Part shown: positions 1 to 64,000 of the stretch, piece by piece
How the letters are laid out: the number at the start of each line of letters is the position of its first letter
How positions within the stretch are numbered: the stretch's first letter is position 1
Assembly: GCA_043821365.1 (NCBI GenBank)
Contig: JBDRCX010000006.1
Coordinates: 704,001-768,000, forward strand
DNA from: Candidatus Micrarchaeota archaeon
Lineage (GTDB): Archaea > Micrarchaeota > Micrarchaeia > Anstonellales > Bilamarchaeaceae
Length of the DNA stretch: 64,000 nucleotides
Reading direction: 5' to 3'
Notes under the pieces: model-generated
Seen by the model: only the letters and a program-made list of their open reading frames with translations
Told to the model about the DNA's origin: nothing
The model's database searches: none
Program-made: the position numbers and the translations under genes

Positions 1-884
1 ACTGCTGGTTCTTTATCTCCTCCAAAGTAGTCAGCAATGCATGATTCTACAAGATCTGCAGTTGATGCACTATTTCTTTGCATTCTTGCAACCAGATCTC
101 CTATAAGTATTTTAGTGTCTTGGTACCTTGTTTCTGCCTTTAGTGTATTTAATCTTGCAGTATCCCCTGCTTCTGCGAAATATTCGGCAACTCTTTCGCG
201 TGTATCACTGTATATTGCGGTTTCCCCGATCTCAAGTAAACCATCTTTTTTTCTTGCTACCAATTGTTGTGTTTGTCTTCTTTCTGTTGCTGTTCTGCTT
301 CTTATTGGTATAATTTTACTAACAGAATGGTCATCTCCTAATACATATGTCTTAGTAGCTACTCCAAGTTCTGTTCCATTGGTACTAACGCTTCTGCCTA
401 TATCGTCCATAAAGTATCTTACTGCTGCCTCTCTCAAATCCTCGTGTTTATTGCCTTTTGCTATCGCAGTAATCTCCCCATTTATTCCGTTTTCTGCTAA
501 AATTCTAAATGCAAGATGTCTTATCTCATATCTATTTGAAATTGATCCTTCTCTTAATTCTTCTAGCATTCCTCTTAATTTTTCTGCCACATCATGGTGT
601 CTTCTTCTATCCTCATCTGAAGCATCTTTTTCTGAAACCCGTCCACTTAATTTCCTATATGTTTCTCTCAAAATTGGTATGAATTCTTTCATTGCAGAAA
701 ATCGTTCTTCTGTTGAGGGAGTAGCTTTGTCATATCTCTGTGCAGAAGTAATAAATCGTGTCCTATCTTCTGCACTAATCGTCATCGCAAGTCCTTCACT
801 TCTCGGTTTTGTAGCTGCAGCACCTGAAGGTACGGCAACTGGTCTTCTTTCTACTTGTCTTCTTGCAATAGCAGCATCGGCCAT
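1..884 (-). CDS. Hypothetical protein, 3'-truncated by the window edge (absent from the ORF track)
   Basis: Hand translation from ATG at 884 (MADAAIARRQVERRPVAVPSGAAATKPRSEG...). GGTGA RBS upstream; the frame stays open toward position 1. The listed 37..954(+) ORF is its antisense shadow. Confidence 0.8.
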   Translation of the reverse strand, partial: MADAAIARRQVERRPVAVPSGAAATKPRSEGLAMTISAEDRTRFITSAQRYDKATPSTEERFSAMKEFIPILRETYRKLSGRVSEKDASDEDRRRHHDVAEKLRGMLEELREGSISNRYEIRHLAFRILAENGINGEITAIAKGNKHEDLREAAVRYFMDDIGRSVSTNGTELGVATKTYVLGDDHSVSKIIPIRSRTATERRQTQQLVARKKDGLLEIGETAIYSDTRERVAEYFAEAGDTARLNTLKAETRYQDTKILIGDLVARMQRNSASTADLVESCIADYFGGDKEPA

Positions 885-950
885 TATGGTCACCTGCTTT
901 CCTAGCTCACCGAATCTTTTTAAATCTTACCTCATCGGAATAGAAGTGAA

Positions 951-1664
951 ATGAACAGTATTCTATTCTCTGCTTGCTATGGGTTTCCTCCTAATAGTTA
1001 TGGGTATTGTGGAAGTTCATCTTTTACAAAGAACCTCAAAGAAGCACTAGTTTCTAAAAAAACAAAAAAAATCGAAATTGAATTGAAAAAATTCCAAGCA
1101 CAGTATAAATATCTTGATTTTATTGGAAGAGAAAATAATCTAGCGCCATTTGATCCAAAAGTTGTGGATGCATTTTGGATAGGAAATTCGTTACTTGAAG
1201 AAATTCCACACAAGTCTTTACAAAAGTTTATTGAAAATGATCTTTTTCCACGAAATTCTATTCGCGGAAAAAAACTTGCAAAGTACCTTCCAGAAAATTT
1301 AGTTCCTCATCATAGTTTCAACGTACTCTATGTGAATTTTGTTACTAATAGGGTTGAGAGATCAATAAATAATTTTGATCTCTGTTGTGTTACTGCAGGT
1401 AAAATCAAATCATTAAACCCTACCCATGCAATTGTAGATAGGTTCTCTATAGATTTTAATGGTGAATTCATTTTTGGTAAGAAAATCGAGAAGGTTGATA
1501 TCATAAGGAACCAGGTAAAACTAGTGAAAAATCTAAAGAAAAATGATATTGTGGCATTACATTGGGGAATGGTTGTTGGAAAATTAAACGCAAAGCAATT
1601 AACAAAGTTAAAAAAATATACTAAGATAAATTTTGATGGAATTGGTGGTTTGAATAATCTCTGA
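951..1664 (+). CDS. DUF6390-like protein with C-terminal HypC-like beta domain
   Basis: N-terminal Y-G-F-P-P-N-x-x-G-Y-C-G motif, PHHSFNV motif and C-terminal DIVALHWG, all typical of this family. Confidence 0.65.
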   Translation: MNSILFSACYGFPPNSYGYCGSSSFTKNLKEALVSKKTKKIEIELKKFQAQYKYLDFIGRENNLAPFDPKVVDAFWIGNSLLEEIPHKSLQKFIENDLFPRNSIRGKKLAKYLPENLVPHHSFNVLYVNFVTNRVERSINNFDLCCVTAGKIKSLNPTHAIVDRFSIDFNGEFIFGKKIEKVDIIRNQVKLVKNLKKNDIVALHWGMVVGKLNAKQLTKLKKYTKINFDGIGGLNNL

Positions 1665-1674
1665 ATTTTTACAA

Positions 1675-2841
1675 GTGCCATTTAATCGCTATTTATTATT
1701 TGCATTACTTCTACTCGGTATCTTCATCTATATTTTTGAACAAAATACTGTGGTGCAAACCTCAGATGCAGATCTTGTTATCCACTTCTTTTATTCTCCA
1801 AGTTGTTCTCATTGTGCAGAGCAGGAACCTTTCAATCAACAATTCGAGGCAGAATTTGAAGAAATAGACATTATCTACCATAATGTTGAAGTTCCATCAG
1901 AAACAAGATTACTTTTGATAATGGCACAAAATGTTAGTTTTGATGTTTCTGATCTTGGCACTCCGACAACTTTTATTGGAAATAATATTTTTGTTGGTTT
2001 TGAGCAGAACAGTACACCTTTAGAATTAAGATCAACAATACTGAGATGTCTTGATGGTGATTGCGGTGCTAACTCTTCATCGAAATCAAAAACTGAAATT
2101 ACTCAATCAGTTGATTTGCCTATTTTGGGAAAAGCTGATCTTTCTTCATTTTCATTGCCTGTACTTGCAGTAGTTCTTGGTCTTGTTGATGGTTTCAATC
2201 CATGTGCTATGTGGGTTTTAGTCTATCTTATCGGACTTATCATGAATCTTAAAGATAAGAAAAAACTAATTCTGATTGTCGGTACATTTGTTTTTACCTC
2301 TGGTATATTGTATTTCTTTTTCATGACTGCCTGGTTGAATGCATTTTTATTTTTAGGATATGTGCGGCCAGTAAATATTCTAGTTGGATTAGTTGCTCTT
2401 GGTGCTGGAATAATATCCTTGAAAGAGTATCATGACACTGGAGGTGCAATGGTTTGCAAAGCATCAGATGGCAAAGCTAAGAAAAAGATTGCACACCAGG
2501 CAAAGGAAATAATCTCAGCTCCATTAACTTGGCTTACTTTTATTGGTATTATTGCTTTGGCATTTACAGTGAACTCAATTGAATTTGTTTGTTCTGCTGC
2601 TCTTCCTGCAGTATTTACTCAAGTTCTAGCGTTGAGTGATTTATCGCAGTTGGAGTATTATGCTTACATTCTTCTCTATGTTTTTGCATTCATGCTTGAT
2701 GATCTTGTTGTATTTGGTTCTGCCATATTCATATACAGTCATCTTACTGATGATTATGCAAAATACTGCAAAATAATCGGAGGAGTGATAATGTTACTAT
2801 TAGGACTTATCCTTCTTTTTGCTCCAAACTTCCTAAATTAA
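1675..2841 (+). CDS. Thioredoxin/glutaredoxin domain fused to a DsbD/CcdA-like membrane domain
   Basis: N-terminal TM, CSHC motif in a Trx fold, GLVDGFNPCAMWVL and EFVCSA membrane Cys motifs, about 6 TMs. Confidence 0.75.
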   Translation: MPFNRYLLFALLLLGIFIYIFEQNTVVQTSDADLVIHFFYSPSCSHCAEQEPFNQQFEAEFEEIDIIYHNVEVPSETRLLLIMAQNVSFDVSDLGTPTTFIGNNIFVGFEQNSTPLELRSTILRCLDGDCGANSSSKSKTEITQSVDLPILGKADLSSFSLPVLAVVLGLVDGFNPCAMWVLVYLIGLIMNLKDKKKLILIVGTFVFTSGILYFFFMTAWLNAFLFLGYVRPVNILVGLVALGAGIISLKEYHDTGGAMVCKASDGKAKKKIAHQAKEIISAPLTWLTFIGIIALAFTVNSIEFVCSAALPAVFTQVLALSDLSQLEYYAYILLYVFAFMLDDLVVFGSAIFIYSHLTDDYAKYCKIIGGVIMLLLGLILLFAPNFLN

Positions 2842-2970
2842 ACAAATTATTATAAATAGTTGTACCAAATTAATATTTTCACATACATCTAATCTTTTTT
2901 ATATTGTTTTAACAAGAAACCAAAGTGTTAAATGTTTTTCTATACAATATTATATCCCTTTTATTTAAAG

Positions 2971-3172
2971 GGTCAGGACAATTCGGTTGCCTTGAAAATG
3001 GTATGCATGGATACCTCTAAGTGATTTTAGCCATCAGTATGGCGTCTGGACCTAGTCTCGCTATACGAAATCCGTGTCACTTATGTAAATCTATACATTG
3101 AAGGGGTATAATTGGATGTGCGGATGGGTTAAGTTGAGTCCGTTTTTCCTATCTCTTCAACCGAGTCCAGCT
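2971..3172. ncRNA. Candidate structured non-coding RNA (unassigned)
   Basis: No ORF on either strand and more GC-rich than its flanks. Several helices are visible by eye (3018-3024/3077-3083, 3030-3043, 3083-3098, 3122-3128/3148-3154). Confidence 0.3.
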
Positions 3173-3180
3173 GTTTGATT

Positions 3181-3199
3181 GTGGAAACTACGTTTCCAC
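3181..3199. repeat. GTGGAAAC-N-GTTTCCAC palindrome, copy 1
   Basis: Near-identical copy at 50010-50029; both are followed by ACCTT. Confidence 0.7.
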
Positions 3200-3247
3200 A
3201 CCTTTTTTCTATCTAAAAAATTCTAGTTCTAATTAAATTGGGGTTTG

Positions 3248-3266
3248 GAAGGGGCAAAGCCCCTTC
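3248..3266. repeat. GC-rich REP-like hairpin
   Basis: GAAGGGGC-AAA-GCCCCTTC, preceded by GGGGTTTG; a similar element lies at 16491-16506. Confidence 0.55.
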
Positions 3267-3308
3267 AATCAAACCAAAAGAGTGGGAGAGCGTCTAAAAA
3301 AGAAAACT

Positions 3309-3334
3309 CCAGGACGACCTCTCTTTCGTCCTGG
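3309..3334 (-). terminator. Hairpin plus T tract downstream of the 43-aa gene
   Basis: 9-bp stem CCAGGACGA/TCGTCCTGG followed on the minus strand by AGTTTTCTTTTT. Confidence 0.55.
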
Positions 3335-3344
3335 TTAAGGTGAT

Positions 3345-3476
3345 TCATACGGCGCTTTCGATGGCAAATGCTACCTCCTTCCCATATTCCATAAGAACAT
3401 CAAATAATTCTTTTTCTGTTTCATCAAGTTGTTCCCTATATGAAAACAACGTGTCAAATTTTTCCTGAAATTTCAT
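3345..3476 (-). CDS. 43-aa acidic helical microprotein
   Basis: MKFQEKFDTLFSYREQLDETEKELFDVLMEYGKEVAFAIESAV; strong GGAGGTG RBS at 3483-3489 and a downstream hairpin. Confidence 0.65.
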   Translation of the reverse strand: MKFQEKFDTLFSYREQLDETEKELFDVLMEYGKEVAFAIESAV

Positions 3477-3612
3477 ATACCACACCTCCTATGAATATAA
3501 CGAGACCCAATGGGTCTCAACTGGTCGTTAAACCGGGAGAATTCCCCCGACAGATTATAGAGATAAAAACCAGTTGTTCTTTATAAACAAAATTAGACAC
3601 CTCATTTCCGCG

Positions 3613-3637
3613 CCTACCTTTTTGGTAAAAAGGTAGG
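3613..3637. repeat. T5-N3-A5 palindromic element
   Basis: CCTACC-TTTTT-GGT-AAAAA-GGTAGG followed by TCCAAAAAC. Confidence 0.75.
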
Positions 3638-3706
3638 TCCAAAAACGTATTTGCTAAAAAGTAAACATTAAATCCTGTTCGTATAACTATTCCTTTGGTG
3701 ATACTC

Positions 3707-3868
3707 ATGTCAGAAAAAAAATGCTTAGTTTGTGGAATAGCTGAATCACAAAAATGGATAGAAAAACAAAATCTTGCTGGAATCAAAGCATATTTCTGCG
3801 GTCCACAACATTATCAAGAATATAAAAAGAAAGGTGCAGAGTCTGGAGTTTGCGAATTCTGTCAGTGA
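3707..3868 (+). CDS. 53-aa Cys/His microprotein, TRASH/YHS-like
   Basis: MSEKKCLVCG...AYFCGPQH...GVCEFCQ; GGTGA RBS; converges on the ZIP transporter. Confidence 0.75.
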   Translation: MSEKKCLVCGIAESQKWIEKQNLAGIKAYFCGPQHYQEYKKKGAESGVCEFCQ

Positions 3869-4602
3869 GAATGTCCCGATACAATCAGAATAATTATTAT
3901 TGCACCCACGACAATTCCCATCACTTGTATTATTGATTTTTTTACATCTTTTTCTTCATGTAATTCGGGTAAAAGTGCAGCACATGAAATGTATATGAAA
4001 GTTCCTGCAGTAAATGCAAGTCCATAGTAACTGATATTCTCAATTATGCCTGAAAGATAAAAGAAAATTAATCCACCAACAACCGCAGTTAATGCGCTTA
4101 ATAAGTTCCAAAAAAGTGCCATTTTTCTTGAAAATCCGCCGTGTAATAACATTGCAAAATCACTTATTTCATGCGGAATTTCATGCATTGCAACAGCAAT
4201 GGTTGTTGTAACTCCTAGTTCAAAAGAAACAAGATAACTCGCTGCTATTGCAATACCGTCAAAAAAGTTATGTATTCCATCTCCAGCTAAAATTAGGTAT
4301 GCAATGGGTTTTTTCTTTTCAGGATGGTGGGAATGGCCATGATGCCAATGGACAAATTTTTCTAATATGAAGAAGAACACCAAACCCAAGAGAGTAAAAG
4401 GGAATACTTCATGCAAATTAAGGTTTTCTATTGCTTCGGGCAGTAATTCATAAAAAACAGTTGCAAGAAGAGCACCTGCTGCTAGACTTATAATTACATA
4501 AATTACCTTATCCACGGTTTTCTTATTTAACAATACCAAAAAAACTCCAACTAGTGAAATCAGACTGATTAATATTGTAGAAATTAAAATCTCAAATAAC
4601 AT
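3862..4602 (-). CDS. ZIP family (ZupT-like) metal transporter
   Basis: His-rich loop HWHHGHSHH, GDGIHNFFDG and HEIPHE motifs, multiple TMs. Confidence 0.92.
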   Translation of the reverse strand: MLFEILISTILISLISLVGVFLVLLNKKTVDKVIYVIISLAAGALLATVFYELLPEAIENLNLHEVFPFTLLGLVFFFILEKFVHWHHGHSHHPEKKKPIAYLILAGDGIHNFFDGIAIAASYLVSFELGVTTTIAVAMHEIPHEISDFAMLLHGGFSRKMALFWNLLSALTAVVGGLIFFYLSGIIENISYYGLAFTAGTFIYISCAALLPELHEEKDVKKSIIQVMGIVVGAIIIILIVSGHSH

Positions 4603-4694
4603 GAGTTTGTTGGGCTTGGTAAGATTAATAAATATTCTCTAGAAAGTTATTAACTATTGTATATTTTTTGAATTTTTTTAATAAAAGTGGTATT

Positions 4695-4847
4695 ATGGAA
4701 AGAAAATTGCTTGAAAAAGGAAATACAAGTCTTGCTTTAGGTACTGTGTTTGGTGTAAGTGCATTGACCTGCCCATGTCCTCTATGTATAATTCCATCAA
4801 TTAGTTTTTTTGCCAATTCTATTCGAGAGAAATTTTTCGGAGAGTGA
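4695..4847 (+). CDS. 50-aa membrane microprotein with CPCPLC motif
   Basis: MERKLLEKGNTSLALGTVFGVSALTCPCPLCIIPSISFFANSIREKFFGE; directly upstream of the NikR-like gene. Confidence 0.7.
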   Translation: MERKLLEKGNTSLALGTVFGVSALTCPCPLCIIPSISFFANSIREKFFGE

Positions 4848-4851
4848 TTAT

Positions 4852-5232
4852 TTGGAAATTATTAGCATTTCTCTAGATACTGAAACTTTAAAGGAATTAG
4901 ACAGAGTCCAGAAAACACTTGGTTTCAAAAGTAGGTCAAAATTACTTCGTACTACTCTAGATTCTTTTATAAATGAATACAGAGTTATGGAATCTCTCAA
5001 AGGTCACATTGATAGTGTTTTTGTTATTACATATAAGGAATCAGAGAAACACAAAATCTCCGATCTTCTTCATAATTTTGAGGACACTATAAAGACCGTA
5101 GTACATCAACATCATGTTGGGATTTGTTTAGAAGTATTGATTATATGCGCAGATGCTAGAAGAGTAAGGGAACTCTTCAGTGTACTGAAGAGATATAAGG
5201 GGGTTAGGTCTGTTAGCTGCTCTGTGATCTAA
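4852..5232 (+). CDS. NikR/CopG-family ribbon-helix-helix metal-responsive regulator
   Basis: IISISLD...SRSKLLR RHH domain and C-terminal HQHHVGICLEV metal site; TTG start at 4852 follows GGAGAGTGA. Confidence 0.8.
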   Translation: MEIISISLDTETLKELDRVQKTLGFKSRSKLLRTTLDSFINEYRVMESLKGHIDSVFVITYKESEKHKISDLLHNFEDTIKTVVHQHHVGICLEVLIICADARRVRELFSVLKRYKGVRSVSCSVI

Positions 5233-5291
5233 AGCCAGTACTAAGTCTTTTAAACCCGTTCTAATAATTTATTCTTACCAATTTTCTTAAA

Positions 5292-5310
5292 CCGATGAGA
5301 GAAATTGAGG
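5292..5310 (+). promoter_or_regulatory. Kink-turn/K-loop in the rpl7ae 5' UTR
   Basis: CC-GAT-GAG-loop-TGA-GG: C-stem, 3-nt bulge and tandem G.A pairs, overlapping the RBS. Confidence 0.65.
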
Positions 5311-5317
5311 TGTTAAT

Positions 5318-5680
5318 ATGGGATATATAGATTTAGAGATACCAGCAGAACTGGTACCGCAAATTGTGGAAATGCTTTCAGTTGCAAAAGACGGAGGCAA
5401 AATTAAAAAAGGAGTTAATGAAACTACAAAATCAATTGAGAGAAAATCAGCTCAATTTGTAGTTGTTGCAGGTGACGTTACACCAGAAGAAGTTGTTATT
5501 CACATACCAATGCTTTGTAAAGAGCACAATGTGCCATATGCATTTGTTCCAACAAAAAAAGATTTGGGTATTGCAGTTGGCATTGAAGTTGGAACTTCTG
5601 CTGTTGCAGTTGAAAATGCAGGTGGTGCCACCGAAAAACTTCAGGACATCATAAAAAAATTACCAAAACCACAAAAGTGA
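5318..5680 (+). CDS. rpl7ae: 50S ribosomal protein L7Ae
   Basis: KIKKGVNETTKSIER...HIPMLCKEHNVPY. Confidence 0.97.
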   Translation: MGYIDLEIPAELVPQIVEMLSVAKDGGKIKKGVNETTKSIERKSAQFVVVAGDVTPEEVVIHIPMLCKEHNVPYAFVPTKKDLGIAVGIEVGTSAVAVENAGGATEKLQDIIKKLPKPQK

Positions 5681-5685
5681 TTTGA

Positions 5686-5892
5686 ATGGCAGATGGTTAT
5701 CCAGCGGAGATTGTTGAAATACGTGCCAAAACTGGTGTTTATGGTGAAATCTACCAGGTTCTTTGTAAAGTGCTAGAAGGTCCTGATGCAGGTAGAGTTA
5801 TCCTAAGAAATATCAAGGGACCTGTAAAGAAGGGAATGGTAGTAGTTTTACTTGATACTGACAGGGAAGCAAAGGAAATTAAGTCAAGGTGA
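5686..5892 (+). CDS. rps28e: 30S ribosomal protein S28e
   Basis: PAEIVEI...GEIYQVLCKVL...RNIKGPV; canonical operon position. Confidence 0.95.
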   Translation: MADGYPAEIVEIRAKTGVYGEIYQVLCKVLEGPDAGRVILRNIKGPVKKGMVVVLLDTDREAKEIKSR

Positions 5893-5896
5893 AGAT

Positions 5897-6088
5897 ATGC
5901 CTAATTGTTCTTTTTGTGATAATTCCGTGCATAAAGGCACTGGAATGATGTATGTTAAGAAAGATGGTACATTGTATAATTTCTGTTCAAGCAAGTGCAA
6001 AAAAAATGCTCTTGGATTGAAAAGAGAAGGAAGAAGACAGAAATGGACACCAGCAGCAAGAAAATTCACTGGTCGTCAAGCGAAGTGA
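5897..6088 (+). CDS. rpl24e: 50S ribosomal protein L24e
   Basis: CSFC...GTGMMYVKKDG...FCSSKC...KWT; ATG at 5897. Confidence 0.96.
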   Translation: MPNCSFCDNSVHKGTGMMYVKKDGTLYNFCSSKCKKNALGLKREGRRQKWTPAARKFTGRQAK

Positions 6089-6092
6089 GATA

Positions 6093-6554
6093 ATGATTGA
6101 AAGAACATTGCTTCTTCTTAAGCCTGATGCAATACAAAGAGGTCTTATTGGTAAATTGTTGCATCGATTTGAAAGAAAAGGATTCAAGATTATAGGTCTA
6201 AAAATGCTTAAGATGTCAAAAGATCTAGCCAAAGAGCATTATGCTCACCTGGTTAACAAACCTTTTTATCCAGATCTTGAAAAATTTGTTACTGAAAATC
6301 CAATCATTGCAGTTGCAATTGAAGGTAAAGAAGCAGTTGAAGTTACAAGAACAATTGTTGGTCCAACTAATGCATCAAAAGCACCAAGTGGAACAATAAG
6401 GGGAGATTTTTCAAATAGTACTTCAAGAAATGTCATACACGCGTCTGATTCAAAAGAAACAGCAGAAAAAGAAGTTCCAAGGTTCTTTAAACCAGATGAA
6501 CTTTTTGACTATTCGCTTGTTTTGGAGAACTATCTTCGTGCATCAGATGAATAA
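6093..6554 (+). CDS. ndk: Nucleoside diphosphate kinase
   Basis: ERTLLLLKPDA, GTIRGDF and NVIHASDS motifs. Confidence 0.97.
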   Translation: MIERTLLLLKPDAIQRGLIGKLLHRFERKGFKIIGLKMLKMSKDLAKEHYAHLVNKPFYPDLEKFVTENPIIAVAIEGKEAVEVTRTIVGPTNASKAPSGTIRGDFSNSTSRNVIHASDSKETAEKEVPRFFKPDELFDYSLVLENYLRASDE

Positions 6555-6592
6555 TGTTTTTTTGAAATAGGAATTTTAATGAGGTAGAAAAA

Positions 6593-6928
6593 ATGAGTAA
6601 GAAATTGTATGTAGGAAATTTGCCGTTTAGTGTAACCCAAGAGCAGTTGAAAGATCTTTTTGCTCCTATGGGTGAGGTTACTGAAGTTACCCTTATCGTT
6701 GATAAGGCAACTGGCCGCTCACGTGGTTTTGGTTTCGTTACCATTTCAGATGATGAGGTTGCTGCTAAAGCAATTTCAGAAATGAATGGAAAAGATATCG
6801 AAGGCCGACAGATCACAGTGAGTGAAGCCCGTCCAATGGGTGAACGCAGCGAAAGAAGACCATTCCGTCCAAGGGGCGGCGGTGGCTTTGGTGGTAGAGG
6901 CCGAAGAAGAGAATTTGATGATTTCTAA
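6593..6928 (+). CDS. Single-RRM RNA-binding protein with Gly/Arg-rich tail
   Basis: RNP2 LYVGNL and RNP1 RGFGFV. Confidence 0.93.
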   Translation: MSKKLYVGNLPFSVTQEQLKDLFAPMGEVTEVTLIVDKATGRSRGFGFVTISDDEVAAKAISEMNGKDIEGRQITVSEARPMGERSERRPFRPRGGGGFGGRGRRREFDDF

Positions 6929-7335
6929 TTTTTAATAATTTTTATTTTTATTGTTACGCTTCCATAAGGGTCAGTCCCTTGAGTGGATGCGGTATTATCT
7001 ACCACTAAATAGTACCTTCCAGGTTCGATAATTTCAATAGTCTGTGAATATTCTGAAACACCTATTCCTTGATCTTCAACAATAAAATCCTGTACTCCAC
7101 CGCCTAAATTGTAATTATAATCAGCATAGCCATTAGAATCAACAAGGTAAACGTCAACAGGCCCCCCATCAGTGACATTCACATCAATATTGATTAAGTC
7201 GCCTTTTACTGTATCAAACCACCAGGCATTCATCTCATCCTGTGCAATAGTGGTTTGTTCATCAAATAGAGGTTCAGTTTGTAAACATCCAAAAAGAGCC
7301 AAGCTTAATATGGCTAAGATTATGATCTTATACAT
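6925..7335 (-). CDS. Putative lipoprotein/secreted beta-sandwich protein
   Basis: Signal peptide ending ALFGC; G.YYLVVDN motif. Confidence 0.6.
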   Translation of the reverse strand: MYKIIILAILSLALFGCLQTEPLFDEQTTIAQDEMNAWWFDTVKGDLINIDVNVTDGGPVDVYLVDSNGYADYNYNLGGGVQDFIVEDQGIGVSEYSQTIEIIEPGRYYLVVDNTASTQGTDPYGSVTIKIKIIKN

Positions 7336-7365
7336 TATTGATAAACCCGTGTTTAATTTAAAAAA

Positions 7366-8670
7366 TTAAGGTTTATTTCTGTTCATTGTCCTGGGAAATG
7401 CAATAGCATCTTTGATATTGTCTAAACCACAAATCCAGCGCAATACTCTCTCTACTCCGATCCCATACCCGCTGTGTGGGACACTACCATACTTTCTAAG
7501 GTCAAAATACCAATCATAGTCCTTTGGGTCCCCGTCTTCTTTTTCTATTCTTTTCATCATGTCTTCCACATCTATGCTTCTTTGCGATCCTCCTACTATT
7601 TCACCATAGCCTTCTGGTGCAAGCATGTCAAAACATAAAGCAGTTTTAGGATCGTTTTTGTCTCTTGGCTTGTAGAATGCCATGATATCAGCAGGATAGT
7701 GGGTTACTACAATTGGTGTGCCAAAATGTTCCATAATCTTCTCTTCTTCTATTGTTCTAAGGTCTTCCCCCCATGGGTGTTCCATTCCTTCCTTTTCCTT
7801 GAGTATCTTCAACACATCGGTGTAGGTGATTGTTGGAAATGGTTTTGAAATTGCAGTTTTTAATTTTGCAACATCTCTTCCTAGGAATATAAGGTCTTTT
7901 TCATGTTTTTCAAGGACTTTTTCAACTAAAAATTTTATCTCATCCTTTGCAACTTGTACTACCTCGTCAAGTTCCATCCAGGGAGCTTCCATTTCTGCCA
8001 TCCAGAATTCAGCCAAATGCCTTGATGTTTTACTTTTTTCTGCTCTGAATGTGGGTGCAACGTCATATATCTTACCCAAACTAAAAATTGCTGCTTCTGC
8101 ATAAAGCTGCCAGCTTTGTGTTAGGTACATTTTTTCATCAAAATATTGCACTTCAAAAAGAGTCATCTTTCCTTCACATGCATTCGGAGATAATATGGGC
8201 GGATCAAACAAAGTATAGCCTTTTTTCTGGAAAAATTCATGTATCGCCAGAATCATTGTGCTTCTTATCTGAAGTATTTTTGTGAGTTTTTGGCTTCTGA
8301 TCCAGAGATGACGGACATCTAGCAAAAATTCGTCTGAAAGGTCCTTTGCAATTGGGAATGGTTCTCCTCTCGTAACAGTTTCAAATTTTTTGACATCAAG
8401 TTCATATCCACCTGGAGCCCGTTCATCTTTTTTTACTATACCTGAAACAATAACTGAACTCTCAATATAGGCTTCATTCGAATCCTTCCAGGAATTTTCG
8501 TCAACCTTGTCTTTTTTGATGGTTGTTTGAAGCACACCACTAGAATCTCTTAGTACTGCAAAAACCATATTCCCAGCACTACCAATTCTATGCCTATAAA
8601 TCCAACCACGAATAGTGATTTCACTACCTTCTAACTTCTCAGTAAAAACAGTATTAATATCAGTAATCAT
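7366..8670 (-). CDS. asnS: Asparaginyl-tRNA synthetase
   Basis: OB-fold N-terminus, motif 2 FRAEKSKTSRHLAEFW, motif 3 PHSGYGIGVER, and QLYAEAAI like archaeal AsnRS. Confidence 0.85.
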   Translation of the reverse strand: MITDINTVFTEKLEGSEITIRGWIYRHRIGSAGNMVFAVLRDSSGVLQTTIKKDKVDENSWKDSNEAYIESSVIVSGIVKKDERAPGGYELDVKKFETVTRGEPFPIAKDLSDEFLLDVRHLWIRSQKLTKILQIRSTMILAIHEFFQKKGYTLFDPPILSPNACEGKMTLFEVQYFDEKMYLTQSWQLYAEAAIFSLGKIYDVAPTFRAEKSKTSRHLAEFWMAEMEAPWMELDEVVQVAKDEIKFLVEKVLEKHEKDLIFLGRDVAKLKTAISKPFPTITYTDVLKILKEKEGMEHPWGEDLRTIEEEKIMEHFGTPIVVTHYPADIMAFYKPRDKNDPKTALCFDMLAPEGYGEIVGGSQRSIDVEDMMKRIEKEDGDPKDYDWYFDLRKYGSVPHSGYGIGVERVLRWICGLDNIKDAIAFPRTMNRNKP

Positions 8671-8786
8671 GTATCGAATTAGTTTAAAAAGAAATAAAAA
8701 GAAATGTTAGTTTCAAATAACGGCCAATACCGTAATAAATAACTATTCTCATATTTTTTCTTGTCACCATCTTTTTTGGTGATAAA

Positions 8787-9263
8787 ATGAAAAATTCATT
8801 GCTGGTTTGTTTGTTAATGGTTTTTGCATTTATGCAAAATATAAATGCAACCGAGCCATTGAGTACATACCCTGGCGTGGTTGTAAGTTCAAATTATGGA
8901 GTAAGTAATCTATCTGTTGTCCCTTCAGTCATATCTACTTGTCCTGCAGCTCCAATGTATGAACTTATTTGTCAGGATGGGTATCATGTTGAGATACAAT
9001 ATGATGAAAACGGATGCGAAATCGGACAGATTTGTGTAGCAGATTCAACCTGCCCCCCGGTTCCCATGTCCCAGCTAATATGTGAAGACGGCTATCATGT
9101 TGAATTGCAGTATGATGCAAACGGGTGTGTGATTGGTCAGGTTTGTGTAATTGATTCTACGTGTTCTTCAACTACAATGGATGATTTAGCTAAAGAAATC
9201 AATGAGAATAACAACTTAATCCGGGAACTAATAGATTTGTTAAAACAAATTTTCTCTCTCTAA
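8787..9263 (+). CDS. Secreted protein with two tandem 4-Cys repeats
   Basis: Signal peptide; two copies of CP-x7-C-x-DGYHVE-x-QYD-x-NGC-x-IGQ-x-CV; C-terminal coiled segment. Confidence 0.75.
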   Translation: MKNSLLVCLLMVFAFMQNINATEPLSTYPGVVVSSNYGVSNLSVVPSVISTCPAAPMYELICQDGYHVEIQYDENGCEIGQICVADSTCPPVPMSQLICEDGYHVELQYDANGCVIGQVCVIDSTCSSTTMDDLAKEINENNNLIRELIDLLKQIFSL

Positions 9264-9302
9264 TTTTTTTTATTTTAAAAATAGAAAATAAAAAGGAGAT
9301 TA

Positions 9303-9324
9303 AAAAAGGACCTTGGTCCTTTTT
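9303..9324 (-). terminator. Stop-anchored hairpin/T-tract element after EF-1alpha
   Basis: AAAAAGGAC-CTTG-GTCCTTTTT; a near-identical element lies at 59026-59047. Confidence 0.55.
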
Positions 9325-10597
9325 ATGCTGCTGCTTTTGGTACAACGTCCAACACAACCCCAGCTGCGACTGTTTGACCCATATCTCTAAGGGCAAATCT
9401 GCCGAGTGGTGGGAAGTCGGAGAACTTCTCAATAACCATTGGTTTTAATGGTTGGATTCTAACAACTGCAACATCTCCAGTCTTAATAAAGTCTGGTTTT
9501 GCTTGGGCTGTTTGTCCTGTTTTCGGATCTTTCTTCTCCAAAATTTCTACAACCTTACCTGCAAATTGTGCTGTGTGAATGTGGAATACTGGCGTATAAC
9601 CAATTGAAATTGCAGTTGGGTGGTTCAATACAACAATCTGTGCAGTAAATGTCTCTGCAACTTTTGGTGGATTTGAAGAAGGACCAATAACATCTCCTCT
9701 TTTAATGTCCTTTTTATCAACACCCTTGAGGTTGAAACCAACATTATCTCCTGGCATTGCCTCAGTAAGCTCCTGGTGATGCATTTCGATTTTCTTAACT
9801 TCACCTTTAGCATTTGATGGCATAACTACGATGCTGTCTCCTGGTTTCATCTTTCCAGTTTCAACTCTTCCTACTGGAACAGTACCGTGGCCAGTGATTG
9901 TAAAGACATCTTGAATTGGAAGTCTCAATGGTTTGTCAACTGGTTTTGGAGGTATTTTGAATGTGTCTATAATCTCCAATAAAGTTGGACCGGTATACCA
10001 TGGCATGTTTGCTGATTTCTTTGTTAAGTTGTCACCAGCATATCCAGAACATGGAACAAACTTTACTTCTTCTAACTTGTATCCAATTCCTTTGAGTAGT
10101 TTTTCAACTTCTGCTTTTATCTTGTCGTATTCTTCTTGTTTGTAACCAACTGCATCCATCTTGTTCATGTTGACTGCAAATTGATTAATACCAAGAACTT
10201 TTGCAAGAAATGCGTGTTCTTTTGTCTGTGGTTGAACACCGTCCTTAACAGAAACTTGAAGTACTGCAGCATCTGCTTGGCTTGCACCTGTAATCATGTT
10301 TTTAACAAAATCACGGTGGCCAGGAGCATCGATAATTGTACAATAGTACTTTGGTGTTTCGAATTCCCTGTGAGAGATATCGATAGTAACTCCTCTTTCT
10401 CTTTCTTCTTTCAAAGCATCCATAACGAATGCAAATTCGAATGTTGCTTTACCAACCTTGGAAGCTTCCTCCTTGAGCCTGTTGAGCACCTGTTCTGAGA
10501 TTGCTCCAGTTTCGTAGAGAATTCTACCAACTGATGTTGACTTACCTGAGTCAACGTGTCCTATAAACACTAAATTTAGGTGTTCTTTCTTTGCCAT
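9323..10597 (-). CDS. tuf: Translation elongation factor EF-1 alpha
   Basis: [29 protein letters not shown]; start MAKKEHLNL at 10597. Confidence 0.98.
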
Positions 10598-10716
10598 AAA
10601 TTCATCTCCTTTTATTTTTTTTCTTTTAATAATAGCCAACCTTTAATAGAAAAAGGTAAACGTGAATTTATTCCAAGATGTTTTTAAAGCTAACTATTAT
10701 TCCCCTGTCGTTTTTT

Positions 10717-11199
10717 TTACACTTTTGCCAATATTACGGTGTAATTTTGTCCATAATGTTTAGCACAAGAAGGACACATCGTATAGAAAAAGTACATTTT
10801 ACTCATCTTCTTTTTCTTTGATTTTGTGTATTCTTCCATTTCGCTTACCCACCTACCCATATTTTGATAGGACCCCTCAAAGACTTTAGTTAGAAATGTA
10901 CCTGAGATTTTCTCCATCTTGGCTCCAGGTATCTCTTTATTCACTGCAATGTAAATATCAGAACCAAATAATGAATTTTCATCTGAAAGCATAAGTTGTT
11001 CTCCAAGTGCATCAGCTGATTTTATTTTTTCTATATTTTTTACAATAACCTGACCAAAATTCAAAGGTATGTGGAAAAAACTCATCACATGGTCTTTAAT
11101 AAATAATTTGTTCTTCCACTTAATTTCCTTTTCATTCCATGGTGTTGAGTTAAATCTGTTACAACAACCAGTTTCAGATTCTTCATATAATTTGTCCAT
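10717..11199 (-). CDS. Conserved hypothetical, GyrI-like small-molecule-binding fold
   Basis: ETGCC...HIPLNF...FLTKVFEG.Y...YTMCPSCAKHYG.NY pattern seen in a conserved family. Confidence 0.55.
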   Translation of the reverse strand: MDKLYEESETGCCNRFNSTPWNEKEIKWKNKLFIKDHVMSFFHIPLNFGQVIVKNIEKIKSADALGEQLMLSDENSLFGSDIYIAVNKEIPGAKMEKISGTFLTKVFEGSYQNMGRWVSEMEEYTKSKKKKMSKMYFFYTMCPSCAKHYGQNYTVILAKV

Positions 11200-11508
11200 A
11201 CTTATCCCATCTAAACTATTCGTTATATGGTTTTTTATAAATTAGTTTTCTTAACGATTAGAATTTCTAAAAAGAAGGGAGATGGTACACCAATAGGCTC
11301 CATCCCGCCTCCCACTCTTAATCTCCATTGTGGAGGAAAAGACTTTGTACTAAAAAAATTTATATAGCTGAATCTTTGTCTCTAAAAGTCAACATCACAA
11401 AATTTCTCTTTTTCCAATCAAAACAAAAAGAACTTCTATACCCAGAGCTCTCCCTTTCGAGTGTACAAATAAAATTTCGTTTTTAAATCTTGTCATCGTG
11501 ATACACAT

Positions 11509-12780
11509 ATGGTCAAGAATAAATCCTACCGTTTCAAGAAAAAAGATGATTCACTTCTTCCTTTGGCAGTTTCAAATCCAAAAAAAAATCCATACAGATT
11601 CAGAAAAAAAGATGAAAGCACTACAGTAGTAATTGCAGTGAGTTTATTGTTGATCCTAGTAATACTTTTTGGTGGTGCACTTCTATTTGTATTAAGTCAG
11701 AAAAGTGACCAACCAGTAATCATCCCATCTAATAATTCAACTTCTAATCTCACGAATACAACTAACACAACAATTGAATGTGGTGATGATTGCATTTACT
11801 TGAATGCAATTAATGGCAACAATTACTCAGCATGTCTACCTATAATGAATTCAACTATTACACAAATGTGTTTTGAATATTTTTCCAACGAATCACTTGA
11901 TGCATGTAAACTTGTTACTGATATGGAAAAGAAAAAAGTTTGTGTTACTAAGTTTGCTATGGAAGACGATAATGCATTGCTATGTGATCTCCTCTTAAGT
12001 GAAGGATATTTGGAATGTAAAGTACAAGTAGATCCATGTTATGCAGAGTTAGACCAAAATCTTTGTCATGCAGTAAATGAAAACGATCCTTCAAAATGTA
12101 AGTCAAATGATGAATGTTTATTGAATTATAGTGTTACTAACTCAGATGTTGATGGATGCGAACTTATTTCAGACGAAGTTATATCACTTGCATGTCTTTC
12201 AACAACTTCTGATGAGGATTATTGCAAAACTCTAACAGAAGGTCCAAAAACAGAATACTGTTATCAGCTTTACAGTGTTTTTGAAGATGATTATTCTTAT
12301 TGTAGTAAAATAACAAATCTTGAAGGTCCATACGCTCTAGATTGTTATTCTAATTATGCAATTAGTGAGGAAGATCATATAATTTGTAATGTATTGACTT
12401 TAGATCAAAGGTGGAAATGCTATACAAACTATTCACTTGCAACTGGTGATCTTGATGGTTGCGAGGATATTCATCTGCTTGCTGATACCAATCGTTTCAA
12501 TTGTGTTTTTACATATGCAAATAAGTATGGTAATCCATCTGCTTGTAATATTCTTGAAGATACAAGTTCCAAATCAGTTTGTTACCAAGGTCCAATAATT
12601 TATTCCCCACAGAATCTTGATTGGCAATACTGTGAAGATGTTTCAAACTCAGACTGGTCTAATAAATGTTTCAATGAGGCTGCAAAATTAAACCAAGATA
12701 TCTCTATTTGCAATTATATAGCTGTGGATTATGCAAAAGAAGCATGTAAAATAGCCTATGAAGTAAATAAAACAAAATAA
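11509..12780 (+). CDS. Membrane-anchored Cys-rich repeat surface protein
   Basis: Basic N-terminus, single TM, Asn/Thr linker, then regular C-x9-13-C repeats. Confidence 0.8.
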   Translation: MVKNKSYRFKKKDDSLLPLAVSNPKKNPYRFRKKDESTTVVIAVSLLLILVILFGGALLFVLSQKSDQPVIIPSNNSTSNLTNTTNTTIECGDDCIYLNAINGNNYSACLPIMNSTITQMCFEYFSNESLDACKLVTDMEKKKVCVTKFAMEDDNALLCDLLLSEGYLECKVQVDPCYAELDQNLCHAVNENDPSKCKSNDECLLNYSVTNSDVDGCELISDEVISLACLSTTSDEDYCKTLTEGPKTEYCYQLYSVFEDDYSYCSKITNLEGPYALDCYSNYAISEEDHIICNVLTLDQRWKCYTNYSLATGDLDGCEDIHLLADTNRFNCVFTYANKYGNPSACNILEDTSSKSVCYQGPIIYSPQNLDWQYCEDVSNSDWSNKCFNEAAKLNQDISICNYIAVDYAKEACKIAYEVNKTK

Positions 12781-12785
12781 AAAAA

Positions 12786-13433
12786 TTATTCTTTTGGTTG
12801 CTCTTCTTTAGGATCTTCTTCTACTGATATTTGTTCAAAGTAGTTTAGATCATAAGTGAATTCTTCGTATGATTTTATCTTACCCTGAGCCATCATCAAT
12901 TCTCTTGAGAGAATGTAGAATATAAGTGCAAGAGATCGTTTTCCTTTGTTGTTTATTGGGATTATATGATCAATGAATTTTGTTTCATTATCAGTATCAC
13001 ACAATGCAATAACAGGAACACCATTTTTTGCACTTTCTATTAATGCCTCATGTTCACCTTTTGGATCACATACCATCACAATTTTTGGTTCCATGAATTT
13101 TTCTACATTCATGTTTGTCATTGTTCCAGGTACAAATCGTCCTTTGACTAGGTTGACTCCAGTGAGTTCAGCAAATTTACTTGCAGGGTTGCTAGAATAG
13201 ACACGGGAAGCAACTATGCACACTTCTTCTGGTTTGTATCTTGCTAATATTTTTGCTGCACTTACCAGTCTTTCTGCACTTTTTCTCAAATCAAGTATGT
13301 AGAGGCCATCGTCTCTTCTTTTGAAGATATAGTCTCTCATATCACTTGTTCTTATCTTGGTGCCAATGTGTACACCGGCTTCAAGAAAGATTTCCTGTTT
13401 TACAGGCATTCCAGTTTTATCTGTTGTTGTCAT
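12786..13433 (-). CDS. rps2: 30S ribosomal protein S2
   Basis: AGVHIGT, GRFVPGTMTN, ALCDTDN, INNKGKRSLAL. Confidence 0.97.
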   Translation of the reverse strand: MTTTDKTGMPVKQEIFLEAGVHIGTKIRTSDMRDYIFKRRDDGLYILDLRKSAERLVSAAKILARYKPEEVCIVASRVYSSNPASKFAELTGVNLVKGRFVPGTMTNMNVEKFMEPKIVMVCDPKGEHEALIESAKNGVPVIALCDTDNETKFIDHIIPINNKGKRSLALIFYILSRELMMAQGKIKSYEEFTYDLNYFEQISVEEDPKEEQPKE

Positions 13434-13450
13434 ATTTTCATCCTCCTGTT

Positions 13451-13470
13451 GTCCTTTTTAGAAAAAGGAC
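13451..13470. repeat. T5/A5 palindromic element
   Basis: GTCC-TTTTT-AG-AAAAA-GGAC followed by CAAAAA. Confidence 0.7.
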
Positions 13471-13557
13471 CAAAAATCTGGTTTTGTTAAGTTTTCCTCT
13501 TCGAGGAAAAATGATTTAACTAAAATCCATCGGATTTTTCATCAACCAGTTTTTTAT

Positions 13558-13581
13558 GTCACTTTTTTCCAAAAAAGTGAC
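13558..13581. repeat. T/A palindromic element abutting the tRNA-Pro 3' end
   Basis: GTCAC-TTTTTT-CC-AAAAAA-GTGAC. Confidence 0.7.
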
Positions 13582-13836
13582 TGGGGCCGCTGAGATATGC
13601 TCCTCCCAACCGCAGGAATTTGTAGTTGAGAAGTTTGAATTTCTTGCGCTTTTTGGTAAAAAGCGCCCAAAAACTTAACTTGCTAATTTTTGCTCGCAAA
13701 GCTCGCAAAAATAGTGTTGCCACCAAAAACCCGATAGGGTTTTTCAACAAAGAATTTTGGAGCGCCTTTTTTCAAAAGGCGCACTCAGATAACAAGCACC
13801 CCAAGCTTGCAGGATACCAGGTTACCTCACGGCCCC
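13582..13836 (-). tRNA. tRNA-Pro(GGG) with two T-arm introns (about 13640-13783 at 53/54 and 13597-13634 at 58/59)
   Basis: Acceptor GGGGCCG/CGGCCCC-A; anticodon stem CAAGC/GCTTG with loop TTGGGGT; T-stem CTGAG/CTCAG. T-loop TTCAAAT is rebuilt from a 5-nt exon at 13635-13639, with BHB-like motifs at both junctions. Confidence 0.85.
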
Positions 13837-14050
13837 AAAGAGGGGACGGTTTTGAACTTAAAGTTCAAATCAACTGCCCCTAAACTTCTAGACATTTGGT
13901 GTGGAAGGTTTTAATATCTATTTTAAACTCGAATGCCAATCTATTTAAATGTTAAAATGTATATTTTATTCTAAGAAATTTGTTTTAAACACAAGTTTCT
14001 AACCCACATATGGGGGTATTTTGTTATCATTTAACAAAAATGGTGATATA

Positions 14051-14533
14051 TTGAAAAATAAGATAGATACTTTGGATCTTTTAATACTCAGGGAGTTAAG
14101 AGCTAATTGTAAACGACCAGTAAGGGAGTTAGCATTAAAACTTAGGATGCATCCAAACACACTTCTACAAAGAATTAAACGACTAGAGAAATCCAAAGTA
14201 ATACGTAAATATCATGCTGATATTGATTTCAAATCATTAGGATATGATATGCATTCAGTGGTTATGATAAAAATAAGAAAAAGCGGGCTAGAAGACGCAA
14301 AACTTCTCCAAGAAGTTTCTGATTTACCTGAGGTTCAATCTTTATACGCAGTTACTGGCGGTGCGGATTGCATTGCCATAATTAAAGCAAAAAACAGAGA
14401 TGATCTTGTACGTATTTTGAGAATTATACAAACACAACCTTCCGTATTAAGAACAACAAGTTACTTGGTTCTAATTACTTATAAAGAATCTGCAAGTTTC
14501 AATCCACTTACTTCTTTATCTGGAAGGAGTTAA
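14051..14533 (+). CDS. Lrp/AsnC family transcriptional regulator (copy 1)
   Basis: DTLDLLILREL...LRMHPNTLLQRIKRLE HTH plus RAM domain YAVTGGAD; TTG start after GGTGA. Confidence 0.9.
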   Translation: MKNKIDTLDLLILRELRANCKRPVRELALKLRMHPNTLLQRIKRLEKSKVIRKYHADIDFKSLGYDMHSVVMIKIRKSGLEDAKLLQEVSDLPEVQSLYAVTGGADCIAIIKAKNRDDLVRILRIIQTQPSVLRTTSYLVLITYKESASFNPLTSLSGRS

Positions 14534-16065
14534 TTCTTTTTTCTGAAACCATACAGGTAGTAAGCATTTCCGTATGATGGAATTATACCTTGTCTCAAAG
14601 CACCTTCAAATATTAAGTTTGCTTGGTGTTGTTCTATTAAAGTATTTCTAAGGTCTCTTTTTGCTATTGGATTGGTGCTAGTTGATGGGGGTGCCCATTC
14701 ATCTACAAATACTATTGCTCCCCCTGGTTTTAGTGATTCTATTGCATTTCGTACAAATGTTTCTCTTTCAGCTGGTTCCATATTATGCAGTACGCATGCA
14801 ACTATCACAGTATCATATTTATTAGCCGGGTCAATCTGTATCCCGTCTGTTCTAGTATCAAAAATTTCCCCACCATTAATTTTTCTTACTGATTTCCATA
14901 CTGCTGCTTCTCCATTTATTGGAGTGTAGCAGTCTACGAACACTTCATCAACCATCTTATATGTTGCAAGTATCTTTTCCAAGGCAAGTCTTCTTGCTAT
15001 CTGGACTCTGGCTAATCTTACTGGTGCTCTTGCAGCTTCAGTTTCAGTTGATGGTAGTTCCATTTGTCTTTGTTTAAGTTTGGCTGGGTCTTTTTCATAT
15101 ACCATCAAACTCATTGAGTGGTAAGCGTCAATTCTTAATTTGAATTCAGCCACAAATCTTGCTCCAGTGACATTCGACATTATCCTATCTCTTAAATCTG
15201 ATTTGCTTTCAACTGGTCTGAAATTTTCATCAAACTGAACCTCTATTGCAGGATCAAGAGCATTTTGACCTCGTTTTCTCGAAAGTTTTGCTGGCCATTC
15301 ATCTATTAATACAAAATAACCATGTTCTTCTAATTTTTTGAAAATCTCTTGTATAACCCTTGTCTTAATTCGCCTATGATCACTTGGTGGATCTCCATAC
15401 TCATTTTCACGAAGCAGCATAACTGGGTCTGCTATTAAATGTAATGTTTGTGATAAAATTGCCATGTGTATTTGCGCATCTAATCGCAGTTCTCTAAAAT
15501 CTTGTTGAGTGTACTCAACATCAATACCAAGTTCAGCAAGCTTTCTTTTTGCTTCTGCTTGCATTCCTGTTGAAATATCATTTGCAATGATTCTTAGACG
15601 TGCTATAGCTTCTGGATCAACTTCCCCCAATCCAGTTACTATACTCTCTATAACTGTTCCAGTACCACAACTCATTTCTAGTGTTCTACCAGTAAATATA
15701 TTTGTTTTACTAGTATCCATTCTTGATGCATGAACTGCAACTAATAGTTTGAGCAGACGTCTTATTGCTTCATCATGCTCTTTCATGTGGCCATCATAAT
15801 TTTTTCCAGCCCACTCATCGAACAAATCTGCCATACTTGTTTTTGAATAACTTCTTGCAACTTGTGCCATCCCGCTTTCAGCAACTAACTTGTCTATTGT
15901 TCTTCTTCTATCTTCATGAAGTGCTCTAAGTTGTCCATCTAGTTCAGGGTTTGCTCCTCTCTTGTGCATAGGTGGGTCTACGTGTGCTGCGCGTAATGTA
16001 CCGACACGGTGGCGTTTTGTCATTCCAACATCACGTCCACCCTTTGAAAGGTCTTGTATAGCCAT
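14530..16065 (-). CDS. Class I SAM-dependent methyltransferase-like protein with a second partial MTase domain
   Basis: LEMSCGTG motif I, NDISTGM, SQTLHLI, LIDEWP; second domain CVLHNM...LKPGGAIVFVDEW. Confidence 0.75.
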   Translation of the reverse strand: MAIQDLSKGGRDVGMTKRHRVGTLRAAHVDPPMHKRGANPELDGQLRALHEDRRRTIDKLVAESGMAQVARSYSKTSMADLFDEWAGKNYDGHMKEHDEAIRRLLKLLVAVHASRMDTSKTNIFTGRTLEMSCGTGTVIESIVTGLGEVDPEAIARLRIIANDISTGMQAEAKRKLAELGIDVEYTQQDFRELRLDAQIHMAILSQTLHLIADPVMLLRENEYGDPPSDHRRIKTRVIQEIFKKLEEHGYFVLIDEWPAKLSRKRGQNALDPAIEVQFDENFRPVESKSDLRDRIMSNVTGARFVAEFKLRIDAYHSMSLMVYEKDPAKLKQRQMELPSTETEAARAPVRLARVQIARRLALEKILATYKMVDEVFVDCYTPINGEAAVWKSVRKINGGEIFDTRTDGIQIDPANKYDTVIVACVLHNMEPAERETFVRNAIESLKPGGAIVFVDEWAPPSTSTNPIAKRDLRNTLIEQHQANLIFEGALRQGIIPSYGNAYYLYGFRKKN

Positions 16066-16184
16066 TTGTATTCCCTCAATTCGACCATCCCACCTCAACT
16101 TAATTAACAGTCTTTACCCTAATCTATTATGCAAAGCAAATATTTAAAAGGTATTGTTTTAGTTTATGGCAATTAACGTAAGTT

Positions 16185-16379
16185 CTAAACACGTGGATAA
16201 CGTAACACATTTTGCACAATATCCACATGAGACATAAACATACGTCTACAACAATAACGATCAACACCAAGTTCATCCATTATCACATCTGGTTTTTTGT
16301 CATTTAAAGACATCTTATATTGTTCATACAAGTGTCCAATGACAGAACCACACGTGAAACATCTTACTGGAAATTCCAT
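16185..16379 (-). CDS. rpoN: RNA polymerase subunit N (Rpo10)
   Basis: PVRCFTCG...RYCCRRMF. Confidence 0.97.
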   Translation of the reverse strand: MEFPVRCFTCGSVIGHLYEQYKMSLNDKKPDVIMDELGVDRYCCRRMFMSHVDIVQNVLRYPRV

Positions 16380-16443
16380 TTTTATTCACCTCATCGAAAT
16401 TCCTATTTCGATTAAGTAAAAATGTACATGCATTTTTACACTG

Positions 16444-16463
16444 CGCTTTTTAGAAAAAAGCGC
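16444..16463. repeat. T5-N3-A5 palindromic element, followed by a GTGGGG/CCCCAC hairpin at 16491-16506
   Basis: GCGC-TTTTT-AGA-AAAAA-GCGC followed by GCAAAAA. Confidence 0.7.
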
Positions 16464-16519
16464 GCAAAAATTTTTTATTTATTTTGGGGTGTGGGGTCTC
16501 CCCCACAAACAAACCAAAA

Positions 16520-17242
16520 TCACCTGTATGATTTTTGGAACCTGGCCCTTGCCTTTGGTCCACGGAACTTCTTTGGTTCAACCCGTCTTGTATCATCAAC
16601 TATTAATGAACGATCGATTGTAATGAATTTTTCCTTAAGGTTCATCTCATCAAAGTATGCTACTAGTGCGTTTGCTATTGCTGTTCTTGCTGCTTGTGCT
16701 TGGCCCATCACTCCACCGCCATTAACATTGACTGCAATGTCTATGTTATTTGCTTCTGGACCAACGTACTTTATTGGCTCTCTTATTATTTCTCTTATGT
16801 AAGAATTGTTAATTGATTCAATGTTTCTGCTGTTCAATCGTATTACTCCTTTGCCTTTAGTTATTGTTGCACGTGCTACGCTCTCTTTTCTTTTTCCTCT
16901 TGTAACAAAAACTTTTGTTTCTATTTTTTTCGATGGTTTCTTTCTTTTCTTTTTTGGACTTGGTTTTTTCTCTTCTGTTTTGTGTTCGTGAGTTTCTTTT
17001 TTCTCTTCGTGTTTATGTTCTACATGGGTGTGTGCCTTTTTCTCAGGTACTTCGTGTTTATGTTCTGTGTGTTTGTGCTCTTCTTTCTTTTCATGCTCCT
17101 CATGCTTTTTTTCATGAACATGTTTATGTTCTACATGAGTGTGCGCTTCCTTCTTTTCATGAGCTTCTTTTTTCTCATGTTTAGTGGTGTGAGTTCCTTC
17201 CTTCTTTGTTCTTTTCTTTTTTCCTTCTTTAGTCATGATCAT
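16520..17242 (-). CDS. rps9: 30S ribosomal protein S9 with about 100-aa His/Glu/Lys-rich N-terminal extension
   Basis: Core GKRKESVARA, GGGVMGQAQA, KARARFQKSYR; start overlaps the L13 stop (TGATG). Confidence 0.95.
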   Translation of the reverse strand: MIMTKEGKKKRTKKEGTHTTKHEKKEAHEKKEAHTHVEHKHVHEKKHEEHEKKEEHKHTEHKHEVPEKKAHTHVEHKHEEKKETHEHKTEEKKPSPKKKRKKPSKKIETKVFVTRGKRKESVARATITKGKGVIRLNSRNIESINNSYIREIIREPIKYVGPEANNIDIAVNVNGGGVMGQAQAARTAIANALVAYFDEMNLKEKFITIDRSLIVDDTRRVEPKKFRGPKARARFQKSYR

Positions 17243-17667
17243 CAACCCGAATAACCTATACTTTTACAGATCTCGTAGATAGTAACATGCTTGGAAATGC
17301 CATCATAGTCTGCATTTTCTATTTTCATGTTTACTTCCATGTTCTTTGGATTACCAGTATGAACTCTTAGTCTTCCCAAAGCAATCTTTCCTCTGCTACT
17401 TTTCATTGGTAGCATTCCTCTTATCATTCGTTTAACAAATAAGTGTGGAATTTTTGGCCAAGTCGGAGACTTCTCAGGTGTACCTTTGTGCTTAAGACCT
17501 CTTTTTGTCAAATATCTTTGTGTTATTTCTTTTGGATTTCCATTTATCACTATTTTCTCAGCATTTATTAAATGGATTTCATCTCCGTTTATGAGTTTCT
17601 TTGCAATCTGACTTGCAAGCCTTCCAAAAATCATATTCTCTCCATTAATGACATTCATGAATATCAC
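17242..17667 (-). CDS. rpl13: 50S ribosomal protein L13
   Basis: IFGRLASQIAK, INAEKIVI, KRMIRGMLP. Confidence 0.96.
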   Translation of the reverse strand: MIFMNVINGENMIFGRLASQIAKKLINGDEIHLINAEKIVINGNPKEITQRYLTKRGLKHKGTPEKSPTWPKIPHLFVKRMIRGMLPMKSSRGKIALGRLRVHTGNPKNMEVNMKIENADYDGISKHVTIYEICKSIGYSG

Positions 17668-18011
17668 TTTAGTATGACAACTCCCTTTCCATCGGGGTTA
17701 GTCTTTTTTAGGCTTTCAATTGTAATCGCCTGTCCGCCAGCCATGCTGATCAACTGTCTTGCACTTTCGCTAAAAGCAAATGCTGCCACAGTGATCTTTT
17801 TTGAAACATTTCCAGAACCAAGTACTTTTCCTGGAACAAGAATTGTTTCATCTCCTTCTGCATACGCATCAATCTTACTTAGATTTACCTCTATCTTCTT
17901 TCGCCTTGGTTTTGAAAGCTCATAAGCTACCTTTTTCCAAAGCGGTTTGTCAGTTTTCATCAGATCTACAATCAAAGATTTAAGGATCTGATTATCTTTT
18001 TGTCTTTTCAT
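17664..18011 (-). CDS. rpl18e: 50S ribosomal protein L18e
   Basis: KPRRKKIEVNLSKI, VPGKVLGSG, AFAFSESA; ATG at 18011 after GGTGG. Confidence 0.96.
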   Translation of the reverse strand: MKRQKDNQILKSLIVDLMKTDKPLWKKVAYELSKPRRKKIEVNLSKIDAYAEGDETILVPGKVLGSGNVSKKITVAAFAFSESARQLISMAGGQAITIESLKKTNPDGKGVVILK

Positions 18012-18154
18012 ATTCGCCACCTACGGCTCGCCCCTGTTTTAGAGCAGGGACTCTACCTTGAATAAGCGTTATTATAACGTTAGGGAACATTTAAAATGCT
18101 AATGATAACTCGTTTATGTCCTAATTATATAAAAAAGAAAATAAAATAAAGAAA

Positions 18155-18541
18155 TTATGCTGGTCTTGCCAGGTCATATATTTGTTTCAATGCAACCACG
18201 AACGCTGCCGGAGCAACGAATACGCTAAGTGCACTTAGGAACTGATATACAAAGACTCCTAAAGGACCCGTCATACCGCCAGTTACCTCGCTCATCTTAG
18301 CCACAACTTCGTTAATAGAATTCATTACCATCAGGAGGGCTATGGTCGCGACGAGGAATTGCATAATTTCTTTGTCCGATATGTTCATAAGGCCTACAAT
18401 AATACCCAACAAACCCAATACTGCAAGTACCAATGGCAATGCAGTTCCAAGCATGTTTGAGGCTAGACCTATCACAATGGCAATAACAAATCCACCAAGG
18501 AATGCATATTGGCCATAGTTAACTGTTGTTGATTTTCCCAT
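18155..18541 (-). CDS. Small 4-TM conserved hypothetical membrane protein
   Basis: Four hydrophobic segments; GIIVGLMNISDKE motif. Confidence 0.75.
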   Translation of the reverse strand: MGKSTTVNYGQYAFLGGFVIAIVIGLASNMLGTALPLVLAVLGLLGIIVGLMNISDKEIMQFLVATIALLMVMNSINEVVAKMSEVTGGMTGPLGVFVYQFLSALSVFVAPAAFVVALKQIYDLARPA

Positions 18542-18623
18542 TTTACTATCACCTCGATTGACCAGTAAAACGATAACTAGATTTTAAAATCCTCCGATTG
18601 CCCTTCGTCAATTGTACTGGTTT

Positions 18624-19466
18624 TTATAGTAAAATTGCTAGAAATAGACCAGACATTCCCAACAAAAACGACACCAAGCTTGCATCTCTTGCAAATTTTA
18701 GTTTGTTGTTTATTGCTTTGTAACAAATCAACAGTATGATAATATCGGCTATAACGATGAGTGTACCTGGTATAATGCTCATCGTCAGCCCAACTAAAAA
18801 CGGTGCCGCGCTTAGGGGTATAAATAAAATATATAATATTGCTGCAATCAACAATGCAGGTTGTTTTCCAATCACTATGGGGAGTGTTTTTGATTTTCTT
18901 GCTTTTCTATCTCCTTCCATATCCTGTATTGATTTTATTATTTCCCTTGCTAGACCAGCTACAAAACCTAATAGTGCCAGAATAATTGCAAGAAGAGATA
19001 AAGAATTTGAAACCACAAAATTTCCAAAGATAAATGGTATTGCCATTGTTAATGCGATGTAAACATTTCCAAGTAATGGCAAGTCTTTCAATTTCCAATT
19101 ATATAATATGGCAAAAAGATTGAATAGAATGACAATCGCAAATACTATATAGTTAATATAATATGCAAATACCACTGATGCTATTAGCGAGAGTATCGAG
19201 AAATACAATGCAAATTCCTTTGTTATTGTACCATCAACTAAAGGCCTGTTCTTTGCTTTGTTTAATCTATCTGTTTCAATATCAAAATAGTCATTCAATG
19301 CAAAAGAACCCATCTCACTGAAGATTGGAACCAATAAAGATAGGATTATTATAGGGGATACTAGGGGTAAGGAACCAAGAACAATGGTTTCTGCTATCAA
19401 AACTGCAAAAGCAAGCATTATTGCATGCTCGAATCTTGTGAGTTTTATGAATTCCTTTAGGAACAT
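18624..19466 (-). CDS. UbiA prenyltransferase, probable digeranylgeranylglyceryl phosphate synthase
   Basis: NDYFDIETDRLN..RPL and REIIKSIQDMEGD motifs. Confidence 0.85.
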   Translation of the reverse strand: MFLKEFIKLTRFEHAIMLAFAVLIAETIVLGSLPLVSPIIILSLLVPIFSEMGSFALNDYFDIETDRLNKAKNRPLVDGTITKEFALYFSILSLIASVVFAYYINYIVFAIVILFNLFAILYNWKLKDLPLLGNVYIALTMAIPFIFGNFVVSNSLSLLAIILALLGFVAGLAREIIKSIQDMEGDRKARKSKTLPIVIGKQPALLIAAILYILFIPLSAAPFLVGLTMSIIPGTLIVIADIIILLICYKAINNKLKFARDASLVSFLLGMSGLFLAILL

Positions 19467-19597
19467 AATCTTACCTTGTTGTTTTAGTTTAAAACATTAT
19501 CCACTTTCAAATCAATCACATCTTTTGATTCAGTTAATTGTTGGTTCACACACTTTTTTATAATTATTTCTGTGTAATATCATTCCAGGGGGATTTT

Positions 19598-20074
19598 ATG
19601 AAAGAGATTATAGACGAAATCGATAAGAAAATTTTGGCTGTTTTGATTGACAATTCAAAAACACAGTTGAAAAAACTGTCAAAAACTTTGAGAATACACC
19701 CAAATACTCTGTTACAACGCATCAAAAAATTGGAGCATGAAAATATTTTGATGAAATATTCTGCAGTTGTTAATTTTACAAAAATTGATAGAAGAATGCA
19801 AGCTTTGATGTTTTTAGATGTTGATATGACAAAAGGCTGGGAGGAAGCAATTAGGCCATTGGCTAAATTACCAGAGGTTGTTTCTTTTTTACTAATCACT
19901 GGGGATCATGATGTTTTGATAATTGCAAGAGTTAAGGATGAATATCATTTGGGGGATTTGATGAGAAGATTTCAGGCAACTAAAGTTGTGAAAAAAACAA
20001 CAACTCATTTGATTGTAGATACTTATAGGGAACCATACGAGTATAATCCTTTGAGGGATGAATTGAGGTTTTAA
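19598..20074 (+). CDS. Lrp/AsnC family transcriptional regulator (copy 2)
   Basis: DEIDKKIL...LRIHPNTLLQRIKKLE, LITGDHD. Confidence 0.9.
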   Translation: MKEIIDEIDKKILAVLIDNSKTQLKKLSKTLRIHPNTLLQRIKKLEHENILMKYSAVVNFTKIDRRMQALMFLDVDMTKGWEEAIRPLAKLPEVVSFLLITGDHDVLIIARVKDEYHLGDLMRRFQATKVVKKTTTHLIVDTYREPYEYNPLRDELRF

Positions 20075-20961
20075 TTTTTCACAAATAAATGCAATCTCAT
20101 GGAATGGAATTCATCAATTGGAGCTACTGCTCTTTCTTCTAGTTTTGTGAAACCATTTGTTATAAAGTGACCTATTAACTCTCCCGGGTGTTTTAGGGGT
20201 CTAACTATTGCATCAAGAAATAATGCTATGTCTAATGGTAAAACTGGAGAAATCCTAAATGGATCTTCTTCAATCACAACTGCAATTCCACCAGTAACCA
20301 AAGCATCTTTAATAGCCCTAACCATTCTGGGTTTATCATCATTACTAATCAAATGAAACGTTTGTGAACAAACAACTGTTCTAAATCCTCCAATAGAAAA
20401 ATCATAAGCACTCATGTTTGTGTGTCTAATATCTATTCCTAATTTCTCCCGTGCTTTTTCAAGCATCTTTGGTGAAACCTCATTAATATGAACAGGTTGA
20501 ATTTCCTGTTCTGGTGCTAACAATGCATGGTCAATACCAGCAGCTCTCATAATTCTACTTCGTTCTAAAATCTCTTGAACATATCTCATTGGTTCTCCAG
20601 TTCCTGCTGTCAAATCAACTATTGGAGTTCTAAGAAAAGGGGCAGCATATTGCAAAACAGTTCTTATTGCCTGGTAATGTCTTGTTTCTATTCCCATGTG
20701 CTGATCATACCTATCTGAAAACTGATCATAAAGCATTGCAAAAAATCTTACTCTCTGTGCAAGATTAAAACTATCATAAATTTGTTTTATTGCAGCCTGC
20801 GCTTTTTCGATCACAATATCTCTTTTTCTTTTTTCAACTGCAAATTCATTTACTAATCTGAATAAGTTTGGGACACTTACTGTTCTTGGGTCAGCTGCTA
20901 ATAATTCTAAAATTGGTCGAGGTAATCTTTCCTGTTGTCTTTGTACTCGTCTCCCACCCAT
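20071..20961 (-). CDS. Class I SAM-dependent methyltransferase-like protein (paralog of 14530..16065)
   Basis: VDLTAGTGEP, NEVSPKML, SQTFHLI, GGIAVVIEEDP; start at MGGRR is inferred. Confidence 0.75.
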   Translation of the reverse strand: MGGRRVQRQQERLPRPILELLAADPRTVSVPNLFRLVNEFAVEKRKRDIVIEKAQAAIKQIYDSFNLAQRVRFFAMLYDQFSDRYDQHMGIETRHYQAIRTVLQYAAPFLRTPIVDLTAGTGEPMRYVQEILERSRIMRAAGIDHALLAPEQEIQPVHINEVSPKMLEKAREKLGIDIRHTNMSAYDFSIGGFRTVVCSQTFHLISNDDKPRMVRAIKDALVTGGIAVVIEEDPFRISPVLPLDIALFLDAIVRPLKHPGELIGHFITNGFTKLEERAVAPIDEFHSMRLHLFVKN

Positions 20962-21042
20962 CACTACTACTGTTGTTATGGAAGGTTTAAAATGGTTATA
21001 ATTAACATGACTATCTAAAAATCTAATCATCGATTTATATCC

Positions 21043-21990
21043 ATGGACCAATACAAAGTTGAAATAATTTCAAGAGAAGAAAAAAATCAATTAATGGAAA
21101 AACATGTTTCAAAAAATCTCCACGAAAGAAAAGCAATTATTCATGGAACATGTGTGAAATTCTTTACTGATAATCATGAGTTCAAAGACATGTGGGAAGA
21201 TAATTTTGATCTAATGCCTGATTGGATAAGACCACACGCAAGGCTATTTGCAATTTCTGGTCCAAAGCTAAAAGTATTATACGAACCATTTTCAAAAACA
21301 GTTATCATTGAAGGTTGCAACTACTATGGCTGGGTAAAAAGTATTGCATTAGCACTAGTAGCAGATTTTATGGAAGATTTTACCTCTGAACATCGAAGAT
21401 ATTCAGTCCATGGTTCTTTTGTTGATGTTGGTGGGAGAGGTTTAGCCATAATCGGTCCTTCTGGAAGTGGAAAAACAACCTTAACATATGGTCTTCTTCT
21501 AGATAAAAAATCAAACTTTGTTACTGATGATTGGTTTTTTGTTAGGCTAGCACAAAATGAAACATCGGTATATTCATCTGAAAAGAATTCCTATATTCGT
21601 GGAGATCTTGAAAACAGCTGGCCAGAATACAAAAATAAACTCAAAGGAATAAAGAAAGACAAACAGGATCGTGCAATTGTTGATGTAAAACAATTAATTG
21701 GCGGAGATCGAATAAAACAAGAATCAATTCTTTCACTGACTATTCTTTTAACAAGAGACAAAAAGTTGCCAGTTGAAACAAAACTAGACAAATATGAGGC
21801 ACTTGAATTTATGATGGATAATGACTTTTGCAATCCGCATCAATTAATTAGAAACGAAGAAAAATCAAAACAAAGAATAAGCTTTTTCCGTGAATTATTT
21901 AGCCGTACTCCTGTTTATTTACTAAACACAATAGAAACACCAGAACAAAGTTTAACAAGACTTAAAACACTTATAAAAAAAGAGGTCTAA
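21043..21990 (+). CDS. HPr kinase/PEPCK-like P-loop kinase
   Basis: HGSFVDVGGRGLAIIGPSGSGKTT and FVTDDW motifs. Confidence 0.75.
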   Translation: MDQYKVEIISREEKNQLMEKHVSKNLHERKAIIHGTCVKFFTDNHEFKDMWEDNFDLMPDWIRPHARLFAISGPKLKVLYEPFSKTVIIEGCNYYGWVKSIALALVADFMEDFTSEHRRYSVHGSFVDVGGRGLAIIGPSGSGKTTLTYGLLLDKKSNFVTDDWFFVRLAQNETSVYSSEKNSYIRGDLENSWPEYKNKLKGIKKDKQDRAIVDVKQLIGGDRIKQESILSLTILLTRDKKLPVETKLDKYEALEFMMDNDFCNPHQLIRNEEKSKQRISFFRELFSRTPVYLLNTIETPEQSLTRLKTLIKKEV

Positions 21991-21991
21991 T

Positions 21992-22828
21992 ATGAAAATC
22001 GCATTAATCCAAATGAGTATGACGGACAACCAAGACGAAAACCTTTCAAAAGCATTACAATTTATCAAAGAAGCATCAGAAAAAGGTGCAAAAATTATTT
22101 GTCTCCCCGAACTTTTCACATCAACTTATTTTCCACAAGAAGAAAATGTAAATACAGAAAAATTTACTGAATCAATTCCAGGGAAGAGTCATGATCTACT
22201 TTCAAAAGCAGCAAAAGATAATCAAGTTGTCATAATAGGCGGTTCAATATTTGAGAAAGCAGACAAACTTTACAACACTTCAATGGTTTTCGATGAAAAT
22301 GGAAAACTTCTTGGAAATTATAGAAAAATACACATCCCATATGATGAAAAATTCTATGAAAAAAATTATTTTGAAAAAGGAGATCTTGGTTACAAAGTTT
22401 TTGAGACAAAATATGGCAGAATAGCTGTTCTAATCTGCTATGATCAATGGTTTCCAGAGGCAGCAAGAATTGTTTCCTTAATGGGGGCGGATATGATATT
22501 CTATCCAACTGCAATTGGTATTTGTGATTCAATCAAACAAACAGAAGGAAATTGGCAAGAAGCTTGGGAAGGTGTCCAAAGAGGGCATGCAATTGCAAAC
22601 GGGGTTGTAGTTGCAGGGGTTAACAGAGTTGGAAAAGAAGGCGAAACTAATTTTTGGGGAGGTTCCTTTGTATATTCTCAGTTTGGTACATTGATTACCA
22701 AAGCAGATGATACTGAAGGAGTTGTCATTGCAGAAATAAACACAGAACTTGGAAAAGAGGTCAAAGAAGGATGGGGGCTTTTCCATAATAGAAGACCAGA
22801 AACTTATCAAAAAATAACCGAGAAATGA
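21992..22828 (+). CDS. aguB: Carbon-nitrogen hydrolase, probable N-carbamoylputrescine amidohydrolase
   Basis: LPELF, YRKIHIP, FYEKNYF, ICYDQWFPE, YPTAIG; adjacent to agmatine deiminase. Confidence 0.88.
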   Translation: MKIALIQMSMTDNQDENLSKALQFIKEASEKGAKIICLPELFTSTYFPQEENVNTEKFTESIPGKSHDLLSKAAKDNQVVIIGGSIFEKADKLYNTSMVFDENGKLLGNYRKIHIPYDEKFYEKNYFEKGDLGYKVFETKYGRIAVLICYDQWFPEAARIVSLMGADMIFYPTAIGICDSIKQTEGNWQEAWEGVQRGHAIANGVVVAGVNRVGKEGETNFWGGSFVYSQFGTLITKADDTEGVVIAEINTELGKEVKEGWGLFHNRRPETYQKITEK

Positions 22829-22847
22829 TTATAATCATTCTTTACAA

Positions 22848-23873
22848 ATGAGATTTATGGATAAATACCGAATGCCTGCGGAATGGGAACAACATGAAGC
22901 AACCTGGCTATCCTGGCCAAAAGATCCTGAGACATTCCCCGATCAAATCTTGCCTAAAGTTGAGAAAATCTACATTGAAATGATAAAAGCACTTCATGAA
23001 AAAGAAAAAGTGCATGTTCTTGTTAATGATGAAAAAACTCAAATAAAAGTTCAAAAACTATTAGATGAAGCAGGAGTTAAAAATAATGTTATTATCCATA
23101 AAATCAAAACAGTTGACGTGTGGATGCGTGATTATGGCCCTATTTTCGTAAAAAACAATAGCAAAATAAAAATGACAAAATGGATTTTCAATGCATGGGG
23201 TGGAAAATACGAACAACTTATGCATGATAATTCTGTTGTTGATCAAATGATTCCTCTACTTGGAGATATTGAAGTTACCAAACCAGGAATCATTTTAGAG
23301 GGTGGTTCAATTGAAGTAAATGGTAATGGAACTTTACTAACAACAGAACAATGTTTACTCAATCAGAATAGAAATAAACACCTAAACAAAGAACAAATTG
23401 AAGATTATCTTAAACAACATCTTGGGGTTTCACATATAATTTGGTTGAAAGAAGGAATAGCTGGTGATGATACTGATGGTCATATAGATGACATTGCAAG
23501 GTTTGTTGGACCAAACACAATTCTATGTGCAACTGAACAAACAAAATCAGATGACAACCACCAGATCCTGAATCATAATTTAGAAACACTGAAAAATGCA
23601 AAAAATGAAAAAGGCGAACCGTTCGAAGTTAAAGAACTTCCTATGCCAGGCCGGGTTGATTCACCATACGGAAGATTACCTGCAAGTTATGCTAATTTCT
23701 ACATAGGAAATGGTGTGGTCTTACTCCCAACCTTTAATCATAAAAATGATCAAAAGGCAATCTCAATTCTTGAGGAAAATTTTCCTAATCGTAAAGTTGT
23801 TCCAATCTATTGCGAACCATTGGTGTGGGGACTAGGCGCAATCCATTGCGTTACGCAGCAGCAGCCCATTTAA
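22848..23873 (+). CDS. aguA: Agmatine deiminase
   Basis: MPAEWEQH, WMRDYGP, EGGSI, DTDGHID, GAIHCVTQQ. Confidence 0.93.
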   Translation: MRFMDKYRMPAEWEQHEATWLSWPKDPETFPDQILPKVEKIYIEMIKALHEKEKVHVLVNDEKTQIKVQKLLDEAGVKNNVIIHKIKTVDVWMRDYGPIFVKNNSKIKMTKWIFNAWGGKYEQLMHDNSVVDQMIPLLGDIEVTKPGIILEGGSIEVNGNGTLLTTEQCLLNQNRNKHLNKEQIEDYLKQHLGVSHIIWLKEGIAGDDTDGHIDDIARFVGPNTILCATEQTKSDDNHQILNHNLETLKNAKNEKGEPFEVKELPMPGRVDSPYGRLPASYANFYIGNGVVLLPTFNHKNDQKAISILEENFPNRKVVPIYCEPLVWGLGAIHCVTQQQPI

Positions 23874-23905
23874 ATATTAGTGTTGTTAGTGTCACAGGTG
23901 AAAGA

Positions 23906-24184
23906 ATGGTAGCGAAAAAAACAAAAAAAGTAGAGAAAATTGAAGAATGTTGCTGCGAAGATCCATCTTGTTTAAATACAGTAGAACGTCCACCTATGAG
24001 TGGTATGTGTTATGCTATAGGGGGCATTCTTGCAATGTTTGCCGGGGTAGTCTTTCTCCTTGGAGCTTTCGGGAGTGTTGATACTATGACAGTTTACATA
24101 GCTGCAGGTATTCTTCTTGTATTCCATGGATTGGGGGGAGTTCTTCACGTTATTCGCGGATGTCCAATGTGCAAACCTAAATAA
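23906..24184 (+). CDS. Small 2-TM protein with Cys/His clusters
   Basis: ECCCEDPSC N-terminus, HGLGGVLH and C-terminal GCPMCK; GGTGA RBS. Confidence 0.7.
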   Translation: MVAKKTKKVEKIEECCCEDPSCLNTVERPPMSGMCYAIGGILAMFAGVVFLLGAFGSVDTMTVYIAAGILLVFHGLGGVLHVIRGCPMCKPK

Positions 24185-24189
24185 TTTTT

Positions 24190-24948
24190 TTATTTCTTAT
24201 GCATTTTGAAATAATCTTCAACATGCATTTGTAATTCTTTATTTGTTTCAAAGCCAAATTTTTGGTGTAACTGAAGCAGGTATGGGTGTGGAGAAAAATG
24301 AGGGACTGTTATTGCATATCCTTCCATATCCATTGATGCTGACTTTGCATCTGCTCCAATATATTTATCATAAACATTTCTGAATCTAGAAGAAGTTGCC
24401 GCTTGTTCTCTTGAGACTATCTTACCTTCGATCTTTTGGTTTAGAAAAGCAAATGCAATTTGTTTTTTCTCAGGTTTTCCTGTGATAAGATTAAGCAATG
24501 GTTTTTCGATCCGAACAACTATCTTTATCTCACCATCGTTTATAGTCATATCATACTCATTTTTTTCAAGATGCAGTAGTAAGAATGATGTAAAAAATTC
24601 CTTTGAATCATGGAAACTTGTTGCTTTGGAAAGTAGGACCAGTCGTTCTCCATGGAAAAAAATCGAACGCATGGCTCCGTGTGCAAATGAGTTCCCCAAT
24701 CTTTCTTCACCAATACTGACATTTTGGAAATAATTATTTGGTACTGCATATGCTGCTCTTGTTTCAAACATAGGGGAAATAAATTTCACCGGCCAGGTCA
24801 TTGAGGAATAAAGACTTCTCGATAATGAAGAAAAACTCTGCGCCATTATCTTTGAATATTCCATCCTTTCTTTGTCTTCTCTATGCATCTTCTCTATGAA
24901 TTCCACATATTCTGGTATATTCTTGGCAGTTTCACAAAATTGGCACAT
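24190..24948 (-). CDS. Hypothetical protein
   Basis: Long ORF with genome-typical codon use; N-terminal CQFC. Confidence 0.7.
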   Translation of the reverse strand: MCQFCETAKNIPEYVEFIEKMHREDKERMEYSKIMAQSFSSLSRSLYSSMTWPVKFISPMFETRAAYAVPNNYFQNVSIGEERLGNSFAHGAMRSIFFHGERLVLLSKATSFHDSKEFFTSFLLLHLEKNEYDMTINDGEIKIVVRIEKPLLNLITGKPEKKQIAFAFLNQKIEGKIVSREQAATSSRFRNVYDKYIGADAKSASMDMEGYAITVPHFSPHPYLLQLHQKFGFETNKELQMHVEDYFKMHKK

Positions 24949-25018
24949 AACTAAAAAAATCAAGCTTGGTTTTTAAGTTTATTTATTCTATTATCAATAC
25001 TTTTTAAGGGTTTTAAAC

Positions 25019-26089
25019 ATGAAGAAATCTGATATTATCAAAATAGTAGTCATATTAATCGTAATTGGTTTTCTGACCGAACCATTATGGTTCGGTGGTG
25101 GGTTGCAGAATCTTTTCCAATCTCCCATACAGGCAGCTACCAATGTAACTGGTACTGCAATTTTTAATGGAACCATACGAACATACGATCCCCTCTTATT
25201 CATACAAGGATCTGTTCCTCAGGCTGTTGTAGATAAGCTAAATCTTCGTACAGATGTTACTAGTATGGAACAAACAACAGAAGGAATGCTTATCACAGTT
25301 GATAGTAGGGATAGTGTATATCCATTGGCGGTTTTCTTAAGAACCCTTAACGTTACTTCATACTCAAGGGCAAATATTGTTGTTGATCAAAATATAGAAG
25401 TACAAACACTTACAGGTACAGTAAAAACATTTCTTCCAAATGGGGTAATCCAAGTTATTTGTGAGCCATTGGTTGATGCAGATAATGAGGTTCCTGTTGT
25501 TATGACTGCAGTTTTGCGCAATGACCAAATTGTTGGGTATCAATCTACTAACATTCTAGTGAACAAATCAAATCTGACACTTGATGCTGAAATTTATTCT
25601 CTAAACCAAACAACATACTCATATACAATACCTTGGGAAAGCAGAAATTCTATTGGAAATTTATCTGATTATGGTCTTGCAACATATAAAAAAGTCGATT
25701 CAATTCTGTTTACTCAACCACTCACAACTGATCAAATATTAACAAAGAAATTCTATTCATCTGTTATTTATATCGATTCCAACACTGCCCAAATGGAATC
25801 ACTATTTGATGATATTGACCAATTGGAACAAATATTCTATGATGTTGATTACATATTACCATCATCTACACTCACTATAATATCTGAAGATGAACCTGAT
25901 CTTGAATATAACCACACTTCAACATACAGCTACGTTATTCTTGTCAATTCAAGTTCTTTAACAGAAAATTATTTTTTAGTTAATTCAACTAATTACTACC
26001 AGATCGGTGATACATTAAAAATAGAAATAGAAACACTATCATTGGGGGATAAAGTTATTGAGATTAAACGTGTCTCCCTCCCATCCTAA
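25019..26089 (+). CDS. Membrane-anchored/secreted hypothetical protein
   Basis: N-terminal hydrophobic segment, Thr/Asn/Ser-rich beta-type body. Confidence 0.75.
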   Translation: MKKSDIIKIVVILIVIGFLTEPLWFGGGLQNLFQSPIQAATNVTGTAIFNGTIRTYDPLLFIQGSVPQAVVDKLNLRTDVTSMEQTTEGMLITVDSRDSVYPLAVFLRTLNVTSYSRANIVVDQNIEVQTLTGTVKTFLPNGVIQVICEPLVDADNEVPVVMTAVLRNDQIVGYQSTNILVNKSNLTLDAEIYSLNQTTYSYTIPWESRNSIGNLSDYGLATYKKVDSILFTQPLTTDQILTKKFYSSVIYIDSNTAQMESLFDDIDQLEQIFYDVDYILPSSTLTIISEDEPDLEYNHTSTYSYVILVNSSSLTENYFLVNSTNYYQIGDTLKIEIETLSLGDKVIEIKRVSLPS

Positions 26090-26597
26090 CTATTTTTTTA
26101 AGTCGTTGTTCTGCTTCAATTAATTCAAGGTATTTAATTACCTGCTTTGGCAGATGCTTTCTCCATTCACTATTTCCTTCACCCATCAGTTTCCTTATGT
26201 TGGTGCCTTCTTTTGGCCCACGGTCATAATAAGCCACTGGATTTACTAATATCCCATGCTTTGAGAAAAGCATCTTAACTAGTGCATTGTTTGAATAAAC
26301 AGACTCAATGTCAATAGGGGGAATATGCATGTATATATGGTCCACCCATATTCTATTGTCATTTACATCTGGTACTGGTACTATTACTAATTTGGTAAGT
26401 TCGCTTTTATTAAAACAAAGACGTATCATCTCAATTCTTTCACCACATGTGAATGGATTCTCAGTGGTGAATCCGTCTTCGGAACTCCCAATAACAATAA
26501 CTACTTCTTTGTATTTTCTGAGTAATTTTTTAATAGCATGATAGTGCCCATGGTGAAATGGTTGGAACCTTCCAATAAATAAAGCTCGCTTCATCAA
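26064..26597 (-). CDS. nadM: Nicotinamide-nucleotide adenylyltransferase
   Basis: FIGRFQPFHHGH, NPFTCGERIEM. Confidence 0.93.
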   Translation of the reverse strand: MMKRALFIGRFQPFHHGHYHAIKKLLRKYKEVVIVIGSSEDGFTTENPFTCGERIEMIRLCFNKSELTKLVIVPVPDVNDNRIWVDHIYMHIPPIDIESVYSNNALVKMLFSKHGILVNPVAYYDRGPKEGTNIRKLMGEGNSEWRKHLPKQVIKYLELIEAEQRLKKIVRMGGRHV

Positions 26598-26606
26598 ATA
26601 CCACCT

Positions 26607-29600
26607 TTATGTTTCTTTCATTACCTGCTTAAGTTTTATACCTACTAGTTTTGATACTCCGTCTACTTTTGTGACACCAATCACAGAGTCTGCGTTGGCC
26701 ATTACGGTATCGTTGTGGCTTACCATAATGAATTGACTGTCCTTGCTCATACCATTTACAAGGTCAGCCAGGTTTTTACTGTTGGATTTGTCAAGTGCAG
26801 CATCAACCTCATCAAGTATGTAGAATGGTGCTGGTTTGAACATCTGTAAAGCAAAAACAAACATCATTGCAACCAGTGTTTTTTCACCACCAGACAAAGC
26901 ATCTAATGAGTGTTCCTGGTTATTTCTTCTTAATTTTATAAACAACCCACTTTCAAACGGCTCTGAAGGATTGCTTAGGTAGAGATGTCCGTGCCCAACA
27001 TTTATATATTTGAACATTTTGCCGAAATTATCACTCACTGCATTGAATGTCTCGAAAAATGCCTCTTTTTTGTGTTCTTCTATCTCTCCTATCATCAACA
27101 GGATTGCCTCTCGTTCTCGGTCTAATCTTTCTATTTTCTCTTCTACATCCATAATTTCTGCTTTTTTCTTATCATACATTTCTACTGCTGCCATATTGAC
27201 ATTTCCAATGGTGGCAAGAATCTCTTCTGCGTCTTTCATCATTTTTGTTAATTCTTCTTTCGCTAGCTCTAAATGTTCTATATTAGTATAAGCTGCATAT
27301 TCTATCTTTATATCTTCCAATCTTGTTTGTGCTGTTGCTGTTTTCACATTTATTTGGTTCATATCTTTTATTGCCTTGTCCAATTCAATTCTAATGTGGC
27401 CTCGTTTCTTCCCAATTTCTTGAATTTCATCTTCGTATGATTTCATTTGTTCAAAAAGCTTTTCGATTGCCTTACTAACTGATTTCATATTTTCTTCTGT
27501 TTGTGCAAGTTCTTTTTCTTCTTCTATAATTTGCTTTTTCACTTCTTTTATCCTTTCAAAAGCTTCTTTTTCTTCATTACCTAATTTCTTCAGTCTTTCA
27601 AGTTTTGATGAATGTTCTTTCTTTCTAATGTCAACTTCGCTTAATTTCCCTTCAATGGTAGCTTTCAATGATGATACGGCTGCGCTCATGTCTGCTCTTT
27701 TCTTACTGCTTTCTTCAGAACTTCTCTTGAATTCATTTTCTGCAGCTTTAAGTCTTTCTTTTATGCCAGCTATTTTCCCTCCTGCTTCGGCAACTTTCTT
27801 AGCAAGATGTTCTCTTACGCCTGTTCTTTCTTTTACTGAAGTTTCTAATTTTTCTATTTCATCTTTTATCTGTTCTTTTCTCTTTAACAAGTGTTCAATT
27901 TCTTTTCTTCTTTCCTGCTCCATCTTGTCCTTTACTTCAGCTGTTTTGATTGTAATCTCTAATTTGGCTTTTTCTGCTCTCATTTTTGATTCTTCTTCCC
28001 GTATGGAATAAAGTTCTTGTAATAATGAATCCTTTGTGCTCTTTACATCATTGAATTCGTTTTCAATTTTCTTAAGCTGGTTGTTAGCAAACAATCCAGA
28101 TTGGGATCTTCCACCACTTATGATGCCGGATCTTTCAAATATCTCTCCATCAATTGTTACCATTCTTGCAGTTCCAATACCAAGTTTTTTTGCATCATTT
28201 GCCGTATCAATTAAAAGTGTATCTGCAAACACATACTCCATTGCTCTCCGTAAATTTGATTTACAATTTATTACCTCAAGAATCGATGAAAATTTACCTA
28301 ATTTTACTTGTGATGGTGTTCGTATCGAATCAAGAGGTATGAAAGTCACTCTTCCTACTTTTGCTTTTTTCAATTTATCTATTGCTTCTGTTGCAGTGTC
28401 AATACCATCAACAATAACATAAAGTAAACGTGATCCTCCAGATGCCTCAACAGCACTACTGTATTCCGGATCAAATGTTATAAGGTCCATTACAGTTCCA
28501 TAAATTCCATCATTCACCCTTTTTAGTTCATTGACAAAACTCAATGCAGGGTTTGCCAATTGGGGTGAACTTCTAACTCTGAATATTGAAAGTTTTTCTT
28601 TAAGTTCAAGCATCTGCTTGTCAAGTTCATTCATTTGAGCGTTGATGTCCTTGGTTTTATTGAATGATCTGTCAATTTCTTTTGTTATCTTCTCGATTTC
28701 CCTTCTAAGGTGATTAATATCTTCTTTTTCTTCTGTTTCTCCATCTTCACCCGGTAGTGTATTCTCATGTTCTGCTTTTTTTGCTTCTATAAGCTGTCGT
28801 TTTGCTTCTAATTCAGTATTTAATGATGAAAGTTTCTCTTTAAGAGATAAAAGTTCGGATTCATGAGTGTCTAAGGTTTTTCTCAGTTCATCTATCTCAT
28901 CATCATCTCCCCCACCGCCATATTTCATCAAGTCTTCTTCTGCTTTTTTTAGTTGGTGTTTGAGTGTACCGAGTTCCTTTTCAAGAGCTGCTAAAATTTC
29001 CTTTTCTTTTATTGTTTCTTTTTCTGTTTCTTCTATCTCTTTTTTTGTTTCTCTCACAAATGCTTCTTTATCATCAACTAGTTGTTTCTTTGATCCACCT
29101 GATGCTCGTAGTTCTTCGAGCCTTCTTATCATTGCGTTGGTCTTTTGCTTGGATTGGAGTTCCCCACTGGTTTTTGCTCTTTTAGCATCAATTTCTCCTA
29201 TTGTTGCTTCGACTTCTTCTATTTCTTGTTCTTTAGTTTTTCTTATCTGGTTTAATTTTTCTTCTTGTTTTGTTATATTTGTCAATTCTTTTTCCAATTT
29301 CTGCATCTCATTTTTGAGCAATGTACCTTTTGCATTTGTAAGATTCTTCTTTGCACCAGAATATCTTATTGCCGTTTCTTTTTCTCTTTCTAATTCGTCA
29401 AGAAATGCTTTTCTTTCGCCGAGTACTAGTTTGGCTTCTTTTATTCTTGTTTCTACCATTCCAAGTTCATTGAGTGCTTCTTTTTTCTTTTCTTCAAAAT
29501 CAGCAATACCAGCAACACTATCGATAATCTGTCTTCGTTCCTTACCGTTCATATTTATAATTCGTTGAACTTCTCCCTGTGCAATTGTGTTACGACCACT

Positions 29601-29972
29601 GCTGTCTAAGTTGTATTTTTTTAATGCTTCAACAACACTTCCACGTGTTGTTCTTTTATCATTCAACATGTATTTTATTTTTCCATCTTCTCTTATGGCA
29701 CGTTTTATTTCGTAACCTTTACCATCATTTTCATTTTGTAAAACTAGTGAAACTTCTGCTGTTCTTGATCCTGCATATATCAAATCGGTGACTTTTTTTG
29801 CACGAAGTGATTTTAGGCTAATTTCTCCCATCACAAAACGAATTGCATCGCATAGATTACTTTTCCCAGAACCATTGGGTCCGGCAAAACAAACGAATGT
29901 ATCTGGAAGTTCAACATTAGCTGCTTTGAATGATTTGAAATTTTTTAATTTGAGACGGGAGATAAAAACCAT
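26607..29972 (-). CDS. smc: Chromosome segregation protein SMC
   Basis: Walker A GPNGSGKSN, hinge GRVTFIPLD, signature LSGGEK, Walker B ILDEVDAALD. Confidence 0.96.
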   Translation of the reverse strand: MVFISRLKLKNFKSFKAANVELPDTFVCFAGPNGSGKSNLCDAIRFVMGEISLKSLRAKKVTDLIYAGSRTAEVSLVLQNENDGKGYEIKRAIREDGKIKYMLNDKRTTRGSVVEALKKYNLDSSGRNTIAQGEVQRIINMNGKERRQIIDSVAGIADFEEKKKEALNELGMVETRIKEAKLVLGERKAFLDELEREKETAIRYSGAKKNLTNAKGTLLKNEMQKLEKELTNITKQEEKLNQIRKTKEQEIEEVEATIGEIDAKRAKTSGELQSKQKTNAMIRRLEELRASGGSKKQLVDDKEAFVRETKKEIEETEKETIKEKEILAALEKELGTLKHQLKKAEEDLMKYGGGGDDDEIDELRKTLDTHESELLSLKEKLSSLNTELEAKRQLIEAKKAEHENTLPGEDGETEEKEDINHLRREIEKITKEIDRSFNKTKDINAQMNELDKQMLELKEKLSIFRVRSSPQLANPALSFVNELKRVNDGIYGTVMDLITFDPEYSSAVEASGGSRLLYVIVDGIDTATEAIDKLKKAKVGRVTFIPLDSIRTPSQVKLGKFSSILEVINCKSNLRRAMEYVFADTLLIDTANDAKKLGIGTARMVTIDGEIFERSGIISGGRSQSGLFANNQLKKIENEFNDVKSTKDSLLQELYSIREEESKMRAEKAKLEITIKTAEVKDKMEQERRKEIEHLLKRKEQIKDEIEKLETSVKERTGVREHLAKKVAEAGGKIAGIKERLKAAENEFKRSSEESSKKRADMSAAVSSLKATIEGKLSEVDIRKKEHSSKLERLKKLGNEEKEAFERIKEVKKQIIEEEKELAQTEENMKSVSKAIEKLFEQMKSYEDEIQEIGKKRGHIRIELDKAIKDMNQINVKTATAQTRLEDIKIEYAAYTNIEHLELAKEELTKMMKDAEEILATIGNVNMAAVEMYDKKKAEIMDVEEKIERLDREREAILLMIGEIEEHKKEAFFETFNAVSDNFGKMFKYINVGHGHLYLSNPSEPFESGLFIKLRRNNQEHSLDALSGGEKTLVAMMFVFALQMFKPAPFYILDEVDAALDKSNSKNLADLVNGMSKDSQFIMVSHNDTVMANADSVIGVTKVDGVSKLVGIKLKQVMKET

Positions 29973-30055
29973 GATTTATCGAATGCTAATCTCAGATTAG
30001 ATTAAAAAGCATTTCTGCAGTTTCTTGAAAAATAGGCATACACTAACTTCATTCA

Positions 30056-30170
30056 TGGACACGGAGGGATTTGAACCCCCAGCCTTCCACAGTTTGGCAA
30101 ACTAGTTTTGATCAAACTTTTACTAAAAGTTTGGCGCCAAGCGGATGCTCTACCGTTGAGCTACGTGCCC
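30056..30170 (-). tRNA. tRNA-Ala(GGC) with 43-nt 37/38 intron (30092-30134)
   Basis: GGGCACG/CGTGTCC-A with G3:U70; T-loop TTCAAAT; strict BHB (TTGG/CCAA central helix, CAAAC/GTTTG outer helix). Confidence 0.93.
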
Positions 30171-30172
30171 GT

Positions 30173-30195
30173 GCAACTTTTTAGTAAAAAGTTGC
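30173..30195. repeat. T5-N3-A5 palindromic element 2 nt upstream of tRNA-Ala
   Basis: GCAAC-TTTTT-AGT-AAAAA-GTTGC followed by TCAAAAA. Confidence 0.72.
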
Positions 30196-30210
30196 TCAAA
30201 AATAGTCAAT

Positions 30211-30435
30211 TTAAGATGGCGATATAAAAGTTACTGAGTCACCGCGCAACAAAACTGTGCCGACTCCTCTTTTGACTTCACCATTGACCATCTGTTCTGC
30301 TTTTTCAAGAACAATGTTCATGTGTACATCGTATGCTACCATCACGCCTCGGAATTCATTTCCTCCTTTCATACCGATTATGACGGTGTTGTTCAATGAG
30401 CTATTCAATACATCAAATGGTCTTCTTTCTGGCAT
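30211..30435 (-). CDS. Sm-like (Lsm/SmAP1) protein
   Basis: RPFDVLN...RGVMVAYDVHMNIVL...LRGDSV; ATG at 30435. Confidence 0.93.
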   Translation of the reverse strand: MPERRPFDVLNSSLNNTVIIGMKGGNEFRGVMVAYDVHMNIVLEKAEQMVNGEVKRGVGTVLLRGDSVTFISPS

Positions 30436-30491
30436 AAAAAATTCACCTCTAAAAATAAACTCTTTTAATCTATCATCATAGGTTTTAAAAG

Positions 30492-30965
30492 TCATTCGTT
30501 ATTTACAATTGTTTCTATTTTTCCTGGTCCTTTGAATATAATTATTCTATCTGCAGTGTTTCTAAGTGCGGCACTGAATGCAACATCAGTTGCAATGATC
30601 ATAGTTCTTTTGCCCTTTGCCTTTGCCTTTCTTAAGACGGGTAAATAATCAGTATCTCTGGTCATGAGTGCAATTGTGTCTATATCTTTGTCAATAACAT
30701 ACTCCATTGCTTCAATGGCCATAGTAACATCAACATCGCCAGTGGTTATCTCAGTTTGAAAACCTTGATTTACCATAGCCTCAATCAGCTTGTCAGATGC
30801 AAACTGATCAAGATATATTTTTGCAACACGGATATTACCAAAACGTGAAATCTCTTTTCTAAGTTCATGGAGATCCACATTGAATGCTTTCCTTAAAATA
30901 TTTGGACCGTCAACCAAAAGTGCAATATCTGGTCGTTCCTTTTTTCTTTTTAAAAAATCAAACAT
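30492..30965 (-). CDS. NYN domain (LabA/DUF88) protein
   Basis: LLVDGPNI, GDVDVTMAIEAM, TRDTDYLP. Confidence 0.88.
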   Translation of the reverse strand: MFDFLKRKKERPDIALLVDGPNILRKAFNVDLHELRKEISRFGNIRVAKIYLDQFASDKLIEAMVNQGFQTEITTGDVDVTMAIEAMEYVIDKDIDTIALMTRDTDYLPVLRKAKAKGKRTMIIATDVAFSAALRNTADRIIIFKGPGKIETIVNNE

Positions 30966-31021
30966 TTAATCTACTCCAGGTGGCAATCGTGTTCGTCGCA
31001 ACGAACGCGATACATATGGAA

Positions 31022-31756
31022 CTATTGTTCCATACTGAAATTAAAAAATTTCATCGCATTTTCGCTAGTTGCATTCGCAACTTTAACAGTTTCTATATTC
31101 TTTACTTCTGCAATATACGCAATAGCTTCGCGTATAACTTCCGGTGTTCTACCAACATATGGCGAATCACTTTCCACCAAAAGTCTATTCAGTGGTACAA
31201 TATTAATAACCTTTCTACGCTCCTTCGACCTAAGGTGGGTTATTGATATATACCCACCACTATCTACAATTTTTTTTGCCTGTTCTTCAGAACCACAATA
31301 AAAGTGCATTAGTACTCTCATCTCAGTTGTCATGCTAATGATGTCATCAACAGCATTTTTTGGAAGGTTATTTTCATTAGGATTATTTCTCGAATGTATT
31401 ACAAGAGGAAGATCAAATTCCTTCGCAAGGTCAATCATCTTTTGAAACACGATTTTTTCATTTTCAACGTGTTCGTTTGTTTGTGCCCACTTATAGTCTA
31501 AACCAACTTCACCGATTGCATTTGGTTTGTTATTTCTAATAAATTCCACCCACTCGTCTACTTTTGTTATTCCCTCCTTTACAGTACTCTGCGGTGCAAT
31601 CCCCAATATGAAAGGATAATTATGCTCCTTTGCAAAATCAACTACTTTTTTGTTTGCGCCATGCGAGTATCCTGCAACTACTGGGTAAATATCTGGAGGC
31701 AGAACATAGTCTTTTTTCATTTCAAAAAGATGGGTATGTGAGTCCACAAGTTTCAT
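31022..31756 (-). CDS. TatD-family metal-dependent hydrolase/DNase
   Basis: VDSHTH, AIGEVGLD, VIHSR, LLVESDSPY. Confidence 0.9.
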   Translation of the reverse strand: MKLVDSHTHLFEMKKDYVLPPDIYPVVAGYSHGANKKVVDFAKEHNYPFILGIAPQSTVKEGITKVDEWVEFIRNNKPNAIGEVGLDYKWAQTNEHVENEKIVFQKMIDLAKEFDLPLVIHSRNNPNENNLPKNAVDDIISMTTEMRVLMHFYCGSEEQAKKIVDSGGYISITHLRSKERRKVINIVPLNRLLVESDSPYVGRTPEVIREAIAYIAEVKNIETVKVANATSENAMKFFNFSMEQ

Positions 31757-31927
31757 GTTTTTTGGTTAATCGTTTCATGTTATAAATGCTTTGTGGTTTA
31801 TCTCTGGTACTTTCACCAGGTGGGGGTGAGGGGAAAGTTTAGTTTAAAAACCCTAATGTCTTATAAGTATACCTCTGTCCGAATTATCAGATGTAAATTG
31901 AAATCGGAATTCCAATAAGGTGTATTA

Positions 31928-32320
31928 ATGGTTGACAAAATTTTTGCTATTGCAAAGGAATTAAGAGTAGGCAAGTATGTCATGATTGATGACATACCCT
32001 GCAAGGTTGTTGAGATTGAAAGTTCAAAACCAGGTAAGCATGGTTCAGCTAAGATGAGGATTACAGGAATTGGTGTTTTCGGAGGACAGAAAAAGACACT
32101 CCTAAGTCCTGGTGATGCTGATGTTGTAATCCCAATAATCGAAAGAAAAAATGTTCAAATAATGTCAGTAAGCGGAAATAATGCTCAGGTTATGGATCAA
32201 CAATCATATGAAGTTTATGATCTTGAGATTCCAGAAGAACTTCTTAGTCAAATAGCACCTGGGAAAGAGGCTGAAATTTTAGAAACAATGGGTAGGAAAA
32301 TGATGGAGAGGATAAAATGA
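31928..32320 (+). CDS. eif5a: Translation factor aIF-5A
   Basis: SKPGKHGSAK hypusination motif. Confidence 0.96.
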   Translation: MVDKIFAIAKELRVGKYVMIDDIPCKVVEIESSKPGKHGSAKMRITGIGVFGGQKKTLLSPGDADVVIPIIERKNVQIMSVSGNNAQVMDQQSYEVYDLEIPEELLSQIAPGKEAEILETMGRKMMERIK

Positions 32321-32640
32321 ATGTTAATATCGTTTCGAACACTGATAATAAATTATTAGACAGGAAAGAAGTGAAAGCAGAAATAAGCTTTACTGGTTCT
32401 ACACCAAATCGGACACAGCTCAAAGAGGCAGTTGGACAAAAAATAGGTGCCAACCCAGAACTAATTGCTTTGAGGCAAGTTACAAGTAATTTCGGTAGGC
32501 ACTCTGTGAAAGTTACTGCCTATGCATATTCATCAAAAGAGAGTTTAATGGGAGTCGAACCAGTTCACATAAAAGTAAGGGAAGGACTCATACAAAAACC
32601 AGAAAAAAAGAAAAAAACATCTGGTTCAGCTAAGAAGTGA
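32317..32640 (+). CDS. rps24e: 30S ribosomal protein S24e
   Basis: NKLLDRKEV, TPNR, FG...AYAY. Confidence 0.93.
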   Translation: MNVNIVSNTDNKLLDRKEVKAEISFTGSTPNRTQLKEAVGQKIGANPELIALRQVTSNFGRHSVKVTAYAYSSKESLMGVEPVHIKVREGLIQKPEKKKKTSGSAKK

Positions 32641-32644
32641 TTAA

Positions 32645-32809
32645 ATGGCTGACGATAAGAAAAAACCTGCACCAGCAGCAAAAAAGAAAGAAAAACCAAA
32701 GGCCTACAAACCATCAAAATCATGTCCAAAATGTGGGGCAGGAGTAAGATTGGCAGAACACAAAGATAGGCGTTCTTGCGGTAAGTGTGGCTACTTTGAG
32801 AAAAAATGA
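32645..32809 (+). CDS. rps27ae: 30S ribosomal protein S27ae (not in ORF track)
   Basis: [24 protein letters not shown]; canonical position after S24e. Confidence 0.93.
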
Positions 32810-33471
32810 AACAATTTTTTCTTTTTCTTGCACTTTTTTCAATTATTCTACTTTTATTCGTTTTAATTTCTAATTCACTTGATTTATTTCCTTCATTAGT
32901 TCAACATTATTCTCTTCTTGGTTCATTGGCAATTCAAATGTTCATCTTTTTTACGGCATTGTTCTTTCTTTGGAAGAAAGACCTCAGATCAACATTACAT
33001 TCGATTGGTTTCCCAGGTTCGCCAATTAATACAGTAATCTTTACTATTGTTGGTCTGCTTTTGATGTTCTTACTATTGGTTGTTCTCGGTGTTTTGGCAA
33101 CTTTTGGAGGGTTCAATGATCAAGAAAAAATATCTGATAAGGTTGCTTCATTACCATTGGTTGTTCTTTTGTTCGCTGTTCTTCTAGCTCCAATAGGAGA
33201 GGAACTTTTTTTCCGTGCATTATTAGTTCCAAGATTCGATAACTTTTTTTTAAAACTAATTAAAATTCCCCATCTTGGTATTTTTTTCTCATCAGTTGTT
33301 TTTAGTATATCTCATTTTGCTTATGGTTCAATTGTTGAAATACTTGGCGTGTTTGTGATTGGCATTCTTTTGGCAGTTATTTTCAAGGCATCTAAAAGCA
33401 TAACTCCCTGTATAGTTATTCATATGATTTATAATGGAATTTCAATATTAGCTATGAAGTTGTTGGAGTAG
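32806..33471 (+). CDS. CPBP (CAAX/Abi) intramembrane metalloprotease
   Basis: [20 protein letters not shown]. Confidence 0.9.
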
Positions 33472-33476
33472 GTATT

Positions 33477-34448
33477 ATGATAACACTTGGGATAGAAGCA
33501 ACTGCACACACACTGTCAATAGGCATTGCCAAAAACAACAAAATTCTATCTAATATTATTGATACCTATTCTGGTGGTGGGGAAGGTCTAATCCCCAGAA
33601 AAATGGCAGATCATCATTCAAATGTTTTCTCAGATGTTCTTTCAGGGAGTTTGTCTGCTGCTGATGTTTCTATTGAAGAGATAGATCTGATTGCTTTTTC
33701 TCAAGGGCCTGGAATTGGTGCTCCATTGTCAGTTGGTGTTTCAGCAGCAAAATATCTTGCAAGTAAATACAAAAAGAAAATTATCGGGGTTAATCATTGT
33801 TATGCCCATGTGAAAATAAGCGAATTTTGTTGTAAAGTAAAAAATCCACTTATTCTTTACATTTCTGGTGGCAACAGTCAAATATTAGTTGAATCTGGTT
33901 CCTTTTATCATGTTCTTGGAGAAACATTGGACATTGGCATTGGAAATCTTTTTGACAGCTTTGCTAGAGCGATAAATATGAAACATGCACATGGTTCAGC
34001 ACTTTCAAAACTTGCAGAAGGTGGGAAATATGTTGAATTGCCATATTCAGTAAAGGGTATGAATTTAGTTTTTTCAGGGCTACTCACTGCAGCAGAAAAA
34101 GCAGCAAAGACCAATGAACATAAAGATGTTGCATATTCATTGATGGAAACTGCATTTGCAATGACTTGTGAAGTTACTGAAAGAGCATTATTTTTAACTA
34201 AGAAAAAAAATCTTGTTGTTTGTGGTGGAGTTGCACAGAATAGAAGGCTTCAGCAGATGCTCAAGACAATGTGTGAAGAAGATGGAATCAAATTCGGTGT
34301 TGGACCAGATGAATATAATCGTGATAATGGTGCTATGATTGCATATGCAGGATGGTTACAATACAAAAAATATGGGGATTTTTCAATAGAAAATTGTGTT
34401 CCTGTTACTAATTATCGTATAGATCGTATGGGGGAAATTCTAGGGTAA
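33477..34448 (+). CDS. kae1: tRNA N6-threonylcarbamoyltransferase Kae1
   Basis: LGIEATAHT, VNHCYAH, SGGNSQ, GETLDIGIGN, RDNGAMIA. Confidence 0.95.
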   Translation: MITLGIEATAHTLSIGIAKNNKILSNIIDTYSGGGEGLIPRKMADHHSNVFSDVLSGSLSAADVSIEEIDLIAFSQGPGIGAPLSVGVSAAKYLASKYKKKIIGVNHCYAHVKISEFCCKVKNPLILYISGGNSQILVESGSFYHVLGETLDIGIGNLFDSFARAINMKHAHGSALSKLAEGGKYVELPYSVKGMNLVFSGLLTAAEKAAKTNEHKDVAYSLMETAFAMTCEVTERALFLTKKKNLVVCGGVAQNRRLQQMLKTMCEEDGIKFGVGPDEYNRDNGAMIAYAGWLQYKKYGDFSIENCVPVTNYRIDRMGEILG

Positions 34449-34469
34449 ATTTTAATTATTTAATGGATA

Positions 34470-35240
34470 ATGATATTCATGAAATTACTCAAACTTGGCG
34501 GTTCTTTAATCACAAACAAATCAGGATGGAAAGAAGCAAATCCAGAGAACATAAATGCTCTTGCAAAGGCAGTTGCCTCTGCATGGAAAAAATCTCCACG
34601 GGATTGGATTATTGTTCATGGGGCAGGTTCTTTTGGTCATCCTTTGGTAGTTAAATATGGTATAAATAATGGAGTGAAAAACACTCAACAAAAACTCTCA
34701 TTTGCATTAACCCACAATGCATGTATGGAATTATCTGCTCTTGTTTGTTCAGCTTTAAATGCAGTAGGAATTCCGGCAGTTTCAATACCTCCAGCTATGA
34801 TTATTACATCAAAAAATAAGAGGATTCATTCTTTTGATATGAAAATTGTTGAAGATTATTTAGAATCCGGATTTGTCCCAGTTCTTTTTGGGGACATGGT
34901 TCCTGATTTGGACCTGGGTGGTTCTGTTTGTTCTGGTGATCAAATCATCTCATACCTAGGTAAATCAGCAGAGCAAATCATTCTTGCAACTGATGTTGAT
35001 GGTGTTTTAGACGATAAAAACAATGTGATTACAGAAATTAATGAACAAAATTTTACTGAGATTTCAAAACATCTAAAAGATTCTGATAGAAAAGACGTTA
35101 CTGGTGCGATGGCCGGTAAACTAAATGAACTATTACAATTGGATACTCCTTCGTACATTGTTAATGGACTAAAACCAGAAAGAATAGAATCTCTTATGTT
35201 AGGGAAACAAACAATCTCTACAAAAGTTTCTAAAAAATAG
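34470..35240 (+). CDS. ipk: Isopentenyl phosphate kinase
   Basis: KLGGSLIT, VHGAGSFGH (IPK His), SGDQI, DVTGAMAGK. Confidence 0.9.
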   Translation: MIFMKLLKLGGSLITNKSGWKEANPENINALAKAVASAWKKSPRDWIIVHGAGSFGHPLVVKYGINNGVKNTQQKLSFALTHNACMELSALVCSALNAVGIPAVSIPPAMIITSKNKRIHSFDMKIVEDYLESGFVPVLFGDMVPDLDLGGSVCSGDQIISYLGKSAEQIILATDVDGVLDDKNNVITEINEQNFTEISKHLKDSDRKDVTGAMAGKLNELLQLDTPSYIVNGLKPERIESLMLGKQTISTKVSKK

Positions 35241-35245
35241 AATTT

Positions 35246-35650
35246 TCAATCTTCTTGGATAGTTACTGTTCCCTCATTCCCATTAACCTCTACTGTCATA
35301 CCATCTGTTAATATTTTGTATAAATCAGTTTCTGGCTTGTCAACCATTGGAATTTTTGATATAATTGCTCCAACAGATATTATTGGTTCTGCTTCAACAT
35401 TAACTATTGCAGATGGTGCTTTTTTGTTTTTAGCAAGCTGAAGCATGACATAAGATCCAACTGTTGATCCTTTCCCTCTTGGAAATACTAATACTGTGTC
35501 TGCTATACATTTACCTTGAATGGAATGACCTTCTTCCATGACAATTCCAGTTTCTGGGTCAACTCCTCCTAGAAATGAAATTGGGTCCTTTGATAAAAGC
35601 ACTTTCCCAGTTGCAGTTCCTTTAGAAATAGTTCTGCATTTTATTTCCAT
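35246..35650 (-). CDS. DUF126 swivel-domain protein, phosphomevalonate dehydratase small subunit
   Basis: ISFLGGVDP.TG, FPRGKGSTVGS. Confidence 0.88.
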   Translation of the reverse strand: MEIKCRTISKGTATGKVLLSKDPISFLGGVDPETGIVMEEGHSIQGKCIADTVLVFPRGKGSTVGSYVMLQLAKNKKAPSAIVNVEAEPIISVGAIISKIPMVDKPETDLYKILTDGMTVEVNGNEGTVTIQED

Positions 35651-35682
35651 AATATCAAATCATATAATTATAAGGGAAAAAA

Positions 35683-37017
35683 TTAATATTCTAAGTACTG
35701 TCTAAGCTCCCACTGAGAAACTTGAGTAAGATACTGCCTCCATTCGTCTTTTTTTGCAGCTACATATACCTCAAATAAATGCTCTCCTAAAACTTCTCTC
35801 CCTAGTTTGCTTTCTTCTAAAAACATAATTGCTTCATGTAAAGATCCAGGTACAATTTTAATTCCATTTTCTGTTCGTCTTTGTTCTCCCATTTCAAATA
35901 CATTTTCATCAACTGGTTCTGGTGCATTCAGTTTTCTTTTTACGCCATCAAGTCCTGCGCGTAGCATTGCAGCCAATGCAAAATATGGGTTAAAAGTAGG
36001 GTCCGGGACTCGTAATTCTACACGTACTGCATTGGCGTTTGAAGTGTGTGGAACCCGAAGTAATGCTGATCTATTTGTCCTTCCCCAGCATGCATTTACA
36101 GGAGCTTCATACCCCGGGACAAGTCTTTTGTACGAATTAACAGTTGGATTTAACAATGCACACAACCATCCGATATGTTCAAGTTGTCCTGCAATAAATT
36201 GTCGTGCTGTTTCAGAAAGACCATGCACTCCGCTTGGATCTGCAAATATATTCCCATCTCCTTTCCATAAACTCTGGTGTACATGGGATCCACTTCCATT
36301 TACGCCTGCAATCGGTTTTGGCATAAAAGTAGCATGATAACCATACTTTGCTGCAATTGCCTTTACCACCATCTTAAATGTCATGGCATTGTCTGCTGTT
36401 TGCAAAGCATCTGCATATTTGAAACTTACTTCATGCTGGCTTCCAGCTACTTCTGAATGTATCATTTCTGACTGTATTCCAAATGATGATAATGCAACTG
36501 CAATTTCCATCCTCATATTCCATCCAGGACTACCTGCATCATTGCTGAAGTATGTTCCATTTCCAGATGATGCAATAATGGGTTTGCCATCTTCACCTAA
36601 TTTAAATAAGAAGAATTCAAGTTCTGGTCCAGTCTTATATGTAAGTCCTAATCCTTTTGCAACTTCAAGTGCTCTTTTCAGTACGAATCTTGGATCATGT
36701 AATGATGGTTGTCCTTCCATATCATGAACATCACAAATTAATCTTGCAGTCTTTTTTTCTGGGTCAGTTACCCATGGAAGAACTGCGTAGGTACTCTCAT
36801 CAGGTACAAGTACCATATCGCTTTCACAAATACGTGAGTATCCCTTTACTGACGAGCCATCAAAACCAACACCGCTTTTCAGTGCAACTTCAATTCTGTC
36901 AAAAGGTACAAACCCAGCTCTGGTGCAACCATGTATATCTGAGAATTGTACAGCAACAAATTTTACTCCATCTTTTTTTACTCGTTCTACTAGTGATTGT
37001 TTTGTTTGTCTTGTCAT
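35683..37017 (-). CDS. glnA: Glutamine synthetase type I
   Basis: FDGSSV, GPELEFF, HSEVA..QHE, FMPKP...NGSGSHVHQS, NSYKRLVPGYEAP, RVELR.PD. Confidence 0.95.
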   Translation of the reverse strand: MTRQTKQSLVERVKKDGVKFVAVQFSDIHGCTRAGFVPFDRIEVALKSGVGFDGSSVKGYSRICESDMVLVPDESTYAVLPWVTDPEKKTARLICDVHDMEGQPSLHDPRFVLKRALEVAKGLGLTYKTGPELEFFLFKLGEDGKPIIASSGNGTYFSNDAGSPGWNMRMEIAVALSSFGIQSEMIHSEVAGSQHEVSFKYADALQTADNAMTFKMVVKAIAAKYGYHATFMPKPIAGVNGSGSHVHQSLWKGDGNIFADPSGVHGLSETARQFIAGQLEHIGWLCALLNPTVNSYKRLVPGYEAPVNACWGRTNRSALLRVPHTSNANAVRVELRVPDPTFNPYFALAAMLRAGLDGVKRKLNAPEPVDENVFEMGEQRRTENGIKIVPGSLHEAIMFLEESKLGREVLGEHLFEVYVAAKKDEWRQYLTQVSQWELRQYLEY

Positions 37018-37094
37018 CTTCCCGCCTCTTGGTTTTCCACTTTGCTAACAAATAATTATAAATAATTACATGGGTTTTATACCTGGCAATACCA

Positions 37095-38267
37095 TCAAAT
37101 CAATTCCTCTATATCCTTAAAAACAACTTTCTGTTTGCACAACCCAGGTAGGTATTTTGCTGCTTTTCCAGAATTAACACCAGTTGTTTTGTAACCAATT
37201 GCTTCGATAGGACAAACAACCATGCAGGTATCTGCAACTATTCTTCCACCGGCATCTTCTATTTTTTTTGTCAATCCAATAGTATCTGCAATTTTCTTAT
37301 TTGCTCTGGCAGTACAAATCCACAATTCTTTTTTCAATTTTTTTCCTTCAACCAATTCTGCCACTTCTTTGATTTCATCTATTGAAGCATGTGGGCATCC
37401 AATTGTTATTAAATCAGCATCTTCACCAGTAATTAGTTTTTCTTTTGCTTCTTTGATATCTTTTTCTTCTATTGTGATTTTCTCAGGTTTGTCACTAATT
37501 TTCCATTCTGGTGTGATTCCTTGAACATAATAAAGTGCAACAGAGCCGCTTGCTGCCATAGATGCACCTAATGACTTCATCCTATCCTCATTTGCGTCTT
37601 TTTTATCTAATCCAGTAAAAGCCGGAATTTTATTCTTTACAGTTGATCCAACTAGGTTTCCAAGTGCACCATAGTCTGTCATTTTGTTTAGTGGGCATTT
37701 TACTTCCACTAAATATTCTGCAACTCTATTCTCATCAAGGTGCAATCCATATTCTGGCGTAACTCCGCAAATTGCAGCTGCAAGTGCTGATGGCCCACCT
37801 TCCCGGTTTGTCCTTGCGCCAAGAACTGAATTACAAAAAGAAACTGCACTTGATTCTGCCCATGCAACATGTTCACCAACTTTTGGTCGTATTCCTATGA
37901 AATATGGGGTACATGTGCACGTGTTCATTATTCCCATTTTTGTATAACTTTCCAAGACTTGAATCTGTTTTTTTGCAAAATCTTCTGGAATTCTCATCTC
38001 TTTCCATTGTTCAACATCCATTCCAGCAGGATTGAGAAATGTTGGAACAGTAACCTTTGCTCCTTTTTTTACTAAGTCATCTAGATATTCCAAACCAGCA
38101 TTGCCAATTGTTTTGAATGATACTCCTGCAATTTGCGCATTTGTTATTTTTATCATTTTTTTAGCATCATAAATCTTTCCAAGTGCAACTAGAATCTCAA
38201 TTGATTGTTGGTTTGCTTCCCCCATTTCTCCATTGAACATTTTCTCTTCTTTTTCAGTAAGTTGCAC
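37095..38267 (-). CDS. Aconitase X (DUF521), phosphomevalonate dehydratase large subunit
   Basis: TCTCTPY, WAESSAV, RTNREGG, IGCPH, DTCMVVCP. Confidence 0.9.
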   Translation of the reverse strand: MQLTEKEEKMFNGEMGEANQQSIEILVALGKIYDAKKMIKITNAQIAGVSFKTIGNAGLEYLDDLVKKGAKVTVPTFLNPAGMDVEQWKEMRIPEDFAKKQIQVLESYTKMGIMNTCTCTPYFIGIRPKVGEHVAWAESSAVSFCNSVLGARTNREGGPSALAAAICGVTPEYGLHLDENRVAEYLVEVKCPLNKMTDYGALGNLVGSTVKNKIPAFTGLDKKDANEDRMKSLGASMAASGSVALYYVQGITPEWKISDKPEKITIEEKDIKEAKEKLITGEDADLITIGCPHASIDEIKEVAELVEGKKLKKELWICTARANKKIADTIGLTKKIEDAGGRIVADTCMVVCPIEAIGYKTTGVNSGKAAKYLPGLCKQKVVFKDIEELI

Positions 38268-38276
38268 TAAACCACC

Positions 38277-39596
38277 TCACAAATACTCCATCAGATCAAT
38301 TTTTTTCCATTGTGCTTTTGTGAAGTTTTTTCCCTTTAAAGAACTACTGTTATCGACATGCTGAATCAATGGTTTTGTTGCATCAACTCCCATCTTTGAA
38401 GTTTCATATGTATGTGAATCAGCACTTGGATCTAAAGATGATCCTTTTTGATTTGTTTTTATCACCACATCTTTGTCTGCCTGTACTCTTGTTGCTATTG
38501 CCCATTCAACTTCCATTGAATTATCAATATCTATATCCTCATCAACAATCACTACATGCTTCAATGATTTGTGTCCTGCAAAAGCAGCTTCAATTGCTTT
38601 TTTGCCATCATCTTCATTTTTCTTTTTAATAGAAACAACTGCATGAAGCCAAGAACATCCACCTGGAGTGATATTCACCCCGTTGCATTCACATACTTTA
38701 TTCACTTCTGTGAAAATGGTTGGTTCTCTTGGCATTCCCATCAGTATTTTATGTTCTAATCCGCCTGGCGGTAATACATGCCAAAGAGCATCATTTCTAT
38801 GGTACATTTTTGTGATTTTCATAACCTGTTGTTTCCTTACAACGTCATAAGTCTCTGTTAAATCTACAAATGGTCCTTCATCATGAAGCTCTTTTGTTAT
38901 TTTTCCTTCAAATGCAAATTCAGCGTCTGCAGGTACTTCAATTCCATTGCTTAATTTCACTGTCTTGACCGGCATCAAAGTGTTTGCAAATTCAAGTTCA
39001 TCTTGGCCAACTTGTACTGACATTGCAGCAGAAAGCAAAACATTTATTGGTGCTCCAACAACAAAAGCAACGTCAAGTTCTCCGCCAGCCCTGTTTATGA
39101 ATTCCTGAAGATGCCTGTTTAATATTCTCACTACAACCTTATCTTTGTCAATAACCATCATCCTGTGAAAAGATAGGTTCCTCCCATATTCTTTGTCTTT
39201 TGAAATTACAATTGCAGATGAAAGATATGGCCCTCCATCTTTTTCAAAATGCAATGGAATTGGTAATTTGCCTAGATCAATATCAGTTGTACTATTCTCA
39301 AGAACAGGGCCACTCTCTACTAAAGTTGGTTTTGTTGGATTCTTTATCGCATGAACGAGTTTTGGTATCAGCTCTTCTTTTTTAACTCCAAGATACTCAC
39401 AAACAAGATCCTTTGTTGAAAAAACATTTCCAACTGCTTTGAAATCTGATCCTTTTATTTCTGGTGCATAAACAATATTTCCATCAATAGAATACATTAA
39501 ACCTGCCAAATCAAGATTTTTTGATATTGGTTTTTTGATTTCTTTTACTTTTCCCTGTTTTCTTAATCTTTCAATAAATTCACGAAAAGAAAGCAT
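38277..39596 (-). CDS. UbiD-family decarboxylase, probable anhydromevalonate phosphate decarboxylase
   Basis: RNLSFHRM, EGPFVDLTETYD, KHVVIVDEDID, SSLDPS; upstream of AcnX. Confidence 0.88.
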   Translation of the reverse strand: MLSFREFIERLRKQGKVKEIKKPISKNLDLAGLMYSIDGNIVYAPEIKGSDFKAVGNVFSTKDLVCEYLGVKKEELIPKLVHAIKNPTKPTLVESGPVLENSTTDIDLGKLPIPLHFEKDGGPYLSSAIVISKDKEYGRNLSFHRMMVIDKDKVVVRILNRHLQEFINRAGGELDVAFVVGAPINVLLSAAMSVQVGQDELEFANTLMPVKTVKLSNGIEVPADAEFAFEGKITKELHDEGPFVDLTETYDVVRKQQVMKITKMYHRNDALWHVLPPGGLEHKILMGMPREPTIFTEVNKVCECNGVNITPGGCSWLHAVVSIKKKNEDDGKKAIEAAFAGHKSLKHVVIVDEDIDIDNSMEVEWAIATRVQADKDVVIKTNQKGSSLDPSADSHTYETSKMGVDATKPLIQHVDNSSSLKGKNFTKAQWKKIDLMEYL

Positions 39597-39659
39597 TATT
39601 TCACCGATACTAATTCTTCTGGAGGATTTAAAATTAGTAGTAGTTGGTTGCGGTAAAAA

Positions 39660-40784
39660 TTATACAAGATTTTCAAAATCCAATGCATATACCCTTTTTG
39701 AACCATCTTTAAGGCTTGTTTGAATGTAAATCGATCCCTCTGCTCTTATATCAAAAGCCTTGACACCATGTTCTGCCATAATTTTATTTAATAGTTGTAT
39801 ATCATCCTGGTATTCTCCATGCAATTCTGGTGGAATTAATCTTACATTGCATTGAATACAAAGTAAACGTGCATTTCCACCCTTTGTTATATCAGTCATT
39901 ACAATTCCGGCATCTTCCACTCCACCAAAAACTGCAAAAACATCAGGGATATGCAAGACTTTTCTTGGTTGGTTGCGTGCAATTTCATAAAGTTCAGCTT
40001 CTTTTTTCATAATAGTTAAAAATGCAGCAGCATTTCCCCCTCTAGCATCTTCCATCCCTATTAGCATCACTGCATTTTTGCCATCATATTGTACTCTATA
40101 TGCATATCTCTTCTTTCCATGATCAATATATTGTGCAGTTCCTAAATCAATTTTTGATCTTACTTCATCTGGTAAGGTATCTAAAAATTCTCTTAATCTT
40201 GTATGTGCCATCTGATTTGTTGCATCTATACTTCTAAGAAGATCACAAGTTGCGTCTGAAAGTTTTATTGTTTGCCTTCCATCAAAATCTGTGTTCAATG
40301 CAAAAGTAAATGTAAATTGTTTTCTAATATGTTCAGTTCTAATTGCTTTTGTGACCACTGTTTCATCCAAGAAATCCTCTAATAATGAAAAAATAACTTG
40401 TCTTCTTAAGTTTTCAATCGCAGAATTTGGGTCAATGCCGGTAGGATGAAGTAGTAACAATAATCTGCATTTGGTTGGAAGGTCATCTTTTTCTATTTTT
40501 CCTTTCATTTCTGCATGAGTTCTGTAGAGCATGGTTTCTTCTGCTATTTTATTTCCATTCCCATAATTTGCAGCTTCGAGTCGTGTTAATTGACTTACAA
40601 AAGAACCAGCAATGTTGGCCCTTTCTGGTAACAGAGAAGTTTCTCTTGTTTTCTCCTCACCTTTCTCATGTGGTCTTTTTCCAATCAAATGATCATAAGG
40701 GTCAGTTGCAGCAGAACGAAAATTTGGTCTAGTAATTTCATTAGTACTTGGTCTACATGTACTTGTTTTTTGCTTCCTGACCAT
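39660..40784 (-). CDS. Orphan protein with a degenerate C-terminal protein-kinase-like domain
   Basis: KKEAELYE, IPDVF, IVMTDI, HGVKAFDIR and ALDFE follow the order of kinase subdomains. Confidence 0.55.
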   Translation of the reverse strand: MVRKQKTSTCRPSTNEITRPNFRSAATDPYDHLIGKRPHEKGEEKTRETSLLPERANIAGSFVSQLTRLEAANYGNGNKIAEETMLYRTHAEMKGKIEKDDLPTKCRLLLLLHPTGIDPNSAIENLRRQVIFSLLEDFLDETVVTKAIRTEHIRKQFTFTFALNTDFDGRQTIKLSDATCDLLRSIDATNQMAHTRLREFLDTLPDEVRSKIDLGTAQYIDHGKKRYAYRVQYDGKNAVMLIGMEDARGGNAAAFLTIMKKEAELYEIARNQPRKVLHIPDVFAVFGGVEDAGIVMTDITKGGNARLLCIQCNVRLIPPELHGEYQDDIQLLNKIMAEHGVKAFDIRAEGSIYIQTSLKDGSKRVYALDFENLV

Positions 40785-40821
40785 AAAAATAATGTGTAAG
40801 TATATGTTTAAATATAGATAT

Positions 40822-41358
40822 TTATTGGCTCCCCCAACGTTTTCCTATTTCGTTTTTGATTCCAACCTGATCTAAAATTCGTGCAACAACAAAATCAATC
40901 ATATCATCTATTGTTTTTGGTTTTCCATAAAATCCAGGGGTTGCAGGTAATACAATCCCACCTGCCAATGTAACCAATTCCATATTTTTTATTGTAATAA
41001 GAGAATATGGGGTTTCTCTAACAACTAAAATTAATTTTTTCCTTTCCTTCAACACAACTTCAGCTGCCCTTGTGATTAATGCATCTCCAACTCCATTTGA
41101 AATTTCACCTAAGCTTTTCAATGAACACGGGACAACAATCATTGCATCTGGTGGATTTGAGCCTGAAGCATATGGGCAAGAAAAATCAATTTCTTCATAG
41201 TCTGCTTTAGGTAAGTTTACACCTTCAGCATCTGCAACTTTTTTTGCCCCTGAACTAACAATCACTTTAATATCCTGCTTCATTTCTTTTAGTGTTTGGA
41301 CTAGTTTCACTCCATATTGCAGTCCAGATGCACCAGTGATGGCAACTAAAATTCGCAT
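40822..41358 (-). CDS. ubiX: Flavin prenyltransferase UbiX
   Basis: VAITGASG, ASGS, PCSLKSL, LVVRETP, PATPGFY. Confidence 0.93.
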   Translation of the reverse strand: MRILVAITGASGLQYGVKLVQTLKEMKQDIKVIVSSGAKKVADAEGVNLPKADYEEIDFSCPYASGSNPPDAMIVVPCSLKSLGEISNGVGDALITRAAEVVLKERKKLILVVRETPYSLITIKNMELVTLAGGIVLPATPGFYGKPKTIDDMIDFVVARILDQVGIKNEIGKRWGSQ

Positions 41359-41419
41359 AATCCTATTCAGTGCCAATAGAATTTTAAACAATCTATGTTA
41401 TTAGAAATTTGGTGAATTT

Positions 41420-41554
41420 ATGTCTCAAAGTTGTAGAAGATGCGGAAGTGGTTCTAAACCAGTTATCAAAATGATTGGGAATGGTGCAAGTGGCATCTCA
41501 TCAAGTGACGAATCATGGGTTTGCACTGCGTGTTTCAGGAGTTATTATCTCTGA
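41420..41554 (+). CDS. 44-aa Zn-ribbon microprotein
   Basis: MSQSCRRCGSG...WVCTACFRSYYL; GGTGA RBS. Confidence 0.65.
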   Translation: MSQSCRRCGSGSKPVIKMIGNGASGISSSDESWVCTACFRSYYL

Positions 41555-41928
41555 AATTCTTCTATTTTTTTCCCAAGACTAACTGCCGTTTCCCAATTTA
41601 TTGCAAAAGATTTATTGTTTTCTTTAAATATCCCCAAAGGCAAGAAAATCCATGGTTTTCTACTTCTTCTCCAGCCAACATAGCAGGTTATTCCACTGAT
41701 TTCTTCCCATTTTTTTAAGTTTAAGAACTGGTCTCTGTCAATGTTTAGATTTTCTTTTTCCCAGGCCTTTGCTTCTATACCAATCTGTACCCCTCTTCTG
41801 AAAACAAGAATATCTGGACTAAGTGAATTGACTCCACTCCCAGCAGCTCGTATTACACAAAATTCTTTAGTTGAAAAATAGTCAATAAGTTCGCGTTCAG
41901 CACGGGAACCTTTACGATAGGTAAGCAT
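41545..41928 (-). CDS. hjc: Holliday junction resolvase Hjc
   Basis: YRKGSRAEREL, RAAGSG, PDI, IEAK. Confidence 0.92.
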   Translation of the reverse strand: MLTYRKGSRAERELIDYFSTKEFCVIRAAGSGVNSLSPDILVFRRGVQIGIEAKAWEKENLNIDRDQFLNLKKWEEISGITCYVGWRRSRKPWIFLPLGIFKENNKSFAINWETAVSLGKKIEEFQR

Positions 41929-41962
41929 GATCTATTTACTTTTAGTTACTTTAAATAGTTGT

Positions 41963-42421
41963 TTACTCCATTAAAGGTTCGACTGCACATTCTCTTTGAA
42001 GGGCTTCTGTTACTTTGTTTTTCACTACTTGACTATCAAATGGCTTCATGATGACGTCAATTGCACCTTCATTCATAACCTTTCTAACCTCTTCTGCACC
42101 AATACCACCACTTATAAAAATTACTTTTTGGGTCGGATTAAGCTTTTTCAATTCTCTCAAGAATTGAACCCCATCCATTCCTGGCATATGAAAATCACTA
42201 ATAACAAGATCAAAACCACCTTTTCTGTAAATATCTAAGGCTTCAGTACGCGTAAGTGCTGTTACCACTTCGCGATCGTCCTTCCTAATTAGTCTTTCAT
42301 TCATCCTTAGTATCGCTGGTTCATCATCTACAACTAATATTCTATGTCTTTTTTGAGTTGGTCCTGATCCATCTCTCCTATTTGACGGTCCACCAGCTCT
42401 TGGTATTTGTGCAATTGTCAT
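41963..42421 (-). CDS. Stand-alone response-regulator receiver (CheY-like)
   Basis: ILVVDDE, ISDFHMPGMDG, ISG, KPF. Confidence 0.9.
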   Translation of the reverse strand: MTIAQIPRAGGPSNRRDGSGPTQKRHRILVVDDEPAILRMNERLIRKDDREVVTALTRTEALDIYRKGGFDLVISDFHMPGMDGVQFLRELKKLNPTQKVIFISGGIGAEEVRKVMNEGAIDVIMKPFDSQVVKNKVTEALQRECAVEPLME

Positions 42422-42451
42422 AATTTATATATTTCTACAACAGGTTAAAAC

Positions 42452-43207
42452 TTACATCTCTGGTGCTTCCATCATGGCGCGTATCAAACTCCTAGCTGCT
42501 TCCTGAAGATTCAGTTCTCCACCTTTGATGTACCATCTTCTTCTTTCTGCTATTTTTTCTAAAACTCCTTGGGAATCAGAAACATTTTCTAAAGAAATAT
42601 CATATTTTTCTTCAAGCCATTTTTTTAGTTCATTAGATTTGAGTATTTTTTCTGCAAAATCATAAGCATAAAGATCCTCATTTCCCTGAACATTCAGTGC
42701 ACCCTTTCTTACAAGTTCATTTTTTTTCTCATACTTTGGAAAAATTCCCCTATAATCAGTAATACTAAGTTCTGGGGTGATATTTATCCACTGGAGATTT
42801 TTTGTTGTGCCTGCAACTGCAGAAACCTTTGCTGCTTTTCGTTGTGCAAGCATGTTTACTAATGTGCTTTTTCCTACATTTGGATAGCCAACTAATATTG
42901 CTCTAACTGGCCTTTTGCTTGTTCTTGATAAAATTGCCTTGATTATTCTACTTCGTTCATCTGTATCCTTTGCCGATATAAAGATTCCTTTATTTTCTAA
43001 TTTTGGCAATTCCATATCTTTTGGAAGAAGATCTGATTTGTTTGCAACTAATAGCAATCGTTTTGACCCAGCCCATTTTTCTGCCAAGGTTAAACGGGTG
43101 CCTTTTATGTCTCTTGCATCAACAACTTCAATAATAACATCTGCACTATGGATCATGTTTTTCAAAAATGACCAAGGATTCATGTTCCCTTTTTCTCTTC
43201 CCTTCAT
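42452..43207 (-). CDS. Circularly permuted GTPase, YlqF/RbgA family
   Basis: EVVDARD, NKSDL (G4) before GYPNVGKST (G1), GTT. Confidence 0.9.
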   Translation of the reverse strand: MKGREKGNMNPWSFLKNMIHSADVIIEVVDARDIKGTRLTLAEKWAGSKRLLLVANKSDLLPKDMELPKLENKGIFISAKDTDERSRIIKAILSRTSKRPVRAILVGYPNVGKSTLVNMLAQRKAAKVSAVAGTTKNLQWINITPELSITDYRGIFPKYEKKNELVRKGALNVQGNEDLYAYDFAEKILKSNELKKWLEEKYDISLENVSDSQGVLEKIAERRRWYIKGGELNLQEAARSLIRAMMEAPEM

Positions 43208-43259
43208 GTATTGATCTTAACTAATTGGTTTAATAAGTATTTTTAGTAAAAGGAAAAAT

Positions 43260-44015
43260 ATGCTTGAACATACTTTTATCCATCTCCCAAATTTTGGTCC
43301 GAGGCGTGAACGTAGACTTTGGAGTAGTGGGATATCAGATTGGGATGATTTTCTCGATAATTTTGGTTCATCTAAATTCCACAAAATGTTCTGTTCGAAA
43401 CTTGCAAGTTCTAAACACGCTCTTAATGTTGGTGATGCAGAATATTTTGCAAATGCGTTGCCTTCAAATGAAGCCTGGCGTTCTTTCCCCCATTTCAAAA
43501 AAACAGTATATCTTGACATTGAAACTACTGGACTTGGAAAAAACAGTGACTATGTAACAGTTATTGGTTTATTTGATGGCAAAGAGGTCAAAAGCTATGT
43601 TCATGGTCAGAATCTTAATGATTTTAGGGGGGATATACGCAACTATGATTCAGTGGTGACTTTCAACGGTTCAATTTTTGATCTTCCATTTATACGTAAA
43701 AGTATGCCAGGGATAAAACTTCCAAAATTACATGTTGATTTACGTTTTACTCTTGCATCTATCGGAGTTCGTGGCGGTCTTAAAAAAATAGAAACTCAGT
43801 TTGGCTATGAAAGAGAGGATGATCTCAAAGGATTGAATGGTTATGATGCTGTCTTACTTTGGCAAGCATACAAAAAGAGAAATGACAAACACGCTCTTGA
43901 TAAGCTTATTCGCTATAATGCAGCTGATATCTCCAATCTGAAAAAACTAATGGAATGGGCCTATAAGGAAAAGAGAATAAGAACAGGGTTTGATGAATTA
44001 AGACAAACAAATTAG
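43260..44015 (+). CDS. YprB-like RNase H-fold (DEDD) exonuclease
   Basis: YLDIETTG, TFNGSIFDLP, HVDL, RYNAAD. Confidence 0.85.
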   Translation: MLEHTFIHLPNFGPRRERRLWSSGISDWDDFLDNFGSSKFHKMFCSKLASSKHALNVGDAEYFANALPSNEAWRSFPHFKKTVYLDIETTGLGKNSDYVTVIGLFDGKEVKSYVHGQNLNDFRGDIRNYDSVVTFNGSIFDLPFIRKSMPGIKLPKLHVDLRFTLASIGVRGGLKKIETQFGYEREDDLKGLNGYDAVLLWQAYKKRNDKHALDKLIRYNAADISNLKKLMEWAYKEKRIRTGFDELRQTN

Positions 44016-44056
44016 ACTATAGTTAGGTTTTAATATTTATAAATAGAATTTGCACC

Positions 44057-45103
44057 ATGAGAATTTTCTATGTATTGCTTTTAGCATTGTTTATATTTGG
44101 TTGCACTGAACCACCAACTGATCTAAATCAATCAAACACTACAAATATTACAAATTGCACTGGTCCAGTCTGTGGTGTTGATGACATTACATATGCCACT
44201 GATTGTGATGCTGAACAGGCAAACGTTTCTATTGCCTACAAAAAAGAATGTCTTGTTATAGAAACCTGTATGGATAGTGATGGTGGCCAGGTCATTGATA
44301 TGGTCGGTACAATCTCATTTGGTAATGAAACATATATGGATTATTGCATAAGTAACAGTCAACTTGGTGAATATGTTTGCGATGGGGGTGAAATATCTCT
44401 CATGGGTGTTAATTGCGGTGAAGGAAACATGTGTTTAGGTGGCATCTGCACCACAGATCCAAATTATCAAAATAATACTATCTACCAAGCATGTGTTGGC
44501 CCAACAGAAGTAGATCTTTTTTCATCTTCTAATGTGACATTTGAAGGAAAAACATATTCTGATAATTGTGTTGAATCCACTACTGTGAGAAAATATTTCT
44601 GTAATAATGATGCTCTTGATTCAACTATTCTTAATTGTGCTTCTGATTATTCTTGCAATTTAGGTAGATGTGAGCCAAAACAATACAGTTGTACTGATAC
44701 TGATGGTACAAATCTATCATCAAAAGGAAAAGTAACTGTTGTCTATGGTTCAATTATTTCATCTGAAAACTGGGATGAATGTGAGAATATCACTACTGTA
44801 GTTGAATATTCCTGTTCAGTGAATAACACCATGGTTTCAGAAAAGATTGATTGCGGGATAGGTTTCAAGTGCAATGCAGCAACCTGCGTTCCAAGTAAAT
44901 GTAATGATAGTGATGGTGGGGTGAACATCTATAAAGTTGGGACTGTTGTCAAAGAAGAAGAATCAGAAACTGACTGGTGTGAAGGCCTACAGAAAATAAA
45001 AGAATTCACCTGTGTTGGCGACGATATAGTTTCCAAAACAATCAACTGTGGTGTTGGTTATTTCTGCGATGTTGATCATTGTGTTGAAGGTTCTGTTACA
45101 TGA
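44057..45103 (+). CDS. Cys-rich lipoprotein with Kazal-like domain and C-x-D-(S/T)-D-G repeats
   Basis: FIFGC lipobox, PVCGVDDITY..DC, three C.DSDGG-like units. Confidence 0.8.
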   Translation: MRIFYVLLLALFIFGCTEPPTDLNQSNTTNITNCTGPVCGVDDITYATDCDAEQANVSIAYKKECLVIETCMDSDGGQVIDMVGTISFGNETYMDYCISNSQLGEYVCDGGEISLMGVNCGEGNMCLGGICTTDPNYQNNTIYQACVGPTEVDLFSSSNVTFEGKTYSDNCVESTTVRKYFCNNDALDSTILNCASDYSCNLGRCEPKQYSCTDTDGTNLSSKGKVTVVYGSIISSENWDECENITTVVEYSCSVNNTMVSEKIDCGIGFKCNAATCVPSKCNDSDGGVNIYKVGTVVKEEESETDWCEGLQKIKEFTCVGDDIVSKTINCGVGYFCDVDHCVEGSVT

Positions 45104-45738
45104 TTTTGAAGAATCTAGGTAACATCCTTAAACAAATGCAGTTTCTGGCAAAAAAAAGAAAAGCGCCAGTTATATCTGCAGAGGATTCAACAAAAGGAAA
45201 CAAATTCAAGATACTTGTTTTTACAATGCTTTCAGCACGTACTAAAGATCAAACTACAATTGCGGTAGTAAATCGTCTTTTTTCACAAGCAAAAGGTCCT
45301 AAAGAAATTATTAAATTAGGGCCGAAAAAACTTGAAAAAATTTTATATGGAGTTGGTTTTTACCGCGTTAAAACTAAGAATCTCTTGAAGATGTGTAATC
45401 TTTTAAAAGATGGCCAAGTTCCAGATAGTTTGGAAGATTTACTCAAAATCCCAGGGGTTGGAAGAAAAACTGCCAATATTGTTTTGGCCAGGGCATTTGG
45501 TAAAAATACTCTTGGTGTTGATGTGCATGTTCATCGAATTTCGAATCGTCTTGGTCTTGTTAAAACAAAAAAACCAGAAGAAACTGAAGAAAAACTTATG
45601 AAAATTATTCCTGATAAATATATTAGGAAACTGAACAAAACATTTGTTTCTTTTGGTCAAACTGTCTGTCTGCCAAGAAATCCTGATTGTTTAAATTGTC
45701 CAATTTCTGATTGTTGTCCAAAAATAGGAATTTTTTGA
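45100..45738 (+). CDS. nth: Endonuclease III
   Basis: LSARTKD, HhH IPGVGRKTAN, VDVHVHR, C-x6-C-x2-C-x5-C cluster. Confidence 0.94.
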   Translation: MILKNLGNILKQMQFLAKKRKAPVISAEDSTKGNKFKILVFTMLSARTKDQTTIAVVNRLFSQAKGPKEIIKLGPKKLEKILYGVGFYRVKTKNLLKMCNLLKDGQVPDSLEDLLKIPGVGRKTANIVLARAFGKNTLGVDVHVHRISNRLGLVKTKKPEETEEKLMKIIPDKYIRKLNKTFVSFGQTVCLPRNPDCLNCPISDCCPKIGIF

Positions 45739-45784
45739 TTATCTTGAACGTTTCGACGTTCAAGGACATGTCCAAAAATAGGAA
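45715..45784. repeat. 16-bp direct repeat flanking a hairpin
   Basis: TGTCCAAAAATAGGAA at 45715-45730 and 45769-45784 around CTTGAACG-TTTCGA-CGTTCAAG. Confidence 0.75.
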
Positions 45785-45852
45785 GGACAAATTATTGAAA
45801 TTTGTCCTGTTTGTAACTTATCAAATTTACAATACAATTAAAAAATAAAAAA

Positions 45853-46776
45853 TTATTTAGATTTTTTCTTTGGCAATGGTGTTATCCCAGCTGTTTCAGA
45901 TATTATTGCTGAAATATCTGTACCTTCTGCAATGATGTACTTTGTGTTTTCACTCAATGAGTTCTGGGCAACCTGTAATTTCTTCAATGTTTGTGCGTCT
46001 CCTTTGAAATATTTCTGTGCAGCTTCATTCACAAGTTGAATTGCTTTTGCTTCTGCCTGAGCTTTCATCTCAACTGCATGCGCATCTGCCAAAGCTCTCA
46101 GTTCTATTGATTTTGCGTCTCCCTCGGCAACTTTTATTGCAGATCTTCGTTCACCATCTGCTCTTGTTTCTACTGCAGAAGCAAGATCAACAGCAGCAAT
46201 TTTCTCATTTTCTGCTTTAACAACATTGTTCATTGCTTGCTGAACATCGTGTGGTGGGTCTATTCTTTGAAGTTCAACTCTGATAATGTTAACTCCCCAC
46301 TGATTAGTTTCTTTATCTAGTTGGTTTTCTACCTCTGTGTTTATTCGTTGTCTGTTTTCATTTGCTTCTGTAAGTGTCATCTTACCCATAAGAGCCCTAA
46401 GTGTTGTCTGTGCAAGTGATGGAATTGCGGTTCTGTAATTATCTATTTGGTAAACTGCCTTATTTATGTCGTCTATTTTGTAATAAACAATTGCATCAAC
46501 CACTGCATTAAGATTATCTTTTGTAATGACTGTTTGTTGGTCAACATCAACTCTCATCTCAGTTGTTGGAACTTTTATCACATTCTCAACAAATGGTATT
46601 ACCACCAAAAGTCCTGGATCTGCGAGTCTATTAAATTTACCAAATCTTTCTACAAGTGCCTTTTCCACTGGTCTTATTATTCTAAGTCCAGCAAAGAGCA
46701 AGAAAACTAATAAAACTAAACCCCCCATCAAAAGTACTGGTAGACAAGCTCCCAAACCTAATAATTCGACTGCCAT
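45853..46776 (-). CDS. SPFH/band-7 (stomatin-like) membrane protein
   Basis: N-terminal TM, VERFGK, VITKDN, QTTLRALMG, coiled tail. Confidence 0.92.
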   Translation of the reverse strand: MAVELLGLGACLPVLLMGGLVLLVFLLFAGLRIIRPVEKALVERFGKFNRLADPGLLVVIPFVENVIKVPTTEMRVDVDQQTVITKDNLNAVVDAIVYYKIDDINKAVYQIDNYRTAIPSLAQTTLRALMGKMTLTEANENRQRINTEVENQLDKETNQWGVNIIRVELQRIDPPHDVQQAMNNVVKAENEKIAAVDLASAVETRADGERRSAIKVAEGDAKSIELRALADAHAVEMKAQAEAKAIQLVNEAAQKYFKGDAQTLKKLQVAQNSLSENTKYIIAEGTDISAIISETAGITPLPKKKSK

Positions 46777-46801
46777 ATTTGATCTATGGCATATTGATTA
46801 T

Positions 46802-47701
46802 TTAAATTATACTAGTTGCAAAAGAATCGAACTTTTTTTCTGTTAATTTTACTGCTATTTTTTTTGCATGGTCTTGGTCTTTAGCAAGTGCAATGCAGCA
46901 CCCTCCTCCTCCTCCACCAGTTACCTTTGCACCCAAAGCACCTTCTTCTATTGCTATTTTATTTATCTCATCATTTTTTTCATTGGAAACTCCTATTTCT
47001 GATAAAAGTTTCTGATTATTGTTCATAAGAATTCCAATCTTTTCTAAACTGCCGTCTTCAATGGCCTTTTTTCCTTGAGCTTCAATATCCAAATATTCAT
47101 CCAAAAGTTGCTGAAATTGTTCCCCATCATCATCCTTTAATTTTTGAACTCCTGCAACCATTTTTGCGGTTTCACTATATTTTCCGCTAAAAGCAATTAC
47201 AATGTCTAATGTTTTTTTTGGTTTTAAGAATGTTAATCTGTTTTCATTTGAAGCATTTCCTCTTATATATTCTGCAATACCTCCATATGTTGCTATGGTA
47301 TTGTCTACTCCACTTGGATTTCCGTGAAAAGCTTTTTCTCCATCATAAGCATGTTTGTTTATCTGTTCATCAGTTAGCTTTAGCTTTTTCTCATCTGCAA
47401 ATGCCCTTACCATACCAACACAAAAAGCTGCAGACGATCCAAGGCCTCCATATGTTGGAAGGTCACCCGTAAGATGAACGTGGTATTTTTCCTTGATATT
47501 CATACTTTCAATAACTGCGTTTATACCACCCAAACTCATATCTGGCACAACTACCATTTTTGTTATTATTTTGTTTTCATTTGCTTTATCAACTTTAACA
47601 ATTGCTTTGTTTGCTATCCCTCCTGCTATTGCAGGTGCTCCATGAACAACAAAGTGCTCACCAAAAAGAATTACTTTACCATGGCCAGTACCTTCTCCCA
47701 A
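46802..47701 (-). CDS. mvk: Mevalonate kinase
   Basis: GKVILFGEHFVVHG, GLGSSAA, HGNPSGVD, GAKVTGGGGGG. Confidence 0.93.
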   Translation of the reverse strand: MGEGTGHGKVILFGEHFVVHGAPAIAGGIANKAIVKVDKANENKIITKMVVVPDMSLGGINAVIESMNIKEKYHVHLTGDLPTYGGLGSSAAFCVGMVRAFADEKKLKLTDEQINKHAYDGEKAFHGNPSGVDNTIATYGGIAEYIRGNASNENRLTFLKPKKTLDIVIAFSGKYSETAKMVAGVQKLKDDDGEQFQQLLDEYLDIEAQGKKAIEDGSLEKIGILMNNNQKLLSEIGVSNEKNDEINKIAIEEGALGAKVTGGGGGGCCIALAKDQDHAKKIAVKLTEKKFDSFATSII

Positions 47702-47705
47702 AAAT

Positions 47706-48485
47706 TCACCCTTTCGGTTTCCTGCCCTTTACTTTTGGTGGTTTAATGTCTGGGTGTGCGTCGGTAAGCATTCCAGGACTTGCATATGGTTTGTATCCAA
47801 TAGTTTCAAAGACTTTGCAAATAAGGTAGGCATCTTCAGGACCGTTTGTTAATTTTGGTTCCAGCTCCTTTAATGCAACAAGAAGATTTGTGTATGCTTT
47901 TCGTTTTCCTTTTGTTACATTTTCAACTAGGGTGTCATCCTTATTGATGCCAGCAAACTCAAATGCTTTATTCACTATGGAATGATTAACTCCAGATAAA
48001 ATAGCAGAAACTTCGTAATCTTGAACTTTTTCTATTCCTAATTTTTTTACTGAAACCCATTCATTGTATTTCCCCATAAATCCGATGAAATCTTCTATTT
48101 TTTCATTAGCTGGTTTTGGTGCATTTGTTGGCATTATTTTGAATTGTACATTTGCTTGCGTAAGTAGTTTATTGAATAAATAACACTCAGCAACACAAAT
48201 TAGTTTTGGATTATCTACACAAGTTCCAAGTGTATCTCTTAGTTTTGCTGCATTTTCAATAAATTCAATAACTGCTTTCAAACCAGTTCCTTTTAGTTTC
48301 ACCATCTCATCTATTTTTTTGGTATTAATACCTGAAAATTCATATGCTGGTTGTTCTATGTTTGAACTGATAAAAGCAAGAACCTGTGCAACTTCTTTTG
48401 GTTCTTTATCTTTAAGGTCAAATGCAACACCCAATCGAAATCCCTTATATTCTCCCGTAAATATCACTTCATTTTTTCCATACAT
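47706..48485 (-). CDS. DUF2666-like archaeal protein with internal duplication
   Basis: Two F(T/M)G.Y...-E-V-x-x-x-L units; C-terminal PKVKGRKPK. Confidence 0.5.
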   Translation of the reverse strand: MYGKNEVIFTGEYKGFRLGVAFDLKDKEPKEVAQVLAFISSNIEQPAYEFSGINTKKIDEMVKLKGTGLKAVIEFIENAAKLRDTLGTCVDNPKLICVAECYLFNKLLTQANVQFKIMPTNAPKPANEKIEDFIGFMGKYNEWVSVKKLGIEKVQDYEVSAILSGVNHSIVNKAFEFAGINKDDTLVENVTKGKRKAYTNLLVALKELEPKLTNGPEDAYLICKVFETIGYKPYASPGMLTDAHPDIKPPKVKGRKPKG

Positions 48486-48546
48486 ATTGATAACCCAGAA
48501 TTTCTTATCTAAATAAGTTATTAAAGCTTAAATCAAAACTAACTAC

Positions 48547-49737
48547 ATGCGCAGAAGAATGCACATGGTTCAGATTAAAAAACCTCCATCTCCTCCAACA
48601 CTGATAGGTAAGGCATATTCACCCGAAATGATCCAAAAACTTGTCTCAGAACTTTCCAGTGGAAGTTCTGATAGAGAAATAAAAGCATTTAGCGAGTTTG
48701 TAGATCATCAGGAGCAAGTCTTTTCAAGTATTTCAGATATTCCAGATCTTACAAATACTGAAGTTATTGAACTAATTCTTGCAACTGTTATGCGTTATGA
48801 TGATGAGATTATAAAAAATCTGGAAGCTGAAAAAAAGAAAAAACAACTCCAATTCCTTGCAACTACTCCATATATTCCATTTCCAATACAAGAAAAAGCA
48901 AAAGCAGCAGTAAAGCGTTTGCACACTGGAAAATTTCAAGAAAAAGTTACAATTCCTCCTCTGCATGTTAATACATACAGTCCTAAAAGAGTAGAATTAC
49001 TTGTGCAAAATTTGAATTCAGAAAGAAAAGAACAAAAAATTCCAGCAGCAGTTGAATTTATTCATAATTATCCCCGTATTACTCCAACAGTTTCAAAAAT
49101 GCCAATGCTCACCGTAACCCAGGTGACTACAAAAGCAATCGAAATCATAGATCAAAATCCAAAGGAAGTTATACGTATAATGGTAAGTAAAAAAATGGTT
49201 TCTGAATTGTTTTTTCTGGCTTCCCTTTCTCAAGCGCCACCTAAAATCAGAGATATGGCTAGAAAAGCAGCAGAGACTCTACAATTAAAGTTACGTTTGC
49301 CTTCTCAAAAACCGCCAACCCAAATGCCAAAACAAAGTCCAAAGCCTACAGATGTACGAGTTCAAACACTGAAATTACAAAAATCTTATATGCCATTGGA
49401 ATTGGAAGCTTTAGTTAGTGGTCTTGGAAGTGTGGAGAGTGTCAGGTCAGTAAAAGCAGCGATAGAATTTTTGAAAAACTATCAAATTATAGCTGAGACA
49501 ATTGCTAAAACACCACAGATTACTATAACTGAGGTTACTACTAAAGTCGCACAAGTAGTTGATAATAACCTAGACGTGATCCTCAAAGAATTGGAAAGAC
49601 AAAAAGCAGTTCATGCGGTGAATTTCTTAGCAAATTCTGAAAAGTTTTCAATGGCAGTACGAGAGCAAGCAAAGAAATTATTGGAAAGAATGCAGAACCC
49701 ATTTTACACTGCGAAAAAAAGTGCTGAGAAAAAGTAA
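48547..49737 (+). CDS. Orphan protein with three ~100-aa helical repeats
   Basis: Repeated P..(L/V)..LV..L.S....A..EF...P.(L/I)T.T(E/Q)V...FLA....AKK pattern. Confidence 0.75.
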   Translation: MRRRMHMVQIKKPPSPPTLIGKAYSPEMIQKLVSELSSGSSDREIKAFSEFVDHQEQVFSSISDIPDLTNTEVIELILATVMRYDDEIIKNLEAEKKKKQLQFLATTPYIPFPIQEKAKAAVKRLHTGKFQEKVTIPPLHVNTYSPKRVELLVQNLNSERKEQKIPAAVEFIHNYPRITPTVSKMPMLTVTQVTTKAIEIIDQNPKEVIRIMVSKKMVSELFFLASLSQAPPKIRDMARKAAETLQLKLRLPSQKPPTQMPKQSPKPTDVRVQTLKLQKSYMPLELEALVSGLGSVESVRSVKAAIEFLKNYQIIAETIAKTPQITITEVTTKVAQVVDNNLDVILKELERQKAVHAVNFLANSEKFSMAVREQAKKLLERMQNPFYTAKKSAEKK

Positions 49738-49770
49738 TTATAAATGTGATCTATCATTACTTTCAACTAC

Positions 49771-49998
49771 GCCCCTGTAGCGCAGTCCGCTTTTTAGGAA
49801 AAAGCTTGGCAAAAACTGGTTGTTGTTTTTGTAGTTTTCTAATAAAAAGCAGGTGTTAAGGTAGCGCGCGTCCTTGGTATCGCACCTTTTTTCAAAAAGG
49901 TGCGCCAAAAACTTTTGTAAATAGTGACCCAGTTTTGGGCCGCCTTTTACCAAAAGGCGGAGAGGACGAGGCCGCGAGTTCAATTCTCGCCGGGGGCT
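49771..49998 (+). tRNA. tRNA-Thr(GGT) with D-loop intron (about 49787-49859) and 83-nt anticodon-loop insert (49880-49962)
   Basis: GCCCCTG/CGGGGGC-T73; D-stem GCGC/GCGC; anticodon stem CGTCC/GGACG; T-arm GCGAG-TTCAATT-CTCGC. Confidence 0.88.
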
Positions 49999-50009
49999 TC
50001 TTATTGTTT

Positions 50010-50029
50010 GTGGAAACCACGGTTTCCAC
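50010..50029. repeat. GTGGAAAC palindrome, copy 2, just downstream of tRNA-Thr
   Basis: GTGGAAACC-AC-GGTTTCCAC; matches 3181-3199. Confidence 0.7.
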
Positions 50030-50101
50030 ACCTTTCGTTATCCTTTGGCTAGCACCCTCAGATCGTCTCTAATCATTTATGGCTATTTAGCTATATTTAT
50101 A

Positions 50102-50119
50102 AATTAGGTGCACCTAATT
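50102..50119 (+). promoter_or_regulatory. Putative DtxR-family operator
   Basis: Perfect 18-bp palindrome AATTAGGTGCACCTAATT (TTAGG...CCTAA core) directly after a TTTATAA TATA-like box and before the dtxR-feo operon. Confidence 0.7.
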
Positions 50120-50125
50120 CCGCTC

Positions 50126-50506
50126 ATGAAGCATAGTAAGCAGGTTAGTGCCAGTATTGATGAATATATCGAAGAAATGTATCGCTGCAATCTAAACAAA
50201 AAACCAATCACCACTAAAAATCTAGCTCAAAAATTAAAAATATCAATGCCATCAGTAAGTGAAATGCTTCCTAAATTAAGAGAAAGAAACCTCATATTAT
50301 ACCAACCAAGAAAAGAAATCAAACTTACCAAAAAAGGGAAAAAATTAGGCTTAAATATATATAAAAAACACGAAACAATAAAGAAATTTTTTATAATGCT
50401 CGGACTTGGGAAAAAGAAAGCAACAGAGCAGGCATGTAGAATTGAACACGAACTTAGTGATGTGGCACTTAAGAAACTCGAACTTTTTTTGAAAAAATTA
50501 AAATAG
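50126..50506 (+). CDS. DtxR/MntR-family metal-dependent regulator
   Basis: EYIEEMY, SMPSVSEML, LTKKG, KHE, EQACRIEH. Confidence 0.92.
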   Translation: MKHSKQVSASIDEYIEEMYRCNLNKKPITTKNLAQKLKISMPSVSEMLPKLRERNLILYQPRKEIKLTKKGKKLGLNIYKKHETIKKFFIMLGLGKKKATEQACRIEHELSDVALKKLELFLKKLK

Positions 50507-50514
50507 GTGTTGCA

Positions 50515-50730
50515 TTGAACCTGCTTGATGTGAAAGAAGGAATAGAATTATCTGTAAAAAAAGTTGATGGGGGTCAGGCTCTCTCACTTCGATTAAGTGA
50601 GCTTGGAATCTTTGAAGGTTCAAAGATCAAAGTTCTGAAAAACAAAAGGGGTCCAGTTATCTTGTGTGTCTTCGGATCAACACTTGCAATTGGAAGAGGC
50701 CAGGCAAAAAAGATAGAGGTAAGCAAATGA
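50515..50730 (+). CDS. feoA: Ferrous iron transport protein A
   Basis: RLSELGIFEG, GPVI, LAIGRGQA. Confidence 0.92.
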   Translation: MNLLDVKEGIELSVKKVDGGQALSLRLSELGIFEGSKIKVLKNKRGPVILCVFGSTLAIGRGQAKKIEVSK

Positions 50731-52520
50731 TTCGTGTTGCATTGCTTGGGAATCCAAATGTTGGAAAATCAAGTCTATTCAATTCATTAACTGGTCAGAA
50801 ACAGAAAGTTGCCAACTGGCCAGGAAAAACAATAGAATGCAAAAAAGGAATTTGCAAGGTTGGAGGTGACGACATTGAAATTTTCGACCTTCCTGGAACA
50901 TATAGCCTTTCTCCATTCTCAGATGATGAAAAAATTGTTGATGAAACATTAAAATCAGTTGATTTTGATGTTATTATACAAATTGCAGACAGTTCCAATA
51001 TTGAAAGAAATCTTTACCTTACTCTTGAACTTCTAGAAAGAACCAGGAAAGTGGTTGTAGCATTGAATATGGATGACATTGCGACTAAAGAAGGGATGAA
51101 AATAGACGAAAAAAAACTTTCAAAAATTTTTGGAATTGATTTTGTAAAGATAGATGCAAGAAAGAAAAATACACTCGGTAATCTTTTGTTGCATGCAATT
51201 AACGTTGCCAAACATCCAAAATCAAAATCAGAAGCGTTACAGTCACCCAAAGCCCGTTACAAACTTATACAAAAAGCAGTGCAGGAATCAGTCAGCTGCA
51301 AATCAAAAATAAATGAAAATTGGTTTGATAAAATTGCACTTAACCAGTATCTTGGTCCGATTCTTTTCCTTCTAATAATGTTTTCTGTTTTCCATCTAAC
51401 ATTTATTCTATCAGAACCATTGTCTGTTCTTGTTGATTTTGTTTGGGGATTACCCACATCGTATTTTGTTGAAATCATAGAGTCAATAGATTCTCTTCCT
51501 AACTGGATCGTGTCTCTATTGGAAGATGGAATTATTGCAGGTGTTGGTAGTATAATCTCTTTTTTCCCACCGATTGCAGTAATGATGTTCCTTCTTTATT
51601 TTCTTGAAGACTCAGGATATTTGGCACGGGCAGTTGTCGTCTTAGACAGTCTCTTGAAAAAATTTGGGCTTGGAGGAAAAGCGTTTATACCTCTTCTTCT
51701 TGGTACAGGATGCAATGTCCCTGCAATCATGGCTACAAGAATTATAAAAGACACGAAAACAAAGCTTATTACGATATTCAGTATCCCTTTTATGTCTTGT
51801 TCTGCACGTTTACCTGTTTATGTTCTTTTTGCAGGTGTATTCTTCCCAAATAATGAGGCAAACATAATATTCTTCATGTATATTCTTGGTTTTGTTGTTG
51901 CAATTTTGAATGCATTACTCCTGAAAACATTTGTGTTCAAGAAAGAAGATGAAGAGCTTTTAATTGAACTTCCAAAATATCATTGGCCATACCTAAAGAA
52001 TCTTTTTATCGAGACAAAGATGAGCGTAGAACATTTTGCTAGAAGAGCAGGTACAGTTATCCTCATCGCATCAGTTGCGATCTGGTTTCTTTCCAGTGCT
52101 CCATATGGTGTTGATTACGGTTCAAAGGAAAGTGTTGCAGGTATCATAGGCAGTACAATTGCACCACTATTCTCTCCACTTGGTTTTGATTCATGGCAGT
52201 CTGGTCTTGCATTATTCAATGGAATGGTTGCCAAGGAAATAGTTATAAGTTCATTTGCAACGACTTATGGTGTTGGTGAAGAAGCTGAACTCTCCTCTTT
52301 GATATTACAAGATTTTAGTACACCTTCTGCATTGGCATTTATGGTTTTTGTTCTCTTATACGTTCCATGTTTTGCTGCTATGGGAACCATAAAGAGCGAA
52401 ACAAAGTCATGGAAAATGACTATATTATCCGCAATCTACTATATTGTTGTTGCATATGGAATCTCATTTCTGATATATTCTTTAGCCTTGAATTTCTGGG
52501 GTGATTTTAATGGATTATGA
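50727..52520 (+). CDS. feoB: Ferrous iron transport protein B
   Basis: GNPNVGKS, DLPGTYSL, GTGCNVPA, PFMSCSARLPVY, LYVPC; ATG at 50727. Confidence 0.95.
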   Translation: MIRVALLGNPNVGKSSLFNSLTGQKQKVANWPGKTIECKKGICKVGGDDIEIFDLPGTYSLSPFSDDEKIVDETLKSVDFDVIIQIADSSNIERNLYLTLELLERTRKVVVALNMDDIATKEGMKIDEKKLSKIFGIDFVKIDARKKNTLGNLLLHAINVAKHPKSKSEALQSPKARYKLIQKAVQESVSCKSKINENWFDKIALNQYLGPILFLLIMFSVFHLTFILSEPLSVLVDFVWGLPTSYFVEIIESIDSLPNWIVSLLEDGIIAGVGSIISFFPPIAVMMFLLYFLEDSGYLARAVVVLDSLLKKFGLGGKAFIPLLLGTGCNVPAIMATRIIKDTKTKLITIFSIPFMSCSARLPVYVLFAGVFFPNNEANIIFFMYILGFVVAILNALLLKTFVFKKEDEELLIELPKYHWPYLKNLFIETKMSVEHFARRAGTVILIASVAIWFLSSAPYGVDYGSKESVAGIIGSTIAPLFSPLGFDSWQSGLALFNGMVAKEIVISSFATTYGVGEEAELSSLILQDFSTPSALAFMVFVLLYVPCFAAMGTIKSETKSWKMTILSAIYYIVVAYGISFLIYSLALNFWGDFNGL

Positions 52521-52662
52521 GATTATTTCATTCTATGTGTTTGGATCTGTTATTCTCCTACTCATAATCTTTTATGTGAGGGGGTCTCTTTTCAAATATG
52601 GAAGTTGTAGTGGATGTCCATCTAGTGGAAATTGTATCATCGAGAAAAAATTCAAATCATAA
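52510..52662 (+). CDS. FeoB-associated Cys-rich membrane microprotein
   Basis: TM followed by GSCSGCPSSGNC; overlaps the feoB stop. Confidence 0.8.
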   Translation: MDYEIISFYVFGSVILLLIIFYVRGSLFKYGSCSGCPSSGNCIIEKKFKS

Positions 52663-52762
52663 TCTTTCGTCACCTGTCGTTTCGAAAGGTGACAACATTT
52701 ATAAATTACCAATTCAATCTTGTACTCTAATTCTAATACCATCAGATTAATGGCGGGATTTA

Positions 52763-54679
52763 ATGACGAATCTAACTGAAAAAATTATCAAAGAACATCT
52801 AAAAGAAGGAGAAATGAAAACTGGCCAGGAAATTGGAATAAAAATCGACCAAACACTAACCCAAGATGCTACAGGAACTATGGCTTTTTTAGAATTTGAA
52901 GCTATAGGTCTACCGAGGGTTAAAACTGAGACAGCAGTTAGCTATGTTGATCATAATACTCTTCAAACTGATTTTAGAAACCAGGATGATCATCTTTATC
53001 TTCAAAGTGTTGCAGCAAAATTTGGTGTTAATTTTTCAAGAGCAGGTAATGGTATCTGTCACCAAGTTCATTTAGAAAGATTTGCAGTTCCTGGAAAAAC
53101 AATTCTTGGAAGCGATTCACACACACCAACTGCAGGTGGCATTGGTGCAATTGCAATTGGTGCAGGTGGTCTTGATGTTGCAATTGCAATGGGGGGCGGT
53201 TCATTCTATTTAGAGATGCCTAAGGTTATAGGTGTAAAATTAATCGGCAAACTCCCAGAATGGAGCTCTGCAAAAGATGTTATCTTAGAATTATTACGAA
53301 AACTCACAGTGAAGGGCGGGGTTGGTAAAGTATTCGAATATTTTGGTCCTGGAGTTGAAACATTGTCTGTTCCTGAACGTGCAACAATAACCAATATGGG
53401 TGCAGAACTTGGTGCAACAACAAGCATTTTTCCAAGTGATCAAATAACTTTTAAATATTTGAAAATGCAACAACGTGAAAAATTCTGGAAAGAATTGAAG
53501 GGAGATGGTAGTGAAGATTATTCTGAAATAATAGAACTTGATCTAAGTAAAATCGAACCACTTTTAGCAAAACCACACTCTCCAGATGCAGTTGTTTCTG
53601 CAAAAGAACTGAAAGGTACAAAAGTTACTCAAGTGATCGTTGGTTCATGTACTAATAGTTCATACAAGGATCTTATGACAGTTGCAGCAGTTGTAAAAGG
53701 TAAAAAGGTTCATCCAGATGTTAGTTTTGCAATTGTTCCTGGTTCAAAACAAGTTTATGAACAAATAGCTAGAAATGGTGCGCTTGCAGATCTTATTGCA
53801 GCAGGTGCGAGGATTCTTGAAAGTGCATGTGGTCCTTGCATTGGTATGGGTCAGGCACCATCAAGCGAAGGAGTCAGTATACGTTCGTTCAACAGAAATT
53901 TCAAAGGAAGATGTGGAACTCCGAATGCATTTGTCTATCTTGCATCACCAGAAGTCTGTGCTGCATGTGCATTAAAAGGAGAAATTACAGACCCAAGAGA
54001 ACTTGGTGCTGCACCAAAAATAGAATGGCCGGAAAAAATAGATGTAGATGATTCAATGATTATCCCTCCATCAAATGGCAGTGTTGAAGTGGTCAGAGGA
54101 CCAAACATTAAACCATTACCAGATATGAAGCCATTAGAAAACTCTTTCCAAAAAGAAGTTTTGCTAAAACTTGGAGATAATGTAACTACTGATCACATTA
54201 TGCCAGCAGGTGCAAAAATTCTTCCATTAAGAAGCAACATCCCAGCAATAAGTGAATTCGTCTTCAGTGCTGTTGATCCAGAGTTTGTTTCAAGAGCAAA
54301 AGAAAAACAAGGAGGAATAATTATTGGTGGAGATAATTATGGTCAGGGAAGTTCTCGCGAACATGCTGCAATTGCTCCTCTTTATCTTGGCATTAAAGCA
54401 GTTATAGTGAAGAAATTTGCAAGAATCCATAAAGCTAATTTAGTTAATTTTGGAATTTTGCCATTAACATTTGCAGATCCTGCTGATTATGATAAAATAG
54501 AGCAGGGCGATGTGCTTGAACTTGATGGTATTGTGGATGGAGTGAATCGCGGTACAATAAAAGTAAAAAACACCACCAAAAATTACGAGTTTTCAACAAA
54601 ATTTGATGCTACTAAAAGAAATACTGAAATGCTTTTAGCAGGCGGGTTAATTAACCTGACAAAAAACAAAGGAGAGTGA
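52763..54679 (+). CDS. acn: Aconitate hydratase (single-chain, short type)
   Basis: [51 protein letters not shown]. Confidence 0.9.
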
Positions 54680-54683
54680 AATT

Positions 54684-55925
54684 ATGGTAGAATTTTCTGA
54701 TTTGAAACCACTAGAAGGAAGTATTATTTCGATGAAAGATGGCAAGCTACATGTTCCGGACGATCCAATCATTCCAGTAATTGAAGGGGATGGAGTTGGA
54801 ATTGATATTTCACCAGTTATGAAAAAAGTTGTTGATGCTGCAGTTCAAAAAGCATATGATGGCAAGAAAAAAATTGTCTGGTTTAAAATTCTTGCAGGAG
54901 ATGAAAGTTTTAACAAATACAAAAACTATCTTCCAGATGATACGGTTAATGCAGTAAGACACTACCTTGTAGCAATCAAGGGTCCACTTACAACACCAGT
55001 TGGTGGTGGTCATAGAAGTTTGAATGTCACATTGAGACAATTATTGGATTTGTATTGCTGTGTTCGTCCTGTTCGTTATTTTGATGGTGTTCCAGCTCCA
55101 GTAAAAGATCCAAAAAAACTTGATATTGTAGTTTTCCGTGAAAATACTGAAGATGTTTATGCAGGTATTGAATGGAAAGAAGGAACAGAAGAAGCAAAAA
55201 AAGTAATTGATTTTCTTAATACAACAATGGGAAAGAAAATTGCTGCAGATTCTGGTATTGGTGTAAAACCAATAAGTATTACCAGAACAAAAAGGCTTGT
55301 TGAAGCAGCAATTAACTATGCAATCAAATACAATAGAAAAACAGTTACACTTATGCACAAAGGAAACATAATGAAATTCACCGAAGGTGCATTCCGTGAA
55401 TGGGGCTATGAAGTTGCAAAAGAAAAATTCAGAGACAAAATTGTCACTGAAGAAGAAGTAAATAATGGTGCAAGTAAAGAAGGGAAAATCCTAATTAATG
55501 ATAGAATAGCAGATAGCATGTTCCAGCAAGTTTTGTTAAGGCCTGATGAATATGATGTGATTGCAACAACCAATTTGAATGGTGATTATATAAGTGATGC
55601 TGCAGCAGCTCAAGTTGGTGGTCTTGGAATTGCTCCAGGTGGAAATATCAATTACAAGACAGGCCATGCATTCTTTGAAGCAACTCATGGCACTGCACCA
55701 AAACACGCAGGCCAGGATAAAGTGAACCCTGGTTCATTGATTCTTTCTGCAGTCATGATGCTTGAGTACATGGAATGGACCGAAGCTTCAAATCTTATTC
55801 TGAAAGGTTTTGAAGAAACAATAAAACAGAAAATTGTCACCTATGATCTTGCACGCCAGACTGAAGGTGCAAAAGAAGTGAAATGTTCTGAATTTGGGGA
55901 TACAATAATCAAGAATATGAGCTAA
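54684..55925 (+). CDS. icd: Isocitrate dehydrogenase (NADP, prokaryotic type)
   Basis: [47 protein letters not shown]. Confidence 0.95.
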
Positions 55926-55934
55926 AGTGATCAT

Positions 55935-57194
55935 ATGTCAAGAAAAAAAATCAGAGAATATGATGCAAAGAAATTACTATCAAATAATCTGGCAAACTAT
56001 GGCTACGAAATGAAGTTGGAAGTTGCACTTGCTGATCAAACATCAATTGATGATAATTTCACAAAACTCTCTGCTGAAAATCCCTGGCTTAAAACAAAAA
56101 AACTTGTTATCAAGCCAGATCAACTGATAGGCAAGAAAGGAAAGCACAACCTTGTTCTTTTGAATGCAGATTTTGATGCTGCTAAAAAATTCATAAAAGA
56201 AAACATGGGAAAAACACTCGAAGTTCAGAAGATTAATGGTGTACTCACTCATTTTATTATTGAGCCATTTGTTGAGCATGGCGATGAGTATTTCTTGGCA
56301 ATAATGTCAAAAAGAGACCATGATGTTATTCTGTTTTCTGAGAAAGGTGGAGTTGATGTTGAAGAAAATTGGGATGCCGTCATGCATTTTGAAGTGCCAA
56401 TTGATTCTGATGCCGATTCAATTGAAATAAATATCCCTCTTCAAGGAGATAAAAAAGCAAAGATGATTTCATTTATCAAAGCACTTTACAAATATTCTGT
56501 TGATTTTGGCTGTACATATATTGAAATGAATCCAATTTCATTTGACAAAAACAATGAACTAAAACCACTTGGTTTTGTTTGCGAACTTGATGATTGTGAA
56601 TATTTCAAATGCGAAACTAAATGGGATGGTTTAGAGTTCCCAGAACAGTTTGGAAGGAAAAAATACCAAGAAGAAGAATTTGTGACACAACTTGATGATA
56701 AAACAGGCGCATCACTCAAACTAACCGTAATCAATCCCGAGGGGAAAATCTGGCTTTTAGTTGCAGGTGGAGGTGCAAGTGTAATTTACACTGATACAGT
56801 TGTAGACCTTGGTTATGGTAATGAGCTTGGTAATTACGGTGAATACAGTGGAGATCCTAATGAGGAAGAAACCTATCAATATTCAAAAACAGTTCTTGAT
56901 CTTGCAACAAGGAAAAACGGAAAAATTCTTCTAATTGGTGGTGGAGTTGCAAACTTCACCAACGTGGCTAACACATTCAAAGGAATAATCCGTGCATTAA
57001 GAGAAGCAAAAGAAAAACTCAAGAAAAATAAAATGCAAATTTATGTTCGTAGGGGCGGTCCAAATTTTGAAGAAGGACTAAAAATGATGAAAGAACTTGG
57101 AAAAGAACTTGAAATTCCAATAGAAGTTTATGGTCCTGAAACACACATGACCAAGATAGTTGATCTTGCAGTAAATCATCTGAAGAGTGGTTAA
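55935..57194 (+). CDS. aclB: ATP-citrate lyase beta (ATP-grasp/citrate-binding) subunit
   Basis: KPDQLIGKKGK, AGGGASVIYTDT, NYGEYSG, IGGGVANFTNVA.TF, RRGGPNF. Confidence 0.9.
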   Translation: MSRKKIREYDAKKLLSNNLANYGYEMKLEVALADQTSIDDNFTKLSAENPWLKTKKLVIKPDQLIGKKGKHNLVLLNADFDAAKKFIKENMGKTLEVQKINGVLTHFIIEPFVEHGDEYFLAIMSKRDHDVILFSEKGGVDVEENWDAVMHFEVPIDSDADSIEINIPLQGDKKAKMISFIKALYKYSVDFGCTYIEMNPISFDKNNELKPLGFVCELDDCEYFKCETKWDGLEFPEQFGRKKYQEEEFVTQLDDKTGASLKLTVINPEGKIWLLVAGGGASVIYTDTVVDLGYGNELGNYGEYSGDPNEEETYQYSKTVLDLATRKNGKILLIGGGVANFTNVANTFKGIIRALREAKEKLKKNKMQIYVRRGGPNFEEGLKMMKELGKELEIPIEVYGPETHMTKIVDLAVNHLKSG

Positions 57195-58998
57195 TATGGA
57201 TTTATTTTCAAAAAACACCGAAGCATTTGTATATAATCTCAAATCAAATCCAATTCAAAGGATGCTTGATTTTGACTTTATATGTAAAAGGGAAAAGCCA
57301 AGCGTAGCTGGAATTATACAACCAGGAAATGATGGTTATCATAAGGCATTTTTCGGAACAAAAGAGATTCTCATTCCTATTTATTCAAACATATCAAAAG
57401 CCACTGCAGCACATCCAAATACAGATGTCATGGTTAATTTTGCGTCTTTTCGATCGGCCTATTCGTCTTCAAAAGAAGCTCTGGAATCAAAAACAATCAG
57501 AACAGTTGCCATAATTGCAGAGGGAATGCCAGAAAGAGAAGTAAGGCAGTTAATTACACTTGCAAAGAAAAATAATAAATTAATAATTGGGCCAGCAACT
57601 GTTGGCGGAATATCCGCAGGTGCATTTAGAATTGGAAATACTGCTGGAACAATAGACAATATAATTTCATGCAAACTTTATCGTCCTGGTCATGTTGGTT
57701 TTGTCTCAAAAAGTGGTGGATTGACAAACGAAATGTGCAATGTAATCGGAAGAACAACAGATGGAGTTTACGAGGCAATTGCAATTGGTGGCGACCGCTA
57801 TCCAGGTTCAACTCTTCTTGAGCATATGTTGAGATTTGAAGGCAATCCGGAAATTAAAATGATTGTTGGTCTTGGAGAACTTGGTGGAGATGAGGAGTAT
57901 GCAATAATTGATGCTAAGAAAAAAGGCCTTCTTACAAAACCAATAGTCATGTGGGTTGCAGGAACATGTGCAAAAATGTTCCCAGGTGAAGTCCAATTTG
58001 GTCATGCGGGTGCAAAAACAGGAAAACAGAGGGAAAGTGCTGATGCAAAAAATAAAGCATTGAAAGAAGTTGGCATCATAGTTCCAAATTCCTTCGAAGA
58101 TTTTGACAAAACAATTGCAAACACCTTCAAATCACTTAATCTTCCTCCAATAAAAGAACCAGAAGTTCCAAAACTTCCAGTTGATTATTCAGTTGCAATG
58201 AAGAATTCAATGATCCGAAGACCGACAAATTTCATTTCATCAATAACTGATGATCGGAAAGATGAACCATACTATGCCGGTATTCCAATGAGCAAACTTG
58301 TTGAGGATAATTATACAATTGGTGATGTAATTTCATTGCTTTGGTTCAAGAAAAAACTTCCCAAATATGCAACTAAATTCATTGAAACTTGTATAATCAT
58401 AGCAGCTGATCATGGTCCAGCAGTTAGTGGTGCGCACAATTCAATAATAGCTGCACGTGCAGGTAAGGATACTGTTTCTGCACTATGTAGTGGTCTTCTT
58501 ACTATTGGTCCGAGATTTGGAGGTGCAATTGATGATGCCGCAAGATATTTCAAGGATGGATGTGATAGTAAGGTTCCTCCAGAAAAATTTGTTGAAAATA
58601 TGAAGAAAAAAGGAATTCATATACCTGGTATTGGACATAGGATCAAATCCGCCAAAAATCCAGATAAGAGAGTTGAGCTATTGAAGGAATATGTGAAGAA
58701 AAACTTCCCAACCCACAAATATCTGGATTATGCACTTGCAGTTGAACAGGTAACTTTGAAAAAAGCAGATAATCTTATTTTGAATGTTGATGGCTGTATC
58801 GGAGTGTTATTTGTTGACATGTTTGATTCATGTGATGAATTTTCAAAAGAAGAAGTTAATGAAATTGTGGATATTGGTTATCTCAACGGAGTGTTTGTTC
58901 TGGCACGAAGCATAGGCCTTATGGGGCATGTATTTGATCAGAAAAGATTGAAACAACCACTGTACAGGCATCCATGGGATGATATTCTATTTTTATAA
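57187..58998 (+). CDS. aclA: ATP-citrate lyase alpha (CoA-binding, phospho-His, citryl-CoA lyase) subunit
   Basis: IQRMLDFD, NFASFRSA, QFGHAGA, ADHGPAVSGAHN, IPGIGHRIKS, NVDG, RHPWDDI. Confidence 0.92.
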   Translation: MVNMDLFSKNTEAFVYNLKSNPIQRMLDFDFICKREKPSVAGIIQPGNDGYHKAFFGTKEILIPIYSNISKATAAHPNTDVMVNFASFRSAYSSSKEALESKTIRTVAIIAEGMPEREVRQLITLAKKNNKLIIGPATVGGISAGAFRIGNTAGTIDNIISCKLYRPGHVGFVSKSGGLTNEMCNVIGRTTDGVYEAIAIGGDRYPGSTLLEHMLRFEGNPEIKMIVGLGELGGDEEYAIIDAKKKGLLTKPIVMWVAGTCAKMFPGEVQFGHAGAKTGKQRESADAKNKALKEVGIIVPNSFEDFDKTIANTFKSLNLPPIKEPEVPKLPVDYSVAMKNSMIRRPTNFISSITDDRKDEPYYAGIPMSKLVEDNYTIGDVISLLWFKKKLPKYATKFIETCIIIAADHGPAVSGAHNSIIAARAGKDTVSALCSGLLTIGPRFGGAIDDAARYFKDGCDSKVPPEKFVENMKKKGIHIPGIGHRIKSAKNPDKRVELLKEYVKKNFPTHKYLDYALAVEQVTLKKADNLILNVDGCIGVLFVDMFDSCDEFSKEEVNEIVDIGYLNGVFVLARSIGLMGHVFDQKRLKQPLYRHPWDDILFL

Positions 58999-59025
58999 TT
59001 TTTATCTAATTATAAAAGGAGATTC

Positions 59026-59047
59026 AAAAAGAACCTTGGTTCTTTTT
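59026..59047 (-). terminator. Stop-anchored hairpin/T-tract element (twin of 9303-9324)
   Basis: AAAAAGAAC-CTTG-GTTCTTTTT. Confidence 0.55.
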
Positions 59048-59186
59048 ATTTTACTGAATGGAAGTTCCCTTCTTTATCCCTTGTAAATATGTGTTGCTTA
59101 TTTGCTTTACAGACAAAAACTCCTTTCTTTTCATTCATTGGAGACCAAAGTCCCTGAAATATATGACAATCCGGACATGCTGGCAT
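59046..59186 (-). CDS. 46-aa Zn-ribbon microprotein (paralog A)
   Basis: MPACPDCHIFQGLWSPMNEKKGVFVCKANKQHIFTRDKEGNFHSVK; GAGGTG RBS. Confidence 0.75.
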   Translation of the reverse strand: MPACPDCHIFQGLWSPMNEKKGVFVCKANKQHIFTRDKEGNFHSVK

Positions 59187-59301
59187 GGTTTAACACCTCA
59201 TAAATTATTAAGTAAAAATGCACGGCATTTTTACACTTCAATTACTGGCCAAGAGTACTATTTCAATTACATTTAAAACATTTTCTAACCTGTTTGTTAG
59301 T

Positions 59302-60006
59302 ATGAGAGGCATTTTCGCTATTCTGGTTTTGGTTGTTTTATTCGGATGTTTAGTTCAGGAACCGTCAGTTCCACCTTCTGTACCTAACTCTACTATTCAA
59401 CCTCCGGTACAGCAAGTAAATAATTCTCCAGCACAACTAACGTGCGAAGAATACTGTTATTCTGCAATTACTCCATCTTGTGATGGCAATTGGTCAATTA
59501 GCGGTGTTTATCCTAATTGCAATTGTAATTTCGATTGTGTTGTTATATCAAATACAACTGAACCAAATATTACTGAACCAATTGAAGTGCCAGAAGCAAA
59601 TTTTTCAGAACTTCTTGATATTGCTCTAGATAAAATAAGTGATGGATTTTATCTAAATCACAGCGGAACTTTTACTGAGAATAAATACACTTGGAGGAGA
59701 ATGATTACCGATGGCACAATCATTGATACAAGTACTCCCGAAGTTAAATTTAATGGAGTTTCAATGGATTCACTTCAATCATCAGGTTATTTCATTTTCC
59801 ATGGTGATGATCTAAAAGAAGTTTATGGGGTTGCAATTTTCAATGATGAAGATCCATTTGAAGAATATGGTATTAATGATGGATTTGATGTTTATTATGT
59901 GCCAAAATTAATACAGAGAACTCTAATTGATTGTACTGTTTATAATAAAGAAAATCCGACTACTTTAGTAGTCGCATACTACTTCAAATGTGAAAATGAA
60001 GATTAA
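59302..60006 (+). CDS. Putative lipoprotein with Cys-rich module
   Basis: VLFGC lipobox, Pro-rich linker, CEEYC...CDGNWSISGVYPNCNCNFDC. Confidence 0.75.
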   Translation: MRGIFAILVLVVLFGCLVQEPSVPPSVPNSTIQPPVQQVNNSPAQLTCEEYCYSAITPSCDGNWSISGVYPNCNCNFDCVVISNTTEPNITEPIEVPEANFSELLDIALDKISDGFYLNHSGTFTENKYTWRRMITDGTIIDTSTPEVKFNGVSMDSLQSSGYFIFHGDDLKEVYGVAIFNDEDPFEEYGINDGFDVYYVPKLIQRTLIDCTVYNKENPTTLVVAYYFKCENED

Positions 60007-60152
60007 ATTGATTTTAGGAATCCATCATTGCTTAATGTGAATTTGTGTGCTGGATTCGCACTGCATCTGAATTCATTCTCTGCTTTAGCCAAAGGTGAAT
60101 TCATACCGAAACTCATACAACATTCCGGGCAACCTTTTACATATTCGCTCAT
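60003..60152 (-). CDS. 49-aa Zn-ribbon microprotein (paralog B)
   Basis: MSEYVKGCPECCMSFGMNSPLAKAENEFRCSANPAHKFTLSNDGFLKSI; GGTGGAG upstream. Confidence 0.72.
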   Translation of the reverse strand: MSEYVKGCPECCMSFGMNSPLAKAENEFRCSANPAHKFTLSNDGFLKSI

Positions 60153-60261
60153 GGGTATCTACTCCACCGATTGGGTTATCGGCATTCTACTGGTCATATT
60201 TTCCAACGAATATAAACTATTTAAATCTATGTAATTTTTTATTAAATGTTAAGAAGTGTGT

Positions 60262-60966
60262 TTAGTTGCTTTTTCTGATACCATCCTCTAATTTTCTTAA
60301 GTTCTCCAAAATTACTCTTTTGGTATCATCTAAAAACCTTAAAACAAAATCAGTGTGTTCTGTTCCTTTGAATGCTCTGAAAACAGGACTGAGATGCAGT
60401 ATCGTTTTGTGTATTAATCTCAATACTCCTAACTCTAAAAATGTGGTTGCCCCAAACCAAAAATCAGATGCTAAATATGCTGCTAAAGTAGATAATGCTG
60501 CACAACAAACAAATGCATATTTTGAAATTTTATCTTCGATTCTTCTGCGTTTTAATTTTTTATAATCATCATTCGGAATCGCTACAACTTCAAATTCTCC
60601 TTTTTCATTTCTTCTTGTCATTGTTGTTACATCTTTTGTTAATTGAACTGTAAAACCAAGTGAGGTTTCACCACTTGGTCCTTCACAAACAAAAAATTCT
60701 CTAGTTAAAGCACCTCTTTGCATACTTTGTTCTATGTCTTTTTCTAACGTTTTCTTTTTTTGATCAATCTCATCGATGGCCGTTGTTCTAGTTCTTTTTA
60801 TATCCTCTACTATCCATGTTGGGTAGTTGCGCATCTCACCTAATCTTTTCCACGTTCTAAGTCGTTGCCTAATGGTATCAAGTTTAACTCCTGTTTCTGG
60901 TAGATTTGCAAATCTAGCAACAGTGCTAGCACCTTCCACACGACCGAAAAAAATTGCTCTAACCAT
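60262..60966 (-). CDS. Orphan protein with C-terminal hydrophobic hairpin
   Basis: 234-aa ORF with coiled-coil stretch and two hydrophobic segments. Confidence 0.65.
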   Translation of the reverse strand: MVRAIFFGRVEGASTVARFANLPETGVKLDTIRQRLRTWKRLGEMRNYPTWIVEDIKRTRTTAIDEIDQKKKTLEKDIEQSMQRGALTREFFVCEGPSGETSLGFTVQLTKDVTTMTRRNEKGEFEVVAIPNDDYKKLKRRRIEDKISKYAFVCCAALSTLAAYLASDFWFGATTFLELGVLRLIHKTILHLSPVFRAFKGTEHTDFVLRFLDDTKRVILENLRKLEDGIRKSN

Positions 60967-61007
60967 TTTAATCTATTTAATATAACTGAGTAGAAGTATT
61001 TAAAAAA

Positions 61008-61207
61008 CGCCCCAACCGCGATTTGAACGCGGACTACAACCTTTCCTCCCCGAACCTTTTACAATCTTGAGGAAAACTATATTAAAAGGTCCGATCCAAA
61101 ACAAATTATCAAAAACAATCATCGTTTTACGACAATAGGTTCCAGTTCCATTCTTCCTAAAAACGGGGTCGCAGGGTCGTGTCATATCCAGGTTAGACTA
61201 TTGGAGC
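61008..61207 (-). tRNA. tRNA-Arg(GCG) with 126-nt 37/38 intron (61043-61168)
   Basis: GCTCCAA/TTGGGGC-G73; D-loop with A20; anticodon stem CGACC/GGTTG; T-arm CCGCG-TTCAAAT-CGCGG; BHB with one central mismatch. Confidence 0.88.
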
Positions 61208-61305
61208 ACCAACGAACATATTTAAATATATAGCTTTTAAATTATTCCTGCATTTCATGTAGAGAAATCTATAGTTCTTAGAATGCTATAACCTTAGGTG
61301 GTTTG

Positions 61306-61452
61306 TTGAAACGATGTATAACATGTGGTAGAAATACTAAAGACTTTGCTGAATTTCCGTGTGCAGATTGTGGTGAAAAAGTAATTCGCTGTCATTACTG
61401 CAGAGAGAATAAAAACAAATATAGCTGCAAGTGCGGCTTTGCTGGTCCGTAG
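61306..61452 (+). CDS. Zn-ribbon RNA-binding protein (DUF1610-like)
   Basis: CITCG...FPCADCGE..IRCHYCRE...YSCKCGFAGP; canonical position upstream of EF-1beta; TTG start. Confidence 0.85.
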   Translation: MKRCITCGRNTKDFAEFPCADCGEKVIRCHYCRENKNKYSCKCGFAGP

Positions 61453-61460
61453 GTGTATTA

Positions 61461-61727
61461 ATGTCTGACGATGAATATAATGTTGCTGCTCAAGTAAAAA
61501 TATATGTTGAAAATCCAACGTTACTTGAAACTGTGAAAGTTGATATTGAAAAAGTAACCAAAGTCCAGAAATTCTGGGAGGAAGATCTTGGTTTTGGTAT
61601 AAAAGTTTTGAAAGCAAATCTGCTTCTTAAAGACTCCGAGGGTGGAATGGATAAGCTTGAACAAAGCATCCGTGAAGTTAAAGGAGTTAGTGAATTGGAA
61701 GTTGAGAGTGTTACAAGGTTGGTGTGA
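61461..61727 (+). CDS. ef1b: Elongation factor 1-beta
   Basis: EEDLGFGIKVL, VSELEV; gene context. Confidence 0.9.
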   Translation: MSDDEYNVAAQVKIYVENPTLLETVKVDIEKVTKVQKFWEEDLGFGIKVLKANLLLKDSEGGMDKLEQSIREVKGVSELEVESVTRLV

Positions 61728-61729
61728 TC

Positions 61730-62338
61730 ATGGCAAAAAAAACAGAAAAAAAGCCTATTAAGAAAAAAGAAGAAAGTGATTCTTTTAGAGGTATAGTTCG
61801 TATTGCAGGTAAGGATGTTAAAGGTGAAGTAAAACTTCAACGTGCTCTTTGTAGTGTAAGGGGAATTAGCCATACATTATCTGTTGCAGCAGCTCGTTTA
61901 ATTGAAAAAGAACTTTCAATAGCCCCAACTCACAGAGTTGGTGACCTAACTGAAGAACAAATAGAAAAAATTGATCAACTTCTTTATTCTCTTCAAGATC
62001 ATAATGTTCCTAAATATTTAATGAACAGAAGAACTGATTTCAATAGCGGTAATGATAGACATGTTATTATGAATGATCTTATATTCGAAAACACACAAGA
62101 CATAGAAAGAGAAAAGAAAGCATACAGCTGGACTGGCTATAGACATAACTATGGTCAAAAAGTTCGCGGTCAGAAAACCAGAAATACAGGCAGAACAGGT
62201 ATGGCAGTCGGTGTGTTAAGAAAGGCAATTATAGCAGCTCAAGGTGGTGCTGCGGCTGCTGCTAAGCCAGCAGAAAAATCAGCAAAACCAGCAGAAAAAG
62301 CAAAACCAGCTGCTAAAGCAGCAGCAGATAAGAAGTGA
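61730..62338 (+). CDS. rps13: 30S ribosomal protein S13 with Ala/Lys/Pro-rich tail
   Basis: FRGIVRIAG, YRH..GQKVRGQKT..TGR.G. Confidence 0.96.
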   Translation: MAKKTEKKPIKKKEESDSFRGIVRIAGKDVKGEVKLQRALCSVRGISHTLSVAAARLIEKELSIAPTHRVGDLTEEQIEKIDQLLYSLQDHNVPKYLMNRRTDFNSGNDRHVIMNDLIFENTQDIEREKKAYSWTGYRHNYGQKVRGQKTRNTGRTGMAVGVLRKAIIAAQGGAAAAAKPAEKSAKPAEKAKPAAKAAADKK

Positions 62339-62342
62339 TTAA

Positions 62343-63056
62343 ATGGGCGATCCTAGAAAACTCCGGAACAAATACGAACGTCCCAAAAAATTGTGGGATG
62401 TAGACAGATTAAGACATGATAAAGCGTTGGAATCTGAATATGGACTTAAGAACATGCGGGAGCTTTGGAGGGCAACTGCAGAACTTAAAAAATACAGACG
62501 TGAAGCAAGGCGTCTTCTTTCACTTACTGAAGAAGAAAGAAAAGATGATGCAAAAAAAATTCTTGTCAAGCTTGCTAAGTTCGGTATTCTTAAAGAAGGA
62601 TCTGCTATTGATGATGTGCTTTCTTTAGAAGTCAGAGCAGTTTTGGAAAGAAGACTTCAAACAATGGTTCTTAGAAAAGGACTTGCAGTTTCTTCAGCAC
62701 AATCAAGACAACTGATTACTCATGGTTTCATTGCAATAAAAGGAAAAATAGTTACAAGACCAGGTTATCTTGTAAATGTTGCAGAAGAGTTGGTTCTTTC
62801 ACATGCTAAACCAATTGAGTTACAAGCAAAAATAGTTGAAGAATCAACAGAAACTGAAAAACCAGAAGAAGCTGAAAAACCAAAAGAAACCAAGCCAAAA
62901 GAGATCGAGAAACCAAAAGAAGAAAAACCAAAAGAAAGTGAGAAACCAAAAGAAACTGAAAAACCAGAAGAAACCAAACCAGCAGAAGCTGAAGAAACTA
63001 AGCCGAAAGAAGCTGAAAAACCAGCAGAAGCTGAAAAACCAAAAGGGTCTTCTTAG
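62343..63056 (+). CDS. rps4: 30S ribosomal protein S4 with EKP-repeat C-terminal extension
   Basis: MGDP, YGLKNMRELW, LERRLQT, RQLITHG. Confidence 0.96.
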   Translation: MGDPRKLRNKYERPKKLWDVDRLRHDKALESEYGLKNMRELWRATAELKKYRREARRLLSLTEEERKDDAKKILVKLAKFGILKEGSAIDDVLSLEVRAVLERRLQTMVLRKGLAVSSAQSRQLITHGFIAIKGKIVTRPGYLVNVAEELVLSHAKPIELQAKIVEESTETEKPEEAEKPKETKPKEIEKPKEEKPKESEKPKETEKPEETKPAEAEETKPKEAEKPAEAEKPKGSS

Positions 63057-63065
63057 GGTGTACTT

Positions 63066-63653
63066 ATGACTGATCACAAAACTGAAACTAAAAAAGAAGA
63101 AAAAACCACGAAGGAAGAGACATCAAAAAAAGATGAAACACCTAAGAAAGTAGAAACTGCAAAAACTACCAAAAAAGAAACTAAAACTGAAGAAACAAAA
63201 GAAGAGACTGCAAAGAAAGAAGCGACACCACCTGAAACACCTCCTAAAGAAGAGGTTAAAAAACAAAGAAAAACTCGTTTAGCTGTTGTTCATGTTTTTT
63301 CATCAAAGAATGATACTATAATAACTGCAACTGATGTAAGTGGTGCTGAAACTCTTGCATGGGCAAGTGGTGGTATGGTAGTCAAGTCTCATAGAGAAGA
63401 AGGGAGACCATATGCTGCAATGCAAGCTGCATTAAGAGTTGTAAATGTTCTTAAAGATAAAGGGATTACACATGTTCATGTTAAGATTCGTGCACCTGGT
63501 GGAGTTGGAACAAAAACTCCTGGTTCTGGTGCACAGGCAGTTGTAAGAACAATTGCAAGAACTGGTGTTCGTATTGGAAGAATTGAAGATGTGACTCCGG
63601 TTCCAACTGACTCTATGAAGAGAAAAGGTGGAAGAAGAGGAAGAAGAGTATGA
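63066..63653 (+). CDS. rps11: 30S ribosomal protein S11 with K/E/T-rich N-terminal extension
   Basis: [33 protein letters not shown]...[10 protein letters not shown]. Confidence 0.96.
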
Positions 63654-64000
63654 AACTCACTCTTGATAAAAAACATGCAAATAGGATCGTTGTTATTGCA
63701 AATGATACATCATCAAGTTTTGCAAATGTAGTCAGGCGTTATGGTATGTCCAGAGTTCCAGTTATGGCTATAGAGGGTGTAACATTTTATGATAACTCTA
63801 GTGCTTTTTGGGATGAATATTTGGCACATAGACTTGGTTTAGTGCCTTTACTTACCCCAGAAAATACACAAGCAGATACAGAAGTTACATTTTCACTTGA
63901 TGCGCAGGGCCCTAAGATAGTTCATTCATCTGACCTTGTTAGTTCTGATAAGGAAATTGTTGTTGCACAAGGAAAAATACCACTTGTGACTTTAGGTGAA
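63650..64000 (+). CDS. rpoD: RNA polymerase subunit D (Rpo3), truncated by the window edge
   Basis: [43 protein letters not shown]; overlaps the S11 stop. Confidence 0.93.

Follow-up and report, generated by a model that had tools for sequence, protein, structure and literature searches.

Palindromic cassettes as candidate building blocks of BHB introns in a Micrarchaeota genus

Short palindromes scattered through the genome of a Candidatus Micrarchaeota archaeon (GCA_043821365.1) appear to be copies of a lineage-specific cassette, a building block from which many of the bulge-helix-bulge (BHB) introns of its genus would be assembled. The reading that we favor, with a probability of about 0.6, is that of a modular, intron-building unit with two lives: in RNA it would provide the inner helix of the intron, and in DNA it would be a repeat that has been copied among genes processed by the splicing endonuclease and thereafter inherited. 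The stretch analysed here ("the window") comprises 64,000 nucleotides (JBDRCX010000006.1:704001-768000, equivalent to G000:C6:704001-768000, G000 being the host genome) of a 1.2 Mb MAG in six contigs, with 36% G+C and 87% completeness. An earlier note, made from the window's sequence, had listed 11 palindromes; all are found at the coordinates and with the anatomy that it gave, the sole shift being from 16444 to 16443 (Table 1).

The cassette is about 30-35 nt long and consists of a variable clamp, a run of T4-6, an "AGG-like" triloop, a run of A4-6, the complementary clamp and a (C)CAAAAAC tail. Written as clamp-T run-AGG-A run-clamp'-CCAAAAAC, the unit leaves the clamp alone free to vary, and the clamp is always self-complementary. 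Genome-wide, 428 perfect hairpins were found with a stem of at least 8 and a loop of 2-6; the inner 5' arm is TTTT in 61 of these and the mirror AAAA in 5. When one mismatch is allowed there are 74 hairpins, 46-51 of which bear a CAAAA or TTTTG tail, as against 21 hairpins (1 tailed) in the reversed genome and 12-27 (0-2 tailed) in five Markov-1 simulated genomes. The 1.2 Mb genome thus holds about 50 oriented, tailed copies where control sequences hold 0-2, and the dispersed family that the earlier note described, in which structure is conserved and differing clamps still pair, stands far above the control counts. The copies also have a polarity. In forward copies, (C/T)CAAAA(A)C lies 3' of the hairpin and goes with a purine-rich loop (AGG, AGA, AGT or GGA); in reverse copies, GTTTTTGG lies 5' of the hairpin (GTTTT(T)GR) and goes with the complementary loop. 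Because loop and tail are kept in both orientations relative to the RNA, the family likeness among cassettes speaks for shared ancestry of the DNA and not for a requirement for particular RNA sequence.

Placing these copies with respect to genes depends on finding tRNAs that standard programs overlook. ARAGORN at default settings reports no tRNA in the window and Rfam reports one, and for this reason the loci were identified with our own acceptor/T-arm finder, together with ortholog comparison. In the whole genome ARAGORN finds 8 tRNAs by default and 27 when an anticodon-loop intron is allowed, with 23 found by Rfam, from which it follows that the majority of tRNA genes are interrupted; lowering the ARAGORN threshold gave 139 calls, mainly spurious, and a loose scan for the 5' signature was too noisy for use. 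The window's tRNA genes number four (Pro-GGG, Ala-GGC, Thr-GGT and Arg-GCG), each of them interrupted. Such intron-laden genes account for the failure of standard finders to detect most tRNAs in these genomes.

Table 1. Cassettes, related palindromes and interrupted tRNA genes in the 64,000-nt window (positions counted from its first nucleotide)
Feature	Position	Strand	Description
Intergenic cassette	3613..3646	+	11-bp hairpin, clamp CCTACC, tail TCCAAAAAC
Cassette	13451..13477	+	Clamp GTCC, tail CAAAAAT; 113 nt downstream of tRNA-Pro 3' end
Palindrome GTCAC-T6-CC-A6-GTGAC	13558..13581	.	tRNA-Pro trailer, abuts discriminator base; tail absent
tRNA-Pro(GGG)	13582..13836	-	Two introns; exon 1 13784-13836; 144-nt 53/54 intron 13640-13783
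Reverse cassette (tRNA sense)	13646..13674	+	Pro intron 1, 3' end; 3' arm followed by AAGA + AA and the 3' splice site
Inner module of Pro composite intron	13675..13754	-	Hairpins AAAAACCC..GGGTTTTT and ATTTTTGC..GCAAAAAT
Forward cassette (tRNA sense)	13755..13782	-	Pro intron 1, 5' end; hairpin from intron base 2; tail TCCAAAA
Intergenic cassette	16443..16472	+	Clamp GCGC, tail GCAAAAAT; one minus-strand gene on either side
tRNA-Ala(GGC)	30056..30170	-	43-nt canonical intron 30092-30134
Cassette hairpin of tRNA-Ala intron	30113-30133	-	Starts at intron base 2
Cassette in tRNA-Ala 5' leader	30173..30203	+	Hairpin base 2 nt from tRNA position 1; tail directed away from tRNA
tRNA-Thr(GGT)	49771..49998	+	73-nt D-loop intron 49786-49858; 83-nt 37/38 intron 49880-49962
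Decayed forward cassette	49787..49816	+	Thr D-loop intron, 5' end; tail TTGGCAAAAAC; 5' arm pairs with distal AAAAAGCAGG near 3' splice site
Forward cassette	49881..49912	+	Thr 37/38 intron, 5' end; clamp CGCACC; tail CCAA-AA
Reverse cassette	49932..49960	-	Thr 37/38 intron, 3' end; GTTTTGGG + CCGCC hairpin
tRNA-Arg(GCG)	61009..61207	-	Anticodon-loop intron of ~126 nt; T-run/A-run hairpins all degenerate

The tally of locations agrees with what had been noted earlier: six listed copies are intronic (two in Pro, one in Ala, three in Thr), two sit at tRNA ends (the 3' end of Pro for 13558 and the 5' end of Ala for 30173) and one is 113 nt from tRNA-Pro, with degenerate copies in the tRNA-Arg intron. 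The cassette near tRNA-Pro, at 13451, immediately precedes the SD and start codon of a minus-strand ORF (12786-13433). The intergenic cassette at 3613 is 772 nt from a plus-strand ORF on its upstream side and 225 nt from a minus-strand ORF on its downstream side; no tRNA was detected near it, and inspection of this copy, as an example of the intergenic ones, gave no obvious BHB with its flanks. The intergenic cassette at 16443 lies in a segment (16380-16523) that is replaced by 15 nt in contigs of a relative (runs X1 and X3). The decayed copy at 49789 retains a clamp of just 2-3 bp, where congeners have a perfect GCGC clamp.

The tRNA-Pro gene continues beyond its first intron with a T-loop "micro-exon", a second T-loop intron (58/59 or 59/60) and the 3' exon. 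Its first intron is composite. The reverse copy at its 3' end shares 31 of 31 nt with an intergenic copy (contig C6 209937-209967), and the inner module has homologs both in the inner part of a congener's tRNA-Thr 37/38 intron (G015) and in introns of other tRNAs in the same genome. Pro intron 1 and the Thr D-loop intron had been described as inverted doublets, each folding into a single long helix. The description is correct for Pro intron 1, for which RNAfold predicts a long helix (MFE -55.3 kcal/mol, z -5.2), but the full doublet of tRNA-Thr sits in the 37/38 intron, where two local hairpins are predicted; the Thr D-loop intron contains one forward copy and a distal 3' arm and nothing more. 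RNAfold gives a long-range helix for it too.

Enrichment of cassettes at tRNA loci had been set beforehand as a test of the idea. With a curated list of 46 loci (7.6 kb), composed of detector loci plus tRNAs added by acceptor pairing, 34 of 51 tailed copies fall inside tRNA genes, 4 within 150 nt and 13 elsewhere, so that about 75% (38/51) are in or beside genes that make up 0.6% of the genome, a figure biased upward because some of the added loci came from looking near cassettes. The lower and unbiased figure, from detector-only loci (n = 37, 5.4 kb), is 30 of 61 copies in or at most 150 nt from a tRNA gene (23 inside, 7 nearby). On the curated list cassettes are about 40 times as dense in tRNA genes as in the rest of the DNA outside ORFs of 120 aa or more (118 kb in all), and the view that the copies are no more frequent at tRNAs than in other noncoding DNA is rejected.

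Within and around tRNA genes the cassettes follow a strict rule of orientation. Read in the sense of the tRNA, introns have forward copies on their 5' side and reverse copies on their 3' side, with the tails pointing inward; pairs are arranged forward-then-reverse in nine genes and in the opposite order in none. Leaders hold reverse copies and trailers hold forward copies, and it is always the clamp side that adjoins mature sequence. The register with the splice site is also fixed, in that intron base 2 is the first base of the hairpin in the Pro 53/54, Thr D-loop, Thr 37/38, Ala 37/38 and Val 37/38 introns; for the Pro 53/54 intron (G006) and for both Thr introns (G008, G015, G138) the splice sites were set by orthologs that lack the intron. 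Since it begins at base 2, the hairpin is placed as the inner helix of the BHB splicing motif, and thus appears to be more than a structure that the intron tolerates.

The register can be written out for each junction. Four bases and then two more close the exon, the intron opens on the third base of the bulge, the helix follows, and four exon-complementary bases plus two complete the intron; where introns are longer, the partner of the 5' arm is a distal A-run and clamp located just ahead of those four bases. The four-base partners are UCUG with CAGA, CGGA or AAGA for Pro 53/54, GCGC with GUGU for the Thr D-loop, UUGG with CCAA for Thr 37/38 and Ala 37/38, and CAUG with CAUG for an insert in 23S rRNA described below. 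Two 3-nt bulges and a 4-bp helix are writable at all of these junctions, some of which are relaxed (one mismatch, or the outer helix absent). In the tRNA-Ala intron the 3' end CCAA+AC pairs with U32-U33-G34-G35. For tRNA-Thr, the earlier note had held that the CCAA-AA tail itself forms a perfect BHB with the same four bases, and it does (UUGG UA/U, hairpin, CCAA AA/A, the slash marking the cut); use of this motif would excise just the first 31 of the 83 intron bases. Removal of the inserts restores a standard gene, as seen in the intron-free tRNA-Thr of G008, the tRNA-Pro without a 53/54 intron in G006 and the 23S rRNA of eight relatives, and the cassette-bearing inserts are presumably spliced out. 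A suitable enzyme is encoded: a 393-aa EndA that matches the epsilon2 EndA of ARMAN-2 over its full length (PDB 4fz2, E 3.5e-132; structure in PMC3488258), a type to which passages of PMC3239211 ascribe broad specificity. Neither the EndA locus nor a hairpin array (contig C6 548800-549500) had a match in Rfam.

How old the introns and their hairpins are can be judged from the genus. Synteny of tRNA-Pro(GGG) holds across 13 species. All 13 have its second T-loop intron, whose loop is invariant and whose stem covaries; 12 have its 53/54 intron, always with a forward hairpin at the start. The position of the 53/54 intron and the two-intron layout have already been published for ARMAN-2, according to passages of PMC3239211, and together with presence in 12 of 13 species this argues that the intron is old. 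Compensatory changes can be read straight from the sequences: the 53/54 clamps are AAAAC, AAGC, GAAC, GTTC, GCGC or GCGCC, depending on the species, and the other arm matches (six are fully complementary), while the hairpin has decayed in three species. Both intron and hairpin are therefore old, conserved in position and under structural selection. What the 53/54 intron contains is more variable. Most species have a single cassette and a distal arm; a doublet is found in G000 and G009 and a nested composite in G012, and in a relative of ~90% identity (run X3) just 34 nt, the short version, replace window positions 13654-13773. Two young tRNA-Pro introns, at 37/38 in G009 and in the D-loop in G003, have no cassette.

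For tRNA-Thr(GGT), orthologs were located by direct DNA search, because the protein of the adjoining ORF is poorly conserved and synteny failed. Here the presence of introns itself differs. There are none in G008, the D-loop intron alone in G138, the 37/38 intron alone in G015 (180 nt, composite) and both in G000, G117, G006, G004 and G007; the 37/38 intron holds a single reverse copy, a single forward copy, a doublet or a composite, according to species. Copy number differs as well. A loose pattern that has 86 hits in this genome, and 11 with the reversed-pattern control, finds 2 to 128 in congeners; other genera of the order are mostly at background, with a clear excess in a few. The comparison with sister genomes thus bears on the earlier proposal in two ways, since cassette number and intron presence do differ by species but several introns are old and conserved in position, hairpin included.

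This conservation is the strength of a purely vertical explanation, in which each intron evolved its own hairpin in place and nothing moved between sites. A strong inner helix would aid presentation of the BHB and insulate the folding of the exons, and copies would resemble one another through AT-rich composition, common constraints and duplication of tRNA paralogs. The orthologous tRNA-Pro hairpin in 12 of 13 congeners with its compensated clamps, the six fully complementary versions of which fit evolution in place, the tRNA-Thr change from CCGCC to CCACC that is matched in the other arm, the strict rule of position and orientation, and the occurrence of some identical copies in paralogous tRNA-Ala genes are all as this explanation would have them. 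We nonetheless consider it unlikely as a full account. It offers no RNA-level constraint by which the AGG loop (or its complement) and the tail would be conserved in both orientations, nor does it provide for about 13 tailed copies outside tRNA genes, among them the 31-nt identity between intron and intergenic DNA, or for a range of 2-128 copies within one genus.

Sequences shared between different genes also speak against descent in place. Within the genome, BLAST connects introns of different tRNAs and intergenic sites by units of 28-43 nt with 90-100% identity, and introns of different tRNA types are related at 80-83% over 59-65 nt and at 90-100% over ~30 nt. Larger composites are shared across species: the inner ~120 nt of the G000 Pro 53/54 intron align with the Thr 37/38 intron of G015 (74% over 121 nt), and the G000 tRNA-Val T-loop intron aligns with the Pro 53/54 intron of G012 (78% over 100 nt), so that a composite of ~100 nt occurs in different tRNAs and at different positions. 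The Thermoproteales, too, have introns of related sequence in tRNAs of different type and at different positions. One subfamily, with the CCGCC clamp, is present at many loci with 91-97% identity in all 31 genus genomes searched.

The 23S rRNA gene (contig C4 15238-18605) supplies the cleanest single event of cassette arrival. It contains a 53-nt insert made of a hairpin, a tail and a distal arm. Among the nine genomes compared this one alone carries it, and the eight relatives that lack it include four congeners, which again is at odds with a purely vertical history. The junctions fit CAUG AA/A ... CAUG AU/A. No target-site duplication is evident at the insert; a 13-nt direct repeat that was considered as one is imperfect, and the palindromic CAUG central helix explains it equally well. 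In G156, from another genus, a 50-nt T-run/A-run insert with a ACCAAAAAA tail, likewise BHB-compatible, occupies a different 23S site. Both of these 23S "mini-inserts" open with AGAAAC and close with TGAT, the 3'-proximal four bases being complementary to the local exon. The proposal that the element generates new introns is accordingly upheld in part: a cassette in a 23S insert that eight relatives lack, and homologous composites in differing tRNAs, speak for it, yet much of the pattern is vertical, and the two recent gains in tRNA-Pro took place without a cassette.

Taken together, the modular-cassette reading would run as follows. In RNA, clamp and U-run would pair with their own 3' arm, or with a distal A-run and clamp, to form the inner helix, which begins one base past the 5' cut; in reverse copies the helix would end a few bases before the 3' cut. 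Helices so placed would present two 3-nt bulges to the broad-specificity epsilon2 endonuclease. At the level of DNA, where spread of the cassette probably takes place, cassettes and larger composites would be copied among EndA-processed genes (different tRNAs, different positions, 23S rRNA) and would occasionally land in intergenic DNA. Settled cassettes would then be inherited, with their hairpins kept through compensatory change.

The earlier note likened the family to REP/REPIN elements. A rival reading in this vein takes the cassette for a REP/REPIN-like element or a non-autonomous derivative of IS200/IS605 (PATE/MITE), which a Y1 HUH transposase would transfer as single-stranded DNA. Bacterial REP and REPIN sequences are short palindromes with a conserved tail, form inverted doublets that give long hairpins, occur in tens to hundreds of copies and expand in particular lineages. 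The formal resemblance is real, as many cassettes combine a palindrome with a conserved, linear (non-palindromic) tail and the inverted doublets can fold into one long hairpin; copy number differs by species, and one Y1 transposase is encoded in the genome (contig C3 96623-97072, outside the window). That gene is where the comparison fails. Here and in seven congeners, the Y1 genes are flanked by GC-rich, IS200-type hairpins that are unrelated to the cassette; Y1 was found in only 8 of 40 congeners, and the cassette-rich G106, G094 and G085, which are incomplete MAGs, show none. A cassette-flanked transposase, the defining feature of REP/RAYT and IS200-MITE families alike, was not found in these genomes, and membership in either fails for that reason, the IS terminal hairpins being unlike the cassette. 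A TnpB fragment merely adjoins tRNA-Val, and neither RVT_1 (reverse transcriptase) nor DDE_Tnp_1 domains were found in the 87%-complete genome. REP sequences, moreover, are predominantly extragenic and have stems that vary little among copies, whereas the cassette has a variable clamp and mostly resides in tRNA genes (34 of 51 tailed copies within them), in an archaeal host. Mobilisation in the REP/RAYT manner is thus not borne out, and this class of explanation seems to us quite improbable.

Dispersed palindromes with T-runs might also be ordinary transcription terminators, or bidirectional oligo-T signals, that lie near tRNA genes by chance. Every copy has T4-6 on both strands, and the untailed palindrome at 13558 places its T6 where congeners have a plain T5-6 terminator run behind tRNA-Pro. 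Of seven intergenic copies between tandem genes, six are oriented to put two U-runs in the upstream transcript, as is the case for the cassette at 16443, which is in reverse orientation when read along its flanking genes; some extragenic copies may therefore double as terminators. As an account of the family this is very improbable. Two thirds of the copies are on the sense strand of tRNA genes, where efficient termination would abolish the tRNA; these genes are essential, and a T5 run in them cannot terminate efficiently. Some copies lie between divergent ORFs, and the conserved loop, the tail and the splice-site register are left without explanation. Least credible of all is spread at the level of RNA, with excised introns re-inserted by reversed cleavage and ligation and fixed through reverse transcription and recombination, since the concentration of copies in EndA-processed RNAs (tRNA, 23S rRNA) and the common AGAAAC...TGAT ends of the two independent 23S mini-inserts, which would suit it, have to be set against the failure to find a reverse transcriptase domain in the 87%-complete genome, the occurrence of both orientations and of copies between divergent ORFs, and the fact that we know of no such re-insertion reaction for archaeal EndA or RtcB.

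Under the favored, modular-cassette reading a source for the family can be suggested. Hairpin plus CCAA-AA corresponds to the inner helix, the central-helix partner and the 3' bulge of a canonical 37/38 intron in tRNAs with U32-U33-G34-G35, that is, the GGN-anticodon tRNAs Thr-GGU, Ala-GGC and Pro-GGG. This exact fit of the tail suggests, as an inference from sequence, that the cassette family descends from the canonical intron of such a tRNA. One may go further and regard the cassette as a "portable minimal intron", a canonical intron turned into a self-propagating DNA module that seeds introns at other tRNA positions and in rRNA. We put this forward tentatively, with the odds against it; if true, archaeal introns would for the first time have a vehicle of arrival that is defined in sequence. 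With or without that step, the cassette is a concrete lead on how archaeal introns originate and spread. A small, recognisable unit with a fixed splice register, copies beyond tRNAs, a datable 23S insertion and large differences in copy number among close species together make intron gain traceable event by event, and splicing of the cassette can be tested in vitro with an endonuclease of solved structure.

Among known systems, BHB-type introns occur in archaeal rRNA genes of Thermoproteales and Desulfurococcales. The 53-nt 23S insert is like them in being able to form BHB junctions, and differs in being very short and free of any ORF, in having the build of a tRNA-intron cassette and in its restriction to one species among those compared. 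Closest in host and enzyme is Candidatus Micrarchaeum acidiphilum ARMAN-2, which has the same type of EndA, the same two T-loop introns in tRNA-Pro(GGG) and tRNAs that are mostly interrupted; the passages of PMC3239211 that report these features name no hairpins, palindromes or repeats in the introns, and no cassette outside tRNAs. Closest in kind are the Thermoproteales, in which intron families that extend across several tRNA types were attributed to "large-scale tRNA intron transposition" (Fujishima et al. 2010, as cited in PMC4090602, PMC3239211 and bioRxiv 10.64898/2026.10.13.758758). Those families are known without a mechanism, and a 2026 census of Asgard tRNA introns describes the route by which archaeal introns arrive as still open. 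The two cases have in common a host with a broad-specificity splicing endonuclease and related introns in differing tRNAs. In the present genus, by contrast, there is a defined palindrome of ~30 nt with a tail, whose clamp varies yet remains self-complementary and whose register and orientation are strict; copies extend to tRNA leaders and trailers, 23S rRNA and intergenic DNA; and the host is a DPANN archaeon with an epsilon2 enzyme. Relative to these accounts of the Thermoproteales, then, the kind of phenomenon is a known one; the novelty lies in a defined palindromic unit, in the register rule that it obeys, and in its occurrence, within a DPANN lineage, in rRNA and intergenic DNA.

In tRNA-Pro(GGG), the loop of the second T-loop intron, ACAAAYACCUGCGG, is nearly invariant in 13 of 13 congeners, and the stem of this intron shows strong covariation. 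This conservation is well beyond what a spacer would require, and the intron may therefore have a function as an RNA or bind a protein.

Features of the studied genome (G000), by window position or contig coordinate; L numbers are locus handles
Feature	Position	Strand	Remarks
Second T-loop intron, tRNA-Pro(GGG)	window 13590-13633	minus	orthologs L005-L018
Large insert in 23S rRNA gene	C4 (L063), about 17240-17900		outside window
Intergenic array, four or five different hairpins	C6 549091-549300 (L065)		
IS200-type element	C3 96446-97140		Y1 transposase present, tnpB absent
LE-like double hairpins away from the IS200-type element	C6 58031-58078, 611157, 769842		
TnpB C-terminal fragment	C6 553800-554180		outside window; PF07282, 89 bits
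CTTGAA(A/C)G..C(T/G)TTCAAG hairpins (examples)	C6 327243, 368831, 768343, 72460, 72514; window 45743-45764		
TGTGGAACC..GGTTCCACA-type hairpins	window 50009-50030; C6 111855, 401003; C3 124509		

The 144-nt intergenic block at window 16380-16523, which contains the cassette at 16443 together with a GC-rich hairpin, is replaced by 15 nt in contigs (runs X1 and X3) of a relative present in the same samples. In the intergenic array on contig C6, recurring (C)CAAAAAACT linkers connect the hairpins. No tRNA and no Rfam family was detected in this array; it could be what is left of a gene rich in introns, or it could encode a small RNA.

A second hairpin family, CTTGAA(A/C)G..C(T/G)TTCAAG, occurs genome-wide, often with TTGAC(T/A)GT on its 5' side. 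Immediately upstream of several tRNA genes these hairpins form arrays with GAAAATTC..GAATTTTC + ACGAT, and the family is found upstream of protein genes as well. The TGTGGAACC..GGTTCCACA-type hairpins adjoin GGAGG, followed by AACAAAC and then a start codon; they may represent structure in the 5' UTR or, read on the opposite strand, a terminator.

The left end (LE) of the IS200-type element carries a double hairpin of the form xGAACG..CGTTCx GGNCCAT AGAACG.., and one of the LE-like copies elsewhere in the genome lies 70-100 nt from a tRNA gene. The TnpB fragment is flanked by tRNA-Gln and the two-intron tRNA-Val(CAC), with about 40 nt separating its end from a tRNA.

An ORF within the large insert of the 23S rRNA gene encodes a LAGLIDADG motif (YIAGFVDGEGCF), and the 23S rRNA of the congener G018 has a large insert, different from this one, at a roughly matching position. 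The insert is probably an rRNA intron with a homing endonuclease.

What the first reader, a model, noticed from the sequence alone, without database searches (positions are those of the whole stretch)
13582..13836. tRNA-Pro(GGG) split by two T-arm introns around a 5-nucleotide exon, implying ordered splicing
The T-stem halves are 189 nt apart. A canonical T-loop (TTCAAAT) is recovered only if 13640-13783 (144 nt, position 53/54) and 13597-13634 (38 nt, position 58/59) are removed, leaving exon TTCAA (13635-13639). Intron 2 has a BHB with central helix G53TTC/GAGC, bulges AAA and ATA, and outer helix CTTC.CAAC/GTTGGGAG. It needs G53 joined to T54, so it should be complete only after intron 1 is excised. 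Intron 1 has a relaxed BHB (TCTG/AAGA, 3 of 4 pairs; GCGC/GCGC outer helix). Multi-intron tRNAs at non-canonical sites are known in Thermoproteales and ARMAN archaea, but standard tRNA scanners would probably miss this gene.
Basis: partly seen in the sequence, partly recalled or inferred. Interest (0 to 1): 0.75.

Follow-up and report, generated by a model that had tools for sequence, protein, structure and literature searches.

The report
Proline tRNA gene with two T-loop introns
This is the only proline tRNA(GGG) gene of a tiny Micrarchaeota archaeon, split by two enzyme-spliced introns five bases apart in its T-loop; the gene model is right, but the same arrangement was published for the related ARMAN-2 archaeon in 2011, so it is a good example of a known oddity and not a new one.

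Summary
Removing 13640-13783 (144 nt, position 53/54) and 13597-13634 (38 nt, position 58/59) gives a 73-nt tRNA-Pro(GGG). ARAGORN accepts this product and rejects the single-intron product. It is 72/73 identical to an intronless gene in a related genus.

Among 84 orthologues in the same family there are intronless genes, genes with intron 1 only, genes with intron 2 only, and genes with both. The TTCAA micro-exon never varies. The outer helix of intron 2 has compensatory changes at 8 of 8 pairs. The genome encodes an epsilon2-type splicing endonuclease (full-length match to PDB 4FZ2, catalytic triad and specificity lysine kept) and RtcB. No second tRNA-Pro(GGG) was found.

Ordered splicing is only partly supported. 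The two motifs overlap at T54, so both cannot form at once. However, in 28 of 33 two-intron relatives the last base of intron 1 replaces G53 in the helix of intron 2. The dependence on G53 is therefore special to this species and four others.

Fujishima et al. 2011 (PMC3239211, Fig. 1C) already described ARMAN-2 pre-tRNA-Pro(GGG) with T-loop introns at 53/54 and 59/60. Earlier notes of this scan cover this genome's intron-building hairpin repeats, including this same stretch.

The parts
13784..13836 (-). Exon 1: tRNA positions 1-53 (acceptor 5' half, D-arm, anticodon arm with anticodon GGG, 4-nt variable region, 5' T-stem CTGAG)
   Evidence: Read directly. ARAGORN cloverleaf of the spliced product. 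100% identical to the 5' exon of many family members.
13640..13783 (-). Intron 1, 144 nt, between positions 53 and 54. Relaxed bulge-helix-bulge motif (HBh' type). Its interior belongs to a multi-hairpin intron family also found in other tRNA genes of this genome.
   Evidence: Absent from intronless and intron-2-only orthologues. Present at 34-144 nt in 37 orthologues, with helix TCTG/CAGR in 34 of 37. 76% identical over about 155 nt to an intron at G000:C6:414549-414697.
13635..13639 (-). Micro-exon TTCAA: T-loop positions 54-58
   Evidence: Present in all 38 aligned orthologues; T, T and C are listed as invariant columns. Contiguous with G53 in intron-2-only and intronless genes.
13597..13634 (-). 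Intron 2, 38 nt, between positions 58 and 59, with a full bulge-helix-bulge motif
   Evidence: Motif read. Homologous intron of 35-41 nt (37 nt in 27 of 33 two-intron genes) in genera g1, g3 and g6. Covariation. Relatives where C, T or G follows TTCAA fix the 5' splice site at 58/59.
13582..13596 (-). Exon 3: positions 59-73 (AT of the T-loop, 3' T-stem CTCAG, 3' acceptor CGGCCCC, discriminator A). No CCA is encoded.
13786..13789 (-). 5' strand (TCTG) of the central helix of intron 1's motif. A52, G53 and the first intron base form the 5' bulge.
13642..13645 (-). 3' strand (AAGA) of the central helix of intron 1's motif: 3 of 4 pairs here, CAGA or CAGG in most relatives. GCGC at 13646-13649 pairs with GCGC at 13779-13782 as the outer helix.
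   Evidence: The minimum-energy fold pairs the two intron ends over about 10 bp.
13599..13602 (-). 3' strand (GAGC) of the central helix of intron 2's motif. It pairs with G53 (13784) plus T54-C56 (13639-13637). The C at 13599 pairs with G53 but not with the last base of intron 1 (A at 13640).
13603..13633 (-). Outer helix of intron 2 (13633-13625 with 13610-13603) closing a conserved 14-nt loop
   Evidence: Compensatory changes at 8 of 8 pairs; 94.1% of cells paired in this helix. Formed in every minimum-energy fold that contains the intron.
13857..13863 (-). Possible archaeal TATA-like box (CTTTAAG) about 21-27 nt upstream of G1
   Evidence: Sequence only. This is an inference from the usual spacing of archaeal promoters and was not tested.
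13558..13581 (-). 3' trailer hairpin (GTCAC-TTTTTT-GG-AAAAAA-GTGAC) directly after the discriminator base; same stem-CTTTTT-loop-AAAAAG-stem design as the hairpins inside intron 1

Best explanation
The locus is the functional, single-copy tRNA-Pro(GGG) gene of a Micrarchaeota (DPANN) archaeon. It is transcribed from the minus strand as a precursor of about 255 nt or more. Two protein-spliced (bulge-helix-bulge) introns, at positions 53/54 and 58/59, interrupt the T-arm and leave a 5-nt exon, TTCAA.

The genome's epsilon2-type splicing endonuclease cuts within the 3-nt bulges, and RtcB joins the exons. The result is a 73-nt tRNA with the T-loop TTCAAAT.

The two motifs share T54: it is the third bulge base of motif 1 and a helix base of motif 2. 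They therefore cannot both form at once, and the introns must come out in two separate cut-and-join rounds. This also keeps the 5-nt exon attached to a larger piece at every step.

In this species, removing intron 1 first gives the better substrate for the second round (G53-C replaces an A.C mismatch), but the order is probably a preference and not a rule.

Shown here: the gene model, conservation, covariation and presence of the enzymes. Inferred: cleavage at these sites in vivo, two rounds, and the order.
For: - ARAGORN calls the doubly spliced product tRNA-Pro(GGG) and rejects the single-intron product.
- The spliced sequence is 72/73 identical to the intronless gene of G092 and 71/73 identical to that of genus g2.
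- Among 84 family orthologues: in genus g1, 27 genes have both introns, 2 have both plus an anticodon-region intron, 4 have intron 2 without intron 1, and 1 has intron 1 only. Genera g2, g4, g5, g8 and g17 are intronless.
- Intron 1's central helix is TCTG/CAGR in 34 of 37 genes.
- Intron 2's motif: 94.7% of cells are paired, against at most 59.5% when partners are slid; 8 of 8 outer-helix pairs show compensatory changes; 0 of 500 shuffles reach the observed covariation score.
- No second tRNA-Pro(GGG) exon was found in the assembly.
- The 393-aa EndA matches ARMAN-2 EndA (PDB 4FZ2) over its full length at E 3.5e-132. The equivalents of Y236, H251 and K282 and the GTYK loop lysine are conserved (residues from PMC3488258).
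- RtcB is present.
- ARMAN-2 epsilon2 EndA cuts strict and relaxed motifs, including a T-loop intron, in vitro (PMC3239211).
Against: - There is no RNA evidence from this organism for either splice.
- Intron 1's central helix has only 3 of 4 pairs here, and its exon-side outer helix is missing.
- Minimum-energy folds do not reproduce motif 1, nor even the mature cloverleaf.
- The assembly is 87% complete, so a second copy cannot be fully excluded.
Confidence: 0.88

Rival explanations
1. Strictly ordered (recursive) splicing. Intron 2's motif exists only after intron 1 is excised and G53 is joined to T54, so intron 1 must always go first.
For: - In this genome the base that pairs with G53 is a C (13599), and it mismatches the last base of intron 1 (A at 13640).
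- The two motifs overlap at T54.
- An RNA-library contig (run X17) has exactly the 144 nt of intron 1 missing while a 38-nt intron 2 is retained. Among the genomes examined, that intron length occurs only in G000 and G001, and both carry intron 1.
- No DNA with that joined form was found in 40 genus genomes or in the metagenome contigs.
Against: - In 28 of 33 two-intron relatives the last base of intron 1 pairs with a T at that position (20 A-T, 8 G-T). The 4-bp helix is therefore complete in the unspliced precursor, and the dependence is not conserved.
- Epsilon2 endonuclease accepts relaxed motifs (PMC3239211).
- The X17 contig differs at 5 of 57 bases and has a foreign 3' trailer, so it comes from another organism whose DNA is unknown. 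Four genus members lack intron 1 in their DNA.
Confidence: 0.3
2. Single 182-nt intron, giving a mature T-loop TGCATAT.
For: It needs only one splicing event. The bases TGC occur at both ends of the intervening stretch.
Against: - ARAGORN finds no tRNA in this product.
- The loop would have G at position 55 and U at 58, where U55 and A58 are expected. Every intronless relative reads TTCAAAT, or TCCAAAT in one case.
- Relatives carry each intron separately.
- No bulge-helix-bulge motif fits these ends.
Confidence: 0.01
3. Decaying pseudogene disrupted by insertions of the genome's hairpin repeats, with CCN codons read by tRNA-Pro(UGG) alone.
For: - Intron 1 is built from a repeat family that also lies between genes.
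- Intron 1's helix is weakened here (AAGA).
- Only 18 tRNAs pass the Rfam model in this genome.
Against: - The exons are intact and almost identical to intronless orthologues.
- The splice motifs are conserved with covariation across 38 species.
- It is the only GGG isoacceptor found.
- The splicing enzymes are present.
Confidence: 0.04
4. The second intron lies at 59/60, as in ARMAN-2 (exon TTCAAA, 6 nt). An A on both sides of the junction allows either reading in this genome.
For: The mature sequence is the same either way. 59/60-type introns (helix TTCA/TGAA) occur in other genera of the family.
Against: - The 59/60 register gives TTCA/AGCA, only 1 of 4 pairs, against 4 of 4 for 58/59 (and direct reading of the sequence).
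- Homologous introns in relatives start with C, T or G after TTCAA, which fixes the site at 58/59.
Confidence: 0.03

Closest known systems
Pre-tRNA-Pro(GGG) of Candidatus Micrarchaeum acidiphilum ARMAN-2 with two T-loop introns (Fujishima et al. 2011, Nucleic Acids Res 39:9695, PMC3239211, Fig. 1C)
   Same: Same isoacceptor, same phylum, two adjacent introns within the T-loop, first intron at 53/54, bulge-helix-bulge splice motifs, and an epsilon2-type endonuclease in the genome.
   Different: - The second intron is at 58/59 here (5-nt exon) and at 59/60 in ARMAN-2 (6-nt exon). At 58/59 the central helix of motif 2 includes G53, which creates the possible dependence on removal of intron 1.
- Intron 1 is relaxed here, whereas the ARMAN-2 introns were described as strict.
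- Intron 1 is 144 nt here and carries a multi-hairpin repeat module.
- I did not see the ARMAN-2 sequence itself, so homology of the intron sequences is untested.
Multi-intron tRNA genes and intron transposition in Thermoproteales (Sugahara et al. 2008; Fujishima et al. 2010; as summarised in PMC4033280 and PMC4090602)
   Same: Up to three protein-spliced introns per tRNA at non-canonical sites, relaxed motifs, a broad-specificity endonuclease, and similar intron sequences shared among different tRNA genes.
   Different: A different phylum and endonuclease architecture ((alpha-beta)2 there, epsilon2 here). Here the shared module is a hairpin repeat that also occurs outside tRNA genes.
Three-intron tRNA-Ile(UAU) of the red alga Cyanidioschyzon merolae (PMC9602550, PMC3728597)
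   Same: Introns in several arms, including the T-arm, of one tRNA. That work studies how intron removal relates to other maturation steps.
   Different: A eukaryotic nuclear gene and endonuclease, with no 5-nt exon between two T-loop introns. I read only the abstracts.

Membership tests
Archaeal protein-spliced (bulge-helix-bulge) tRNA intron | 4-bp central helix flanked by two 3-nt bulges, with the splice sites after the second bulge base | tested here: met
   Intron 2: GTTC/GAGC, 4 of 4 pairs, bulges AAA and ATA. Intron 1: TCTG/AAGA, 3 of 4 pairs, bulges AGT and AAT, which is a relaxed HBh' form; 34 of 37 relatives have 4 of 4 pairs.
Archaeal protein-spliced (bulge-helix-bulge) tRNA intron | Removal restores a canonical cloverleaf tRNA | tested here: met
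   ARAGORN calls tRNA-Pro(GGG) on the spliced sequence. It is 72/73 identical to an intronless orthologue.
Archaeal protein-spliced (bulge-helix-bulge) tRNA intron | Motif helices maintained by compensatory change among relatives | tested here: met
   8 of 8 outer-helix pairs of intron 2 have changes on both sides; 94.7% of cells paired against at most 59.5% in slid controls. The sequences are related, so the shuffle control overstates significance; the slid control is the fairer one.
Archaeal protein-spliced (bulge-helix-bulge) tRNA intron | Cognate splicing endonuclease and RtcB ligase encoded in the genome | tested here: met
   EndA at G000:C6:408560-409741. RtcB at C6:673872-676544.
Archaeal protein-spliced (bulge-helix-bulge) tRNA intron | Excision observed in RNA | tested here: inconclusive
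   No RNA contig of this organism covers the locus. One RNA-library contig from a relative lacks intron 1 exactly, but its DNA is unknown.
Micrarchaeota tRNA-Pro(GGG) with two T-loop introns (ARMAN-2 type, PMC3239211) | Isoacceptor Pro(GGG) with an intron at 53/54 | tested here: met
Micrarchaeota tRNA-Pro(GGG) with two T-loop introns (ARMAN-2 type, PMC3239211) | Second intron at 59/60 | tested here: not met
   It is at 58/59 here. 59/60-type introns occur in other genera of the same family. The locus is a variant of the published arrangement, not the same one.
Micrarchaeota tRNA-Pro(GGG) with two T-loop introns (ARMAN-2 type, PMC3239211) | Organism belongs to Micrarchaeota | tested here: met
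   Public records carrying the same 5' exon are titled Candidatus Micrarchaeota, Micrarchaeia or Bilamarchaeaceae. The nearest relative, G001, is isolate LFW-283_2. The window's own record name was not shown.
epsilon2-type (three-unit) archaeal splicing endonuclease | Single chain of about 390 aa that aligns over all three units with ARMAN-2 EndA | tested here: met
   Residues 5-393 of 393 align with 4-387 of PDB 4FZ2, E 3.5e-132. 4FZ2 is ARMAN-2 EndA (PMC3488258).
epsilon2-type (three-unit) archaeal splicing endonuclease | Catalytic triad (Y236, H251, K282) and the specificity-loop lysine K161 (GTYK) | tested here: met
   All four positions are identical in the ungapped alignment. Residue numbers are from PMC3488258.

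The most novel reading that the evidence does not exclude
In this species the two overlapping splice motifs enforce recursive splicing. Intron 1 must be cut out and the exons ligated before the endonuclease can recognise intron 2, so the 5-nt exon is never released. On this reading, the groundwater RNA contig with intron 1 precisely missing and intron 2 retained is a natural intermediate of that pathway. That would be the first evidence for an obligatory order of intron removal in an archaeal tRNA.
Probability: 0.3. Interest if true: 0.5.

Novelty: new member of a known kind. Interest (0 to 1): 0.3.

Why it matters
**Annotation.** Neither ARAGORN nor the Rfam tRNA model sees this gene. Without it the genome appears to lack the tRNA that reads CCC and CCU. 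Only 18 tRNAs pass the Rfam model in this genome, and the same fix applies to dozens of related Micrarchaeota genomes.

**Biology.**
- The family-wide set of orthologues (none, intron 1 only, intron 2 only, both, or three introns) is a clean natural series for studying gain and loss of archaeal tRNA introns.
- It could also show how a broad-specificity endonuclease handles two motifs only 5 nt apart.
- The one point beyond the 2011 ARMAN-2 description is the overlap of the two motifs. In most relatives a T in intron 2 can pair either with G53 or with the last base of intron 1. This makes the question of splicing order directly testable in vitro.

Tried and rejected
- **Scanners on the unspliced locus.** ARAGORN, the Rfam gathering search and a permissive Rfam search found no tRNA hit, only chance sRNA matches below threshold.
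- **ARAGORN with long introns on the whole genome**. It missed this gene and gave several doubtful calls, so I did not use it for counts.
- **Single-intron model.** Rejected.
- **Minimum-energy folding** of the precursor, both intermediates and the mature tRNA. The folds do not give the cloverleaf even for the mature sequence, so they cannot decide between splice orders. They only show that intron 2's outer helix and a long pairing of intron 1's two ends are stable.
- **Public reads**.
  - DNA runs X1 and X2 hold the locus piecewise.
  - RNA run X5 covers only the downstream flank, plus a 40-nt stretch with 4 differences that belongs to another organism.
  - No RNA cover of this organism's precursor or product was seen. 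This says nothing about expression.
  - The X17 contig could not be assigned. Its trailer is absent from 40 genus genomes at up to 3 mismatches and from the metagenome contigs. The joined form is also absent from the metagenome contigs. Since the organism itself is not in those collections, these blanks carry no weight.
- **Literature.** A search for an order of intron removal in archaeal multi-intron tRNAs gave nothing relevant. Sugahara et al. 2007 (PMC1852824) is not held, so I could not check whether they discussed order. NAR 2025 (PMC12397907) does not mention two-intron substrates.
- **One script timed out** and was redone more simply.

Full report
**What is there.** Read on the minus strand from 13836 to 13582, the sequence starts with a textbook tRNA 5' part. 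It has the acceptor GGGGCCG, a D-arm, the anticodon stem CAAGC/GCTTG with loop TTGGGGT (anticodon GGG), a 4-nt variable region and the T-stem strand CTGAG, which ends at 13784. The matching T-stem strand CTCAG, the acceptor strand CGGCCCC and the discriminator A lie at 13594-13582, so 189 nt separate the two T-stem strands. A 7-nt T-loop TTCAAAT results only if 13783-13640 (144 nt) and 13634-13597 (38 nt) are both removed, leaving TTCAA (13639-13635).

**Scanners.** ARAGORN finds no tRNA anywhere in the window. The Rfam tRNA model finds only the intron-containing tRNA at 30056-30170. A permissive Rfam search of 13400-14000 gives only chance sub-threshold hits. On sequences spliced in silico, ARAGORN calls the two-intron product tRNA-Pro(GGG). 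It finds nothing in the single-intron product, whose T-loop would be TGCATAT, or in the unspliced locus.

**Splice motifs.** I applied the geometry of the archaeal bulge-helix-bulge motif. On each strand the 4-nt helix strand is followed by a 3-nt bulge, which is cut after its second base. This rule is established knowledge, and the canonical 37/38 intron fits it.
- Intron 2 has the central helix G53-T54-T55-C56 / GAGC (4 of 4 pairs, one G-U), bulges AAA and ATA, and an outer helix of 8 pairs with one bulged T.
- Intron 1 has TCTG / AAGA (3 of 4 pairs), bulges AGT and AAT, and the outer helix GCGC/GCGC. It has no exon-side outer helix, so it is a relaxed HBh' form.
- The 59/60 register for intron 2 gives only 1 of 4 central pairs, so 58/59 is the better placement.

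**Comparative test.** This is the decisive evidence. A DNA search of 99 genomes of the same family found the locus in 94. I extracted 84 orthologous genes; two of these turned out to be the CGG isoacceptor and were left out of the motif counts.
- Genera g2, g4, g5, g8 and g17 have an uninterrupted 73-nt gene that reads CTGAG-TTCAAAT-CTCGG or CTCAG.
- In the window's own genus (g1): 27 genes have both introns, 2 have both plus an anticodon-region intron, 4 have intron 2 but not intron 1 (G018, G020, G025, G039), and 1 has intron 1 only (G026).
- Genus g3 has both introns, and g6 has one gene of each kind.
- Other genera (g11, g12, g14-g16, g21, g22) carry a different T-loop intron whose helix TTCA/TGAA places it at 59/60.

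Each intron therefore exists on its own in close relatives, which is what the two-intron model predicts. The doubly spliced product of this locus is 72/73 identical to the intronless gene of G092 and 71/73 identical to that of genus g2.

Intron 1's central helix is TCTG/CAGR in 34 of 37 genes; only this genome and G004 have AAGA. An alignment of 38 genes across intron 2 (A1) was scored against the motif. It gave 94.7% of cells paired, against at most 59.5% when partners are slid. All 8 outer-helix pairs show compensatory changes, and no shuffle out of 500 reaches the observed covariation score. Because the sequences are related, the slid control is the fairer comparison.

A sample of the whole class shows T-loop introns in Pro tRNAs of other families too. 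One example is a 21-nt 53/54 intron with helix TCCG/CGGA in G152.

**Is it the working gene?** A BLAST of the precursor against the 1.2-Mb assembly (87% complete) finds no second GGG-type exon. The only other Pro tRNA hit is the UGG gene at C2:2712-2787. The exons and both motifs are under evident constraint.

**Enzymes.** The genome has a 393-aa endonuclease ORF (G000:C6:408560-409741). It carries the Pfam catalytic and N-terminal domains and aligns end to end with PDB 4FZ2 at E 3.5e-132. 4FZ2 is the epsilon2 endonuclease of ARMAN-2 (PMC3488258). The catalytic triad positions Y236, H251 and K282 and the GTYK lysine K161, which is responsible for broad specificity, are all identical in the ungapped alignment. 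That enzyme cuts strict and relaxed motifs, including a T-loop intron, in vitro (PMC3239211). RtcB is present.

**Ordered splicing.** Two facts favour sequential processing.
- The motifs overlap. T54 is the third bulge base of motif 1 and a paired base of motif 2, so both cannot be formed at once.
- If both introns were cut before ligation, a free 5-mer would have to be held in place by 3-4 base pairs. This second point is an inference.

The specific claim that intron 2 needs G53 joined to T54 holds only weakly. In this genome the partner base is C13599, which pairs with G53 and mismatches A13640, the last base of intron 1. Among 33 two-intron genes of the 58/59 class, 28 have a T at that position. 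That T pairs both with G53 and with the last base of intron 1 (20 A-T, 8 G-T). Only 5 genes, this one included, have the A.C mismatch. In most relatives the helix is therefore complete before any splicing, and the enzyme family tolerates relaxed motifs. My reading is two rounds, with intron 1 first as the likely but not obligatory order in this species.

**RNA data.** One groundwater metatranscriptome (X17) has a 158-nt contig that runs from a 6-nt leader through exon 1, jumps exactly over the 144 nt of intron 1, continues through TTCAA, a 38-nt intron 2 and exon 3, and ends in a 41-nt trailer.
- It differs at 5 of 57 bases and its trailer is unlike this genome's, so it comes from a relative.
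- Its ungapped 38-nt intron 2 resembles G000 and G001, which are the only genomes examined with that length and which both carry intron 1.
- Four genus members lack intron 1 in their DNA. The contig's trailer is found neither in 40 genus genomes nor in the metagenome contigs, and the joined form is not in the metagenome contigs either.
- Its source organism's DNA is thus unknown. The contig may be a splicing intermediate or a plain intron-less allele, and I give it no weight.

**Intron 1 as part of a repeat family.** In this genome and in G001 intron 1 is 144 nt; it is 34-58 nt in most relatives.
- Its interior is 76% identical over about 155 nt to an intron at the same 53/54 site of a three-intron tRNA-Ile(UAU) gene at C6:414450-414800.
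- It is 71% identical to an intron of another tRNA gene at C6:566953-567070.
- Its 3' hairpin is 100% identical over 31 nt to an intergenic copy at C6:209937-209967.

This agrees with earlier notes of this scan on hairpin repeats that build tRNA introns in this genus. I checked only the copies named here.

**Comparison with what is known.** Fujishima et al. 2011 (PMC3239211, section 13 and Fig. [quoted passage not shown] The present locus has the same isoacceptor in the same phylum, with the same first site and the same enzyme type. It differs in three ways: the second site is 58/59, giving a 5-nt rather than a 6-nt exon and drawing G53 into the second motif; the first motif is relaxed; and intron 1 is enlarged by a repeat module. 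Multi-intron tRNAs and intron spread between tRNA genes are also established for Thermoproteales (PMC4033280, PMC4090602). I found no paper that addresses the order of removal of adjacent archaeal tRNA introns, though key papers are not in the library.

**Verdict.** The ordered-splicing inference is plausible for this species but is neither conserved nor demonstrated. The kind of feature is already published, so the finding rates as a new member of a known kind with modest interest.

Noticed in passing
G000:C6:414450-414800, minus strand (outside the window): A tRNA-Ile(UAU) gene with three introns (37/38, 53/54 and about 59/60). Its 53/54 intron is 76% identical over about 155 nt to intron 1 of tRNA-Pro(GGG), and its T-stem is the same CTGAG/CTCAG. 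So the design with two T-loop introns occurs at least twice in this genome.
   Followed up: partly
window 13645-13675; G000:C6:209937-209967; window 16442-16473: The 3' hairpin of intron 1 (TTTTTGG-GCGC-TTTTT-ACC-AAAAA-GCGC) has a 100% identical 31-nt copy between genes, ending just before a ribosome-binding site and start codon. A similar copy lies in this window upstream of another ATG. The module is therefore not confined to introns.
   Followed up: partly
window 13611-13624 (loop of intron 2); alignment A1 columns 18-31: The 14-nt loop of intron 2 (consensus TACAAACACCTGCG in A1) is nearly invariant across genera g1, g3 and g6, while the stem around it changes freely with compensation. This suggests the loop has a sequence-specific role. 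None was identified.
   Followed up: no
G000:C6:480404-480895 (L080:1291-1782, plus strand): A second, 163-aa ORF with the tRNA-intron endonuclease catalytic domain (PF01974, 46.7 bits), in addition to the epsilon2 enzyme. I did not examine whether it is an extra subunit, a paralogue or inactive.
   Followed up: no
G000:C6:673872-676544 (L170, L171): RtcB matches lie in one 910-aa open frame with about 1.4 kb between profile positions 50 and 45, which looks like an intein-sized in-frame insertion. I checked neither.
   Followed up: no
L088 (G005), L090 (G035), L128 (G069): In these relatives the tRNA-Pro(GGG) gene carries a third intron in the anticodon region as well as both T-loop introns.
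   Followed up: partly
window 30056-30170, minus strand; window 61007-61208, minus strand: The only tRNA in the window that the Rfam model detects (57.4 bits; anticodon GGC, Ala, by ARAGORN) has an intron of about 43-46 nt in the anticodon loop. ARAGORN in long-intron mode also proposes a tRNA-Cys with a 126-nt intron near the window's end; this is unverified.
   Followed up: no
window 13841-13880: Just upstream of the tRNA lies a 40-nt imperfect palindrome (GGGGCAGTTGATTTGAAC TTTAAG TTCAAAACCGTCCCC on the minus strand). It contains the TATA-like TTTAAG. Its function is unknown.
   Followed up: no
run X17, contig laid on window 13582-13638 and 13783-13836: A groundwater RNA-library contig from a close relative has intron 1 precisely absent and intron 2 present, with unprocessed leader and trailer. 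It is either a splicing intermediate or an intron-1-less allele.
   Followed up: partly

Follow-up and report, generated by a model that had tools for sequence, protein, structure and literature searches.

In Crenarchaeota, the nested introns of pre-tRNAs are known to be spliced in a fixed order; according to the excerpts of PMC3728597 and PMC3978253, Sugahara et al. (2007, RNA 13:671) made the prediction and Tocchini-Valentini et al. (2009, PNAS 106:20246) put it to an in vitro test. In the system that these excerpts describe, a tRNA carries several BHB introns, the last BHB becomes available only after another intron has been removed, and the endonuclease is of broad specificity. The locus analyzed in the present work resembles it in having several BHB introns and a broad-specificity endonuclease, and the folds computed below suggest that its last BHB, too, may depend on an earlier excision. 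The differences, as far as the same excerpts allow the comparison, lie in the arrangement and in the lineage. The crenarchaeal introns sit one inside the other, whereas here two units stand end to end on a single junction (37/38), the 3' cut of the first unit (i1) being the 5' cut of the second (i2). The order of their removal is a prediction in the present case, and the host belongs to Micrarchaeota, with an epsilon2 enzyme, and not to Crenarchaeota.

Disrupted tRNA genes and the same type of enzyme are also found in Candidatus Micrarchaeum acidiphilum ARMAN-2 (Fujishima et al. 2011, PMC3239211; Miyata et al. 2025, PMC12397907). In vitro, the epsilon2 EndA acts on relaxed hBH/BHL motifs as well as on the strict hBHBh' form (PMC3239211), a broad specificity that is explained by an extra loop (PMC12397907). 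Two introns interrupt the ARMAN-2 pre-tRNA-Pro(GGG) at separate, neighbouring sites (53/54 and 59/60), and each has a strict BHB of its own; the work on this organism describes neither a tandem pair at one junction nor introns belonging to a repeat family (PMC3239211, PMC12397907).

In Thermoproteales, near-identical introns in unrelated tRNA genes point to intron mobility (intron transposition; Fujishima et al. 2010, in the excerpt of PMC4090602), and the introns described below resemble them in this. Compared with what the excerpt describes, the mobile unit is different: here it is a hairpin repeat that also occurs in intergenic DNA and is found in both orientations at 37/38 (in tRNA-Val(GAC) of this genome and of its relative G001). 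Organellar group II/III twintrons (PMC8393795) share the concept that one intron is removed before the next is recognised. Twintrons, however, are self-splicing ribozymes, whereas a protein endonuclease and a ligase would act here, and the likeness is an analogy only.

How archaeal tRNA introns originate and move, and how a broad-specificity endonuclease chooses among competing motifs, are unsettled questions. The locus offers a compact natural test, with a strong internal BHB and a weak outer BHB at one shared splice junction, and with natural controls in sister species that have no intron, i2 alone or a hairpin-type intron alone. In the literature searched, we found no account of two end-to-end units sharing a cut on one exon junction, nor of a tRNA intron built up from a hairpin repeat specific to one genus; the search covered nested introns through reviews, and a similar case may be described in the original papers. 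What the locus adds is the tandem case at one junction and the comparison between orthologues, while ordered nested splicing and the ARMAN-2 enzyme were already known.

Results

An interrupted tRNA-Thr(GGU) gene

We analyzed a window of 64,000 nt from the genome of Candidatus Micrarchaeota archaeon (assembly GCA_043821365.1, contig JBDRCX010000006.1, positions 704,001 to 768,000), referred to as G000; the genomes of the same genus (n = 40) bear codes of the same form. The G000 genome has a size of 1.2 Mb, a G+C content of 36% and a completeness of 87%. Positions 49771-49998 of the window, on the forward strand, contain a tRNA-Thr(GGU) gene consisting of three exons of 15, 21 and 36 nt. The features of the locus are listed below; here and in the text, a slash between two coordinates or inside a 3-nt bulge marks a cut.

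49738-49745, plus strand: TATA-like box TTATAAAT, some 29 nt upstream of the first nucleotide of the mature tRNA; putative promoter, from sequence
49771-49785, plus strand: exon 1, tRNA positions 1-15 (5' strands of the acceptor and D stems, A14 and G15), the same in the G001 orthologue
49786-49858, plus strand: D-loop intron, 73 nt, at position 15/16, delimited by the BHB rule and by intron-less orthologues
49859-49879, plus strand: exon 2, tRNA positions 16-37 (remaining D arm, 5' strand of the anticodon stem, loop nucleotides U32 U33 G34 G35 U36 A37)
49880-49910, plus strand: unit i1, 31 nt, made of a T, a hairpin (49881-49891 with 49894-49904) and the tail CCAAAA
49911-49962, plus strand: unit i2, 52 nt, complete member of a 37/38 intron family found across the genus, with its 3' cut site at 49962/49963
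49963-49998, plus strand: exon 3, tRNA positions 38-73 (3' strand of the anticodon stem, variable loop, T arm, 3' strand of the acceptor stem, discriminator U)
49999-50010, plus strand: T-rich trailer TCTTATTGTTTG; putative terminator, on the same basis as the promoter

All stems of the encoded tRNA are intact: the acceptor stem (49771-49777 with 49991-49997, GCCCCTG/CGGGGGC), the D stem (49780-49783 with 49864-49867, GCGC/GCGC), the anticodon stem (CGTCC at 49869-49873 with GGACG at 49964-49968, loop TTGGTAA) and the T arm (GCGAG-TTCAATT-CTCGC). The anticodon GGT occupies 49876-49878, with A37 at 49879 and A38 at 49963. The gene ends with the discriminator T49998, and CCA is not encoded.

The unspliced locus receives no call from ARAGORN in the default mode or from Rfam in the gathering and E-value modes; the lack of any score on RF00005 is expected with two long inserts. 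With both inserts deleted, the gene is recognised by ARAGORN as tRNA-Thr(ggt), and the product has the cloverleaf of the tRNA family (RF00005), consisting of a 7-bp acceptor stem, the D, anticodon and T arms and an anticodon loop of 7 nt. Between this 72-nt product and the intron-less orthologue in G015 (71 bits on RF00005) there are 5 differences in 72 positions, two of which form one compensatory pair in the T stem. In the sister genome G001 the exons are the same, while the matched tRNA/D-intron stretch is 80% identical, which indicates purifying selection. The core of exon 2 (49860-49879) has an exact match, with A or C allowed at one position, in 29 of the 40 genus genomes, and a match with one mismatch in two more. 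No second Thr(GGU) gene was found in the assembly, which is 87% complete. An earlier reading of the locus from the sequence alone (the sequence-only reading) took it for a tRNA-Thr(GGT) gene with a D-loop intron, and this is borne out by the ARAGORN call after insert removal and by the G015 and G001 orthologues. The conservation of the gene suggests that it is functional; it is the sole copy found in the assembly and is predicted to produce mature tRNA.

The existence of the composite was confirmed in other samples. A contig (X2) from an independent biofilm metagenome of another study is identical to the window over 49600-49969, and in a diverged strain (X4) the region 49859-49978 is covered with 6 substitutions and no gaps. 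Misassembly of the locus is ruled out by these two samples.

The TATA-like box directly follows the stop codon of the upstream ORF (48547-49737), which is of unclear family; the downstream neighbours encode FeoB and a DtxR-type repressor. At 50009-50030 of the window, 11 nt past the 3' end of the tRNA, TGTGGAAACC and GGTTTCCACA make up a perfect palindrome of 10 bp around a spacer of 2 nt. Its type of sequence differs from the T-run/A-run hairpins described below, and it may serve as a terminator hairpin or represent a further small repeat.

The D-loop intron

Splice sites were placed by a BHB rule with a central helix (H) of 4 bp, bulges of 3 nt and a cut after the second base of the bulge. 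In the D-loop intron, H is formed by GCGC (49780-49783) and GTGT (49853-49856), and the bulges are AG/T and TA/A. This is a relaxed BHB of the HBh' type, which has no outer helix h. Its long-range helix h' (CCGCTTTTT/AAAAAGCAGG, one mismatch) is formed in the minimum-energy fold. The hairpin module is repeated, imperfectly and in inverted orientation, by the two arms of the intron (49789-49806 and 49833-49850), which are 78% complementary. The D-loop of intron-less orthologues reads AG-N-GGTA. Homologous D introns are found in G001, G025, G022 and others, and the same BHB rule fits those of G001, G025 and others. The intron had previously been described as an inverted doublet of about 73 nt with junctions uncertain by 1-2 nt. 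That description was right, and the junctions are now set by the BHB rule together with the intron-less orthologues.

A copy of the first 38 nt of the D intron (the hairpin and GGCAAAAACTGGTTGTTG), 95% identical, is present elsewhere in G000, at positions 119085-119122 of contig C6. This copy is intergenic; it lies upstream of a protein-coding start and outside any tRNA.

Two units at the 37/38 junction

The second insert, 49880-49962, has a length of 83 nt. The sequence-only reading had divided it into 31 and 52 nt, and the boundary that it drew, 49910/49911, coincides with the exact first base of a widespread family of stand-alone introns. Alignment of unit i2 over its full length with 14 stand-alone introns at 37/38, from 12 genomes, gives a mean column identity of 76%. 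The hosts of the family, as read, are Thr-GGT, Thr-TGT, Ile-GAT, Asn-GTT, Phe-GAA and Arg-CCT, i.e. six anticodons. Three of the 14 reside in orthologous Thr(GGU) genes, those of G038 (47 nt), G020 (54 nt) and G022 (49 nt), and are collinear with i2 from the first base (ACTTT...) to the last (...GGCGGAA). The signature of the family, which i2 carries in full, comprises the 5' segment CTTTTNGGAAA, the core GTTTTGG with the hairpin CGCC-TTTT-NNN-AAAA-GGCG, and an end in A or AA before nucleotide 38. Copies of the 43-nt core of i2 were also detected at the edges of other introns in the G000 genome. Judged by these alignments, 49910/49911 is the true start of a complete intron unit, i2, and i1 is an extra unit between the exon and i2.

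When i1 is taken away, i2 is left with a BHB (BHB-2) that has the bulges TA/A and AG/A, an outer helix h of 5 bp and an h' of about 10 bp. Among i1, i2 and the D intron, i2 after i1 removal is the only one to have both h and h'. Its central helix is TTGG/GCGG, with 3 of 4 pairs possible, two of them G-U. The helix CTTTTG/CAAAAG, which had been claimed for the remaining 52 nt together with this H and the AG/A bulge, is real and extends to about 10 bp with one bulged C (49912-49921 with 49946-49956).

The long-range helix competes with a 9-bp hairpin, hairpin B (49940-49948 with 49952-49960), which is absent from the sequence-only reading. Across the i2 family, 88% of cells in the long-range helix are paired, a share that falls to 81% and 75% if the partner strand is shifted one column. 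The covariation score of the helix is 0.134 against 0.095 for shuffled alignments, a level reached by 4 of 500 shuffles, and the 5' segments fit their own hairpin better than those of other members in 2000 of 2000 permutations, both figures being inflated by the kinship of the i2 copies. In our reading, the X4 substitutions T49918G and T49925C would strengthen the helix. Hairpin B is conserved across the family as well, with a compensatory CG/GC change at the closing pair. Both folds of i2 seem to be maintained. The weak central helix of BHB-2 is, as we read the alignment, probably ordinary for the family: its constant GCG(G/C) end would make 2-3 pairs with most anticodon loops.

The arms of the i1 hairpin have 11 nt each (CGCACCTTTTT/AAAAAGGTGCG), of which about 10 bp can form. 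With U32-G35 of the anticodon loop, i1 makes a 3-4-3 BHB (BHB-1). Its H is TTGG/CCAA, with four out of four pairs Watson-Crick, and its bulges are TA/T and AA/A, with predicted cut sites at 49879/49880 and 49910/49911. The first 31 nt had been said to form a perfect BHB. This holds for H, h' and both bulges, but not for the closure of the 3' bulge by the anticodon stem: in the primary transcript the h' of 10 bp is present, and the 3' bulge is followed by i2 and not by the anticodon-stem strand, giving a relaxed, HBh'-like motif.

In G013, near-identical units of hairpin and tail stand at the start of introns in other tRNA genes. An i1-type intron of 31 nt standing by itself was not found, and a narrow search pattern with fixed stem length, applied to the 40 genomes for i1-like perfect BHBs on a TTGG loop, matched the Thr(GGU) locus only. 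The tail CCAAAAAC is the constant part of the hairpin repeat. In a census of 66 hairpins, which missed i1 with its unequal T-run and A-run and gives a background rate only, closure at the BHB register was not more frequent than at shifted registers. The constancy of the tail and the absence of register enrichment imply that the fit of CCAAAAAC to UUGG may be due to chance.

Another gene of the window, tRNA-Ala(GGC) (30056-30170, minus strand), is the sole tRNA in the window that is seen by Rfam. It contains a 43-nt intron at 37/38 with a strict hBHBh', in which H is TTGG/CCAA as in i1, h' is CAAACT/AGTTTG and the outer helix has 5 bp. A hairpin of this kind, followed by a ATCAAAAC tail, stands at the start of the intron. 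A BHB scan over the ARAGORN loci returned several chance motifs per locus, arising from T and A runs, and only long h' helices are informative in such a scan.

Fold energies of the anticodon arm

We computed folds of the anticodon arm (49869-49968) at 37 C. The minimum free energy is -40.0 kcal/mol, a figure which, like the others obtained at this temperature, says little on what the endonuclease binds. The BHB-1 fold, composed of the anticodon stem, TTGG/CCAA and the i1 hairpin (hairpin 1), has -39.3 kcal/mol and lies 0.7 kcal/mol above the minimum. In this fold the bulges UAU and AAA are open, hairpin B is intact, and AGA forms a 3-nt linker to the anticodon stem. A single-unit BHB on TTGG/GCGG has -32.8 kcal/mol, about 7 kcal/mol above the minimum, and its central helix, which is also that of BHB-2, has a pair probability of about 0 in the precursor. 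The claim that the 83-nt insert does not make one good BHB agrees with these values.

Removal of i1 changes the picture. The minimum-energy fold is then the long-range helix, in which the 5' end of i2 pairs with the loop and the 3' arm of hairpin B, and not hairpin B itself; the h' of BHB-2 is present in this fold and its weak H is unformed. In G038 and G020, the natural i2 introns likewise have the long-range fold as their minimum, and so do the i2 units that lie in Val-GAC of G001, Thr-TGT of G002 and Asn-GTT of G013. In the folds computed, hairpin B might present the 3' site without an earlier excision step.

Splicing enzymes

The G000 genome encodes a three-unit EndA of 393 aa, residues 5-393 of which match residues 4-387 of the ARMAN-2 epsilon2 enzyme (4fz2_A, E = 3.5e-132). 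An epsilon2 EndA is present in 38 of the 40 genus genomes. G000 also encodes RtcB, and ARAGORN in the intron mode finds 27 tRNA genes in this genome, many with inserts of 40-178 nt.

The RtcB match falls into two pieces about 1.4 kb apart (C6:673872-673967 and 675363-676544) within one stop-free stretch of 910 residues; the split could reflect an inserted domain, an intein or an interruption. Besides the 393-aa EndA, an ORF of 163 aa at C6:480404-480895 (L052:1291-1782) has the catalytic tRNA_int_endo domain only (46.7 bits).

Predicted excision of the 37/38 insert

The gene, its exon boundaries, the unit boundary, the presence of the enzymes and the relative fold energies are directly established. 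From them we infer cleavage at the internal site 49910/49911 and an order of events. The features of the locus predict endonuclease cuts at three sites on the 37/38 insert, with products of 31 and 52 nt; we assign this reading a probability of about 0.5. The observation made in the sequence-only reading is confirmed, and the interpretation given to it is partly supported.

Maturation of the Thr(GGU) transcript would need the epsilon2 EndA and the RtcB ligase. The 73-nt D intron would be removed through its relaxed BHB. The 83-nt insert would represent two excision units placed end to end, the hairpin unit i1 of 31 nt and then i2, a complete mobile-family copy of 52 nt. The fold favoured for the primary transcript would pair U32-G35 with the CCAA tail of i1 and present 49879/49880 and 49910/49911 in a 3-4-3 BHB, leaving 49962/49963 in the linker of 3 nt that separates hairpin B from the anticodon stem. 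The 5' splice site would be presented only within BHB-1, and the fixed geometry of the EndA dimer would set the partner cut at 49910/49911. Two routes could follow. In the first, i1 would leave before i2, and re-ligation by RtcB would yield an i2-only precursor that would refold to BHB-2 and be cut at 49879/49911 and 49962/49963. This precursor would be of the same kind as those that G038, G020 and G022 make from their own Thr(GGU) genes. In the second route all three cuts would precede ligation, the 3' site being cut in the linker, and the exons would be joined directly.

Excision in two units is supported by the H TTGG/CCAA, which the locus shares with the strict intron of the neighbouring tRNA-Ala(GGC). 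Several features count against it: BHB-1 has no canonical outer helix on the 3' side, the conserved hairpin B competes with the fold needed for BHB-2, i1-type introns were not found on their own, and the fit of the tail to UUGG may be due to chance. The same doublet build, i.e. a hairpin unit, CCAAAAAC, TTTT... and i2, was moreover found at 37/38 of three other genes:

Val-GAC, G001: doublet of 86 nt, 77% identical over the stretch matching i1 through the 3' exon
Leu-CAA, G023: doublet of 70 nt, with a tail unable to pair with positions 32-35
Asn-GTT, G013: doublet of 109 nt, with a tail unable to pair with positions 32-35

None of the three can form BHB-1, so that removal in one piece must be possible. 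The Thr(GGU) insert might likewise be a single 83-nt intron that is excised in one step by cuts at 49879/49880 and 49962/49963, with the internal AA/A never cleaved. The hairpins would then act as brackets placing a helix beside each splice-site bulge, and the CCAA/UUGG pairing would be a by-product of the constant tail. We hold such a one-step excision to be possible, at somewhat worse than even odds. Besides the three doublets without tail pairing to positions 32-35, it is favoured by the recurrence of CCAAAAAC followed by TTTT in the doublets of other genes, by the position of hairpin B, which abuts the 3' bulge and whose closing pair is kept by compensatory changes, by the genome-wide lack of enrichment of hairpin closure at the BHB register, and by the acceptance of relaxed motifs by the epsilon2 enzyme (PMC3239211). 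The energetic cost of the single-unit BHB and the near-zero probability of its central helix argue against it, as does the identity of the competing TTGG/CCAA with the H of the strict tRNA-Ala(GGC) intron. In addition, the two hairpin stems of the insert are unrelated and therefore cannot make a long-range h' in the way that the D-loop doublet does.

The two units could also leave in the reverse order, i2 being cut out first at 49910/49911 and 49962/49963. Removal of i2 in silico joins CCAAAA to A38 and gives i1 a strict hBHBh', with the anticodon stem as the outer helix, TTGG/CCAA as H, an h' of 10 bp and bulges of 3 nt. In the primary transcript, however, the central helix available to i2 is CCAA/GCGG with only 2 of 4 pairs; i2 has no outer helix on its 5' side, and CCAA/GCGG competes with TTGG/CCAA. 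We consider the reverse order very improbable. A decaying pseudogene overrun by repeats, with no mature tRNA, would account for the failure of standard tRNA finders at the locus, and another Thr(GGU) copy could lie in the missing part of an assembly that is only 87% complete, but this explanation is hardly credible in view of exons shared unchanged with G001, intact stems with a compensatory T-stem change relative to G015, the finding of no other Thr(GGU) gene, the preservation of the composite in two further samples and the similar interruption of most tRNA genes of the genus.

Should two introns be able to leave successively at one site, the genus would provide a concrete case of an intron gained atop one already resident. 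Excision of the 83 nt as a single piece would make the locus simply another repeat-built intron in an intron-rich lineage.

The 37/38 site across the genus

Orthologous Thr(GGU) genes were recovered from 31 of the 40 genus genomes. The 37/38 site has no intron in 11 of them, including the sister genome G001. Introns of 41-62 nt that open with a hairpin occupy the site in G007, G009, G031, G032, G034 and G037. G026 has a mini-intron of 14 nt, and larger composites of 74-185 nt are seen in other orthologues. Yet another state of the site was found in a Thr(GGU) relative from the X4 bioreactor metagenome, which has an insert of about 11 nt (T + GCCCACAA + AG).

In an EndA tree that is partly resolved (19 of 35 inner branches are open; G033 and G034 were left out for their absurdly long branches, probably a product of wrong translation), G000 is sister to G001, which has no 37/38 intron, followed by G024 with its 185-nt composite. 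The three i2-only Thr(GGU) genes fall in three other places of the tree. Their scatter and the intron-less state of G001 suggest that the 37/38 site turns over quickly; with G001 intron-less, the 83 nt were either gained in the G000 lineage or lost in G001. Orthology between i2 and the G038 intron was considered and dropped for the same reasons, namely the three separate positions of the i2-only genes and the lack of a 37/38 intron in the sister genome. The relatives could not be ranked by synteny, the flanking DNA being too diverged. Scans of genome and metagenome contigs for exact 15-mers of the Thr(GGU)+i2 junction returned almost only chance matches, together with one unrelated Thr(GGU) intron of 40 nt.

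The 37/38 intron of Val(GAC) in G000 (C6:214271-214313) is an i2-type element in reverse orientation, and G001 (L292, C9) has a forward doublet at the same Val(GAC) site. Together with the intergenic copy of the D-intron hairpin on C6 and the i2 cores at intron edges, the reversed element points to mobility at the DNA level. More speculatively, and in our estimate rather unlikely as a whole, the tandem pair may be a snapshot of archaeal tRNA introns arising and turning over. In this view the i2 family would act as a small mobile element at the level of DNA; its inverted ends would also serve as h', so that it could be cut from any tRNA that it had entered. A second hairpin copy would have landed at the exon-intron junction and survived because its constant tail completes a second BHB. 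Stacking of introns at one site, followed by their loss one at a time, would explain why sister species have no intron, a hairpin-type intron or an i2-type intron.

In many Thr(GGU) orthologues (L022-L024, L026, L027, L030, L042-L044) the T-loop is interrupted as well, by a third intron that follows GAGTTCAA or GAGTTCGA. Up to three sites of Thr(GGU) are thus interrupted in the genus, the T-loop site being uninterrupted in G000.

Expanded hairpin loops were found in two orthologues. G003 (L022) has a 41-nt hairpin-type intron, as in G007, with an additional insertion of about 54 nt inside the hairpin loop. This insertion holds two further hairpins, and the direct repeat TGGGAA on its two sides looks like a target-site duplication. 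The hairpin loop is similarly expanded in G008 (L026), and these observations point to insertion at the level of DNA.
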